Assembly (NCBI GenBank): GCA_965222115.1
Contig: CBDCTJ010000002.1
Coordinates: forward strand, 1-38,400
DNA from: Planctomycetota bacterium
Lineage (GTDB): Bacteria > Planctomycetota > PLA2 > JAEUHO01
Direction: 5' to 3'
Length of the DNA stretch: 38,400 bases
Shown here: positions 1 to 38,400 of the stretch, one piece after another
How positions within the stretch are numbered: the stretch's first letter is position 1
How the letters are laid out: each line of letters starts with the position of its first letter
The notes under the pieces: generated by a model
The model's database searches: none
Seen by the model: only the letters and a program-made list of their open reading frames with translations
What the model was told of the DNA's origin: nothing
Made by a program: the position numbers and the translations under genes

Positions 1-374
1 GCGACGATTTAGGTACTCAATGATCTTGTTCGCCTGCTCTCCCTTTTCACGAAGTGTTTCTACTTCTTTGTGCAAACGTTCTTCACGCGCCCGATCTTCG
101 TCCCGATAACGCTTCGCCAACACTAAAGGCGCTTCAACTAAGGCCCTGATATATATAAATGCCACCAAGCAGCAGCGCCAACAACAGCCGCGACGAGATA
201 AATAAAGTCCGGGGTCGCGTCCGATTTCGACGCCCAACAAATGAAAACCATCACCGCTGATCCAAAAATAGGTGCCAACCACGCCTTTCGAACTCGCTTC
301 GCAGCATGGGCACGAGCCCACCTCCAACATTCCTTTCGCTCACCAGAAGTGAGGGCATACTTGTCCTGCGGCAT
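1..374 (-). CDS. Two-TM membrane protein, probably continuing past a frameshift into a coiled-coil that runs off the window
   Basis: ORF 138..374 has two hydrophobic segments; removing 2 nt from the TATATATA tract near 150 gives WWHLYIRALVEAPLVLAKRYRDEDRAREERLHKEVETL..., open to base 1. Confidence 0.45.
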
Positions 375-499
375 CCCATTAGACTACCACCCTTGAGACT
401 GGTATACAATCCCCGACTGAACGCATGAACGCGCTTGGTCTTTTGTCGGTCGTAGTCCTTAGCGTATGACCAGTGGTATCCCTCCGCTTTAGGTTTCAT
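251..499 (-). CDS. Small hypothetical protein (3' end uncertain)
   Basis: ATG 6 nt after the recT stop; overlaps the next gene substantially, so the end is doubtful. Confidence 0.3.
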   Translation of the reverse strand: MKPKAEGYHWSYAKDYDRQKTKRVHAFSRGLYTSLKGGSLMGCRRTSMPSLLVSERNVGGGLVPMLRSEFERRGWHLFLDQR

Positions 500-505
500 G
501 ACCGC

Positions 506-1390
506 CTACCACTCATCGTCGCGCATCGGTTCGCCGCTGAACAACTCGCCGTCCGGTGTGACACCGGTTTCTTGTATGGCGCGCGTCGCTTCGTCGGCTT
601 GCTTGGAACCCTGCAGGTCCACGTCGTCTGTAAACTCTTTCGGTACTTCTCCGGTAGATACATAGCACTCGTCCTCGGTTAGCGTTGTCTCGAACGGTGT
701 TTCCTCTCCACGCTCGGTCCGCTCGTCTACGTTGATCGCACGCAGGAAAGCAGGGTCAAGCGGTAGTGTCTTGCACAGTCGCCGAATGACCGTCTTTTTC
801 GCCATCTCGCCCCAGTGCTTCTCCCACGCCTTGCTTCTGGAGGACGCGCTGGTCTGGCGCACGTGATCAACTTCATCGCGCGTCATCACGTCAACAGCGG
901 GCGGACCATCGGGCATGTGCGCTATGGCGTAAACCCCGATAGGTGTGCGCTTGCCGGGCGCTAGGCCTGGTTTGTGAGTAACGCGCGGGCGCTCGCCAAG
1001 CTCAATCTCGAACTCATCGCCCTCGTAGACGACGTGAGCTACCACCCGGTCAACCAGCTCACTGCGGTACGCGAGTTTCAAGAACCCGCGATAATCCACC
1101 ATGATCGTCGCGTGCATCCCGCCGTTCATATTGCGCGGGATCAAGTGAACCTGCGGCGGGTACGTCTCAGGTTCCAGCCCCATAGCGGCGCACTGCATCA
1201 ACGCGGACTGAAGCGAAGCAAGTGAACACCGAAGCAGGTCCGGCTTTGACATGATCGCGGTTTGGCACACACGAGCCAGCCGCACCGGGTCCACGCCGTC
1301 AACAACCGCCTTTTGAATCTCAGGTAAAGACCGCTGCACCATCGACGCAACAGACTTGCGCTTTTCGTTTAGCACCATGCTCGTATTCAT
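506..1390 (-). CDS. recT: RecT-family single-strand annealing recombinase
   Basis: Typical RecT motifs: CSLASLQSALMQCAAMGLEP, VDYRGFLKLAYRS, VYEGDEF, WEKHWGEMAKKTVIRRLCKTLP; acidic C-terminal tail. Confidence 0.95.
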   Translation of the reverse strand: MNTSMVLNEKRKSVASMVQRSLPEIQKAVVDGVDPVRLARVCQTAIMSKPDLLRCSLASLQSALMQCAAMGLEPETYPPQVHLIPRNMNGGMHATIMVDYRGFLKLAYRSELVDRVVAHVVYEGDEFEIELGERPRVTHKPGLAPGKRTPIGVYAIAHMPDGPPAVDVMTRDEVDHVRQTSASSRSKAWEKHWGEMAKKTVIRRLCKTLPLDPAFLRAINVDERTERGEETPFETTLTEDECYVSTGEVPKEFTDDVDLQGSKQADEATRAIQETGVTPDGELFSGEPMRDDEW

Positions 1391-2241
1391 ACTCGCTCCA
1401 GTCCGACGCGCTCACGCATCTCATTCAGTCGCCAGCGAGATAAGCCGATTGGCTCTACCTTCTCGCTTGGCGGGGGCCATGTTCCATCCTCGACGCACTT
1501 CGCTACGCTACGCCGTAAGTCGATATTGTTCGCATACGCTGTCTCAAGCGTCAACGGGTCTAGTGTATAAACGCGGGGCAAGTATGGCGCGTCCTGTCCG
1601 ATCACTGCGTACACGTAGTGCTTCTGTTTCTCGCCCGTCGTTATACTAAACACGTCCATGTAGTGCGCGGCAGACATCCACCACCCGTTGTTCCATAGTG
1701 AGTTAGCAAAAGACGATGGGTCCGTTCCCTTCCCAGTCGTCTTTACGTCACCGATGATTCGTTGTTCGGGTACACGCGCGTCACAACGGGCTTTTAGAAG
1801 TAGCCCGGTCTCCGGGCACTCGGCGATTGCAACGACCTCGCGATGCCCCTCGCTGTTGTTCAGAAGGCTACGGAACAACGGGTTTTCATAAGCGCGGGAA
1901 ACGAGCGCGTCAATGCGGTCAAACGTAGACCTGCGCTCAACACGCTTGCCGGCCTTTACAGCGTCGTCCTTCTGTTTCTTCCATGGGTTTCGGTTCATCG
2001 GACCGTCAACCCACACGACATCCTCGGGCGGCCACGACTCAGGCTCAAGCAGCGCCGTGTGTGCGAGCGTGCCGAACGACTTCGCGGGGCTCGGTTTGTC
2101 AAGCGCGGTGCGGTAGTAGTTACACGCCTCGGGAGACTCAAGCATCTTCGACAAGTCGGAACACGACCACGCGGGGTGTGATAGGTAATCGGCCATCGGT
2201 ACGCCGTGGTGGAGGCCTACGCCTAACGGATCGGAAGTCAT
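1387..2241 (-). CDS. PD-(D/E)XK exonuclease, RecE/ExoVIII-like (DUF3799 type)
   Basis: FGTLAHTALLEPE, ETGLLLKARCD, IIGDVKTT and AAHYMD motifs; ATGA-coupled to recT; start taken at MTSDPLG (2241). Confidence 0.9.
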   Translation of the reverse strand: MTSDPLGVGLHHGVPMADYLSHPAWSCSDLSKMLESPEACNYYRTALDKPSPAKSFGTLAHTALLEPESWPPEDVVWVDGPMNRNPWKKQKDDAVKAGKRVERRSTFDRIDALVSRAYENPLFRSLLNNSEGHREVVAIAECPETGLLLKARCDARVPEQRIIGDVKTTGKGTDPSSFANSLWNNGWWMSAAHYMDVFSITTGEKQKHYVYAVIGQDAPYLPRVYTLDPLTLETAYANNIDLRRSVAKCVEDGTWPPPSEKVEPIGLSRWRLNEMRERVGLERV

Positions 2242-2366
2242 ACGCACACCGCCAATCCAACGACAGCCGCCGCGACCATGGCGACAACACACAGAAAAAC
2301 GACCCCGCTTCGGGCCACGTCGTCACCCGTGCGACCTTGGCCGCCCTTGATACCGTCGGGCCTCAT
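2238..2366 (-). CDS. 42-aa single-TM peptide
   Basis: MRPDGIKGG...VVFLCVVAMVAAAVVGLAVCV; ATGA overlaps at both ends; below the ORF-track cutoff. Confidence 0.6.
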   Translation of the reverse strand: MRPDGIKGGQGRTGDDVARSGVVFLCVVAMVAAAVVGLAVCV

Positions 2367-2590
2367 GACGTCACCCCCGCAGCTTCGAGGATTGCATTGC
2401 GAACGGAGTCTGGGTCTGCTAGATCATCCTCGCAAAAGTCCACCCACTCCCCGTGGATAGAAACCTGGATCCACTCAACGCACGACCCCTCGGGCGGCTC
2501 GGCGGGGTTCGAGTCCCAGTGGCCCACCGTGACGCCCGCACGGCACTCAAAGTCAATACCGCAAACATTGATAGTCGTCTCAACGATCAT
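2363..2590 (-). CDS. Small acidic phage hypothetical protein
   Basis: Coupled ORF with an SD-like sequence; GHWDSNPAEPPE resembles a common phage early-protein motif. Confidence 0.65.
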   Translation of the reverse strand: MIVETTINVCGIDFECRAGVTVGHWDSNPAEPPEGSCVEWIQVSIHGEWVDFCEDDLADPDSVRNAILEAAGVTS

Positions 2591-2843
2591 TACTCGCCCC
2601 CTCTGGGAATAAACGTGCGTGGTCCTCTACCGCCAGCTTCGCGGCGGCCTTGATCCGTAGGCGCGCGCCGCACGAAAAATCCTCCGAGTTTGCGTGAGCC
2701 CAGCGACCCATCGAATAGGCGCCGCCGGCACCATCGATACGCACTTCGATGTCCTGAATCTCGCCTCGACGCACATAGACCGTTCCAAGGCACCGTCGCC
2801 CGAACAGCTCCACGAAAAAGAATCGTTCCTCAGTCTTTGCCAT
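2580..2843 (-). CDS. Hypothetical protein
   Basis: 87 aa ORF overlapping both neighbours; GCAGGA before ATG. Confidence 0.6.
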   Translation of the reverse strand: MAKTEERFFFVELFGRRCLGTVYVRRGEIQDIEVRIDGAGGAYSMGRWAHANSEDFSCGARLRIKAAAKLAVEDHARLFPEGASNDR

Positions 2844-3051
2844 TTTCCTGCCTTTCCGCCGCGACGGTCATCGCCGCGAGCATTTCCGATGGTTTCCATT
2901 TCAGGGCGGCCCCAATCGCCTTGACCGTGGCTAGGCGCACGAAATCGCCCCCTGCCTCGACCTTCGCGACCGTGGGCACGCTCACGCCGGCCGACTCGGC
3001 AAGCGCCTCCTGGGTCATCCTGAGCGATTCTCGGCGCTCTTTTGGTGTCAC
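2830..3051 (-). CDS. Cro/XRE-family helix-turn-helix regulator
   Basis: RRESLRMTQEALAESAGVSVPTVAKVEAG...LATVKAIGAAL is a classic XRE HTH; GAGGGAG SD before GTG. Confidence 0.9.
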   Translation of the reverse strand: MTPKERRESLRMTQEALAESAGVSVPTVAKVEAGGDFVRLATVKAIGAALKWKPSEMLAAMTVAAERQENGKD

Positions 3052-3091
3052 GGTATAATCTCCCTCGCGCCAACTAAGCAGAGCGGCCCGC

Positions 3092-3628
3092 CTACCATTC
3101 GGCGCGCACCAAGCGACGGCGGCCGCTGGGGTAGACGATTAGGACACCGTGCCCCGGCATCGCGCGGCGGTCACTCACCTGGAGGCGCTCATCGCCCTCC
3201 TCGACGGCGCGTGCGTACGCCAGGGCGCCTTTTTGGGGCCGCTCCACGGACACGGTTGAGCAGGCTTCGCCGCGGCGGCAGTCACACGTACGGCGTCCAC
3301 GCTCGTCCACCGGGCACGCGTGGGCTATGATCTCTACGCTCGCCGAGTGTGGCGAGCGGAACGCCGCCATTGCCGCCAGCAATTTGGCGGACGGCTCCCA
3401 ATAGTGGTAGCTGTACGTCGACTGGCTTGTTTCCTCCATCGCAAAACAAAAAACGTCGGGTTTTTCGCCTTTGCGGTGCGCGTGCCCGCGCACCTCGGCG
3501 TATGGATGGTGATACACCGTGGTTCGCTGCGGACGCCAGTTCGTGGGGTCCGCGCAATATTCGCACTGGTGTGCGCCGAGCGTCGCCAGTTCTTTCATTG
3601 TGGGCTTCTTCGTCGATTTCGTTCTCAT
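3092..3628 (-). CDS. Cys/His-rich early hypothetical protein (possible metal binding)
   Basis: 178 aa with HQCEYC and HAC...CDC...C motifs; own SD (GAGGG) and leader hairpin. Confidence 0.6.
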   Translation of the reverse strand: MRTKSTKKPTMKELATLGAHQCEYCADPTNWRPQRTTVYHHPYAEVRGHAHRKGEKPDVFCFAMEETSQSTYSYHYWEPSAKLLAAMAAFRSPHSASVEIIAHACPVDERGRRTCDCRRGEACSTVSVERPQKGALAYARAVEEGDERLQVSDRRAMPGHGVLIVYPSGRRRLVRAEW

Positions 3629-3667
3629 TTTGCTTCCCTCTGCCCTTGCCCAGGGTGTTTCGGCGCG

Positions 3668-3910
3668 TTACGCGTTCCGCGCACCATCGACACTAACGAG
3701 CTCGTCGGTATCGCGGTGGCGCATGACGACTCCCCAACCTTTGTATCCCTCTACCTCGGTGACATCTTCGTAGCCCTGGTCTTGCAGCCAGTAGGTTACG
3801 TCGGCTACGCTCGTCGCTACCTCGCCATCCCACATGTCGGGGAGCATGTCTTCGCCCAGGTTGTAGGCGCCTGCGTCGGTTTTGGTCATTTGCTTGATTG
3901 TGATGGCCAT
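3668..3910 (-). CDS. Small acidic early protein directly downstream of the hammerhead
   Basis: 80 aa; AGGA SD 6 nt before ATG; leader hairpin. Confidence 0.75.
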   Translation of the reverse strand: MAITIKQMTKTDAGAYNLGEDMLPDMWDGEVATSVADVTYWLQDQGYEDVTEVEGYKGWGVVMRHRDTDELVSVDGARNA

Positions 3911-3952
3911 GATGTGTCCTTTTGCTCTTGCTAGGGCGTTTGCGTGGGGGCG

Positions 3953-4014
3953 ACCCGCGGTGCCTCATCAGAGTGGGCGCTACCCACTGACGCCCGAGGG
4001 CGTTTCGGCGGGGC
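3953..4014 (-). ncRNA. Type II hammerhead self-cleaving ribozyme
   Basis: Minus strand GCCC-C-GCC-GAA-ACGCC(CUCG)GGCGU-C/AGUGGG(UAGCG)CCCACU-CUGAUGA-GGC-ACCGC-GGGU: intact CUGAUGA and GAAA core, G-C pair closing stem II, perfect stems I and III, GUC triplet with cleavage predicted between 3989 and 3988; intergenic and sense to the operon. Confidence 0.93.
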
Positions 4015-4214
4015 TACGAGCGCCACTCACCGCGCTCTGGTGTCTCATGGCAGATTTTGATCGCGGTGGCTGCGCGATCGCTGCCAGCGTCGATCTCCTC
4101 GATAGCCTCGGCGCTAGGCCACCACACGCCACCGCCGATGTCGTCGCTCACCGTCATGATTCCGCCGTATTCGTTGGCGGTGTAGTTTTCGATTTTCGTT
4201 GCGTGGTCAGTCAT
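4014..4214 (-). CDS. Small acidic early protein, first gene of the leftward operon
   Basis: MTDHATKIENY...GEWRS (66 aa) with AGGAG SD 7 nt upstream; the stop codon abuts the ribozyme. Confidence 0.75.
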   Translation of the reverse strand: MTDHATKIENYTANEYGGIMTVSDDIGGGVWWPSAEAIEEIDAGSDRAATAIKICHETPERGEWRS

Positions 4215-4263
4215 TGTGGATCTCCTGGGCTTGCCGGCCCCGCGAGGCCCCATCGCCTCGACT

Positions 4264-4313
4264 GACCCAAAGAATAGTTTGGATTGCGAGAAACACAAAG
4301 AAAAGTTTGGGTC
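4264..4313 (-). promoter_or_regulatory. Leftward sigma70-like promoter overlapped by two operator-like repeats
   Basis: Minus TTGTGT-N16-TATTCT; plus-strand 15-mers CAAAGAATAGTTTGG (4268-4282) and CAAAGAAAAGTTTGG (4296-4310), 14/15 identical and dyad-like (CAAA-N6-TTTG). Confidence 0.7.
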
Positions 4314-4335
4314 GCGTGGGCGTCTTGGGCGTATT

Positions 4336-4355
4336 TGGTGGGCAATTGTCCACCA
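4336..4355. promoter_or_regulatory. 20-bp near-perfect palindrome in the divergent intergenic region
   Basis: TGGTGGGCAATTGTCCACCA, one G/T mismatch pair. Confidence 0.45.
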
Positions 4356-4400
4356 GAATTGTCGGCCGACGTGTATACGATCGCGCGAAAGGCAGGACAA

Positions 4401-5006
4401 ATGACCAAAAAGACGAAGAAAAAGAGTCGTAAGGCGCGGGCTCGACGTGAACGACCCGTCAGGTACCAAGAATCCCTGGCCGTCGTCGCCCCCGAATTCA
4501 TCTCGATCGAGGAAGAAATGGGATGCCTCGATTGGGTGGCGAGGAACGTCAAGGGGTACGGCCCGGCCATGACGCCGGGTGGAGATTTAGACCCCAATAA
4601 TGTTGTGTGGGTGCAATACAAGATAGATACCGATTGGTCAGGTGCATCAGAACTTCGCCGGCGCGTCTTCAAGTACGCCGCCGAGTGGTTCGAACCTCTC
4701 GACGTGGACCCGTTCGAAGTCGAGCATTTTGAAATGCACTCTTCCATCTACCACCACGGCGGCCAGCGTGATTGGTACTCATGGCGCGATGGTTGGCGGA
4801 AAATCGCGTGGGAACTACACCTAAGCACCCCGCACCAGATGTTCACGGGCGGCGCTCTTGAGTTTTACGATGGCAAGCTGTTCGAACCCGAGTCGCGCAA
4901 ACTCATCGCATACGACTGCAAGCAACGTGTCCGCGTCAAGCCGGTGGCATGTTACAGCTCCGAACTAGCTCACGGAAGGGTGTCGATTCATGGCTGGATC
5001 GGATAG
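4401..5006 (+). CDS. 2OG-Fe(II) oxygenase-fold protein (prolyl-hydroxylase-like), apparently lacking Fe ligands, with basic N-terminus
   Basis: RKIAWELHL...FTGGALEFYD...FEPESRKLIAY...VKPV...GRVSIHGWI follows the double-stranded beta-helix pattern of this family; ATG at 4401 with GGCAGGA SD. Confidence 0.7.
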   Translation: MTKKTKKKSRKARARRERPVRYQESLAVVAPEFISIEEEMGCLDWVARNVKGYGPAMTPGGDLDPNNVVWVQYKIDTDWSGASELRRRVFKYAAEWFEPLDVDPFEVEHFEMHSSIYHHGGQRDWYSWRDGWRKIAWELHLSTPHQMFTGGALEFYDGKLFEPESRKLIAYDCKQRVRVKPVACYSSELAHGRVSIHGWIG

Positions 5007-5370
5007 GCCCTATTCGGAACGCTTCGACGTTGAATCTCTGGCGTACATGACGGACTTCAAAAACGTGCCACCGCATGATGCGATGCTGCGAGGCATTGAG
5101 CTTGGCCGTGTATACCAACGCCTGCTTGAACCCGACGCGTTCTCAATGCCGATAAGCCCGAAGAACGGTAAGCAAGTCGCCCGCATGGTCGATGCGATGG
5201 GTAGAAATGGTCGCGTTCGTTTAGGCGTTGGTGTGGGTGTATGCGATTGCATTGTGATAGTGCAGGAGGCACCAGGCTATGGGCAGAGAGACGACAGCGA
5301 CAACCTAGCAGTGAAAAAAATACTACTTGCGCATGGCGCACATTGTGATACCGACGCCGATGCCCCATAG
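4990..5370 (+). CDS. Hypothetical protein
   Basis: 126 aa ORF overlapping the upstream plus-strand gene and converging on the late operon. Confidence 0.6.
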   Translation: MAGSDRPYSERFDVESLAYMTDFKNVPPHDAMLRGIELGRVYQRLLEPDAFSMPISPKNGKQVARMVDAMGRNGRVRLGVGVGVCDCIVIVQEAPGYGQRDDSDNLAVKKILLAHGAHCDTDADAP

Positions 5371-5387
5371 GAAGCAAAGAAACTCGA

Positions 5388-6179
5388 TCATGCGTACGCC
5401 GCCAATGCTGCGGTTACGTACGCATCAACCGCCGTGTCCTGGTTTGCGTGTACGTCGGGGTCATCGAGCAGCACCATCTGCCCGATAGACGCGTAAAAAT
5501 TCGTTGCTATCGAGTCAGGGGCGTAAGCTGCCCGCATCCAGCGCTCTTGGTATGCAACCAGACGATTATTGGCGTCGGTGTCGGTCATGACGCTGCTCGC
5601 AGTCAATACGGTTTCGGTCGGCGACCCGTGAACCGTTCGGTTCTTCATGGTTCGGTTTTCTAGATCCCATGACGCGATGCAAACCATCCACGTGTTTGTC
5701 GGTGCCGTCACGTTTGCAGACCCAACGCCTTTGGCTCCCGTACGGAAGGACGACGAAAACGCACATTGATACCTAGAATCACCATCTGTCCATAGACCTG
5801 TAGGGGCCAGCGCAGAGTGGTCATCATTGGCGTAACCGATGGGTGTTCCGTCATCACTAAAGTCCGCCATGTACGCAAACTTGGAGTTCATCCTCACGTT
5901 GCAAATAGTGATGATAGACCCGCGTGGGAGAAACGGATTACGACGTTCAAAATATTGGCCCTCTAAGTCCTGGAAATCCAAGCACTCGTGTCCCGGCTCT
6001 GACCCAACGTGTCCGTTTCGAATCGTACTTCCGTCGTTGAATGTTGGCGCTGCACCAACATTGAGCAACGGAACATTCGACGGCCCTTGGTCTGCAAGCT
6101 CGCCGCTTGCGTACTGCCCGCTCACGAACTCGTATGCACTGATAACGCGATCAAGGTTTGCGATGCTGATAAGCGCCAT
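5388..6179 (-). CDS. Beta-rich virion accessory protein, possibly LamG/ConA-like lectin fold
   Basis: 263 aa; TNTWMVCIASWD and FYASIGQMVLLD resemble LamG strands; TAATG-coupled to the esterase. Confidence 0.5.
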   Translation of the reverse strand: MALISIANLDRVISAYEFVSGQYASGELADQGPSNVPLLNVGAAPTFNDGSTIRNGHVGSEPGHECLDFQDLEGQYFERRNPFLPRGSIITICNVRMNSKFAYMADFSDDGTPIGYANDDHSALAPTGLWTDGDSRYQCAFSSSFRTGAKGVGSANVTAPTNTWMVCIASWDLENRTMKNRTVHGSPTETVLTASSVMTDTDANNRLVAYQERWMRAAYAPDSIATNFYASIGQMVLLDDPDVHANQDTAVDAYVTAALAAYA

Positions 6180-7474
6180 TACGTGCCCTTCGCCAGTGAC
6201 TGCGGAATCGCGTAGTCGTAGAGCGTGTCGGATTCAGGCCCGACGCCGAGCGTCTCAACTGCCCGAACATTCACTCGAGGCCAGAATGTAGTTGGTTTAG
6301 TGGCTCCGTAGTCTGTCTCATGCTGCCCGATTCGCATGGTTTCCGTGCCCGTCGGGGCGCTCGCAAGAGTGATAGTCGCGGTGTCATCTGCATACGCGAC
6401 GTTGGTAATTTCTATGTGGGTGCCGTCGTCAAAGAACTCAAATCCATCGTGCTGGTCTGGAAAGTCTGTCGCATCTATTTGAGCCAAGTCGCCCTCTTCG
6501 ACGTCTCGATTGAAGACAACGGTGACAGTTGTTCCGCTCCGCGTAAACTCGCCGGATGGCACATGGAGCGGTTTCCACGGCGTTCCGCTACTCACACGGT
6601 CAATGATCACTGCAGACGCCTCTGCAATCCTCCGCTTGCCCTCGCCGTCGTAGTGGACCAGCAGGGCGTCGCCATCCGCGTAGTATGGTTGCGGAGACGG
6701 GAGAAGGTTGAACCCCGCGACGTTGTTCATCGCGTAGATAGTTGCGGATTGAACCGCGCGTCCGCCCGACAAGTAGTTACCAGAACCCAAAGGCATGAAG
6801 AACACAGGATCGGTGCGCGTCCAATCATCAAAGACCAGGCGACACAGATGTCGCCAACCATCTACCATTTGCTGGCATATGCTGCGGTACTGCGTTTCGT
6901 CCACCCGCGCTTCGCTTGTACCGCCGCCCGGAGCAGTCGTGTCGGCATCCGCCTCGCCATGTGCGATGAGACAGTGGACTTTGATTTGCGAATCGGCGTA
7001 ACCTAGCGAACTTGCCCAAAGAACAAACGCTCTGAGCGCTATACCGAGCGTTCCGTAGATGCCGGTGCCTGGCATGATTTCCCGCCAATGCTTCGAACCT
7101 ACTGCCGCCGAGTAATGCCCAACCTTCTCAACCTGTGTGCGTACTTGTTGGATCGTCGCCGCAAGTCCGTGTGCCCATCCCTCGCCAATTGGATGAGCAG
7201 CGCCACGAGAGACCCATGCGCCTGAAAAGTTGTCCCACGTTTGGACCTGAGCATCACTGACGTGGTTAGATTGCCCGCCCTCGCTAGTTGGCCCTGTTTG
7301 AAACCCGCCGTTTGGTCGATACAGGTTGTCAACGGAAGAGGAGTACGGGGTGTTGCCACGCGCGCGTGCGTTTGATTGTCCCCAACCGAAGAACCCGTGA
7401 ATCTCCGCTTCTTGCACACCGTCAGAATCTGTGGGGTAATATCCCCGTAGTGTGAATAGTCGATTTCGGGGCAT
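6179..7474 (-). CDS. SGNH hydrolase, sialate O-acetylesterase (SASA)-like, probably virion-associated
   Basis: GWGQSNA (nucleophile block), AHGEAD and DALLVHY motifs, plus a beta-rich C-terminal domain (TRSGTTVTVVF); start at MPRNRLF. Confidence 0.75.
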   Translation of the reverse strand: MPRNRLFTLRGYYPTDSDGVQEAEIHGFFGWGQSNARARGNTPYSSSVDNLYRPNGGFQTGPTSEGGQSNHVSDAQVQTWDNFSGAWVSRGAAHPIGEGWAHGLAATIQQVRTQVEKVGHYSAAVGSKHWREIMPGTGIYGTLGIALRAFVLWASSLGYADSQIKVHCLIAHGEADADTTAPGGGTSEARVDETQYRSICQQMVDGWRHLCRLVFDDWTRTDPVFFMPLGSGNYLSGGRAVQSATIYAMNNVAGFNLLPSPQPYYADGDALLVHYDGEGKRRIAEASAVIIDRVSSGTPWKPLHVPSGEFTRSGTTVTVVFNRDVEEGDLAQIDATDFPDQHDGFEFFDDGTHIEITNVAYADDTATITLASAPTGTETMRIGQHETDYGATKPTTFWPRVNVRAVETLGVGPESDTLYDYAIPQSLAKGT

Positions 7475-7476
7475 GG

Positions 7477-7809
7477 CTACCCCTTGTTGACCAAGACAAC
7501 CGACTCGTCTCTGGATGGCGCGCTTGCCGGGACAATCGACATCCAACGGAACAAGCCTGCGATCTCAGGTAAGTTAACCGCAGTGTCGGCAACGCTATCA
7601 ACGGTCACATCAGATCCACCGTCTTTTAGTAGCGCCAGGCTATCCCGTTCAGCGCCTACTTTGATGGTCAACGTAGCTCCGCCGGTGTACCCAGCGGGGA
7701 AAATGAGACCGAACCCAGCCGACCCGCCGATAAACACTGGATCGGATTCTGTTTCGCCGCTTCCAATATCTATACTTTCGTATCCAGACAGACGACCAAT
7801 GAGGGACAT
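7477..7809 (-). CDS. Small beta-sandwich phage structural protein
   Basis: 110 aa, IGSGETESDPV...GLIFPAGYTGGATLTI pattern; GGAG SD. Confidence 0.55.
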   Translation of the reverse strand: MSLIGRLSGYESIDIGSGETESDPVFIGGSAGFGLIFPAGYTGGATLTIKVGAERDSLALLKDGGSDVTVDSVADTAVNLPEIAGLFRWMSIVPASAPSRDESVVLVNKG

Positions 7810-7818
7810 TTCTACTCC

Positions 7819-8154
7819 TTAACGAACCTTTGCCTCGATGCCAGCTACACGCTGCTCAATCGATCCTAGTCGGTCGTCGATCTTGGTCAGCGCCGCTGAG
7901 TGATCCCTAACCAACTCGCGCAACCACTTGGGCGGTATCTCGCCAGGGATTTGGGCAATCTGCGTCTTCAGATCCGCGATCGCTTTCCAGATTTCTAGAC
8001 CGTCGGTCGTCTCAAACATGTTTGCCTCAATAGCTGCGAGGCGTTCCGAGTTGGCAGCCGCTGTCTTAAGTCCCCACGACGCGAGCCCCATGCTTATTGC
8101 GATCAGCACGCTGCCTACAGTCTTGAGAATAGAGTCGGTAGACACGGAGGGCAC
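7819..8154 (-). CDS. Single-TM plus coiled-coil membrane protein (lysis-cassette type)
   Basis: Hydrophobic VGSVLIAISMGLASWGL then heptads; GTG start overlaps the upstream stop (TAGTG). Confidence 0.6.
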   Translation of the reverse strand: MPSVSTDSILKTVGSVLIAISMGLASWGLKTAAANSERLAAIEANMFETTDGLEIWKAIADLKTQIAQIPGEIPPKWLRELVRDHSAALTKIDDRLGSIEQRVAGIEAKVR

Positions 8155-8348
8155 TACTTTACTACCGCGCTCGGGTAAGCAAACGACCCGGCAAACGCGC
8201 CCCATGCTGCGATGATCGCGGTTAGGTGTTCGCCGCTAATCGGCGTTCCGCGAACCTCTTGTAGCACCGCCAGCGCCGTCGTGGTGATCGCGCCCCAGAA
8301 TGAGGACCGCTGCCACCAGCTCTTGATCTTCTGTTTTTCGTCGGCCAT
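8154..8348 (-). CDS. Holin-like small membrane protein
   Basis: 64 aa, KSWWQRSSFWGAI N-terminus and two hydrophobic helices. Confidence 0.55.
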   Translation of the reverse strand: MADEKQKIKSWWQRSSFWGAITTTALAVLQEVRGTPISGEHLTAIIAAWGAFAGSFAYPSAVVK

Positions 8349-8351
8349 GCC

Positions 8352-8783
8352 CTACCGTCTCCAAATAGCGGCGCCGCGCCACTTGCCGTCACCCGCGACA
8401 GTCACGCGCAACGTCCCAACCTTACCCTCCGAGTTGAGTACCGGAAACCAAGAATGTGTCGAGTCACCGTCTCGCCCGGTAACAGGTTCGGATGTTTCAG
8501 CACCTAACACCGCGCGCACGCCATCAACAGTCTCAGATCCCAAGGCTTCAACGACCTTTTCGTAAGGAGCTGGTTTTGTGTCTAGCGTGTCCGGGTCAAC
8601 AGGCTTGGGCGGGCTCGGCTTCGGTGTGGTGTCGTCAGGGGGCGCGGGGGGCGCCCACGGGTCCACGTCAATGATCGGCGGTGGAGTCGGGGGAAGCGGG
8701 GGAAGCGGGGGCACGTAAGGTGCCGACCGGCATCCAATGAGCGCCAGGCAGGTGGCAGTGATCAGAGACGGAAGAACACGCAT
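8352..8783 (-). CDS. Proline-rich lipoprotein
   Basis: Signal peptide with lipobox LIGC, Pro-rich linker, small C-terminal domain. Confidence 0.7.
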   Translation of the reverse strand: MRVLPSLITATCLALIGCRSAPYVPPLPPLPPTPPPIIDVDPWAPPAPPDDTTPKPSPPKPVDPDTLDTKPAPYEKVVEALGSETVDGVRAVLGAETSEPVTGRDGDSTHSWFPVLNSEGKVGTLRVTVAGDGKWRGAAIWRR

Positions 8784-8798
8784 ACGCACCCCCAAAAT

Positions 8799-9641
8799 CT
8801 AGATCGACACCGGAAGCGGCTCGCGCGGAGCCCACGATTCCCAAACGAACCCGTCCCAAACGCGGAACGGTATCCAGGCGAACGTAGCCGCGGCTTGCTC
8901 GTGAGGGTGGTTGGTTCCCCACCCCGCCCATGAGTTCATCTCAAGAAATGCCCCGACGACATCGCCTCCTGCGCCCGGGGGCACGAAGAAACGATCGAAT
9001 CCAACGATCGCACTGCAGTGCCCGCCGAGCATCCCGCCGGACACGCCTTCGTGGACGCCCGTCTGACCCACCCGCGTCGTGTTGTTGTAGACGCCTCGAC
9101 CGATCACTACCGGCCTGGATGGCTTTCCGTCGGCGCCGCAGAGCGCCGCGGCTACCTGGATCATGTCGCGCAAATAACCCCACCGCGTACGGTGGTGCGG
9201 GCGCTCAAGTAGGATCTGTTCCGCGATCGAGGCAGACGGCGGGAGCGTTACGCGGCTCGGGTCGTAAGGCCATAGCGCCTCGGAACACGAACCCTGATCC
9301 GCGAGCCACGACGCTGCGTGGTGCAGATAGCACCCCTCGTCGCGTGTCTCCGAGCCGTCACGCTCAAGCAACCGTGCGCCGCGATAGATGTCCATCCGGC
9401 AAAGCTCGACGTGTGCGCCGGTCTGTTGCTTGGTGAACGCCTCAAGCGCCGCGCTGAACCCGTGTGCCACGCATGACCCAGCGTGTTCTTGGTTGTGCGT
9501 CGTGGGCAGGTTCGTGAAGAATCTTTCGGGAAGCGTGTCCCAGCCGACCGACGCAGACAACGACGCCTTTCGCGGTAGTTCCGCTACAGGGCTTGGACCC
9601 TTAGCGCCGCCAATCGGAAGGTCGGCAAGCTCAATAGGCAT
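8799..9641 (-). CDS. Papain-like C1 cysteine peptidase
   Basis: NQEHAGSCVAH (Gln/Cys), GGHCSAIVGF (His), MNSWAGWG (Asn), SEALWPYD. Confidence 0.92.
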   Translation of the reverse strand: MPIELADLPIGGAKGPSPVAELPRKASLSASVGWDTLPERFFTNLPTTHNQEHAGSCVAHGFSAALEAFTKQQTGAHVELCRMDIYRGARLLERDGSETRDEGCYLHHAASWLADQGSCSEALWPYDPSRVTLPPSASIAEQILLERPHHRTRWGYLRDMIQVAAALCGADGKPSRPVVIGRGVYNNTTRVGQTGVHEGVSGGMLGGHCSAIVGFDRFFVPPGAGGDVVGAFLEMNSWAGWGTNHPHEQAAATFAWIPFRVWDGFVWESWAPREPLPVSI

Positions 9642-9644
9642 AAC

Positions 9645-9950
9645 CTACTCGCTGCTGTACGTGATTGTCGTCGTCGCCGCCGTGGCGGGGTCACATGGAC
9701 CCGTAGCAGCGGGAGCAGCGGCCGGATACGAAACAGCGCGAGGCGCTACCGGAATCACCACCGTGTCATCGCACTGAAGATTGATTTCGCATCCGAACGG
9801 AAGCGGGAGAGATAGCACTGTACGAGCACTCTCTACGCCCGCGTACGACTGCCGCACGGCGCCATCTGAACCGAACTTGAGGGGATCGGGGATGCTGCTG
9901 CAACAACCGATCATCAACAGCGCCGCTGCGCTAAGTAACACCGTTTTCAT
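9645..9950 (-). CDS. Cys-containing lipoprotein
   Basis: MKTVLLSAAALLMIGC lipobox, further Cys residues, Ala/Pro/Thr-rich tail. Confidence 0.65.
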   Translation of the reverse strand: MKTVLLSAAALLMIGCCSSIPDPLKFGSDGAVRQSYAGVESARTVLSLPLPFGCEINLQCDDTVVIPVAPRAVSYPAAAPAATGPCDPATAATTTITYSSE

Positions 9951-10170
9951 CTACCCTACCTCCTGGTTTTTCGTCTGGGATGGGGAACACTCCCCACCTT
10001 GCTTCAACCAAAATTTTCGTGCCGTTCGCGCCGACGTACTCCGTCGCCGTATGCGGGACAATCGCGCATCGGTGTTTTTTCAACACCCGTTGAATCTCGA
10101 CGCCGCACGCCTCAGCGCGCTTCGCCATGTCGTCTTTCGGGGGCGTCTTCGCCTTTTGCCTGCCTGCCAT
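9931..10170 (-). CDS. Hypothetical protein
   Basis: MAGRQKAK... with GGAGGCAGGA upstream; follows the 1000-aa tail protein. Confidence 0.6.
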   Translation of the reverse strand: MAGRQKAKTPPKDDMAKRAEACGVEIQRVLKKHRCAIVPHTATEYVGANGTKILVEARWGVFPIPDEKPGGRVDENGVT

Positions 10171-10181
10171 CGTCCTGCCTC

Positions 10182-13100
10182 CTAGTGGAAATCGACCCAC
10201 GTTGTACCATCGAATCCCTCGAAACGTGACGTAGTGGAGTTGAATCGAGTCATACCCATGACACCCGTGGGCCTTTCACCCGTGGTGCCGACCGGCAAAA
10301 TTGTAGCGTCCGTGCCCTCCATTGTCACCACGGCCTCGCCGGATGATTGGTCTACCTCCAGCGATAGAAGCGGCGTTTCATTGCGCGACGAATCTAGCTG
10401 GCTGATTTCCAAAGCATCTCCGTTGCGGCGGATCACGAACGATCCCGCGTCCAGACCTCCGTCAAAGTTGGGGGTTCCGAAGAACTGCGTAACGCCGTCC
10501 GCGAATCCGACCAGCGATTCAACGTCGGAAGATACCGACCCCTCACCCTCCAAAAGGTCGAGTATTTCGACATCGGGCTGGGTGTAGATCGCCCCCCCGT
10601 TGGCCGTTCCGCCGCGCGCTCTCGAAGTGGTGGGGCGCTCAACGTAGCCCCATTCGCCGTTGTCTTGCGTGCCCCATGACCGAAGCGTGACGACGTTGGG
10701 TCGGTTGGCTTCGTCCATTTCCAGGATACGTCGGGGGATCTCCGGGTTGTGAATGAACGACGCGTAGCCCCTCTCAAGCAACTCGGGGCGAAACGTCTGC
10801 GCGGCGAAACCCGTCATCATCGGGTTCATCACGGCGTAAAGCCATTGGCTGTCTTCATCCACCTCGCCGACCGTGTGGTGTATGCCCATGTGCCGGAAGT
10901 TTCCGCGCGCGCCGCCGATGATCGCGCCGCCCTGGCGCATCGGCATGTCGGTGCCGGAAGTGCCAGACGTCCCGTAGGGGACCATGCCGCCATCGGCGCC
11001 TGAACCGCCAACGCCTCCGCCACTTGTTGGGCCGGGAGCATCCGTCCCGCCGCGCCCAGATTCACCGGGCGGAGTCCCGCAGCGTCCAAACGGCTGGATC
11101 GGGAACATCCCTGAACCCCCTCCATCTGGGTAAGTGTCGCCAATAGTACCCCATTCAAATCCATGAAACGGAACCTCGGATGGCGGCCGGAAAAGAGGAG
11201 GGAACCCCGGTAACGGATCTGCCGGGCTGTCCCATCCAGTCCCGCCACCCCCCCTGCTTTCGGGGTTCGAATCAGGCATCGGAACATCCGGTGTCTCACG
11301 ACGCCCGCCGCTTGGGTCCCTGCTTGGTGAACCGCCTCCGCCCTCACCGGTATCTGCGGGAGGATTGGGCCGCAAAACACCACCGCCACCGGACAACGGA
11401 CCCTCGTTCTCGCCGGGCTCGGTGCCGTCATCTGACTCGCCGCCAGACGTGGGACCCTCCGGAGTGCTGCCCGGGGGGATCGGGGTCGATGGTGGCGTCG
11501 TCGGAGCTTTAGGATCGTCTTCGTCGTCATCATCAGTTGGAGGTGTTGTCGGCGGCTCTGATGGAGGCCGCTTGGGAACAAACTCGGGGATCTCCGCGAA
11601 CCACCTCCAGAGCCCAGAAGCTTCACCGGTTATCCAGTCGTGGTCCTTCTTCGCGTCATACGCTAGGTGGACGCGAGAGATTCCAGGCAGTGGGCCGGGC
11701 GTCGGATACTTCAAATTCGTGAACTCAAGCGCTGCGTCTTTTTCCTGGTCTTTGTAAAACAGCGCGGTGGTTGGGATGTGCCCCGAGTTGATCACTTCCC
11801 CGTCCTTAGAGTGGCCGATCGCGTGCTTGTCTTTTTTGAAATGACCGGGGTGTATCGGACCGAACGTTGGAACCGCCGCAAGGAATGCAAGCGCGTTGTT
11901 CGTACCCACCGGTTCGAACTTGCCGGACGCGCACACGCCGATCGCCTCATCTTTTGTCCCGCCCGATCCGCTCGCGCCGGGGCGCTGCGCGTTGCCGCCC
12001 GCTGATCTGCCCCCTTCCCCTCCGCCTCCTCTCGAGCCCTCTGACCCACCGGCGTTCCCTCCTGTGCCTCCCGATCCGCTTCCGCCTTGGCTCCCGCCGT
12101 CACCACCTACCCCACCACCGCCATTCATGACGCCAGGGCCGAGACCCCACGCGGGCCCGGGCTCAACGCCTCGGCCCGCGCCGCTATCCGCGCCGCCGTT
12201 CGAACTATCGTTCCCGCCGCCTGCTCCGTTGCTCCCCGGCGCCCCTCCCGTATTTCTTGGAGGCGGGGTTATTGGCGTCGCGGACGGATGCGCGGGCGCC
12301 CCCGTCACAGGGCCGTCCTTCGTCCCCGGCGTGTTATCTTTCGCCACCCGCGAGTCGCCCTTGGCGTAAATCAATCCGTATCCGGGCACGCCGCCCTGGC
12401 CGGATTGCGCGAACTGCAGGGCTATCGAGTTACCCGGTTGTTTAGGCGCCATGCTTATTTGATCTGGCATTGGAATGACGCGGAACACGGTTTGGATCAT
12501 GGCGGCGCGCCCGCCCCTTCCGGGGTACTCCGCTTTGTCCATGCAGATCGTGTCTTTGGGCTGGAAGTCAACAACGAGCGTGCCCATCGAATCTGAGGGG
12601 AAGGCGTTGGGGCAAATGATTCGACCGTCCAAGCCCGGGAAGATTAGATCCTCCTGCGAGCGTTCCTCAGTGCCTGCCATACTCAAGACCAGCATGCCAG
12701 CCGGCACGTTGGGCAGACATTTAGGCCATTCCTTTACCGTGATCGGGGAGTAACGGCTGTCCTCGTCATAGCTCGAGGAGCGAATCGGGACACATGAAAC
12801 GCTTATCTCTTCATCGTGACCGCCAGTTGTGGATGGGATAGCAAATGAACCGGAGTTAGATAAACGTCCGCGAAGTGTTGACGACGATCCGTCCTCTGGA
12901 ATGACCGATAGGCAGCCAAACGAGTTTTGCCAGCTACCCATTGGGCGGTCGTTGCGGCCCTTCGTTTGATAAAATTGCCACGGGTGTACGTCGCCGAGCG
13001 TTCCCTTGCCGTCCTGTTTGGCGTACTGAACAATGCCCGCATCCTCGTTACCCGACTGCGCTTCGTCTAGCTTCCCGACCCGCATCCCAACCAACTGCTG

Positions 13101-13184
13101 GCGTATACCGATCGGTGGGTTGCTGTCGTCGTGATCTTGTAATGGGAATACGCCGATGTCGGCCCAGTCAGTGGGGAAGCTCAT
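10182..13184 (-). CDS. 1000-aa tail/virion protein with long Gly- and Pro-rich linkers and a fibre-type C-terminal motif
   Basis: C-terminus ILPVGTTGERPTGVMGMTRFNSTTSRFEGFDGTTW resembles a motif common in phage tail fibres; last large gene of the tail module. Confidence 0.7.
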   Translation of the reverse strand: MSFPTDWADIGVFPLQDHDDSNPPIGIRQQLVGMRVGKLDEAQSGNEDAGIVQYAKQDGKGTLGDVHPWQFYQTKGRNDRPMGSWQNSFGCLSVIPEDGSSSTLRGRLSNSGSFAIPSTTGGHDEEISVSCVPIRSSSYDEDSRYSPITVKEWPKCLPNVPAGMLVLSMAGTEERSQEDLIFPGLDGRIICPNAFPSDSMGTLVVDFQPKDTICMDKAEYPGRGGRAAMIQTVFRVIPMPDQISMAPKQPGNSIALQFAQSGQGGVPGYGLIYAKGDSRVAKDNTPGTKDGPVTGAPAHPSATPITPPPRNTGGAPGSNGAGGGNDSSNGGADSGAGRGVEPGPAWGLGPGVMNGGGGVGGDGGSQGGSGSGGTGGNAGGSEGSRGGGGEGGRSAGGNAQRPGASGSGGTKDEAIGVCASGKFEPVGTNNALAFLAAVPTFGPIHPGHFKKDKHAIGHSKDGEVINSGHIPTTALFYKDQEKDAALEFTNLKYPTPGPLPGISRVHLAYDAKKDHDWITGEASGLWRWFAEIPEFVPKRPPSEPPTTPPTDDDDEDDPKAPTTPPSTPIPPGSTPEGPTSGGESDDGTEPGENEGPLSGGGGVLRPNPPADTGEGGGGSPSRDPSGGRRETPDVPMPDSNPESRGGGGTGWDSPADPLPGFPPLFRPPSEVPFHGFEWGTIGDTYPDGGGSGMFPIQPFGRCGTPPGESGRGGTDAPGPTSGGGVGGSGADGGMVPYGTSGTSGTDMPMRQGGAIIGGARGNFRHMGIHHTVGEVDEDSQWLYAVMNPMMTGFAAQTFRPELLERGYASFIHNPEIPRRILEMDEANRPNVVTLRSWGTQDNGEWGYVERPTTSRARGGTANGGAIYTQPDVEILDLLEGEGSVSSDVESLVGFADGVTQFFGTPNFDGGLDAGSFVIRRNGDALEISQLDSSRNETPLLSLEVDQSSGEAVVTMEGTDATILPVGTTGERPTGVMGMTRFNSTTSRFEGFDGTTWVDFH

Positions 13185-15455
13185 CTATTCGTCAGCCCTT
13201 CCGTATGGAACAATGCCAAGTACTAGTTGGCGAGTCGATTCAGGCAACAAAGCGTAGCGGGAAATGGGTGGCGCCTGCCCCGGAAAGTCGTAGACGTTAG
13301 CCAGTTTGCCGGATGGGTGTCCGGCTATCGCAATCGCAGCGCCCTTCATGTTTCCGTTCAATATGAACGACTTACCGAAGTCGGTTGTCACTCGACCCTG
13401 GCGCCCATCTGCCCACGCGACCAACGCCTGCGCAGCCGCCGCGCGTGCAAGTGGCTTTACTTCCCGCTCCTCGTTTACGAATTCTAAACCCTGCATCGGG
13501 TCGTCGTCTTCGCCCGCCTGCCCCTCGCTTTCCTCCTTCAGCCCGAGCAATGTCTGCACGGCCGCTGTCGCCTCTTCATCGTCCAGCCATCCCCACCGCG
13601 CGGTTGATTCGGTCGGCGGGATGAACAACTCAAGCGTGGGACCTGAACCGTTCTCGATGTGGTAGTCGCTTGTGAATATCCCCTGCGCCTCTGACGGCTC
13701 GATTTCGATGCGCTCCATCTGTGCTTTGGAGTTTGGTGATGCCGGGCTAAGCGTCAGCATCACCTTCAACTTGAGCGTGGGGCGTAGGAATATCCCATTC
13801 GTGCCTCCCTCTAGCTTCATCGACGGGCCCATCGGCTGGTCATCTTGCAGCCCAAGATCGCGGCGCGGGACCTTGGGTGAGAAGATGTCGCTACCGCTTA
13901 TCAAGTGGCACGGGACGTACGATTCAACGGTCCCCGATGGTGGGAATATCCAATCTAAACGAAATACGCCTTGGTCACGATCCACGATGCGGACCGAACG
14001 CGGGCCCGGCGACACATCTTTGACGTTCTTGTCGTACGGGTAGTTATCTATATTGCGGTACACCAGCGCCTTAGCGGCATCGCGACGCCCTGCGATCATC
14101 TTGCCCTTACTGTTCGGGACTACACATCCTTGACCCCACACCGTGGAAGGGGCTCGCATACCGGTTACCGGGTCAAGCACTGCAACGCGCACAGCCTGCA
14201 ACGTTCGAATACGCTGCATGTAGCGCTGATTGACGCGAAACGTTTGCCGGAAATGTTGCTTGATAGCCGCGACACGGTTGGCGATGTTCGCGTCGTCGTC
14301 AAGGTCCAGGCCACGAGCGCCAAGCGCGCCCTCCAGGTCGCCTTTCAACCAGTGCTTTTTGATCGTGTCGAATGTCCACGGTAGCGACCCCTGGGGCCTG
14401 TCTTTGTCCCATGCCGCCAGCGCGTCCTTGAATACCATCCACGTACCAATTGCAACCGTTCGCTCCACTGTGCCCCCAGTCAGGGGGTCGTAATCAGTGA
14501 TCCTTGTCCCCACATCGGGGACCTTGATCACGTTGTCTAGGTAGGGCTGATCCTTGAACGTGATCTCTTGAGTAGTTGAGCCGCCCGAGAAGTCGTCCGA
14601 ATAGTCAAACAGGCATTCGACCTCGCGCTGGAAGTAAACAGCAACCTTGCTCGGGCGCACAGCTTTTCGGTCAACAAACACCCCGTCGTCGCCGTCTTTT
14701 GTGTGTGGCAAAAGCTCTTTGAATCGCTGGTCCGCCGCGTCGATGTTGGACCCGTCGAAAACAATCGTCTTTCCGTTTTGGTTGACCCACACCGAGACAC
14801 CGGGGATCAATCCAATGGCACGATTCAACGCAGCGTCACCGTTATCACGGATAGTCAGGTTTTGGACTGGCAGCCCCTCGTCATCGTTGCGAGTGATCGA
14901 AAACGACTCGACGATGAAGTCCTTAAGTTCGAACGTCGCGGTACCCGCTTGCACGGTCTGTGTGCCCTCATCCCCCTCCAGCTGCTCCATGATATCTTCG
15001 ATGATTTCGCGCGGTGTCCACTTCTGACCGTCGTTTAGCGAATACTCTTTGAAGTCATATTTGTCTCTTACGTTCACAGACTCGGCTGGCACCTGAACCG
15101 CGCGCCCGCTGATGATTGATCTGTCCCCCGACTTGCGCGTCATGTTGTAGTCACGCGCAATCAGCTTGTACTTCCATTTCCACCGCTTGTCGGCGACCAC
15201 GTACGCCACTCGGTGAATGCTGTCGGTCGGGACTTCATAAAGGATCGTCACATCGCGGATGCTCACGAGATTGCGCGTGTTTTGAATGTCCATCGCCACG
15301 AACCGGCCAAGCATCGCGTCTATTCGTTCCTTCTGCGATACGTGGAACTGGAACACAGTCTGATACGGCGTCACACCTGTTGTGAACTTCCACACACCGC
15401 CAGTGTTCGCGGCTATCGGCACGTCACCTATTCGTACTGAGGACTTGGCAACCAT
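13185..15455 (-). CDS. Large tail protein (baseplate hub/tail-tip candidate)
   Basis: 756 aa intact ORF; DAALNRAIGLIPGVSVWVNQNGKTIV resembles hub-protein segments; position in the tail module. Confidence 0.55.
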   Translation of the reverse strand: MVAKSSVRIGDVPIAANTGGVWKFTTGVTPYQTVFQFHVSQKERIDAMLGRFVAMDIQNTRNLVSIRDVTILYEVPTDSIHRVAYVVADKRWKWKYKLIARDYNMTRKSGDRSIISGRAVQVPAESVNVRDKYDFKEYSLNDGQKWTPREIIEDIMEQLEGDEGTQTVQAGTATFELKDFIVESFSITRNDDEGLPVQNLTIRDNGDAALNRAIGLIPGVSVWVNQNGKTIVFDGSNIDAADQRFKELLPHTKDGDDGVFVDRKAVRPSKVAVYFQREVECLFDYSDDFSGGSTTQEITFKDQPYLDNVIKVPDVGTRITDYDPLTGGTVERTVAIGTWMVFKDALAAWDKDRPQGSLPWTFDTIKKHWLKGDLEGALGARGLDLDDDANIANRVAAIKQHFRQTFRVNQRYMQRIRTLQAVRVAVLDPVTGMRAPSTVWGQGCVVPNSKGKMIAGRRDAAKALVYRNIDNYPYDKNVKDVSPGPRSVRIVDRDQGVFRLDWIFPPSGTVESYVPCHLISGSDIFSPKVPRRDLGLQDDQPMGPSMKLEGGTNGIFLRPTLKLKVMLTLSPASPNSKAQMERIEIEPSEAQGIFTSDYHIENGSGPTLELFIPPTESTARWGWLDDEEATAAVQTLLGLKEESEGQAGEDDDPMQGLEFVNEEREVKPLARAAAAQALVAWADGRQGRVTTDFGKSFILNGNMKGAAIAIAGHPSGKLANVYDFPGQAPPISRYALLPESTRQLVLGIVPYGRADE

Positions 15456-15456
15456 G

Positions 15457-16939
15457 CTACGGGAATACCACAGTACCTATTGCGTTGCCAGATTGCCCGG
15501 TTGCTGGACCTGTGGAGTTCGGCGTCGCCGATGCCGGTGGGGGCGCTGTCGGCGTGATCCCCCCGTTATCACCGAGCGGCGCACCGCCTCGCGTCGTCAC
15601 CCCTTCCTTGGGGGCCACGTTGTAACGCTCGACGATCTGCTCGGTGAGAATCGTTATCTCGATTTGATCCTCATCGGGGTCTCCGATGTACTGAGGCGTT
15701 GATTCAGACGTAGCGCTGATTAGGTTCCACCCCTCCTGCTTTACTTCGTTCGTGCTTCTGCGGCCCGGAACACTGCCAGCCGTGCCGCCCGGCTCGGTGT
15801 TCGTTAGACGGGTGCGCGCCGCCACGCTGCCAATCGTTATGACGGTTCGGACAAGTGCATTTTCCCATACAGCGAACCCCGGATCGGCGTACGCATCGAA
15901 CTCTCCGCCGCCATGAATGTGCGTATAGTCAATGACGCGTGCCTCGCGCTCGGTCTGCGAATAGCTCACCTCAACAATGTCACCACCGCGCGGGGATTGA
16001 AAGCGGAACTGAAACAGGCCGCCGACACGCTTAGCGGTTTCGTCGTACTGGATCGAGGACTCCTCGATGCCGAATACCTTGGGCTCGAACTCGGCCTGGA
16101 ACTGACTCAACACGTAAGGTTTGATTAGGTCCTCGGCGAGCGTCTGCAAATCGTCGCCGACCTCGATATCGGCGTGAGCCTCGTAGACAGCCGTGACACG
16201 CTGCAAACGATACGTGCCCTTCTCGCTGTCCCCTGGGTGCGCACTTAGGTTCGTGAACACGACGCGGTGATTCCGCACCCGGTTGTCGTCAAGCTGGCCG
16301 TCCGACTGGTCGTATATCAACTCGACGTATTGACGCATGAACTGGCACTTCGAGTCAGTGCGGTCAAACGTGTAGTCTTCCTCGACCAACTCCCACGTCA
16401 CGCCCGATCCGACAGTGGAAAGGATGCCGTTCGCCACGCTGTCAAAGTTGTTTAGGTACATATTGGACGCCGTGACGCCGTTCAACGCCGTGTATACACC
16501 GCGAAACGTGACGTACTTTTGACGCCCCCGGCTCGTAGTGGACGACGCTTTCGAGTTCCTTGAGACCGCCGTCCGCCGGAAGGTCAGCCGATATGCCAAG
16601 CGTGTAAGCGCGCGAGAAACCCGCGATCCGATTCGATATCCCCTGTCTTGACGACTTCCGACGTGCTATTCAGAAACTCGTTGCCGTTGGTGTACGTGAA
16701 CGTCGCCCCGCCCAGGCTGATCGTCAGGTTTTGGTCACGCTTCCTAAACGTGTCCTCGATCGTCTGGGAGGCAGCCTTCAACGCCGCGTAACTGTCGCGC
16801 GTGATCACCACGACGAATTGCAGATTCAGCCGCTCTTGAGACTTGTTGATGACATACGGGCCGTGCAGGAGGAAGCCCGTCGAGCCTCCCAACCGTGGTA
16901 CCGGCCCAGGGTTATTGAGAATGGGTTGATGATTGCCAT
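15457..16939 (-). CDS. Tail protein (distal-tail-like position), split by frameshifts
   Basis: MAIINPFSITLG (16939) joins 16584..16892 and then VTFRGVYTAL... of 15457..16599 across about three indels. Confidence 0.55.
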
Positions 16940-16942
16940 GAT

Positions 16943-17527
16943 TTAGTCGAAGGGGTTTAGCGCGGATGCCAGCGCCTCGAATCCCTTGTTTATCAACTCT
17001 CCTATTCCGTCCATGAACCTATTGAAAAGGTCCTCGACGCCTGGGCCCCTAAAATCGCTGTGCTTCTCAATCACGCCTTCGCCCTTGCTCCTGAACCGTG
17101 CGTAACGCCTTTACCTGATCAAAAAACTCTTTGGCGCCGGGAGGAACTTTCCCCGTCTCCCCCGCCACTATCCCAAATGTAGCTATTAGTTTCCTCGCGC
17201 GCTGTCTTCGCTGCACGAGCGGCGTCGTCTAAACGCTCCCGAAAAAAAAAGCTCGTTCAGTTGCGCCCCAAATCCTCCGAGTGACTCACCGATAAGTGAA
17301 CCGAACCCAGATCGAGACGCGGCCCCGAACCGCCGCAATCCCTGCACCCAGACCAACACCCGCCGCCGCCGATCGCGCAAGACCGAATCCTCGCTGCACC
17401 GACTGTCCGACAACCGCCTCCGGACTTTTGCGCGACTTGCTGGCCCTCGCGAACTACGTTGCGGCATCTCACGCTTTGCGCCTTTCGTGTCGAGGACGAC
17501 TCGTACCTTGACTTCATCCTTTGCCAT
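16943..17527 (-). CDS. Short Gly/Ala-rich tape-measure-like protein, frameshifted
   Basis: MAKDEVKVRVVLDTKGAK N-terminus (TMP-like), GFGSLIGESLGGFGAQLNELF, and C-terminal FMDGIGELINKGFEALASALNPFD* in another frame. Confidence 0.45.
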
Positions 17528-18181
17528 TATCGGTAGAAGACCCTTCTGTTGCCGGACGTTATAGTGTCACGCCGTGTGCGCGCTGAGGTTTTCAGTTGAT
17601 CGAACTTGGCCCCCGTTATTTCCTCAAGTTTAGGAGCGCACGCACCACCAACCTGTCCCATGCGCTTGAATCGGTTATCGAAGTGGGCGTCCTTGAAGAA
17701 TGCCATACGGCAGCGTGCTTGCGCTTGCGAAAGTCTATGAGATCAGTCGCCAACTCCGTTATCTGGCTGTTAACGCGGCCCTCCATGCAACAATCGTCAA
17801 TATATCTTTGTCCAGACTGCAACGCCTGGCGAACATCCCGCTGCGGCCCATACACTCCAGACAATGTTTCATTGAAGTTTTCAACAGCCGACCCTATCGG
17901 ACGCCCACCGCTGGCACGACGGATTCATGTCTGCGGCAAAAAGCGCGACCATTACAAAGCCGCCTTTGATGCCACGAAGCCCGGTAAGCCTCCTGGCTGC
18001 TGCTGTGCCAAGTGTCCTAGCGCTATGCGTCGATATGATTTTGCGCGGACAACACGACCAAATAGCGTGCCTCGCTTCTTAGCCTGAAAAATCGCCCGCT
18101 CCTGATGAGAACGCGCGCGTGGGCTAGATGACTGACGCTTGATGCGTCGGTAGGTACAGTGATGGTTGGGCCGCGACTCAA
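17527..18181 (-). CDS. Hypothetical tail-region protein, heavily frameshifted; boundaries approximate
   Basis: Protein-like pieces in different frames (ARTLGTAAARRLTGLRGIKGGFVMVALF; SAVENFNETLSGVYGPQRDVRQAL; ITELATDLIDFRKRK); TAATG overlap with the next gene. Confidence 0.35.
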
Positions 18182-18976
18182 TGGGACCACCAAGTATGAG
18201 CCAACCTCTGGCTCGGAGTGGCGGGCAAGAGTTGATGCCCCGGGGCGTAGTCGGTAGCGGGCGAATACCGTGTAGGTGTTACCTGTGCTAACAGGCCCGG
18301 CCCACGCCTGCGCGCCGTCGCTATCCGTGAACACAATCGACCCGTCAGTCGGATCGCTCGCTCGGCTCGGTGCCGCCTTCTGTACGATCACCGTGTCGGC
18401 GTAATCGTAGCGCGTAGACGCAAGCGATTCATCCCAGATGATGCCCGATGCCCCATCCGAGCGAACGTTTAGCGGCGCTCCGAACTGCTCCGACGTGGTT
18501 AGCAACGCCTCCCACATTGTGCGCAACGAATGCCAGGTGCTTGCCGGTGCCAATGGTGGCCGTCGCATCAAGTGATACGAGCGACGACATCAGATATTCA
18601 GCTCCGACCATGTTGTCGGTGGCCGACGAAATGCGCTCGCTCAACTCAAGTGCCCCGCGATTGGCCGAGGCGTCCAGTGTCGCCGTCTAGCAGCGGGCCG
18701 CCGACGATAGCAGCTTCGCCCATGCGATCCCCGTAGACGTGGCAAGCCCCCACCACCAAGAAACGCGCGGTTATGAACGAAGGTTCGTCCTCATCGGCCT
18801 CAACGCTCTGTAGGGAGACCATGGCCACGGCGTGGCGTCTGGAACCTGGTCCTCGGTCGGCGCGCCCGCGATGATCCGCACCGACTCGCCGCGAAACACC
18901 TTGTGCTGCGAACCGTCTTCCCACGTCACGCCCTGGAGCGTGTGGCGTATTTGCTGATTCATCTGCTGGGGTTCAT
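18178..18976 (-). CDS. Tail completion/terminator-like protein with C-terminal beta domain, frameshifted
   Basis: ATGA-coupled start; ORF fragments 18771..18962, 18646..18924, 18429..18644 and 18023..18571 chain into one plausible reading. Confidence 0.4.
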
Positions 18977-19389
18977 CCGTCCGCCGCCTTCCCGAACAGC
19001 GTACCTTTGCGCTCCACCTTGATCGCGCGTTGCATTTTCCCGAGCCCTCCCATGGACTCAGGTTTCGTTGCGTCCTTCGCTTCGCCCTTCGAAGATTTCG
19101 CGGACGCGGCCTCGATGATTGCCTGAATCAATCCAGCTTCGCCGCCTGCCGGGTCGGCTCGCATTTGCAGCGCACTGGCCGCTGCCGGGTCCATCGATGC
19201 GAATCCCTGGGCAGCGAGTATGTCCGCCGTGTACGTGTCCCCGATCTCGGCTAGAGCGTCCTTCTCAATGTCGGACAAGCGTAAGAACCACTCGATAGGC
19301 CTGAGGACGGCAAGCCCTAAGCCACGCGCGGTAATCCTCCTGCGTACAGTAAGCGTCTCGGGGAGTCGTCTTCGTCGGAACATGGTCAC
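18973..19389 (-). CDS. Hypothetical protein in the tail-assembly-chaperone position
   Basis: 138 aa helical ORF directly after the tube-like gene. Confidence 0.5.
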   Translation of the reverse strand: MTMFRRRRLPETLTVRRRITARGLGLAVLRPIEWFLRLSDIEKDALAEIGDTYTADILAAQGFASMDPAAASALQMRADPAGGEAGLIQAIIEAASAKSSKGEAKDATKPESMGGLGKMQRAIKVERKGTLFGKAADG

Positions 19390-19946
19390 GCCTCAAAATC
19401 GGACACTCGTCCAATAGACAAGGTACGCCCGTTGTCGTCACGCACACAACGAAACAATGCCGCGATGCCTAGCTCATCGACCCGTGTAAAGGCGAATCCC
19501 TCATCGCCTTGGGTTCCGGGAACCGCTCGGCGCGCGATGAAGCCGGGCACACTCAACTCGTCATCGGGCACGAAAAGCAAAGACACCGAACGCCCTAGCA
19601 TCGACTCCCCGGGCGTGTATTCGCCTGGAACATCCATTCGTTTGTGGGACGAAACCGCGCCGGTGACCGCTGAGTCACCCCAGATTGAAGCGATAGCGTC
19701 GTCGTCTACGCCACGCAGGAAGCATCCAACCGTCCAGATGTTCGCGGCCTCTAGCACGTCACCGATCTCGCCAAGCGACTCGTACCACACCTCGAACGGT
19801 TCACCGGATGGAACAAGCACACAGGCGTTCGATATTCCGATCTCAGTCCCACCATAGGGAGCGCTTCCCGTATCGTACGGACCCGTCGGGTTCACGATCA
19901 GGCGACCTGGCGCGCGGATTATTCGTTGGGCGTTGCGTCCGGCCAC
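19386..19946 (-). CDS. Putative major tail tube protein
   Basis: 186 aa; IIRAPGRL...GTEIG...SLLFVP pattern, size and position after gpG fit a tube protein. Confidence 0.55.
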   Translation of the reverse strand: MAGRNAQRIIRAPGRLIVNPTGPYDTGSAPYGGTEIGISNACVLVPSGEPFEVWYESLGEIGDVLEAANIWTVGCFLRGVDDDAIASIWGDSAVTGAVSSHKRMDVPGEYTPGESMLGRSVSLLFVPDDELSVPGFIARRAVPGTQGDEGFAFTRVDELGIAALFRCVRDDNGRTLSIGRVSDFEA

Positions 19947-20534
19947 CTAAGCCCCCGTGATTTCTACGCCGACCACTTCCTTGATGTCCTTCATCGTTTG
20001 CTTGGTGATTGCGACGATCGGTCGTTCTTGCAGCTTCATTTTCAGGCGCGACCCCTTGGGCCTTTGGATTGGTCAAGAATCCAAGCGCCTCGGACCACTG
20101 CTTGCCCGCACACCTTGAGCCATGCAGCCGCCAATCGCTGAACCTGCTCGGTGATCGGGCTTCGACTCAACCTCAAGCCCGAAGTGTTGCGGGGCTGCGT
20201 ATGGCAGGTTCGTCCCGACTTCTACCGAGCGCGCGTCAACCACGCGGAACGAAATCGATCCACGTAAGCGGCCTGTATCCATCAACGCGGGTCGATCTTG
20301 GAACCTACGCGCGGGTGGCTTGCGGCGCCCCATGTGAAAGTCCGCGATGATCCCGAACACGTTTGGCGATTGTCGAGCGGGCCACTTGGAACCCTCGAAC
20401 CCCTGATTGCGAAACGCGTCCTGTGACTCCGAAAGCATCACCGCGCCAATCTGTTTCAGTATCGGCTTCGGGTTGGCAAGTAGCTTCTCAATGCCCTTTA
20501 ACTTCGAGCCCAGATCGAACGTCGCGCGGGCCAT
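19947..20534 (-). CDS. Mu gpG-like virion morphogenesis protein, frameshifted near 3' end
   Basis: ILKQIG...FRNQG...KWP...LMDTGRLRGSI...VEVGTNLPYAAPQHFG; C-terminus VAITKQTMKDIKEVVGVEITGA* lies in another frame. Confidence 0.85.
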
Positions 20535-20984
20535 TAGTCGTCACGCATTCTGCGCGGTAGGTTGTAAAAAGCGTTGCATGGATCCGACCACGGGCGCAAT
20601 TTCGTTCCGTCTCGCGTGGTTGGGCGTGTCGAGTCTGGCGCTAACCGTGCGCGTACCGTCGTTTTCAGTAGCTTGTCGGCCACTCCGTCAGCGGCCCAAA
20701 CTTCATCCCACGACTGGATTTCTGCCGTGGTCGATGTCCCGCCACGCCGCTTCAGCCACGCGACAACACCCTGAACAGCAAGCAGCAAATGAGATGCGTC
20801 TTCGCCGTTGTACTCTTGCTGCGTGTAGAGCGGGAATGACGCAATAACCTTCTTGGCCGCAACGATCCCCACTTCGTCGTCAAACGTCTTCGGCACCCGT
20901 GTCGCGTATGTTGGTCAGGGACAGAAGATCGGTGCGGCTATATGTTTCTTTCGTTTCCTGCCATAGCGTTTCGGCGGGTGTCAT
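20534..20984 (-). CDS. Mu gp36-like head-tail adaptor (one frameshift)
   Basis: MTPAETLW...YSRTDLLSLTN joins DDEVGIVAAKKV...VVAWLK if one T is removed near 20883; position between capsid genes and gpG. Confidence 0.55.
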
Positions 20985-21001
20985 GTGTCATCGCCTCCAC
21001 G

Positions 21002-22302
21002 TTACACGGGGTCCGTGATCGTCGGTGTACCGGAACTCGGAAGGTAGCCGAGCCCGGAAATGAACAACCACCACTGCAAGATTGCATCAGCAGGGGCACC
21101 ACCTGTATCTGTGAATTCTAGCGTGTCGTCACGCAGCCACGGGGTAGGGCCTCCGACGACGATCCAGTACGTGCCATCGATCAAGTCCCAAGGGGTAAAC
21201 ACCATGTCATCAAACAAAAGCGTTCCGCTAGTTGCTCCGCTCCATTCGATTCCGACCGTAAAGTCGTTTGTGTTCCAATTCTTGAACCATGTGTTGGCGT
21301 CGAATGGAATGACTAACTCGTTCCACCCAACGGCCATTGATGCAACCGAAAGCGTAGCAGTCTGTGAACCAAGGTGAAGTTCGGCATCGCCACCACTTGC
21401 CACCCCGATCGTTGGGTTGACCATTACGCGCAGGAAATATGGGCGCGCGCCGTCAAAACGTGATGTTCTCATGTCTCGTAACGGCTGGTCGATTCGGAAG
21501 GACCCCGACGCGCTCAAGCTCGCGTCAACAGACGCACCTGGAAAGGATCTGTAAAAGTTCGCGGTGTCTTGTACGGGCGTGACCCCCGAAGTGTCATCCC
21601 ACCCGGTGAACGTTCGCCCGCTGGCGGTTGTCACGGATGAAAAGGAACTGTTACGCAACAGACTCCCGCCCGCCGCTGTTCCGGCGTGGCGACTTGGTAC
21701 GAATGTGCGCGCCGAGACGCCCGATCCTGTCGTCCCCCTCTCAAGTGCATCAGGGGATGACGACTCGCCCACATGTTCGAATTCTTCGGCGTGTACCTGC
21801 GTACCGCTCTGCCCGTCGCGCCTGCATCGAAACTTCTTCGTCTCGACGTTGCACGCCTCCATGTTGTAGCCGCCTTCGTCAATTGTCAGGCGGTGGATCG
21901 TCCCGTCGCCGTTGTTCGACGCGCCAAGCGTTGGGGTCGTGTCATACGTGATTGCGGCGAGACTTGATCGTTTGCGATGATTCGTCCAGGCGCTCCCACA
22001 GCGCTCGGAAGATTCTCGTAACGTCTCGGTAGCCGTTTCCGTCAGCCTTCGCCCACTCGAATAGAATGGCCTGCATCCACGGGGCAATCCGTGACGCGGA
22101 GGCCAACGACGAAAGCGCGGCGCGGAACTCTGCCGCACCTCGCGTGTGTACGTTCGGCGTGTAGTCCCCGTCAAGCCCTTGCTCAACGGTCTCAAGTAGC
22201 GCCAGCATCGTCCCATCGGAGAACGCGCGGTTGCTTCTCGAACACGTTGATCGCGTTCTTCCACTGCGTGAATACTTCAGCTTCGGTGGGGCTTCCTGGC
22301 AA
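21002..22302 (-). CDS. About 430-aa virion structural protein (two frameshifts)
   Basis: GGAGG SD then TTG-PGSPTEAEVFTQW; joins 21942..22208 and AITYDTTPTLGASNNGDGTI... of 21002..22264; Thr/Gly/Ser-rich beta C-terminal half. Confidence 0.6.
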
Positions 22303-22902
22303 CTGCTACGCCTCCGAAAGTTTCCAGCCCGATTTCGGACAAGACGGGTGGGTATTTTGTGCCGCGCTTCGGGGATCGTTGATCCTCGCAGCGGACCATA
22401 TACATGAAATCTGCGGCCGGCGTGTCACCCTCGCGCGGGATGTACGGTCGAACAGCGCGCCCAGCTTTTTGAGCGGTCGCTACGTCATCATCCGTCGGGA
22501 TGTTGATCGGGTATCCCGTGTCGCCGGGACACTTCCGTGTCACCCTCGGGTGTGTGGACAACGTACTTCTCGGACTCGCCTGGCCGAAATCGAATCACCT
22601 TGCGCGGCAACTGTTCGACAACTGCATCAACTTTGCGCCGCGTGAGCTTCACCAACGACCCGAACTGCGGGAATCGCGAACTCTTGCCGCCGGCGCCCTG
22701 TTGACTTCGTGAACGTCGTTGTCAGCTTCGGGAAGGCCACGCCGCCAACATCCAACTGCTCAACCGGGCACGACGGGTAAACGCCAACCCAGTACCATTC
22801 CTGTTTTGATACTCCGGTGCCCCCGGTGGTCGCTGGGGTCAGTTCGGAGCCGCTGACAGTGCGCGTAGTCTTCTTGGGCGTGGCCGTGGTTTTGTTCGTC
22901 AT
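22277..22902 (-). CDS. Hypothetical protein after the capsid gene, frameshifted
   Basis: 22627..22902 and 22277..22561 join through PQFGSLVKLTRRKVDAVVEQLPRKVIRF when one base is removed from each of two homopolymers. Confidence 0.55.
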
Positions 22903-22939
22903 CGTTGCATCCCTGTATGACGTTGCGGTTGATTAGAAA

Positions 22940-23932
22940 CTAGTTGCTGTGCTTGATCGCCGCGTAAGGAAGCGCGACACCGGCACCCGCGCGCCATTCC
23001 CACTGGACGTACTCTTCGGCAGTGGTGCGCGTGTGGTCGCCGTTGTTGTCGCCCTCAAGCGAACTGAAGTCCTGAAGCGCCTCGCGCTCAAGCAAGAATG
23101 TAGGCTTCTTCGGGGGACTCAAGAGAATCTGATACCAACTGTTGTCGGTGATTCGTGACGTTCCCATTAGCTGAACATCACGGCTCGCGTCTTGGACGAT
23201 GTTGCTGGGCGTGGTTCCCGCGTCGGTGCCAAGGACAACACCACGACGGCGCTGCAAGAATGCCTCCTCGAACACCTGTTTGTTCTGCACGCCAAAAATC
23301 ACTAGATAGCCAGCGTCGATGATGTCAGGCGTCAACATGGGCTGACCCTTGCCGTCCTGCATCAATGCGTGCTGTTCGCAACCGCTGTAGTAGTCGCTCA
23401 AGATGGCAGCCGAAGACGCTACGCCGGAGCCAGTCAAAAGGTTTCCGTCCGAGACGCCAAAGCGGTCGTCGCCGTTACCGTCGGTCGTCGAAAACATATT
23501 CACGCCGTCGGGAGCAAGCGGGATGCCGGGCAGCGTGTTCGTGGAGCCCGTCAATAGGTCGAACGCGAATCGCTCGGGCAGCATAGCGGCAGACTTGCCG
23601 ACCATCTGCGCGGCTTCCATTAGCGATTGTGTCTTGTCGTCCTTGCGGTCCCACTTGGACCACGGGATACGACGAGCCCACTCGTAGATCGGGACCTCGA
23701 AGCCCACCGAATCCATAGCGTCGGTAGGAATCGTGTCACCGCGCTTCCAGTTGGTCATGTGCGGGGCCGCGAGGAAGTAAGCGAAAAGCTCCTGCCTCGA
23801 CATGGCGCCTATGCTCATGTCCATGAACACCGAAAGACGCTCGTCTGAGCGGCGATCAAATGCCGTGTACGTGTCCGCAAACTCGTTTCGCAGGCCGTTT
23901 ACAAGTGTTGCCGTAGCTACTACTCGTGACAT
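22940..23932 (-). CDS. Major capsid protein, Mu gpT-like
   Basis: 330 aa; RKDDK...VGKSAAMLPERFAFDLL...PDGVNMFSTT matches the gpT-type pattern; follows protease and decoration genes. Confidence 0.85.
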   Translation of the reverse strand: MSRVVATATLVNGLRNEFADTYTAFDRRSDERLSVFMDMSIGAMSRQELFAYFLAAPHMTNWKRGDTIPTDAMDSVGFEVPIYEWARRIPWSKWDRKDDKTQSLMEAAQMVGKSAAMLPERFAFDLLTGSTNTLPGIPLAPDGVNMFSTTDGNGDDRFGVSDGNLLTGSGVASSAAILSDYYSGCEQHALMQDGKGQPMLTPDIIDAGYLVIFGVQNKQVFEEAFLQRRRGVVLGTDAGTTPSNIVQDASRDVQLMGTSRITDNSWYQILLSPPKKPTFLLEREALQDFSSLEGDNNGDHTRTTAEEYVQWEWRAGAGVALPYAAIKHSN

Positions 23933-23942
23933 TGGTTAGCTC

Positions 23943-24362
23943 CTAAGCCTGGATCTCTGTTGTGCGTCGAAGTTCTATGTCGCATACACCAGCCGACACG
24001 AATCTCGTGATGATCCCTATTCCACCCGATGCAACAATTGCCGCGTCTTCGATGTTGCTGGTCGCGCACGTCAACTGCTTACCAACATCAGCCTGAACAA
24101 TCCCAGCGACGGCAATGTTCTTGAGAACTTCGCCCGCCGTATTGACTTTACCTTCGGGGGGCGGTGAAGCGCTGGTGTCCCCAATGACCCCCTCATGGAG
24201 GAGCCCGACAAACTTCGCGCCACCGGTGTTCTTATTTAGAAATCCGTTGGCGTCGATCTCGACAAGCTCGCCCGCGAACAGCTCTACACCGTCCGCAACA
24301 ACGAACCCGTTGCGACCGCGCCGCTGGGTTTCCCAAATCTTGTTGGCTGTTAGGTTCGCCAT
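23943..24362 (-). CDS. Capsid decoration/cement protein
   Basis: 139 aa; VADGVELFAGELV...KFVG...IVQADVGK; between protease and capsid. Confidence 0.7.
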   Translation of the reverse strand: MANLTANKIWETQRRGRNGFVVADGVELFAGELVEIDANGFLNKNTGGAKFVGLLHEGVIGDTSASPPPEGKVNTAGEVLKNIAVAGIVQADVGKQLTCATSNIEDAAIVASGGIGIITRFVSAGVCDIELRRTTEIQA

Positions 24363-24365
24363 GGG

Positions 24366-25664
24366 CTAGGCCTCCACGCTTTCGGATTTCATCTTGCGCG
24401 CGATGTAACGCTTCTTTGCATCGCTCGACGTGTCACGGGCAAGCCCGGCGCCTACAATGTCGTCGAACTCGCGCGCGAACTTCTCGGCCTTCTCGATTGC
24501 GTCCGGCCCTTTGTCGGCGTACGCATTGGCCTCATCCGATACGAACTCGAATGAATGAGCTTGGCCTGCCGGGTGTCCTATCGCAAACGAAACCGGCGCT
24601 GTGTGCGAGTAGAGCGAATCGACGTATGCCTTGAACGCCTCGGCTCCGTGGTCCCGTCGAAACGCGGCCAACTTCTCGCCGATCTTGGCGCCAAGCGCAC
24701 GGCCCTTTAGCTTCTCGGTAGCACTTGCGACGTCCGATTCGATCGCCTTCTCCTCGGCCTGCGCCTCGAACTTGGCTTCCAGCGCGTCGTACTTGGCCTG
24801 CATTTCTGCTAGGTCTGAACTTCCGACCTTGGACATCGCCTCGGGTGGCGAGGCTGCCGGGGGTGCCGCCGTTTCGACCTTCGGCTCCTCGGTTTCGACT
24901 GCTGCGCTCTCGGCGGCTGCGATGGCCTCTTTGATCGAAGCAAAGTCAGCAATCGGAATCGATCCGTCTGCGATAGCCTTCACGACCCCGCCTACGTCGA
25001 TGCCACCTGCTTCCATGTCTTCGGTCTTCTTTTCTTCGTCTTTGGTCTTATCTTCGTCGGCCATAAACAACTCCGAGAGGAAGCTGGCGGATTTGCCACG
25101 CGCGAACGTGTATACATTGGCCGCGCCCTTTCGCTCGTGGCGAAACATTCCATGGCCGCGGTTTGTGTCATGTGTGACACTTCTCCGATCGACGACCAGC
25201 ATTGGAAGTTCGAGGTACGGAGCTTCATGATCGAGCAGCGCGAGTCCGTCAATGCTAGGGTTGTCTACGTCGAAGATTTCAACGCTTCGATACAACAGCC
25301 GGCGCGCAACGACTTCATCCAACGCCGTCTCACTGGTAAACGTCAAGTCCGCGAACATCGTCGGGCGCGTCTCACCCTTGAACGACGCGGGGCGAACGTC
25401 GGTGATCTCAAACACGCCAGCGCTCTCGACGGGGGTTTCGTCGCCGTGGTGGCGAATGTGGAGAGGCGGTAGATACCCGTCTGCCTTGGCCTGGTCGGCC
25501 TTTGCCTTGGCCTTCGCCATCCACTCGGAGTCAAAGACGTGATCGCCGCGCGAGCATTCCAGGAAGATCGGAACGTCCACGATCGTGTGCGTACCGTCTG
25601 CGTTCGCCACTACTCGGAACTGTAGGTCACTCGGGATTCCCGTCTCTTTGATTGTCGTTGCCAT
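24366..25664 (-). CDS. Mu gpI-like prohead protease with C-terminal scaffold
   Basis: PPLHIRH, YRSVEI and GLALL...PY motifs, then an Ala/Glu-rich coiled-coil beginning at internal MADEDK. Confidence 0.8.
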   Translation of the reverse strand: MATTIKETGIPSDLQFRVVANADGTHTIVDVPIFLECSRGDHVFDSEWMAKAKAKADQAKADGYLPPLHIRHHGDETPVESAGVFEITDVRPASFKGETRPTMFADLTFTSETALDEVVARRLLYRSVEIFDVDNPSIDGLALLDHEAPYLELPMLVVDRRSVTHDTNRGHGMFRHERKGAANVYTFARGKSASFLSELFMADEDKTKDEEKKTEDMEAGGIDVGGVVKAIADGSIPIADFASIKEAIAAAESAAVETEEPKVETAAPPAASPPEAMSKVGSSDLAEMQAKYDALEAKFEAQAEEKAIESDVASATEKLKGRALGAKIGEKLAAFRRDHGAEAFKAYVDSLYSHTAPVSFAIGHPAGQAHSFEFVSDEANAYADKGPDAIEKAEKFAREFDDIVGAGLARDTSSDAKKRYIARKMKSESVEA

Positions 25665-25860
25665 TGGTCAGGCCCTCACGTTCTAGAAGTCGTTGCACGT
25701 TTCGACGTACTGCTAGTGTCGATTGTTTGGTCCTGCCTTGGATGATCCTGTATACGCTTTCGCGGCTCGCGGGTATCTGGCGCGCGACCCACGCAACACC
25801 TCGGCGATGCGCCAACTGCTCAAGTCTGCGCCGGTCGTTGTCCCATCGTGATCCACTCAT
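25627..25860 (-). CDS. Small HTH DNA-binding protein inside the head module
   Basis: GVAWVARQIPASRESVYRIIQGRT is HTH-like; TGATG-coupled to gpF. Confidence 0.65.
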   Translation of the reverse strand: MSGSRWDNDRRRLEQLAHRRGVAWVARQIPASRESVYRIIQGRTKQSTLAVRRNVQRLLEREGLTNGNDNQRDGNPE

Positions 25861-26768
25861 CAGAGCACCATGGTCGATGTGAACCGGTCGGGTCGGAAGT
25901 GTGTAAAGCCCTTGTCTGGGCCAGCCCTAGCGGGTATTCGTGATGCGCGTAACGAGCCGTCCGCGCCTATGCGGCCCATGCGCTTGAGCTGCGCTCGGTT
26001 TACGAATGATGCCGTGCATCTGCAATTAAATCCCAAAGGGGGAGCTATCTCGTCCCACCCCGGATCATCCACAGCGAGTATCACGCCGTCCGCCGCCATG
26101 TGATTGGGTCGCGTGTCTGCATCCCCAACGGCGTCGAAGCGCAGCGCCGGTATCACTTGTCGAACGTCCGGGTCTCGGGCCTGTCTGAATCGACCCGCAC
26201 TGATGCCCGTATTGACGTTGGTACGAAACGCAGCTTGCGAGTAAGCGCGCGACCAGTCGGCGGTGAGTGGTGTCGTACTAGATCCCCGCATCAACTTGTC
26301 CACAGCTTCCGCTTCCGGCGTGCCCTCGAACACTGCTTGCGCGATGATTGATTGAGCGCGGTCAACTACTGCGCGTTCGGTCGCGCGTGAGAACGCAATA
26401 GCATTCTGCTCTGAATAGATTTGCGCTATCTGCTCCGCTGTCCTACCGGCAGCGCGTTGTAGCGGTACCGGTATGCGCTCGGCTAGTTCCTCAACGGCCT
26501 CGATGAACGTTACGCGGGGCAACACCGGGCTAGCCGCCGCGAAGTTAGCTCCGCGTGTCGCCGCCTCTAGCGCGAGTGACGCGCCTATGACTTCGCTGCG
26601 TCCAATCGTCTCGCGTACAACATCACCGACTTTCAATCGTGCGTCATCCATGCGCGAACCATTGACCGCCAAGTAAGCGCCCATCATCTCCTGCACCGCT
26701 TCAAAGTATTGAGGGATGCGGCGATGCTGGATCTCGGCCAGTAGTCGGGTGCTGGCTTTGCGGGACAT
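25860..26768 (-). CDS. Mu gpF/SPP1 gp7-like minor head protein
   Basis: FRTNVNTGISAGR, DAVGDADTRPNH, PPLGFNCRC. Confidence 0.92.
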   Translation of the reverse strand: MSRKASTRLLAEIQHRRIPQYFEAVQEMMGAYLAVNGSRMDDARLKVGDVVRETIGRSEVIGASLALEAATRGANFAAASPVLPRVTFIEAVEELAERIPVPLQRAAGRTAEQIAQIYSEQNAIAFSRATERAVVDRAQSIIAQAVFEGTPEAEAVDKLMRGSSTTPLTADWSRAYSQAAFRTNVNTGISAGRFRQARDPDVRQVIPALRFDAVGDADTRPNHMAADGVILAVDDPGWDEIAPPLGFNCRCTASFVNRAQLKRMGRIGADGSLRASRIPARAGPDKGFTHFRPDRFTSTMVL

Positions 26769-28109
26769 CTATCTCACCCCGAAACCCGTGCTATCCATCC
26801 CTGGGAACCCGCCGATTCCTGGTGCTGGTATCTCTCGGGGCTCTAGAACGTCTTCGCCATCTTCCGGCGCCGTGAATCCCGTCTGCTCATAGACCTCGCG
26901 GCGTGACAGCGGAAGCCCGGCAGCCACAAGCACTGAGACGACTTCTGCGCGTTCCTTCGGATCCTGACGCTTCTCTTGCGTGATTGAGAAACGCGGCAGG
27001 CCTTCATTGGAAAGCCCTAGCTCGACGATGTTGGGCCAGTTCTTTGTCCACAGACAGCCGATCAAGTCACGGGTTAGCGTTTCCTCAAGCGACTCGCGAT
27101 CGTATTGAATGAGTGCTTCGGTGCTGTTCTCTTGGATCGCGGCTAGTGCATACGAACCGCCTTCGGTCGCACCGGTCGTTAGGTTTGCTCCGAGCACGCA
27201 CGTAAAGATCATTCTCCGTAGTTCGTCGCGTAGGTCTTTGAGTAACTGCCACCCCTGTGCGGCAACCGGCATCGCCTCGATGTCATCGTCCTTGTCGAAA
27301 ATCAGTGCCCCCGACTCGATCGACTCTTGCATCATGGCGAGCCACTCGCGCATGACTTCGACGTTTGGCAGACCGGTTGACGAGTCCTTGAGCCCGTCGA
27401 TCTTCACCATGAACTTGCCGCGCCCGTGTGCTTCTGCTGCAGTCAAGCTCTCCTGAAATACGTGTTCTTTCGCGTACCACGGCCATGCGAGTGCATCGCG
27501 CAGCCCACGCCCGTACCCTAGTGCGCCTTCTATGTCCTGGTAGACGTGCTCGATTGTTTGAATCGATCCGGCCTCAGATTGGTCGATCCATTCTTCTGTA
27601 GCCATGCTCCAGACTTGGCGAGGTGCCACGACTGGATCTCCACGCATACGATCAACGGGTGTGAACCTGAATCGGCGCTTGTCCATGTCGTGCAGCACCG
27701 TTGGAGCCCACCATGTACGCTCTACGCCGTCTCCGATGCTCAGCGTCTTGGCTTCTAGTTGGATCGATGCGTATCGTGAACCAGAAAAGAATGCGCGAGA
27801 CAGTCTCATGCGCGCGCCCGTGAAATCGGTGATACACCCCAACAGCTTGCGCGCCGTCTCGGCTGCGAGTTGCCCGCGATCCGTGTCCGCGTCGGCAGGC
27901 GTACAGGTCCATTGACGACCGGCGATCAAGTGCTGACGATAGCCAACTACGTGCGCGATGTCCGCGTCAAGAAGCATCTTCTCTTCGAGGTCGGGTTCCC
28001 GAAGTAGCCACGTAGACGGGTCGATGGTCCGCGACCGCCGCCACGCGGCCGATAGAGCGCGGACGTACTGCTGCCGCGCGTTGTGCCAAATGCGCAGTTC
28101 TTGAGACAT
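26769..28109 (-). CDS. Portal protein, Mu gp29/DUF935-like
   Basis: DADIAHV, YGRGLR, VLGANLTT...GGSYALA, PRFSI; between terminase and gpF. Confidence 0.9.
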   Translation of the reverse strand: MSQELRIWHNARQQYVRALSAAWRRSRTIDPSTWLLREPDLEEKMLLDADIAHVVGYRQHLIAGRQWTCTPADADTDRGQLAAETARKLLGCITDFTGARMRLSRAFFSGSRYASIQLEAKTLSIGDGVERTWWAPTVLHDMDKRRFRFTPVDRMRGDPVVAPRQVWSMATEEWIDQSEAGSIQTIEHVYQDIEGALGYGRGLRDALAWPWYAKEHVFQESLTAAEAHGRGKFMVKIDGLKDSSTGLPNVEVMREWLAMMQESIESGALIFDKDDDIEAMPVAAQGWQLLKDLRDELRRMIFTCVLGANLTTGATEGGSYALAAIQENSTEALIQYDRESLEETLTRDLIGCLWTKNWPNIVELGLSNEGLPRFSITQEKRQDPKERAEVVSVLVAAGLPLSRREVYEQTGFTAPEDGEDVLEPREIPAPGIGGFPGMDSTGFGVR

Positions 28110-28112
28110 GCG

Positions 28113-28316
28113 CTACTTCTTAGACTTTTTCTCTGGCTTCTTGGACTTGGCAGGTGGCTTGTCGGCAGCGGCGCGAGCCTCCGCCTGTCGGGCTTCACCG
28201 GCCTTCGCCGCTTTGGATTTGGCGGCCGCCGCTTCCTTCGCGGCCTTTTCTCGGCGCGCGATCTTGTTCGCCAGCAGCTTGTCAGCGCGGTATTCGGCCT
28301 GCTTCTTTTCGGGCAT
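28113..28316 (-). CDS. Lys/Ala-rich small basic protein
   Basis: 67 aa exactly filling the terminase-portal gap. Confidence 0.6.
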   Translation of the reverse strand: MPEKKQAEYRADKLLANKIARREKAAKEAAAAKSKAAKAGEARQAEARAAADKPPAKSKKPEKKSKK

Positions 28317-28319
28317 GGG

Positions 28320-29780
28320 TCACCACCGTTTGCGCGACGTATGCCGTCGCCAACCTGGTGCCGCCTGCCGAGGACGCTCGCTCGGGTGTATATCACGAAT
28401 CTCTTGGTCTTGCACGGGTTTCGTGTAGGGGCGCCCGGCGCGTTGTGCGCCCGCCCCGTGACGCGCGAGCCATTCAAAGGCCCCGGATGATGCGTCCACA
28501 AGGTCCATCAAATCGCCATCGGGGAACGATTCAAGCTCATCGAAGTAGCCGTTCATCCACTGACCGGACACGATTCGAACCCCGCACCGAAGCCACTGGT
28601 TCATAAACCCACGCTCAAGTTCGGCAGACATCGGCGTCGCACGGTGTTCCTTTGCGCCGGTAGGCTTCTCCCCGATCACCCTCACGCCCGCCGCTTTCAG
28701 CTTCTTTTCGAGGGCTTCGAACTGGGCGATCCCGCCTGATCCGGGCTCGATCTCGATGCCCACTCGAACTGCAGGGCCGTCTCCCTTGGCTGTCGCCACG
28801 ATCCGCTCGTCTCTGCGGCCCGGCGACAGGCGGAAAGCTACCGCGTGTTCAACGCCGTACGCGCCCCAAACGTCTCGCCACATCTTGACGCCTGCCGTGC
28901 GCTTGGCCTCGGGCTTCTCGGACGCCGCAAGGTCCCACCAGCGGATTCGAACCGCGTCTTTGTTGGGTGGTGCGTCTGCCTCATCCAGCGGAGGCCCGAA
29001 CCACTCGGCCCGGAAGTAGTCGCCCGCCTCGCGCGCCGACCAGTCGCCGTCCAGTAGCTGTTGACGGAGGGTGGTCGGTAGGTGCATGAGCCCCTGCACG
29101 TACTCGTCAGCGTCTACGCTCGGGTTGTCCTTGAGGGCGGACCGGATGAAAACCCTGTTGCCACGAGTATCTGGGTTTATGAATCGGTCGCGTACCCACA
29201 CGTGCCCTCGGCCGCCTGGGTTCGATGCGGAGAGGGATCGCAGGGGAATCTTGGATCCGGCCTGCCGACGCACGCGGGATAGGGCGACGTACGAGTACTG
29301 GGGTTCTAGGAACTGGGTCAGCTCATCCCAGCCCGTGAAGTGGTACTCGGCGCCCTGGTATCGGAAGTGGTCCTGCGGCCCGGCTAGGTAGGCGAGCGCC
29401 ACCTTCGCCCCACTCGGGAAAGTCCATATCTTGTCAGACCCGTTCCAGTGTGCGTCTGTCCTGGCCCACCACTCCTGGGATCGGTCGAGAAGCGCGCCAG
29501 GTTGAGCTAGATCCGTGTGTGTGCGGCGGAACAGGATGCCCTTGTAAGCGGGTTCGTGGACGTACTGGGCCGATGCCATCAGCAACGCGTCGGACTTCCC
29601 ACCGCCTACCGAGCCTCCGAAAAGGGCCTCAAGGACGCCTTGCCCCTCGTTGCGCATGCTAAGGAACAACGCCTGCCGAGGGTGCGGCAAGTGGGGAATG
29701 TACGGATTGAACGCGATGTGCGGGCAAATCTGATCGATCAAGCTCGCGGCTTCGATCAAGTGTTCGGGTGGGCCTCGCAC
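28320..29780 (-). CDS. terL: Terminase large subunit
   Basis: Walker A FGGSVGGGKS, Walker B GWDELTQF, SNPGG, LKDNP, nuclease motifs RWWDLAAS and DLVDASS. Confidence 0.96.
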   Translation of the reverse strand: MRGPPEHLIEAASLIDQICPHIAFNPYIPHLPHPRQALFLSMRNEGQGVLEALFGGSVGGGKSDALLMASAQYVHEPAYKGILFRRTHTDLAQPGALLDRSQEWWARTDAHWNGSDKIWTFPSGAKVALAYLAGPQDHFRYQGAEYHFTGWDELTQFLEPQYSYVALSRVRRQAGSKIPLRSLSASNPGGRGHVWVRDRFINPDTRGNRVFIRSALKDNPSVDADEYVQGLMHLPTTLRQQLLDGDWSAREAGDYFRAEWFGPPLDEADAPPNKDAVRIRWWDLAASEKPEAKRTAGVKMWRDVWGAYGVEHAVAFRLSPGRRDERIVATAKGDGPAVRVGIEIEPGSGGIAQFEALEKKLKAAGVRVIGEKPTGAKEHRATPMSAELERGFMNQWLRCGVRIVSGQWMNGYFDELESFPDGDLMDLVDASSGAFEWLARHGAGAQRAGRPYTKPVQDQEIRDIHPSERPRQAAPGWRRHTSRKRW

Positions 29781-30214
29781 TATTCGGCGCCGTTGCTCGA
29801 CCCATTCCCCAGGTACTCTTCGCCCGCGTCACGGAACTCTCCCAGCCACGCTTTCAGGTCGAAAGGCTTTTCCTGTGACCCATTGGTGACGTTTACCGAG
29901 CGCGCGTCGATGTTCACGGTCTGCGGTGGACTCGCCTCGCGCTCCTGCTTGGCGGCCTCGTTTAGCCCCTTGGCAAGATCAATCCGCCCTTTCAGGAGCA
30001 TGGCCGCCGCTTGGGCGCGCGTTCGGTTAGAGACCTCGGTATTCTCCGCTATTTGTTGCAACACGGAAACGTCTACCACCCGCTCGTAGGCATCATGCTT
30101 CAAAGCCTCTGTATACGTGCGGACCACCACGCGGGCCGCCTTGGTTGGGGTCAGGTCGTATTCGCCCCTCGGCCCCAGCTTCTTGTCTTGCGGAAGTCTT
30201 TTTTCCACCCCCAC
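29780..30214 (-). CDS. Probable terminase small subunit
   Basis: 144 aa helical protein overlapping the terL start; assigned by position. Confidence 0.55.
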   Translation of the reverse strand: MGVEKRLPQDKKLGPRGEYDLTPTKAARVVVRTYTEALKHDAYERVVDVSVLQQIAENTEVSNRTRAQAAAMLLKGRIDLAKGLNEAAKQEREASPPQTVNIDARSVNVTNGSQEKPFDLKAWLGEFRDAGEEYLGNGSSNGAE

Positions 30215-30228
30215 CCCCCTTCTGCGTT

Positions 30229-30360
30229 GGGCCGGTTGTGCTACACTTTTGACCGGCCCTTGACTCGGTGGGTCAGTTCCTTCTTTCGCTTAATCGCGAT
30301 GTTTCCATCCGGTCGCGCGCCCTCCCTTCCTCCCTGGGCGCGCGGCCATCTTGTTTTTGT
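30229..30360. promoter_or_regulatory. Two GC-rich inverted repeats in the spacer upstream of terS
   Basis: GGGCCGGTT/GACCGGCCC (30229-30259) and GGTCGCGCGCCC/GGGCGCGCGGCC (30311-30347) followed on plus by ATCTTGTTTTTGT. Confidence 0.5.
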
Positions 30361-30430
30361 CTTGACGCGCTGGGTCTCTCTTATCACGCTAGGAAGGCGG
30401 GGGGGAAGGATAACACACCAGCGTTGCCTT

Positions 30431-30820
30431 TTAGATCGTCCCGCTGCCAGCGGCTTCTCGAACTTGTATAACTGACTCCCAAATCACGCGTTTCGGGTCA
30501 ACTTGTGTTGTGTCGGTAATCCACATGACCGCGTATACACGCCCAAGTGGAAACTCGGTGTCGTCCTCAACATCGGCTTCGTCCCATTTCCAGTAGCCTT
30601 CGCCGTTGGCTTCGTCAGTCCATGTGACGTGCGCCGCCTCGGTGTACTCGGTTTCTGATCCGCCCTCCGGGGTGAGATACATGGTGACTGATCGCCCCGC
30701 CACAGTCATGTCCACAGCTTCATAGAGGCACGTCGTGGCGTTCTTCCGTTCGAGTTTGAACGGGATTACAAGCGCCTCGCCCTTGAATACAACGGGAGCC
30801 TTGATTGTTGGGCTAGACAC
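30431..30820 (-). CDS. BppU-N-like Ig-fold virion protein
   Basis: VFKGEALVIPFKL...AVDMT...TDEANGEGYWKW...GRVYA pattern. Confidence 0.5.
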   Translation of the reverse strand: MSSPTIKAPVVFKGEALVIPFKLERKNATTCLYEAVDMTVAGRSVTMYLTPEGGSETEYTEAAHVTWTDEANGEGYWKWDEADVEDDTEFPLGRVYAVMWITDTTQVDPKRVIWESVIQVREAAGSGTI

Positions 30821-30956
30821 GGATCAACCTCGATCCCGGCTCAGACCATCGTACCGAAAACACATGCGCCGATTTGATTCGGATACGGTGGAAAGAACAT
30901 CTTGCTGGCGTGGTAGGCGGCGGCCCACCTCCAAGGTAAATCGGAATGAGCGGCAT
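30813..30956 (-). CDS. 47-aa hypothetical peptide
   Basis: MPLIPIYLGGGPPP... with GGAG SD; fills the gap between two structural-type genes. Confidence 0.45.
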   Translation of the reverse strand: MPLIPIYLGGGPPPTTPARCSFHRIRIKSAHVFSVRWSEPGSRLIRV

Positions 30957-30958
30957 TA

Positions 30959-32251
30959 TCAATACTCCTCCGACCAAAGACACGACGCGCCTACTTCCGA
31001 TGTTGAAGCGTCGGCAGCCGCCGCGAAGGTTAAGGTTTCGCCGGGCAGCAGAGTTAGACGCGCCGGCGTCAGGTCCCTTGATTGTGAACCGACCTTTTCC
31101 ATTTTGATGGTGGTTATCGTTCTCCCACCTGTAACGGTTGTTCCCGCGACGTCTACACTAGTGACCGAGTTTTGTGTGTCTAGATCTGTGTAGGACGGCG
31201 CCCCACCAAGCGTTGCATTCTTGATCAGTCGCGCGGTTACGGATTTGGTGCCGTCAGTGGAAAATGACGCAGCGATGAGGTTGATAGCCACTTGGTTCGG
31301 CGTGCCTTGGTACGAGGTCTTATTTTGTATAGTCATGACATTGGTGAGCGTCGTACCGACACCGGTCTTGGAGTTGTCAGTGCTGTAGCGCAGACCGAGG
31401 TCGATCGTCCGCCCCTGAACAAATCCAGCCATCGACGCCGATGATGTGACGATGTTCGTGGCGTTCGTAGTATTGACGGCCTCGATTATCATCGGAAGTG
31501 ACGGGTTTCTGAGTGACGGCACCGTGTTCGCGTTTGCATACTGGATCAGGTGCACCGGCGTGAGCCGACGCGTAACTGGGTCCTCGACTTCAAATAGGAT
31601 GCCGCCAAATCCTAAGTATTGATAGGAAGCGGCGAACACGTTTCCAAGTGTCGGGTCGATGATCGGTAGATTGCCTGTTCCGTCAGCCTTATCTATATTC
31701 CACGCGGTTCTTGGGATCCACGTATCCGACCCGTTGTTTCTGTGCAGCAGTCCAAAGTTCGCGCCGTCAAATCCGAAGCCAACCCGGTCAAGATCTGACC
31801 CCATACCGACAAACTGCGTTGACCCCGCGACTCCTGCCGTGAACTTTCCCGTGAACTCCGCGATCACGCCCTGGCCTGGTCGGTATCGAATAAAGCTCCG
31901 TGACGCTATTTGTGCCGATGACGATGCCGATGCGCCGGTGCTGCAAACCCCCATTCCATTGCTTTGTGTCGTGGTTCCTGAACCTGTGGTATCAAGGATC
32001 ATCACTTCTGTGTTTAGATTGTAAATGAACTGTAGCTGTACATGTGGAGTGCGTTCCGCGGTCTCTAGCTCACCAAACGCAGCTCGGCGCATCGTTGGAT
32101 CAATGACCGGCAGCGGGTTCGATGTGGAGGCGTCGCCATCGCTCACACCATCAACCCCGTGAGTGATCTTCACTCGCTGGTGCTTCACACCTCCGATATC
32201 ATCCGATGCGTACGTTTCACCGGTTCCGGGCAAGATGGTATTGTCGGACAT
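30959..32251 (-). CDS. Beta-rich virion accessory/fibre-like protein
   Basis: 430 aa Thr/Gly/Ser-rich; DDIGGVKHQRVKI...SNPLPV, AFGEL, RYRPGQG, WNIDKADG, YQYLGFG; GAGGAG SD. Confidence 0.65.
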   Translation of the reverse strand: MSDNTILPGTGETYASDDIGGVKHQRVKITHGVDGVSDGDASTSNPLPVIDPTMRRAAFGELETAERTPHVQLQFIYNLNTEVMILDTTGSGTTTQSNGMGVCSTGASASSSAQIASRSFIRYRPGQGVIAEFTGKFTAGVAGSTQFVGMGSDLDRVGFGFDGANFGLLHRNNGSDTWIPRTAWNIDKADGTGNLPIIDPTLGNVFAASYQYLGFGGILFEVEDPVTRRLTPVHLIQYANANTVPSLRNPSLPMIIEAVNTTNATNIVTSSASMAGFVQGRTIDLGLRYSTDNSKTGVGTTLTNVMTIQNKTSYQGTPNQVAINLIAASFSTDGTKSVTARLIKNATLGGAPSYTDLDTQNSVTSVDVAGTTVTGGRTITTIKMEKVGSQSRDLTPARLTLLPGETLTFAAAADASTSEVGASCLWSEEY

Positions 32252-32333
32252 GGCGCCTACTCCTCGGGCGTCTGAAGATTTCCGTGGAATCTACCCCGCA
32301 TCGTGCGAAATCAGGGAACTTTTGTCCATCTGA

Positions 32334-32600
32334 TTATGACTGCGCGCGCGAAGTCTCCACGCGCCTGGCCCTCGCTACACAGTGCAAAGCCTTAGTGAGG
32401 TCGCCCACCCTGGGGTTCCCTGGCTTCCTGCCCGCGCGGCAAAGGTACTTGACAGCACAACCAACGTTGAACGAGGCTTCTAGCGCATCCGTAATATCCA
32501 TCACCGTCAACGGCTCGCCATCGCTCTTGATGATGCCGGGAATGATGTAGTAGTCGGGGATGGCGGGAAGATCCTCGGGCGTCGGCTTAGGGTTATCCAT
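32334..32600 (-). CDS. DUF3310 (SaV-like) protein
   Basis: FNVGCAVKYLCRAGRK...DLTKA signature. Confidence 0.8.
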   Translation of the reverse strand: MDNPKPTPEDLPAIPDYYIIPGIIKSDGEPLTVMDITDALEASFNVGCAVKYLCRAGRKPGNPRVGDLTKALHCVARARRVETSRAQS

Positions 32601-32886
32601 TGGCTTCCTCTATCGCGACCCAACGCTCAAAGTCGCCCTCGTAACCAAACCATTCGTTCTCATCCACGTCTTTATCGAGGAATAACAGCCTCAGCTTGTC
32701 GACTACGAAACGCAGATCCGAAATCGCCTCATCCCTCTGCCGCTTCATGTCGTCGTAGGTGGCGAGCCATTGCGCTAGATCTTGATGATCGATTTCATCA
32801 TCGAAACAGTCTCGCCAATCTCGTCCTACTATTCGTCGTACACCCTCGATTTGCTCATCCGTATACGGCTTCGCGTTACTCATCAT
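32593..32886 (-). CDS. Hypothetical nin-region protein
   Basis: MMSNAKPYTDEQ..., GAGGGAG SD, coupled to neighbours. Confidence 0.6.
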   Translation of the reverse strand: MMSNAKPYTDEQIEGVRRIVGRDWRDCFDDEIDHQDLAQWLATYDDMKRQRDEAISDLRFVVDKLRLLFLDKDVDENEWFGYEGDFERWVAIEEANG

Positions 32887-33157
32887 ATTCTCCCTCACAA
32901 TCAAAAGTCGGAGGTTTGTCGATTGGGGGCTCTCCGGTCTTTCTGTCCTCATCACGAGCTAGCACGTAAACCGTTCTCGCGGCATCGGCCAGTGCGATCC
33001 ACGCTCGCACGTAAACACCACGCCGTGCGCAGTCACGACCAAACATGATCTCGGCCTCGGCCATACGCTCGGCGCGGCTGTACACGTCCCACAAGTCGTT
33101 TGTGGTGAACTCGACGCCATCGCCATTCGTGCCTGCGTTCGTTGGCGACTTACTCAT
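32876..33157 (-). CDS. Hypothetical nin-region protein
   Basis: MSKSPTNAG..., G-rich SD, coupled. Confidence 0.55.
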   Translation of the reverse strand: MSKSPTNAGTNGDGVEFTTNDLWDVYSRAERMAEAEIMFGRDCARRGVYVRAWIALADAARTVYVLARDEDRKTGEPPIDKPPTFDCEGEYDE

Positions 33158-33305
33158 CACCACCCCCTAGCGCGTACGTCAAGCACTTGTGAATCACGTT
33201 AGGTCCCGCGCGTTTCAACTCATCACTCGTTGGGGTAAAAACCTCCACGGCCTTTCCCGCACGCCGCATCATTTCACTTAGGATCAAGTCACGCCAAGAC
33301 TTCAC
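33150..33305 (-). CDS. 51-aa hypothetical protein
   Basis: GTG-KSWRDLILSEMMRR...GGGDE; TAGTG overlap upstream; fills the gap. Confidence 0.45.
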   Translation of the reverse strand: MKSWRDLILSEMMRRAGKAVEVFTPTSDELKRAGPNVIHKCLTYALGGGDE

Positions 33306-33508
33306 TACTCACCGCCTTTCTTCGCTTCCATCTCCCGCCGCATGTCTTCGCGGCCTGCTACGAATCCGCCCCGAAACGAGAGCCAACCCTCTACAGGCAA
33401 GCACGAGTAATCGTCGAAGTAGGGAATCCCGCCCACCCAGTGGAGCGGAAGTTTCTTATACCGCTCAAACGCCTTGCGCATCCGCTGCTCAATGTCCTTG
33501 TCGATCAT
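33305..33508 (-). CDS. Hypothetical nin-region protein
   Basis: MIDKDIEQRMRKAFE...WLSFRGGFVAG; GAGGG SD. Confidence 0.55.
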   Translation of the reverse strand: MIDKDIEQRMRKAFERYKKLPLHWVGGIPYFDDYSCLPVEGWLSFRGGFVAGREDMRREMEAKKGGE

Positions 33509-33797
33509 CGCTGCCCTCGTCCTCAATGTTGCAGGGGCTCCACGGCTCATCGCCGTGCCAGGGGACGAGCGCGCACCGCACGCCCTCTTTGTCTCGCCAA
33601 GCGCCACCCTGGTCATGACATGCCGCCGCCTCCGTAGACCACAGGAGTGGCGTGCCATCCTCAAGACGGTCTATCTCATCTGAGCCTTTTTTGCGGACGA
33701 CCCAAACCACTTCACCATACCACTTAGACGGTCGTGGCGTCACTCTTCTGAGTGTGTAATACTCAGCACTTCCGATGTATTTGTCTTTGGGGGTCAT
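33489..33797 (-). CDS. Hypothetical nin-region protein
   Basis: 102 aa, ATGA-coupled. Confidence 0.55.
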   Translation of the reverse strand: MTPKDKYIGSAEYYTLRRVTPRPSKWYGEVVWVVRKKGSDEIDRLEDGTPLLWSTEAAACHDQGGAWRDKEGVRCALVPWHGDEPWSPCNIEDEGSDDRQGH

Positions 33798-34018
33798 GGC
33801 TTCAACTCCGTTTTACGTATTTCGTAGTAGCCATTTCCGCAAACCCAATAACCGGAGCCCTCGCCGTATGGCTCAAGTGTGTAGCCATCGTCTTTTGCGT
33901 GTCCATCAACTGCCAAGCGTGCGCCGTCGCGGGAACGATGAGCGCTCAAAATATTTTCACCTTCATGGTTTACGCCGGCGATGACTAAGTAGACATGCTC
34001 AACAGTCTTATTACTCAC
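33794..34018 (-). CDS. Hypothetical nin-region protein
   Basis: GTG start with GGAGG upstream; VYLVIAG...ILSAH...A pattern typical of small phage proteins. Confidence 0.6.
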   Translation of the reverse strand: MSNKTVEHVYLVIAGVNHEGENILSAHRSRDGARLAVDGHAKDDGYTLEPYGEGSGYWVCGNGYYEIRKTELKP

Positions 34019-34259
34019 CCCCGCCTCCTTTCTCAAGCTCCGCGAGTAGGGCGTTTCGTTTCATTTTCTCACGCGCGTACGCATTGCGGCGTCTTTGCTC
34101 AACCGCCGCCTCATACGCACTCGCTGGCCCTGTGCAAACCGCGCATGGGTCGCCAAACGCGAATCCAAATCCGTCACACTCTGGACACTTGACACGTGTT
34201 ACGAATCGAATGTCGCCCGCCCACGATTCGGGATACGCAGGCCCGCCGTCTTTACTCAT
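34011..34259 (-). CDS. Small zinc-finger-like protein
   Basis: MSKDGGPAYP start; CPECDG...CAVCTG. Confidence 0.6.
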   Translation of the reverse strand: MSKDGGPAYPESWAGDIRFVTRVKCPECDGFGFAFGDPCAVCTGPASAYEAAVEQRRRNAYAREKMKRNALLAELEKGGGGE

Positions 34260-34467
34260 CGCCCTGGCCCCCTTTACGGCTTCTAATTTTGCGGCGGCGC
34301 AACACCGCGAGTCTCGACGCGTGCGCAAAGCGGAACCTCGCTTGCGCCCCCTTAGGAAATACTTCTTTGCCACATCGCGGGCACGACCCTTCGTTGATAA
34401 TGGCGACGTCACAACACGTTGTGAACGTCGTGCTGTTGGTCGGGCTACAGTGATACACGGTAGGCAT
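34252..34467 (-). CDS. Small Cys-rich basic protein
   Basis: MPTVYHC...TCC...CPRCG; TGATG-coupled to the HNH gene. Confidence 0.55.
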   Translation of the reverse strand: MPTVYHCSPTNSTTFTTCCDVAIINEGSCPRCGKEVFPKGAQARFRFAHASRLAVLRRRKIRSRKGGQGDE

Positions 34468-34856
34468 CAAATCCCCTCCACAAACAAGAGCTGTTGCCCT
34501 TGCTTCCTTGCCAACGTCCTGCGCCTCGAATCCGCGTGCTGCTTGCGGTCTAGCCGTAAGTGACAGCGTTGGCAAAGCGCGGCCAAGTTCTCCGGCATGT
34601 TGTTTCGTATGTCGTGGTCAAGGTGCGCTGTGGTTAGAACAATGCGCACGTAGTTATCACAAATCTTGTCACCACCAACCGCGTCAATTTCGCACGCCTG
34701 CTCCGGCTCGTACCAGACGAAACCATTTACAGCGCTTCTGAAAACAACTGAATGGTTGGGCACTCCGCAGAACTGACAACAATGACCACACCGATCAAGC
34801 ACGTTTGCGCGTATCGCCTTCCACGTCTTCGGGTACTTGGAGTAGTCAATCGGCAT
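34467..34856 (-). CDS. HNH-family nuclease
   Basis: YPKTW...CQFCG...VLTTAHLDH...N...NLAALCQRCH. Confidence 0.85.
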   Translation of the reverse strand: MPIDYSKYPKTWKAIRANVLDRCGHCCQFCGVPNHSVVFRSAVNGFVWYEPEQACEIDAVGGDKICDNYVRIVLTTAHLDHDIRNNMPENLAALCQRCHLRLDRKQHADSRRRTLARKQGQQLLFVEGI

Positions 34857-35112
34857 CGACTGACTCCACAAACAATCCCTCGGGCTCGGATTCGACGTAG
34901 CGCAACAGGTCTCCTTTATTCGCCCAAACTAGGAGCGTTCGCCCGGGGCGAGGAAACAGATCCAAGCGGACTCCGCGAAGAGTGATCGCATCAACAGGCG
35001 CGGATAGCTCTTCGAGGTTCAGCCTCACAAGTACGGTGCCATGCATTGAAACCCTAAGACTCTCCACCCACTTCCTCCGGTTCGCACGCTGTTGTTCGGG
35101 GGTGTAGTTCAT
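34846..35112 (-). CDS. Hypothetical protein
   Basis: MNYTPEQQRANRRKWVESLR; TGATG-coupled. Confidence 0.55.
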   Translation of the reverse strand: MNYTPEQQRANRRKWVESLRVSMHGTVLVRLNLEELSAPVDAITLRGVRLDLFPRPGRTLLVWANKGDLLRYVESEPEGLFVESVDAD

Positions 35113-35534
35113 CAATCCACTACCCGGCGTCGCGTAAGCCCATCTACTTGGTACGTAACCTGCCACGTCACATCGGGCGCTTCGTGGTCAGCATGCTCGG
35201 GATGCGCAAGGCCCCACCGTGAGTGCCCTACAACCACAGGGCCTAGATATTCAGACGCGGGAACGCCCGGTGCCGGAGTGATGTAATCAGGCAGCTTTAC
35301 GCCCTCAAACACTTCTACGTCGCCCTTAGCTATGTGACGTGCGCCAACGCTCGTTCCGACGGCGACTTGGCGAGTCCCAAGCTTCTTTCCGCGTGGGTGG
35401 TCGTCTGCTACGCAATGCAAATACACATCGCCTTGCTGGAGGACTGTTTTCCCAACCACTGCGCGTCGGCAGATACGCACATCAGCATCCACCTTGCTAT
35501 CGGCGATCTTCTTGAGTTGAGTTTGAGTTTTCAT
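35112..35534 (-). CDS. QGDV/HxEH protein, likely partner of the DUF6745-like gene
   Basis: LQQGDV, ARH, LAHPEH, YQVD...RRVVD motifs; AGGAG SD. Confidence 0.7.
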   Translation of the reverse strand: MKTQTQLKKIADSKVDADVRICRRAVVGKTVLQQGDVYLHCVADDHPRGKKLGTRQVAVGTSVGARHIAKGDVEVFEGVKLPDYITPAPGVPASEYLGPVVVGHSRWGLAHPEHADHEAPDVTWQVTYQVDGLTRRRVVD

Positions 35535-35543
35535 ACTTTGCTC

Positions 35544-36804
35544 CTAGCTCTTGTTGAGTATTAGTGATTCGTCAAACCCGCAAAGCGTGCGGTGTGCCTG
35601 TTCGCACGTCGTCACCTCTGCGGGGACTTCCATGTAATAGACGCGGCCTGTCGATCCATCTGTACCGACCAAGAACACGCGCCCTTCGTCGTCACGCATC
35701 AAGCATCTGTGCGCCGCACCCTTTCGCGCGCCTTCGTAGTCAGCGTGTAACACTTTCGCGCCCGTGTCGGTTAAGTATCTGCCCTCGCCGTAGCGCTCAC
35801 GCATAACGCGGCGGATCTCCGCATTTGTTTCGCCCTTGATTGAATTGACGGTGATTGCATCGGGCTTAGTGATTACACTTTCGGGAACGCGCACGCCATG
35901 CCAACCATACACACTCAAAAGGCCATCTGGATATGCGATGGCGGGACCATCTTCGCAGTGGATACGCCCACGATCGTCAAGCTCAAGAACATTGTGACGA
36001 TGCTGCAAGATGGCGATGTTTTTGTACGGCGCCCACCACCCAGTGGTTCGCGCTATACCCATCAACCCGCCTAGCTTTTCGCAGCACTTAAGCCCAAGCG
36101 CATAACGCATGTACGCATAGAACGAAATCCATCCAGCGTCGTGCGAGCCCCCGACTTGGCCCCCGACTTGGTCCCAGACTTGGCCCCAGACTTGGCCCCT
36201 GACTTGGTCCCAGACTTGGTCCCTGACTTGGCCCCCAGACTTGGTCCCTGACTTGGCCCCCGACTTGGTCCCAGACTTGGCCCCAGACTCTGGCCCCTGA
36301 CTTGGTCCCAGACTTGGTCCCCGACTTGGTCCCAGACTTGGCCCCAGACTTGGCCCCTGACTTGGTCCCAGACTTGGTCCCTGACTTGGCCCCAGACTTG
36401 GTCCCTGACTTGGCCCCCGACTTGGTCCCAGACTTGGGCCCCAGACTTGGCCCCTGACTTGGTCCCAGACTTGGTCCCCGACTTGGTCCCAGACTTGGCC
36501 CCAGACTTGGCCCCTGACTTGGTCCCAGACTTGGTCCCTGACTTGGTCCCAGACTTGGTCCACCCTGCTCGCGTCTCGAAGCATCACTGCCGCCAACGCC
36601 CCGCCAATCGGACTCCCCATCATTAAGTACATTTTAGGCGGCTCAAGCCCCGCCGCTCGGTACGCGTTAGCGACATGCACCTTGGCTTGCTCGACATCAC
36701 AAGGTGTCTGTTGACAGGCCGATCTTGATCCACTCGTCTCTGTACTCGGCGAGCTGCTCGACTTGCTTATCGGTCAGGCGCTCGACTTTCTTTTGCTTAC
36801 GCAT
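35544..36804 (-). CDS. DUF6745-like protein with internal [W/R/G][D/G]QV tetrapeptide repeat
   Basis: N-terminus [32 protein letters not shown] joins the listed ORF across a +1 indel near 36705; C-terminal GWWAPY...[20 protein letters not shown]...WHGVRVP...NAEIRRVM...DGSTGRVY. Confidence 0.8.
36153..36563. repeat. Coding tandem repeat, 34 x 12 bp (GACTTGGYCCCH), with a 156-bp higher-order period
   Basis: Counted unit by unit; three units are 13 bp (starting 36225, 36286, 36431); units 2-14 repeat as units 15-27. Confidence 0.97.
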
Positions 36805-37114
36805 CCCGCACCCCGCTCTCCTTTACGAGCGCGTTCAGCTCCGTCACCTTGCGTAGAAGCTCTGTGTCATCACATAAGTCCGCTCGCCACCTCTGCGCCG
36901 TTTCAACCACCGCATCCTTCGCAGCCTGCAACCGCGCTTGTGCACGCTTGCGCTCGGCTTTGACACGGGCGTCATGGGCATCACACCACGCCTCCCAAGA
37001 ATTGGCGTCAATAAGGACGTGGGCACGAACACTGCTTAGGCGCTCGCAACAATCTCGGAGGAGGTCATTCGCATCCCGCTCACGCTGCCGGGCTTGTTCG
37101 AGGTCGTTGTTCAT
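36797..37114 (-). CDS. Coiled-coil hypothetical protein
   Basis: 105 aa, ATGA-coupled, GGAGG SD. Confidence 0.6.
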   Translation of the reverse strand: MNNDLEQARQRERDANDLLRDCCERLSSVRAHVLIDANSWEAWCDAHDARVKAERKRAQARLQAAKDAVVETAQRWRADLCDDTELLRKVTELNALVKESGVRDA

Positions 37115-37521
37115 TTTCCTCCCCTCATAGCCTCAAGGATTGGAAGGTTCGCCTCGGTAGGCACGTAGATCACTTCGCCGGTGCCGTCGTTTAGACCCTG
37201 AACCCATAGGTATCGAAGGTACGCGTCGTTACCCTGCAAGCTATCGCCGATGATCTTATTGGCCTCCGCAACACCCTTTGCGCGCTCGACTTCTGCTTGA
37301 GCCTCTAGCTTTGCGGATTCCATCTTTGCTTCGGCCTCTTCAATGCGAATCTTGCGATTCTGCTCCGCGCGTTTGAACTCAGCCTCGCCCTCTTTGCCTT
37401 GCTGCCAAACTCTGTACATCGGTCGCCCGATCATCGTACCTAAAACGAGCGCAAACACGGCGACGGCGACAACCGCCCATCCACCAGCTCCGATGAGGGG
37501 CCTATTATTTGAATGACTCAT
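37111..37521 (-). CDS. Membrane-anchored SPFH/Band-7-like coiled-coil protein
   Basis: TM helix then GEAEFKRAEQNRKI...AEVERAKGVAEANKIIGDSL...YLRYLW...IYVPTEANLPILEA; AAGGAG SD before MSHSNN. Confidence 0.75.
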   Translation of the reverse strand: MSHSNNRPLIGAGGWAVVAVAVFALVLGTMIGRPMYRVWQQGKEGEAEFKRAEQNRKIRIEEAEAKMESAKLEAQAEVERAKGVAEANKIIGDSLQGNDAYLRYLWVQGLNDGTGEVIYVPTEANLPILEAMRGGK

Positions 37522-37775
37522 GCGTTCTCCTTTGCGTACTTCCTTGACCATCGACGAGCCTGCGACTCAGAACAGCACAGGACCGTAGCCGCATCGTCAT
37601 ACGTCATACCCTCTCGTTGCATAGTGTGGGCAACCATGCCCTTTGCGAAACGTGCAGCGCGGTACTTCTTTCCCGTCTCGGGAACTTTGCGAGTGATCGA
37701 GTAGACAGAAACCTCAAACTCGTCAGCCGCGTCTTCGATGATCTCTCGAACCACTTCCTCACACACAGAATTCAT
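37518..37775 (-). CDS. DnaA domain IV-like HTH protein (copy 2)
   Basis: IIEDAADEFEVSV...ARFAKGMVAH...GMTYDDAATVL; ATGA-coupled to copy 1. Confidence 0.65.
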   Translation of the reverse strand: MNSVCEEVVREIIEDAADEFEVSVYSITRKVPETGKKYRAARFAKGMVAHTMQREGMTYDDAATVLCCSESQARRWSRKYAKENA

Positions 37776-38035
37776 TCGCCGAACTCCTCTAGCCACCGCG
37801 TTTCCCAATAGATCGCCCAAATGTGGTCTCGGCCTTTCAGTCGCGTGGCTATGTCTACGTACGACAGACCGGCTTCGTGCAGGTAGTGAATCGCCATGCC
37901 TTTGGCGAGCCGCACCGGACGGTACCTGCTCAGTGGACGCAAGTTCTTTTTGGTCATCATCGCCAACGGCACACCAAACTCGTCAGCGCACTCTCGGATG
38001 ATCTCGTCGATGTCTTCGTCGGTAAGAAACTTCAT
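37772..38035 (-). CDS. DnaA domain IV-like HTH protein (copy 1)
   Basis: IIRECADEFGVP...VRLAKGMAIHY...GLSYVDIATRLKGRDH mirrors the DnaA C-terminal SLxxIGxxFGGRDH helix-turn-helix. Confidence 0.75.
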   Translation of the reverse strand: MKFLTDEDIDEIIRECADEFGVPLAMMTKKNLRPLSRYRPVRLAKGMAIHYLHEAGLSYVDIATRLKGRDHIWAIYWETRWLEEFGE

Positions 38036-38053
38036 GCGGTCTCCGGTTTCGCG

Positions 38054-38087
38054 GTTGCACTATACACGGGATGTACACCACTGCAAC
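38054..38087 (-). promoter_or_regulatory. Leftward sigma70-like promoter inside an imperfect inverted repeat
   Basis: Minus TTGCAG-N16-TATAGT; arms GTTGCA (38054-38059) and TGCAAC (38082-38087). Confidence 0.6.
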
Positions 38088-38093
38088 ATATTT

Positions 38094-38400
38094 CTATGAC
38101 CCGTCGCCAAGTAATCCTGCGGGGCCGCCGCCCAACAGGTCGCCGAGTTTCACGGAACCGCTGCGTAGATACGCTTTGGCGCCGCGCCGCGCCGTCTTGT
38201 CACGTTCAGCCGCGAGCGCTTCGTACACCCTGCAAAAGTCGCGCTATTCGGAAGTCTGTCCAGCCCGTTCTCCATGCGGTGTTCCCCGATGGCCTCGTAT
38301 GCCTGGCTTGCAATGTCGCACCTAATCCGAGGTGGTCGGTTCCACTCACGGTTACGCATCGCTTCCATGACCATCTCGTAAGCGGCCTCGGCGGGTGGGA
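38094..38400 (-). CDS. Partial replication-region protein (helicase-loader/G39P-like C-terminus possible), frameshifted
   Basis: ...PPAEAAYEMVMEAMR...YEAIG... then RDFCRVYEALAAER...GLLGDGS* in a second frame; 5' end outside the window. Confidence 0.4.

Follow-up and report, generated by a model that had tools for sequence, protein, structure and literature searches.

A predicted type II hammerhead ribozyme and a probable truncated sister in adjacent spacers of an early phage operon from a Planctomycetota bacterium

Hammerhead ribozymes of the RF02276 type were described in phages and prophages by Perreault et al. 2011 (PMC3088659). In the available part of that paper they are characterized by the core segments CUGAUGA and GAAA, a GUC cleavage triplet and an open stem II, and they are found between open reading frames (ORFs) of the same direction, after a stop codon and ahead of a Shine-Dalgarno sequence. 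In some prophages they are clustered and flank individual genes or short gene runs, the identities of which are not constant; the available text makes no mention of truncated stubs beside intact copies. A second set of relevant observations concerns phage genome mosaicism, which RecT-type recombinases drive on diverged DNA according to the available part of De Paepe et al. 2014 (PMC3945230). Efficient pairing is stated there to need a segment of at least 23-27 bp for Redβ and 31-34 bp for RecA.

The locus analyzed here has the same core segments, cleavage triplet and open stem II as the phage and prophage hammerheads, and the same placement between a stop codon and a Shine-Dalgarno sequence. 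As with the clustered prophage hammerheads in the accessible text of PMC3088659, the operon is a polycistronic early operon, one of its genes (P80) lies between two hammerhead-type spacers, and the genes beside such spacers are not conserved. It departs from that arrangement in having a single catalytically complete hammerhead, the other spacer retaining what is probably a stub of 14-17 nt; at least two intact hammerheads around a gene were not found, as there was one match in the window. The locus also resembles the mosaic joints attributed to Redβ/RecT/Erf recombinases in the consulted portion of PMC3945230, in that the operon encodes both a RecT and a RecE-like exonuclease and short islands of similarity lie between unrelated genes. 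It differs from those joints in its extent of identity, which is 9 nt when perfect or 13 of 14 positions and is below 23-27 bp, and in that no recombinant or variant was observed.

The window, by which we mean the whole stretch of DNA analyzed, is the entire 38,400-base contig (C2), one of seven contigs of a 4.55-Mb assembly. Nearly all long ORFs of the contig are on the minus strand. The contig encodes a large terminase, a portal, a minor head protein and a virion structural protein, and is therefore that of a tailed phage or prophage. The leftward early operon comprises, in order, P66, P80, P178, an HTH regulator, two small ORFs, the RecE-like exonuclease and RecT. On the 5' side of P66 is a divergent gap opposite plus-strand ORFs. 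A search of 3000-5500 gave no sigma-70-like promoter, and the terminator-like matches sit away from both of the spacers considered here. The genes and spacers are as follows.

4014-4214, minus strand: P66, first gene of the leftward early operon, an ORF with an ATG start
3911-4013, minus strand: spacer 1, between P66 and P80, 103 nt
3668-3910, minus strand: P80, for which a protein search returned itself alone
3629-3667, minus strand: spacer 2, between P80 and P178, 39 nt
3092-3628, minus strand: P178, cysteine-rich, for which a protein search returned itself alone
3051-2830, minus strand: HTH regulator
1387-2292, minus strand: RecE-like exonuclease of the PDDEXK type, DUF3799 (PF12684, 2.4e-15; phrog_412 exonuclease VIII, 3.8e-56)
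506-1390, minus strand: RecT single-strand annealing protein (PF03837, 7.8e-43; phrog_148, 1.3e-62)

No match was obtained when the window was scanned with Rfam at the gathering cut-off. At a relaxed threshold, RF02276 (Hammerhead_II) matched 3954-4010 on the minus strand with 30.1 bits, compared to a gathering score of 37, and with E-values of 5.5e-4 over 801 nt and 0.027 over the window. The relaxed Rfam threshold also returned mir-BART1 and isrG, which were far below their thresholds and were set aside as spurious. The parts of the predicted ribozyme are listed below.

3954-4011, minus strand: type II hammerhead ribozyme, from the sub-threshold RF02276 match and the covariance model R1 described below
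4009-4007 and 3964-3962, minus strand: the two strands of stem II
4006-4003, minus strand: GAAA of the core
about 4001-3992, minus strand: stem III
3991-3989, minus strand: predicted cleavage triplet GUC, with the cut after C3989
3988-3972, minus strand: stem I
3971-3965, minus strand: CUGAUGA of the core

Both core segments aligned to the core of RF02276 and of R1, and in the model alignments A4003 is able to pair with U3990, the A15.1-U16.1 pair. There are 4-5 pairs in stem III and 6 in stem I, which has a 5-nt loop, and stem II is an open GCC/GGC helix. A strict pattern was drawn from the ribozyme, consisting of GCCGAAAC, stem III, GTC, stem I and CTGATGAGGC. It matched once in the window and in 0 of 100 shuffles. 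When IMG/VR was scanned with this pattern, at least 120 stretches matched, and 146 hammerheads were recognized among the matches listed; the strict-pattern scan gave 0 matches in genome contigs and 2 records in the metagenome. Whole-genome searches with RF02276 missed even the window's own ribozyme, and the controls of one of these searches gave no match either.

From the IMG/VR matches listed, 91 distinct compact viral hammerheads were aligned and analyzed with RNAalifold, which returned the type II hammerhead fold; compensatory changes were present at 10 of its 15 pairs. The covariance model R1 was built on these 91 viral hammerheads with the window's copy left out. R1 scored the window's ribozyme at 51.8 bits (rough E 7.5e-12), and the runner-up in the window at 9.9 bits. 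With all of the core letters present, this score therefore places the element in a large group of viral type II hammerheads. By its sequence and modeled fold, the spacer 1 element is a viral type II hammerhead despite a score below the Rfam gathering cut-off. It differs from the curated members of RF02276 not only in its 30.1 bits versus 37 but also in its short 5-nt stem I loop, in which GCG could form about 3 pairs at most with CGC of the 3' tail as a pseudoknot. Many short-loop members of the 91-member set are likewise without an evident pseudoknot. The folding energy was no better than that of shuffles for either spacer (z 0.64 and -0.30).

The usual surroundings of such ribozymes were taken from those 129 viral hammerheads among the matches listed that are flanked by 300 nt or more. 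An ORF stop lies no more than 40 nt upstream in 118 of the 129 hammerheads listed, and no more than 5 nt upstream in 95 (median 2). A Shine-Dalgarno sequence and start codon follow within 150 nt downstream in 122 of the 129 among the matches listed; the linker in these 122 has a median of 27 nt, with quartiles of 19 and 36, and reaches at least 51 nt in 20. Operons with several hammerheads are common, with 8 in one contig (L025) and 6 in another (L099). In spacer 1 the P66 stop is 4 nt 5' of the ribozyme, and the order of stop codon, ribozyme, short linker, Shine-Dalgarno sequence and start codon is the usual one for phage hammerheads. The linker is 51 nt, on the long side of the range, and spacer 1 is unlike the usual form of RF02276 in that this long linker carries a partial copy of the ribozyme's own start.

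If the predicted ribozyme is active, the operon RNA would cut itself after C3989 upon transcription. The P66 message would then end in the stem III hairpin with a cyclic phosphate at its 3' end, and the downstream message would have a 5'-OH and the hairpin of stem I at its 5' end, 78 nt ahead of the P80 start. Such self-cutting may uncouple the fates of the P66 and downstream messages.

A first-pass annotation of this DNA had described the ribozyme as bracketed by a 9-nt direct repeat. The 9-mer AGGGCGTTT does occur at 3933-3941 and at 3997-4005, and a third copy is found at 34048-34056, inside a coding frame. The upstream copy (4005-3997) consists of the GAAAC of the core and the 5' strand of stem III. 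It belongs to the ribozyme, and "bracketed" is therefore inaccurate. Both 9-mers are contained in a longer motif at the boundary of spacer 1, for which the following features were recognized.

3997-4013, minus strand: copy A (17 nt) of the boundary motif, which directly follows the P66 stop, lies within the ribozyme and includes the upstream 9-mer
3933-3949, minus strand: copy B of the boundary motif, in the linker between the ribozyme and the Shine-Dalgarno sequence, matching copy A at 14 of 17 positions (82%)
3911-3932, minus strand: tail of spacer 1, bearing the Shine-Dalgarno sequence of P80

The bare 9-mer repeat is only mildly unusual. A 9-nt word common to the ribozyme and linker was obtained with 87 of 5,000 shuffled linkers and with 29 of 3,000 random pieces of the contig, and a 9-nt word is common to the hammerhead and its own 3' flank in 3 of 144 other viral hammerheads listed. 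A 9-nt word from the 5' 24 nt recurs in the 3' flank in 1 of the same 144 listed. Within 651 nt of the region there are 12 families of direct repeats, one being an exact 11-mer in coding DNA. The longer repeat begins at the CCCC next to the stop codon. Its 14/17 level of match was found in 3 of 2,000 shuffles and in 15 of 3,000 random pieces; none of the 145 other viral hammerhead spacers among the matches listed reached it, the best being 13, in 2 spacers. Being rare both in shuffles and in other spacers, the 14/17 repeat was therefore taken as real. In copy B, G12 of the GAAAC core is replaced, and copy B is therefore unable to act as a core.

Retrozymes are eukaryotic hammerhead-carrying retroelements with target-site duplications. 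Spacer 1 resembles them in that a hammerhead adjoins a short direct repeat; it is unlike them in that one copy of the repeat is inside the ribozyme, with no second ribozyme and no feature of a retroelement. A mobile element with a target-site duplication was considered and rejected, with the upstream repeat lying inside the ribozyme and the 14/17 repeat occurring in 0 of the 145 other hammerheads listed.

The first-pass annotation had further read spacer 2 as the ribozyme-excised version of spacer 1. In silico removal of the 64 nt between the 9-mers and the reading of spacer 2 gave the sequences it reported, each 39 nt long, and 28 of 40 aligned columns are identical between the "excised" spacer 1 and spacer 2. 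The further proposal that the two spacers are nearly the same sequence stood for the 14-mer CGCCGAAACRCCCT, the 5' end of the ribozyme itself. It did not stand downstream, where the tail after copy B and the tail of spacer 2 align with a score of 7, a likeness reached by 878 of 10,000 shuffles. Copy C is the name given here to the 14-mer in spacer 2.

3665-3652, minus strand: copy C, the 14-mer in spacer 2, matching copy A at 13 of 14 positions and colinear with the ribozyme at 15 of 17 (88%)

At 0 mismatches, CGCCGAAACRCCCT was found in these two spacers only, across the window and the 4.55-Mb assembly alike; the 12-mer GCCGAAACRCCC has 6 occurrences on both strands of the 4.55 Mb, 2 of them in these spacers. 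The 14-mer starts 3 nt past the P80 stop in spacer 2, compared to 4 nt past the P66 stop in spacer 1. With the 14-mer at a like distance from the stop, spacer 2 therefore has the opening letters of a hammerhead where these are canonically found. The relatedness of two neighboring spacers, one with a catalytically complete hammerhead and one without, was thus borne out by the shared 14-mer.

The catalytic core is absent from spacer 2, which ends in a Shine-Dalgarno tail. No hammerhead was found in spacer 2 with Rfam up to E 10, nor with R1 with its filters off up to E 10; there is no CTGATGA nearby and no stem I, and stem III is degenerate, with 2 standard pairs possible at most. Two other roles for the spacers, a 64-nt rolling-circle unit and a split (trans) hammerhead that would use spacer 2, were rejected on the basis that a second cleavage site is absent and that a single CTGATGA is nearby.

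We consider that spacer 2 is probably the dead stub of a second hammerhead, and that the two are most likely sister hammerhead spacers that have decayed and rearranged. In this reading spacer 2 would have been a sister of spacer 1 whose catalytic part was lost by internal deletion, and it would have retained the ribozyme's first 14-17 letters after the deletion. Loss rather than gain is the direction that we infer, with deletion as the presumed mechanism. A third and more decayed copy of this boundary (14/17) lies in the spacer 1 linker, and the boundary has therefore been duplicated or recombined at least twice.

Comparable relics are present in other phage contigs. The first 20 nt of each of the 146 viral hammerheads listed were searched for paralogues within their own loci, which identified 57 paralogues on the same contig for these listed hammerheads. 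The core is intact in 53 of these and reads CCGAUGAG in 2 (L025); the remaining 2 are truncated. In the truncated paralogues (L044 and L093), the 5' strand is kept together with GAAAC and the hairpin of stem III, and neither stem I nor the core remains. In addition, five hammerhead-type spacers are found along 4.5 kb of a metagenome contig (L135); 3 are intact, 1 has CUAAUGA, and 1 is truncated, having kept the same 5' start as far as GUC and the same Shine-Dalgarno linker but lost stem I and the core. From these three relics, spacers with and without the ribozyme therefore stand side by side in at least three other phage contigs. The breakpoint is after stem III in all three outside relics, and spacer 2 retains less than these. 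A strict census found 1 intergenic stub, running from stop to Shine-Dalgarno start, among 26 core-less GCCGAAAC sites, and a control with 60 permuted 8-mers gave a mean of 0.47 and a maximum of 4 intergenic sites. A general, enriched class of stubs was dropped on the basis of this comparison of 1 in 26 with the control.

Relatives of the phage were sought by several means. The GenBank phage collection, searched in near and distant modes, held no match to the phage, and a DNA search of 61 related genomes gave chance-sized matches of 26-48 nt only. P178, P80 and the RecE-like protein had no match in IMG/VR. RecT matched 2 distant loci in IMG/VR with 30-38% identity, and the RecE-like protein had 2 distant matches of 26-30% among 40 genomes of the order. 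P66, P80 and P178 gave self-matches alone in a word-indexed protein search, and none of the three had a Pfam or PHROG match. A full HMMER search with P66 retrieved 140 representatives at E<=1e-3, itself included, and these share a conserved domain of about 45 residues (GGVWWPS...PMRGEW) that is outside Pfam. The relatives of P66 in 2 viral contigs have plain spacers, with no hammerhead in their loci (0 of 2), and a conserved P66-plus-ribozyme module was rejected on this count. Two sequencing runs (0.09 share of words) were also considered, with no RNA run among them; the phage contigs of these runs had a depth of about 2-6 and fragmentary cover, with no joints reported and no piece listed across the site.

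The scenario that follows the first-pass annotation most closely is that slippage or recombination exactly between the 9-17-nt repeats made spacer 2, and that RecE/RecT shuffle the early genes as cassettes. The in silico deletion product agrees with this in having the 39-nt length of spacer 2 and 28 of 40 identical columns. The left side of the copy in spacer 2 matches copy A at 14 of 16 positions and copy B at 11 of 16; none of 82 other Shine-Dalgarno upstream regions of the contig matches the spacer 1 tail as well as the spacer 2 tail does, the 14/17 repeat of spacer 1 was not seen in the 145 other spacers among the matches listed, and RecT-type recombinases do act in mosaicism on diverged DNA (available part of PMC3945230). 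Against it, the tail likeness is the one matched by shuffles as given above, and 5 of the 82 other Shine-Dalgarno upstream regions match the spacer 2 tail equally well. Furthermore, when spacer 2 is continued colinear with the ribozyme interior, with no 64-nt deletion, the continuation scores 4 (reached by 1,073 of 10,000 shuffles) and the whole-spacer local score is 17, compared to 18 for the "excised" alignment. As the two alignments are about equal, the deletion endpoints cannot be told. The relics in three other contigs retain the 5' part through stem III and are cut after it, not at a repeat, which together with the two alignments leaves little ground for the 9-mers as deletion endpoints.

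The wider claim that the operon is built as cassettes fared no better, as the motif is in 2 spacers only and is absent from the P178-HTH spacer and the later junctions. A role for RecE/RecT through short homologies was likewise disfavored: perfect identity between the spacers extends over 9 nt at most, compared to the 23-27 bp for Redβ in the available part of PMC3945230. We therefore regard formation of spacer 2 exactly between the repeats, with shuffling of cassettes by RecE/RecT, as unlikely.

Spacer 1 could instead be a fusion scar, in which an intact hammerhead spacer was joined to the start of an older stub spacer, represented by copy B and the tail. Such a fusion could have come about by loss of an intervening gene, or by import of P66 with its ribozyme upstream of the stub spacer. 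Copy B opens with CCCC, as copy A does after the stop codon, and therefore resembles the start of a spacer. Copy B plus the tail is 39 nt, as is spacer 2, and the 51-nt linker compares with the median of 27, with at least 51 nt in only 20 of the 122 listed.

The comparison of hammerhead pairs from other phages also bears on the fusion, and it gives the wider cassette idea a measure of footing outside this phage. Among the matches listed, 28 hammerhead pairs are at least 85% identical in the variable interior, 3 of these having flanks that are too short. For the 16 testable pairs from different contigs, the flanks are DNA-homologous on both sides in 8, upstream only in 2 and on neither side in 6. 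When the adjacent ORFs of the 8 non-syntenic pairs were compared by blastp, 5 had no match on either side, 1 matched upstream only, 1 had a weak match downstream only, and 1 had no downstream match and an upstream ORF that was too short. The pairs are not all independent, because L019, L031 and L093 are a trio and L115 is counted twice. Near-identical hammerhead spacers thus do occur between unrelated ORFs in other phages, which agrees with the available text of Perreault et al. 2011 (PMC3088659). On the other side, the intermediate state demanded by a fusion was seen in no relative, there is no conserved P66-ribozyme module in the two viral-contig relatives, and the tandem boundary occurs in 0 of the 145 other viral hammerhead spacers among the matches listed. 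Our assessment is that a fusion is improbable as the origin of spacer 1.

We also considered that the 14-mer is a functional signal, such as a protein or RNA-processing site after stop codons, and was kept in spacer 2 for that reason. The similar offset from the stop codon in both spacers (3 versus 4 nt) would fit such a signal, as would the intact GCCGAAAC in spacer 2 though the catalytic remainder is gone. These letters are, however, required by type II hammerheads and are invariant in all 91 aligned members from the matches listed, and the 14-mer has 2 sites only in the window and assembly, the other spacers of the operon being without it. A functional signal of this kind is very unlikely. 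Least credible of all is a chance resemblance among G+C-rich spacers, for although the bare 9-mer arose in 87 of 5,000 shuffled linkers, and the finding was selected post hoc in 651 nt where 12 families of repeats are present, one of them an exact 11-mer, the 14-mer occurs in 9.1 Mb (both strands) at no place but two adjacent spacers, and the 14/17 match was reached in 3 of 2,000 shuffles and in none of the 145 real hammerhead spacers listed.

With decay of a sister hammerhead as the favored reading, the locus has the appearance of a known phage element being gained and lost in the ordinary way, and not of a new system. The first-pass annotation had put it forward as an undescribed system; clustered hammerheads flanking variable prophage genes are already in the available text of Perreault et al. 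2011 (PMC3088659). The locus is not an undescribed system, but a hammerhead of known type with a small evolutionary footnote.

A broader and quite doubtful idea is that hammerhead spacers are portable homology joints of phage early operons, which would give the ribozyme an added role at the level of DNA. The 50-65 nt of conserved ribozyme and linker would offer RecT-like proteins enough identity to swap, gain or drop genes, and the duplicated boundary of spacer 1 and the stub of spacer 2 would be the scars of such swaps in one genome. A literature search, at the level of listings, found no paper proposing hammerheads as recombination joints or cassettes. If hammerhead spacers were indeed preferred recombination joints, a long-known ribozyme would be tied to phage genome mosaicism, a step beyond the present evidence. 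What the locus does add is a sub-threshold type II hammerhead from a phage of a poorly sampled host lineage, and what is probably an example of ribozyme decay in which 400 nt encompass an intact copy, a duplicated boundary and a dead stub.

Examination of the window outside the ribozyme-bearing spacer between P66 and P80, the first two genes of the leftward early operon, revealed the following features.

3710-3720 and 4060-4070: exact 11-nt direct repeat, with one copy in the coding sequence of P80 and the other in that of P66
4284-5370, plus strand: two ORFs of 240 and 126 aa, located in the interval from the early operon to the point where the late genes on the minus strand end
10182-13184, minus strand: protein of 1,000 aa with long low-complexity stretches rich in glycine, serine, and proline

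The 11-nt repeat, which was used as a yardstick for the 9-mer direct repeat in the spacer, is probably a product of chance. The first of the two plus-strand ORFs, that of 240 aa, gave a weak match to 2OG-Fe(II) oxygenases that was below threshold (E 0.0031, 18.8 bits versus a cut-off of 27). The sequence of the 1,000-aa protein is suggestive of a tail fibre or receptor-binding protein.

P66 (4014-4214, minus strand) itself carries a conserved C-terminal domain of approximately 45 aa, GGVWWPS...PMRGEW, for which no family was found in Pfam or PHROG. The domain was found in 139 representatives besides P66, and among the matches listed, the proteins bearing it are for the most part small. One relative, the 2,633-aa protein P0004, has 12 stretches that match the domain.

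Elsewhere in the same assembly, the 48-kb contig C6 has a G+C content of 39.7% versus 55-59% in the other contigs, and may originate from another replicon or organism.

Among the IMG/VR viral loci matched by the hammerhead pattern, the hammerhead, linker, and Shine-Dalgarno sequence were almost the same across contigs L019, L031, L093, L062, L085, L115, and L124. The variable interiors of these shared spacers were 87-100% identical, with the L019 and L093 hammerheads differing at only 1 of 55 nt, and in five of eight pairs the flanking ORFs had no mutual blastp match on either side. On the minus strand of another such contig, L025, small genes are separated by an array of hammerhead-type spacers that extends for approximately 5 kb; eight of the cores are intact, one reads CUGAAGAG, and two read CCGAUGAG.

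The motif CATCAG was sought beside the 141 distinct viral type II hammerheads among the matches listed (loci L014-L133, IMG/VR). Within this sample it lay at an offset of 0-1 after CUGAUGAGGC in 12, and within 30 nt in 15, compared to three in an upstream control window. CATCAG is the complement of the hammerhead core CUGAUG, and could fold back onto the core.

What the first reader, a model, noticed from the sequence alone, without database searches (positions are those of the whole stretch)
3953..4014. Intact type II hammerhead ribozyme splitting the phage early transcript between two small genes
Seen: every conserved core base (CUGAUGA, GAAA, GUC), stem I AGUGGG/CCCACU, stem III ACGCC/GGCGU, and stem II GCC/GGC extended by GCCC/GGGU around an ACCGC bulge whose CGC could pair with GCG in loop I. 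It starts at the stop codon of 4014..4214 and ends about 40 nt before the next ATG, in sense orientation. Known: hammerheads occur in phage-like DNA among small early genes and their role is largely unresolved. Inference: cleavage at 3989/3988 would detach the first cistron and give the downstream cro-recE-recT message a 5'-OH end, an RNase-independent processing step.
Basis: partly seen in the sequence, partly recalled or inferred. Interest (0 to 1): 0.9.

Follow-up and report, generated by a model that had tools for sequence, protein, structure and literature searches.

The report
Type II hammerhead ribozyme in phage operon
A complete self-cleaving hammerhead RNA motif sits between two small genes at the start of a phage operon; it looks genuine, but it belongs to a kind of phage ribozyme that has been known since 2011.

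Summary
On the minus strand, 4009..3962 carries a complete type II hammerhead. It has GAAA, GUC with cleavage at 3989/3988, and CUGAUGA. Stem III has 5 bp, stem I 6 bp and stem II 3 bp, and all three core-adjacent pairs are Watson-Crick.

Rfam RF02276 is the best hit in the window: 30.1 bits, below the gathering score of 37, E 0.027. My descriptor finds this site only. It found 0 hits in 1000 shuffles of the window and no other hit in the 4.55-Mb assembly.

The same core and stem III occur in more than 120 viral stretches and 113 genome stretches. Stems I and II covary strongly among them. The window's copy belongs to a compact subclass with a 6-bp stem I and a U...G pentaloop. Rfam's threshold missed 14 of the 14 such copies I tested.

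The setting is typical. The motif is in sense orientation, 7 nt after the stop of a 66-aa ORF and 53 nt before the ATG of an 80-aa ORF. That ORF pair starts a leftward operon (HTH, RecE-like, RecT) beside a divergent control region.

Three things are not supported or not shown: the proposed 3-bp pseudoknot, which is at chance level; transcription; and cleavage.

Verdict: a new member of a known kind, of modest interest.

The parts
4014..4214 (-). Upstream 66-aa ORF (ATG 4214, stop TAG 4016-4014). It is the first gene of the leftward operon and an orphan.
   Evidence: ORF list; coding-type GC1/2/3 of 0.55/0.51/0.75; no Pfam or PHROG family; atlas best score 0.89, a lead only.
3954..4010 (-). 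Extent of the Rfam Hammerhead_II match (all 66 model positions).
   Evidence: 30.1 bits against a gathering score of 37; E 1.2e-4 in the local scan and 0.027 for the whole window.
3962..4009 (-). Minimal ribozyme: stem II 5' strand, GAAA, stem-loop III, C17, stem-loop I, CUGAUGA, stem II 3' strand.
   Evidence: Sequence; custom model R1 gives 53.2 bits (partly circular, see report); descriptor hit.
3990..4003 (-). Stem-loop III: ACGCC / CUCG / GGCGU, including the A15.1-U16.1 pair.
   Evidence: the cmscan alignment.
3988..3989 (-). Predicted scissile bond, 3' of C17 (3989) and 5' of A1.1 (3988).
   Evidence: Position in the hammerhead consensus (alignment). Cleavage itself was not tested.
3972..3988 (-). 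Stem-loop I: AGUGGG / UAGCG / CCCACU. This is the compact form: 6 bp, a G-C closing pair and a U...G pentaloop.
   Evidence: Among 49 relatives with a 17-nt stem-loop I, the first loop base is U in 47, the fifth is G in 34, and the closing pair is G-C in 43.
3965..3971 (-). Core CUGAUGA.
3953..3961 (-). 3' tail ACCGCGGGU. It may form an interrupted extension of stem II with 4014-4010. The 3-bp complementarity to loop I is not significant.
   Evidence: Constrained fold; pseudoknot statistics.
3668..3910 (-). Downstream 80-aa ORF (ATG 3910; AAGGA at 3921-3917), an orphan.
   Evidence: GC1/2/3 of 0.64/0.38/0.72; no family.
3092..3628 (-). 178-aa orphan ORF, the second gene downstream.
   Evidence: no relatives in viral contigs.
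2830..3051 (-). 73-aa Cro/CI-type HTH protein, the third gene downstream.
   Evidence: Pfam HTH_3, E 9.2e-09; phrog_5823 transcriptional regulator, E 3.3e-12.
1387..2292 (-). RecE-like exonuclease.
   Evidence: Pfam DUF3799, E 2.4e-15; phrog_412 exonuclease VIII, E 3.8e-56.
506..1390 (-). RecT annealing protein.
   Evidence: Pfam RecT, E 7.8e-43; phrog_148, E 1.3e-62.
4215..4400 (.). Divergent intergenic region between the leftward operon and rightward genes (4401-5006 and 4990-5370, + strand). It is the presumed control and promoter region and holds an 18-bp near-palindrome at 4337-4354.
   Evidence: ORFs and codon-position GC; palindrome located. No sigma-70 consensus match, so the promoter is inferred.

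Best explanation
This is a genuine type II hammerhead self-cleaving ribozyme of the compact phage-borne form. It is encoded in sense orientation in the 103-nt spacer between the first ORF (66 aa) and the second ORF (80 aa) of the leftward operon of a roughly 38-kb tailed phage or prophage contig. Once the 3' strand of stem II has been transcribed, the RNA folds into three helices around the CUGAUGA/GAAA core. The 2'-OH of C3989 then attacks its own phosphate and cuts the transcript between 3989 and 3988. The upstream product is the 66-aa ORF message. It ends in the G+C-rich stem III hairpin and a 2',3'-cyclic phosphate. The downstream product starts with a 5'-OH directly on the stem I hairpin and carries the 80-aa ORF, the 178-aa ORF, the HTH gene, the RecE-like gene and RecT. 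The likely consequence is that the first cistron is physically uncoupled from the rest of the operon, so the two parts can differ in stability and translation. Shown here: the motif, its statistical significance, its membership of a large covarying family, and its typical position from stop codon to ribosome-binding site. Inferred: transcription, cleavage and the physiological effect.
For: Every core base is present and all three core-adjacent pairs are Watson-Crick. These are the acceptance criteria quoted in PMC3088659 (passages). Rfam RF02276 is the best hit of the window, E 0.027. The descriptor gives 1 hit against 0 in 1000 shuffles, and only this site in the 4.55-Mb assembly. In 46 compact relatives, 98.4% of cells are paired, and 9 of 15 pairs change on both sides. 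That is all 6 pairs of stem I and 3 of 4 pairs of stem II; stem III was fixed by the pattern. No shuffle (0 of 500) reached the observed covariation score. The window's stem-loop I fits this subclass. Context matches too: 115 of 121 viral sites have a sense ORF ending within 80 nt upstream and one starting within 120 nt downstream, against 41 of 121 on the antisense strand. The window has 7 nt and 53 nt. The canonical fold lies 0.5-2.0 kcal/mol above the MFE. Both flanking ORFs show coding-type codon-position GC, and the overlapping alternative frames do not. Relatives of this class cleave in vitro and in vivo (PMC3088659 passages; PMC8782182 abstract and passages).
Against: The Rfam score (30.1) is below the gathering score of 37. 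Stem II has 3 bp followed by a C-A mismatch, whereas 64 of 77 compact relatives have 4 bp and only 1 of 77 has 3 bp. The 5' flank is C where 59 of 77 have A. No significant tertiary contact was found: only 3 bp of loop I-tail complementarity. The MFE of the 72-nt RNA uses a competing CCCGC/GCGGG helix in place of canonical stem II, and its energy is no better than shuffles (z -0.04). No orthologous locus was found, so there is no site-specific conservation evidence. No promoter consensus was found. The R1 score of 53.2 bits is partly circular, because the model's members were collected with a pattern taken from the window itself.
Confidence: 0.75

Rival explanations
1. It is a true hammerhead by descent, but a slow or decayed copy. 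The lost fourth pair of stem II and the lack of a tertiary contact would leave it with little cleavage at cellular Mg2+, so the operon would stay essentially uncut.
For: Stem II has 3 bp plus a C-A mismatch, against 4 bp in 64 of 77 compact relatives. The conserved flanking A is replaced by C. A competing helix appears in the MFE. PMC3088659 reports that changes in stem length or tertiary contacts lower k_obs by orders of magnitude, and that some phage variants are slow (passages and section 7).
Against: The core is perfect and all three core-adjacent pairs are intact. PMC3088659 states that stem II is commonly as short as two pairs. The canonical fold is within 0.5-2.0 kcal/mol of the MFE. 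A possible interrupted extension could compensate.
Confidence: 0.15
2. The ribozyme is active, but its selected role is not plain separation of cistrons. One option is regulated cleavage, gated by ribosomes terminating on the stop codon next to stem II. Another is that it marks the border of a mobile small-gene cassette that travels between phages.
For: In the family the stop codon lies a median of 4 nt before GAAA; the distance is 2-6 nt in 86 of the 117 sites that have an upstream ORF. A terminating ribosome would therefore cover stem II and GAAA (inference). The flanking genes are small, with medians of 87 and 99 aa, and they vary. Of 117 downstream ORFs, no PHROG family is matched by more than 4, and 43 families are hit in all. 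At least 11 of the 80 loci listed carry two copies. PMC3088659 raises regulated cleavage for phage hammerheads.
Against: Tight spacing may simply reflect compact phage genomes. There is no direct evidence for gating or mobility. The window has a single copy, and its spacings of 7 and 53 nt are looser than the family's.
Confidence: 0.07
3. It is a chance match in G+C-rich DNA with no RNA function.
For: The Rfam score is below the gathering score. The folding energy is not better than shuffles. No orthologous conservation is available.
Against: There were 0 descriptor hits in 1000 shuffles. It is the only hit in 9.1 Mb of two-strand sequence. It lies exactly in a sense-strand spacer of a phage operon, the typical context, and its stem-loop I matches subclass-specific features that were not part of the search pattern.
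Confidence: 0.03

Closest known systems
Type II hammerhead ribozymes of bacteria and prophages (Rfam RF02276; Perreault et al. 2011, PMC3088659)
   Same: Identical core, the same permutation (stems I and III closed, stem II open), a short stem II, and a location between small genes of phage origin. The printed hypothesis is the same: long phage transcripts are processed into gene-length mRNAs.
   Different: It lacks the pseudoknot of 4 bp or more between loop I and the 3' tail that defines the published consensus, having only 3 bp. It scores 30.1 bits, below the gathering score of 37. It belongs to a compact form: 6-bp stem I with a U...G pentaloop.
Compact short-loop type II hammerheads in IMG/VR viral contigs and GTDB genomes (collected here; 77 of 245 distinct sites)
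   Same: Identical stem III and core, by construction of the search. A 6-bp stem I closed by G-C, a pentaloop starting with U and ending with G, and a position from stop codon to ribosome-binding site.
   Different: Stem II has 3 bp plus a C-A mismatch instead of 4 bp (64 of 77). The 5' flanking base is C rather than A (59 of 77). The leader to the next start is longer: 53 nt against a median of 27.
Three type II hammerheads of Desulfovibrio vulgaris near phage-like and HTH genes (cyPhyRNA-seq, PMC8782182)
   Same: Type II motifs next to hypothetical, phage-like and HTH genes. Their cleavage was detected in vivo and in vitro (abstract and passages). This shows that such motifs are active in cells.
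   Different: A different organism and different loci. No sequence comparison with them was made here, and no expression data exist for the window.
HHphage of haloviruses HF1/HF2 (Perreault et al. 2011)
   Same: A hammerhead at the 5' part of an early polycistronic phage transcript, close to a start codon. The mapped 5' end lies within 3 nt of the cleavage site.
   Different: That one is a core variant needing high Mg2+ in an archaeal virus, and it sits 13 nt before the first ORF. Here the core is canonical and the ribozyme follows the first ORF.

Membership tests
Hammerhead ribozyme, type II (RF02276) | Conserved core: CUGANGA, GAAA, and UH at the cleavage site. | tested here: met
   CUGAUGA 3971-3965, GAAA 4006-4003, GUC 3991-3989.
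Hammerhead ribozyme, type II (RF02276) | Three helices around the core, with no mispair at 10.1-11.1, 1.1-2.1 or 15.1-16.1. This criterion is quoted from PMC3088659. | tested here: met
   G3964-C4007, A3988-U3972 and A4003-U3990. Stem I has 6 bp, stem III 5 bp and stem II 3 bp, with no internal mispairs.
Hammerhead ribozyme, type II (RF02276) | Type II permutation: stems I and III closed by loops, stem II open. | tested here: met
   The order along the RNA is II-5', GAAA, hairpin III, C17, hairpin I, CUGAUGA, II-3'.
Hammerhead ribozyme, type II (RF02276) | Rfam gathering score of 37 bits. | tested here: not met
   30.1 bits. The cut-off also missed all 14 compact relatives tested: 4 scored 26.3-33.4 bits and 10 were not listed at E of 1 or less. 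This failure therefore reflects the subclass rather than decay.
Hammerhead ribozyme, type II (RF02276) | Pseudoknot of 4 bp or more between loop I and the tail after stem II. This is the majority feature of the published consensus. | tested here: not met
   Only 3 bp (GCG 3980-3978 with CGC 3959-3957). A run of 3 bp or more occurs in 30% of permuted short-loop pairs. PMC3088659 notes that many hammerheads lack this contact (section 7).
Hammerhead ribozyme, type II (RF02276) | Mg2+-dependent self-cleavage 3' of C17. | not testable with these tools
   Needs in vitro transcription or end mapping. No RNA run is listed for this DNA.
Hammerhead ribozyme, type II (RF02276) | Covariation that supports the helices. 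| tested here: inconclusive
   At family level the support is strong: 46 compact relatives, 98.4% of cells paired, 0 of 500 shuffles reaching the observed score. No orthologue of this particular locus was found, so the site itself has no comparative support.
Compact short-loop subclass (defined here) | A 17-nt stem-loop I: 6 bp, a G-C closing pair and a pentaloop U-N-N-N-G. | tested here: met
   AGUGGG-UAGCG-CCCACU. The subclass frequencies are 47 of 49, 34 of 49 and 43 of 49.
Compact short-loop subclass (defined here) | A 4-bp stem II flanked by A on the 5' side. | tested here: not met
   3 bp, then C4010 opposite A3961, with C in the 5' flank. The subclass has 4 bp in 64 of 77 and a 5' A in 59 of 77.

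The most novel reading that the evidence does not exclude
In this compact phage class, the type II permutation may be selected because it makes a ribozyme-based cistron separator that translation can gate. Cleavage leaves the upstream mRNA ending in the stem III hairpin with a cyclic phosphate. It leaves the downstream mRNA starting with 5'-OH on the stem I hairpin, so both products are end-protected. The stop codon of the upstream ORF abuts stem II (family median 4 nt, here 7 nt), so a terminating ribosome would unfold the ribozyme. Cleavage, and with it the ratio of first-gene to downstream early message, would then depend on how heavily the first ORF is translated. Here that would operate on the first gene next to the phage's divergent control region.
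Probability: 0.12. Interest if true: 0.6.

Novelty: new member of a known kind. Interest (0 to 1): 0.3.

Why it matters
If active, the ribozyme is an RNase-independent processing site about 225 nt into the leftward operon that carries the HTH regulator and the RecE/RecT recombination genes of this phage. It would let the first small gene and the rest of the operon have separate fates. That is a concrete and easily tested case for the long-open question of what phage hammerheads do (PMC6765202 passages). There is also a practical point for annotation. The Rfam gathering threshold missed this copy and all 14 compact relatives tested, so this form is probably under-annotated in phage genomes. Otherwise the finding is ordinary: the ribozyme class, its prophage context and the processing hypothesis have been in print since 2011.

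Tried and rejected
Searches for close relatives of the locus all failed, so site-specific conservation could not be tested.
- blastn of 3000-5400 against 50,697 phage records found no match.
- DNA of 3600-4300 against 60 relatives' genomes gave only short chance-like matches of 26-35 nt.
- The search for related loci found no relative for the 178-aa, 80-aa and 66-aa ORFs in viral contigs, nor for the RecE-like protein in genome contigs.
- A window-specific stem I pattern had 0 matches in metagenome contigs.
- RecT in metagenome contigs gave 14 distant loci (29-41% identity). None has a type II hammerhead by my descriptor. One viral locus, L017, has a RecT at 33% identity with two hammerheads upstream. 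The RecT-hammerhead link is therefore not conserved.

The own-genome search with RF02276 scored only 150 of 1175 candidates and did not even return the window's site. I replaced it with my own descriptor.

The order-level pattern search covered 40 genomes. It gave 8 matches outside the own genome; by eye they lack the helices, and I did not test them formally.

No RNA holder is listed for 3300-4500. Two DNA rows hold a 0.09 share of words. I did not lay reads.

The atlas searches of the two small ORFs gave nothing usable: best score 0.89 for one and no hit for the other.

I asked whether the partial second copy of the 5' half (3933-3949) is a general feature. AAACGCC within 3-70 nt downstream occurs in 1 of 218 sites, so it is not enriched.

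The mir-BART1 hit on the + strand (26.6 bits against a gathering score of 70) is the complement of the same hairpins and was dismissed.

I did not request paper supplements. Dataset S1 and Figures S4 and S5 of PMC3088659 may already list or depict the compact form, and I could not check this. I made no dedicated literature search for the compact form, so I do not claim that it is undescribed.

Full report
WHAT IS THERE. Read on the minus strand, the 103-nt spacer lies between the stop of a 66-aa ORF (TAG 4016-4014) and the ATG of an 80-aa ORF (3910). It contains, in order:
- GCC (4009-4007);
- GAAA (4006-4003);
- the hairpin ACGCC-CUCG-GGCGU (4003-3990);
- C3989;
- the hairpin AGUGGG-UAGCG-CCCACU (3988-3972);
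- CUGAUGA (3971-3965);
- GGC (3964-3962).
This is the complete hammerhead core in the type II permutation, with stems I and III closed and stem II open. The three pairs that touch the core are Watson-Crick: G3964-C4007, A3988-U3972 and A4003-U3990. That is the acceptance rule used in the reference survey (PMC3088659, passages read).

IS IT MORE THAN CHANCE? At Rfam's gathering thresholds nothing in the window matches. With E-value reporting, Hammerhead_II (RF02276) is the best hit of the whole window: 30.1 bits against a gathering score of 37, with all 66 model positions aligned. E is 0.027 for 38.4 kb, two strands and 4227 families, and 1.2e-4 in a 171-nt scan. A descriptor of my own required the core, a stem III of at least 4 pairs counting A15.1-U16.1, a stem I of at least 5 and a stem II of at least 3. 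It hits this site once and hits nothing in 1000 dinucleotide-preserving shuffles of the window. A relaxed version (CUGANGA; stems of at least 4, 3 and 2) finds only this site in both strands of the 4,549,939-base assembly. Folding energy alone is not informative: z is -0.04 for the 72-nt RNA. The MFE replaces canonical stem II with a shifted CCCGC/GCGGG helix. The canonical fold, with the rest left free to pair, lies only 0.5-2.0 kcal/mol above the MFE, depending on the flanks. The median for 46 relatives is 0.2.

THE FAMILY IT BELONGS TO. No close relative of the locus exists in any collection I could search. I therefore looked for the motif itself. The pattern GAAACGCC-N3-6-GGCGTC-N12-30-CTGATGAG has 22 fixed bases. 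It also occurs in 113 stretches of one-genome-per-species bacterial and archaeal contigs, whose titles span Actinomycetota, Pseudomonadota, Bacillota, Bacteroidota, Planctomycetota, Verrucomicrobiota and others.

Parsing them gives 245 distinct sites in two forms. The long-loop form (168 sites) mostly has a 3-bp stem II. Grouped by the parsed loop length (133 sites with more than 7 nt), its members carry the published pseudoknot between loop I and the 3' tail. A run of 4 bp or more occurs in 80% of them, against 30% when tails are permuted among members. The compact form (77 sites) has a stem-loop I of 18 nt or less and a 4-bp stem II in 64 of 77. The short-loop group of the pseudoknot test (112 sites with a parsed loop of 7 nt or less) shows little pseudoknot signal: 18% against 6%.

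The window's copy is compact. Among the 49 members with a 17-nt stem-loop I, the first loop base is U in 47, the fifth is G in 34, and the closing pair is G-C in 43. The window has all three. None of these features was part of the search pattern.

In an alignment of 46 compact viral members (A1), 98.4% of cells are paired. All 6 pairs of stem I and 3 of 4 pairs of stem II change on both sides. No shuffle (0 of 500) reaches the observed covariation score, and sliding the 3' partners drops pairing to 30-47%. Stem III never varies there because the pattern fixed it.

A covariance model built from A1 (R1) scores the window's site at 53.2 bits, with the next hit at 8.4 bits. This is partly circular, because the members were collected with a pattern taken from the window. 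I use it only to show that the window's stem I, loop I and stem II fit the subclass.

WHY RFAM'S THRESHOLD MISSES IT. I scanned 13 viral loci that carry 14 compact members. Four were listed at 26.3-33.4 bits, ten were not listed at E of 1 or less, and none reached 37 bits. The only hit above threshold (39.3 bits, L072 1753-1816) is a different hammerhead that my pattern had not picked. The window's 30.1 bits is therefore typical of the subclass and not a sign of decay.

WHERE THE WINDOW'S COPY DEPARTS FROM ITS SUBCLASS.
- Stem II has 3 G-C pairs and then C4010 opposite A3961. Only 1 of 77 compact members has a 3-bp stem II.
- The 5' flanking base is C where 59 of 77 have A.
- An interrupted extension (4014-4010 with 3958-3953) is possible and appears when the canonical pairs are enforced.
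A run of 3 bp or more turns up in 30% of permuted short-loop pairs, so I give it no weight.

PMC3088659 states that stem II is commonly as short as two pairs, that many hammerheads lack recognisable tertiary contacts, and that altered stem lengths can lower rates by orders of magnitude. Activity is therefore likely but could be slow.

GENOMIC SETTING. In the file the window is the whole of contig C2 (38,400 bases) of a 7-contig assembly. It is phage DNA:
- terminase large subunit (28320-29780; phrog_979, E 3.4e-88);
- portal (26769-28109);
- a minor-head/DNA-pilot domain (25860-26768);
- a tail-fibre-like protein (6179-7546).
All of these are on the minus strand.

Codon-position GC shows that the long minus-strand frame 4211-4747 is not coding (0.47/0.59/0.60). 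Two plus-strand ORFs are coding: 4401-5006, with weak sub-threshold 2OG-Fe(II) oxygenase matches, and 4990-5370. So 4215-4400 is a divergent intergenic region, and it holds an 18-bp near-palindrome at 4337-4354.

The leftward unit starts with the 66-aa ORF. It continues through the hammerhead, the 80-aa ORF and a 178-aa orphan. Next comes a 73-aa HTH_3 (Cro/CI-type) protein at 2830-3051, followed by ORFs of 87 and 75 aa. The unit ends with a RecE-like DUF3799/exonuclease VIII protein and RecT. The gene just after the ribozyme is not cro, however, and no promoter was detected: 0 sigma-70-like sites in 2500-6500 against a mean of 1.7 in shuffles. The host's promoter type is unknown to me.

CONTEXT ACROSS THE FAMILY. 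Of 121 viral sites with at least 200 nt on each side, 115 have both a sense-strand ORF of 40 or more codons ending within 80 nt upstream and one starting within 120 nt downstream. On the antisense strand the figure is 41 of 121. The stop codon ends a median of 4 nt before GAAA (2-6 nt in 86 of the 117 sites with an upstream ORF). The next start lies a median of 27 nt after CUGAUGAG, and a Shine-Dalgarno-like motif is present in 87 of 119. An open frame of 100 or more codons spans 45 of these sites on the sense strand. I did not pursue this; in G+C-rich DNA such frames are common.

The flanking ORFs are small, with medians of 87 and 99 aa. Of 117 downstream ORFs, PHROG matches at E of 1e-5 or less fall in 43 families, none with more than 4 members. 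Three ORFs match anti-restriction families and one an SSB family; most of the rest have no known function. I did not scan the upstream set. At least 11 of the 80 loci listed carry two copies a few hundred to about 2700 nt apart.

All this reproduces what is already in print. Hammerheads flank single genes or short gene blocks of varying identity in prophages, and they cleave in 2-kb native transcripts (PMC3088659). The window's spacings of 7 and 53 nt are looser than the family's but of the same kind.

HOW IT MOST LIKELY WORKS. Shown: the motif, its significance, its family and its placement. Inferred from established hammerhead chemistry: after the 3' strand of stem II emerges from the polymerase, the RNA folds and cleaves 3' of C3989. 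My own inference from the type II topology is that the upstream product ends in the stem III hairpin with a 2',3'-cyclic phosphate. The downstream product begins with 5'-OH on the stem I hairpin, so both products carry terminal hairpins. The expected outcome is that the first cistron is uncoupled from the HTH-RecE-RecT message, with separate stabilities or translation. This is the hypothesis already printed for such ribozymes, and it is described there as still needing work (PMC6765202 passages). Type II hammerheads next to phage-like and HTH genes in Desulfovibrio vulgaris were shown to cleave in vivo and in vitro (PMC8782182 abstract and passages).

RIVALS. The rivals are a slow or decayed copy (0.15), a role other than plain cistron separation, such as ribosome-gated cleavage or a cassette border (0.07), and chance (0.03).

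VERDICT. The pseudoknot detail and the gene labels need correction, and function remains inferred. It is a new member of a known kind. Its modest extra value is twofold. It belongs to a compact subclass that the Rfam threshold misses.

Noticed in passing
window 3933-3949 vs 3997-4013: A 17-nt direct repeat (14 of 17 identical). Downstream of the ribozyme lies a second, dead copy of its 5' part (minus strand CCCCACGCAAACGCCCU against CCCCGCCGAAACGCCCU). It has C in place of the essential G of GAAA, and no stem III partner follows. This is not a family feature: AAACGCC within 3-70 nt downstream occurs in 1 of 218 sites. Its origin is unexplained.
   Followed up: partly
window 4337-4354 (within intergenic 4215-4400): An 18-bp near-palindrome in the divergent region between the leftward operon and the rightward genes. 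It is a candidate operator for the HTH protein (2830-3051) or another regulator.
   Followed up: no
L011, L025, L034, L038, L039, L043, L061, L067, L069, L070, L072, L080, L108: Rfam RF02276 at its gathering score missed all 14 compact type II hammerheads in these viral loci. Four scored 26.3-33.4 bits and ten were not listed. This form is probably under-annotated.
   Followed up: partly
viral and genome loci, e.g. L009, L039, L061, L105, L114, L122: In 7 of 77 compact hammerheads the tail right after stem II reads AUCAG (AUCA in 11 of 77). That is complementary to CUGAU of the catalytic core. It occurs in 0 of 168 long-loop members. It could form an alternative hairpin that hides the core. 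The window's copy lacks it.
   Followed up: no
viral loci, analysed: The upstream stop codon ends a median of 4 nt before GAAA, and 2-3 nt before it in 48 of the 117 sites that have an upstream ORF. The stop codon therefore often overlaps the 5' strand of stem II, and a terminating ribosome would cover the ribozyme.
   Followed up: partly
L017 (viral contig locus): This locus carries a RecT homologue (33% identity over 193 aa) with two type II hammerheads about 1 kb apart, some 2-3 kb upstream on the same strand. It is the only one of 15 RecT loci examined with this arrangement.
   Followed up: partly
assembly contig C6 (48,116 bases): Its G+C is 39.7%, against 55-59% for the other six contigs. 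It may be a foreign replicon or binning contamination.
   Followed up: no
window 4401-5006 (+) and 35544-36680 (-): The rightward gene beside the control region has weak, sub-threshold 2OG-Fe(II) oxygenase matches (E 0.0031, 18.8 bits against a cut-off of 27). A 378-aa protein carries DUF6745 (E 1.4e-36).
   Followed up: no
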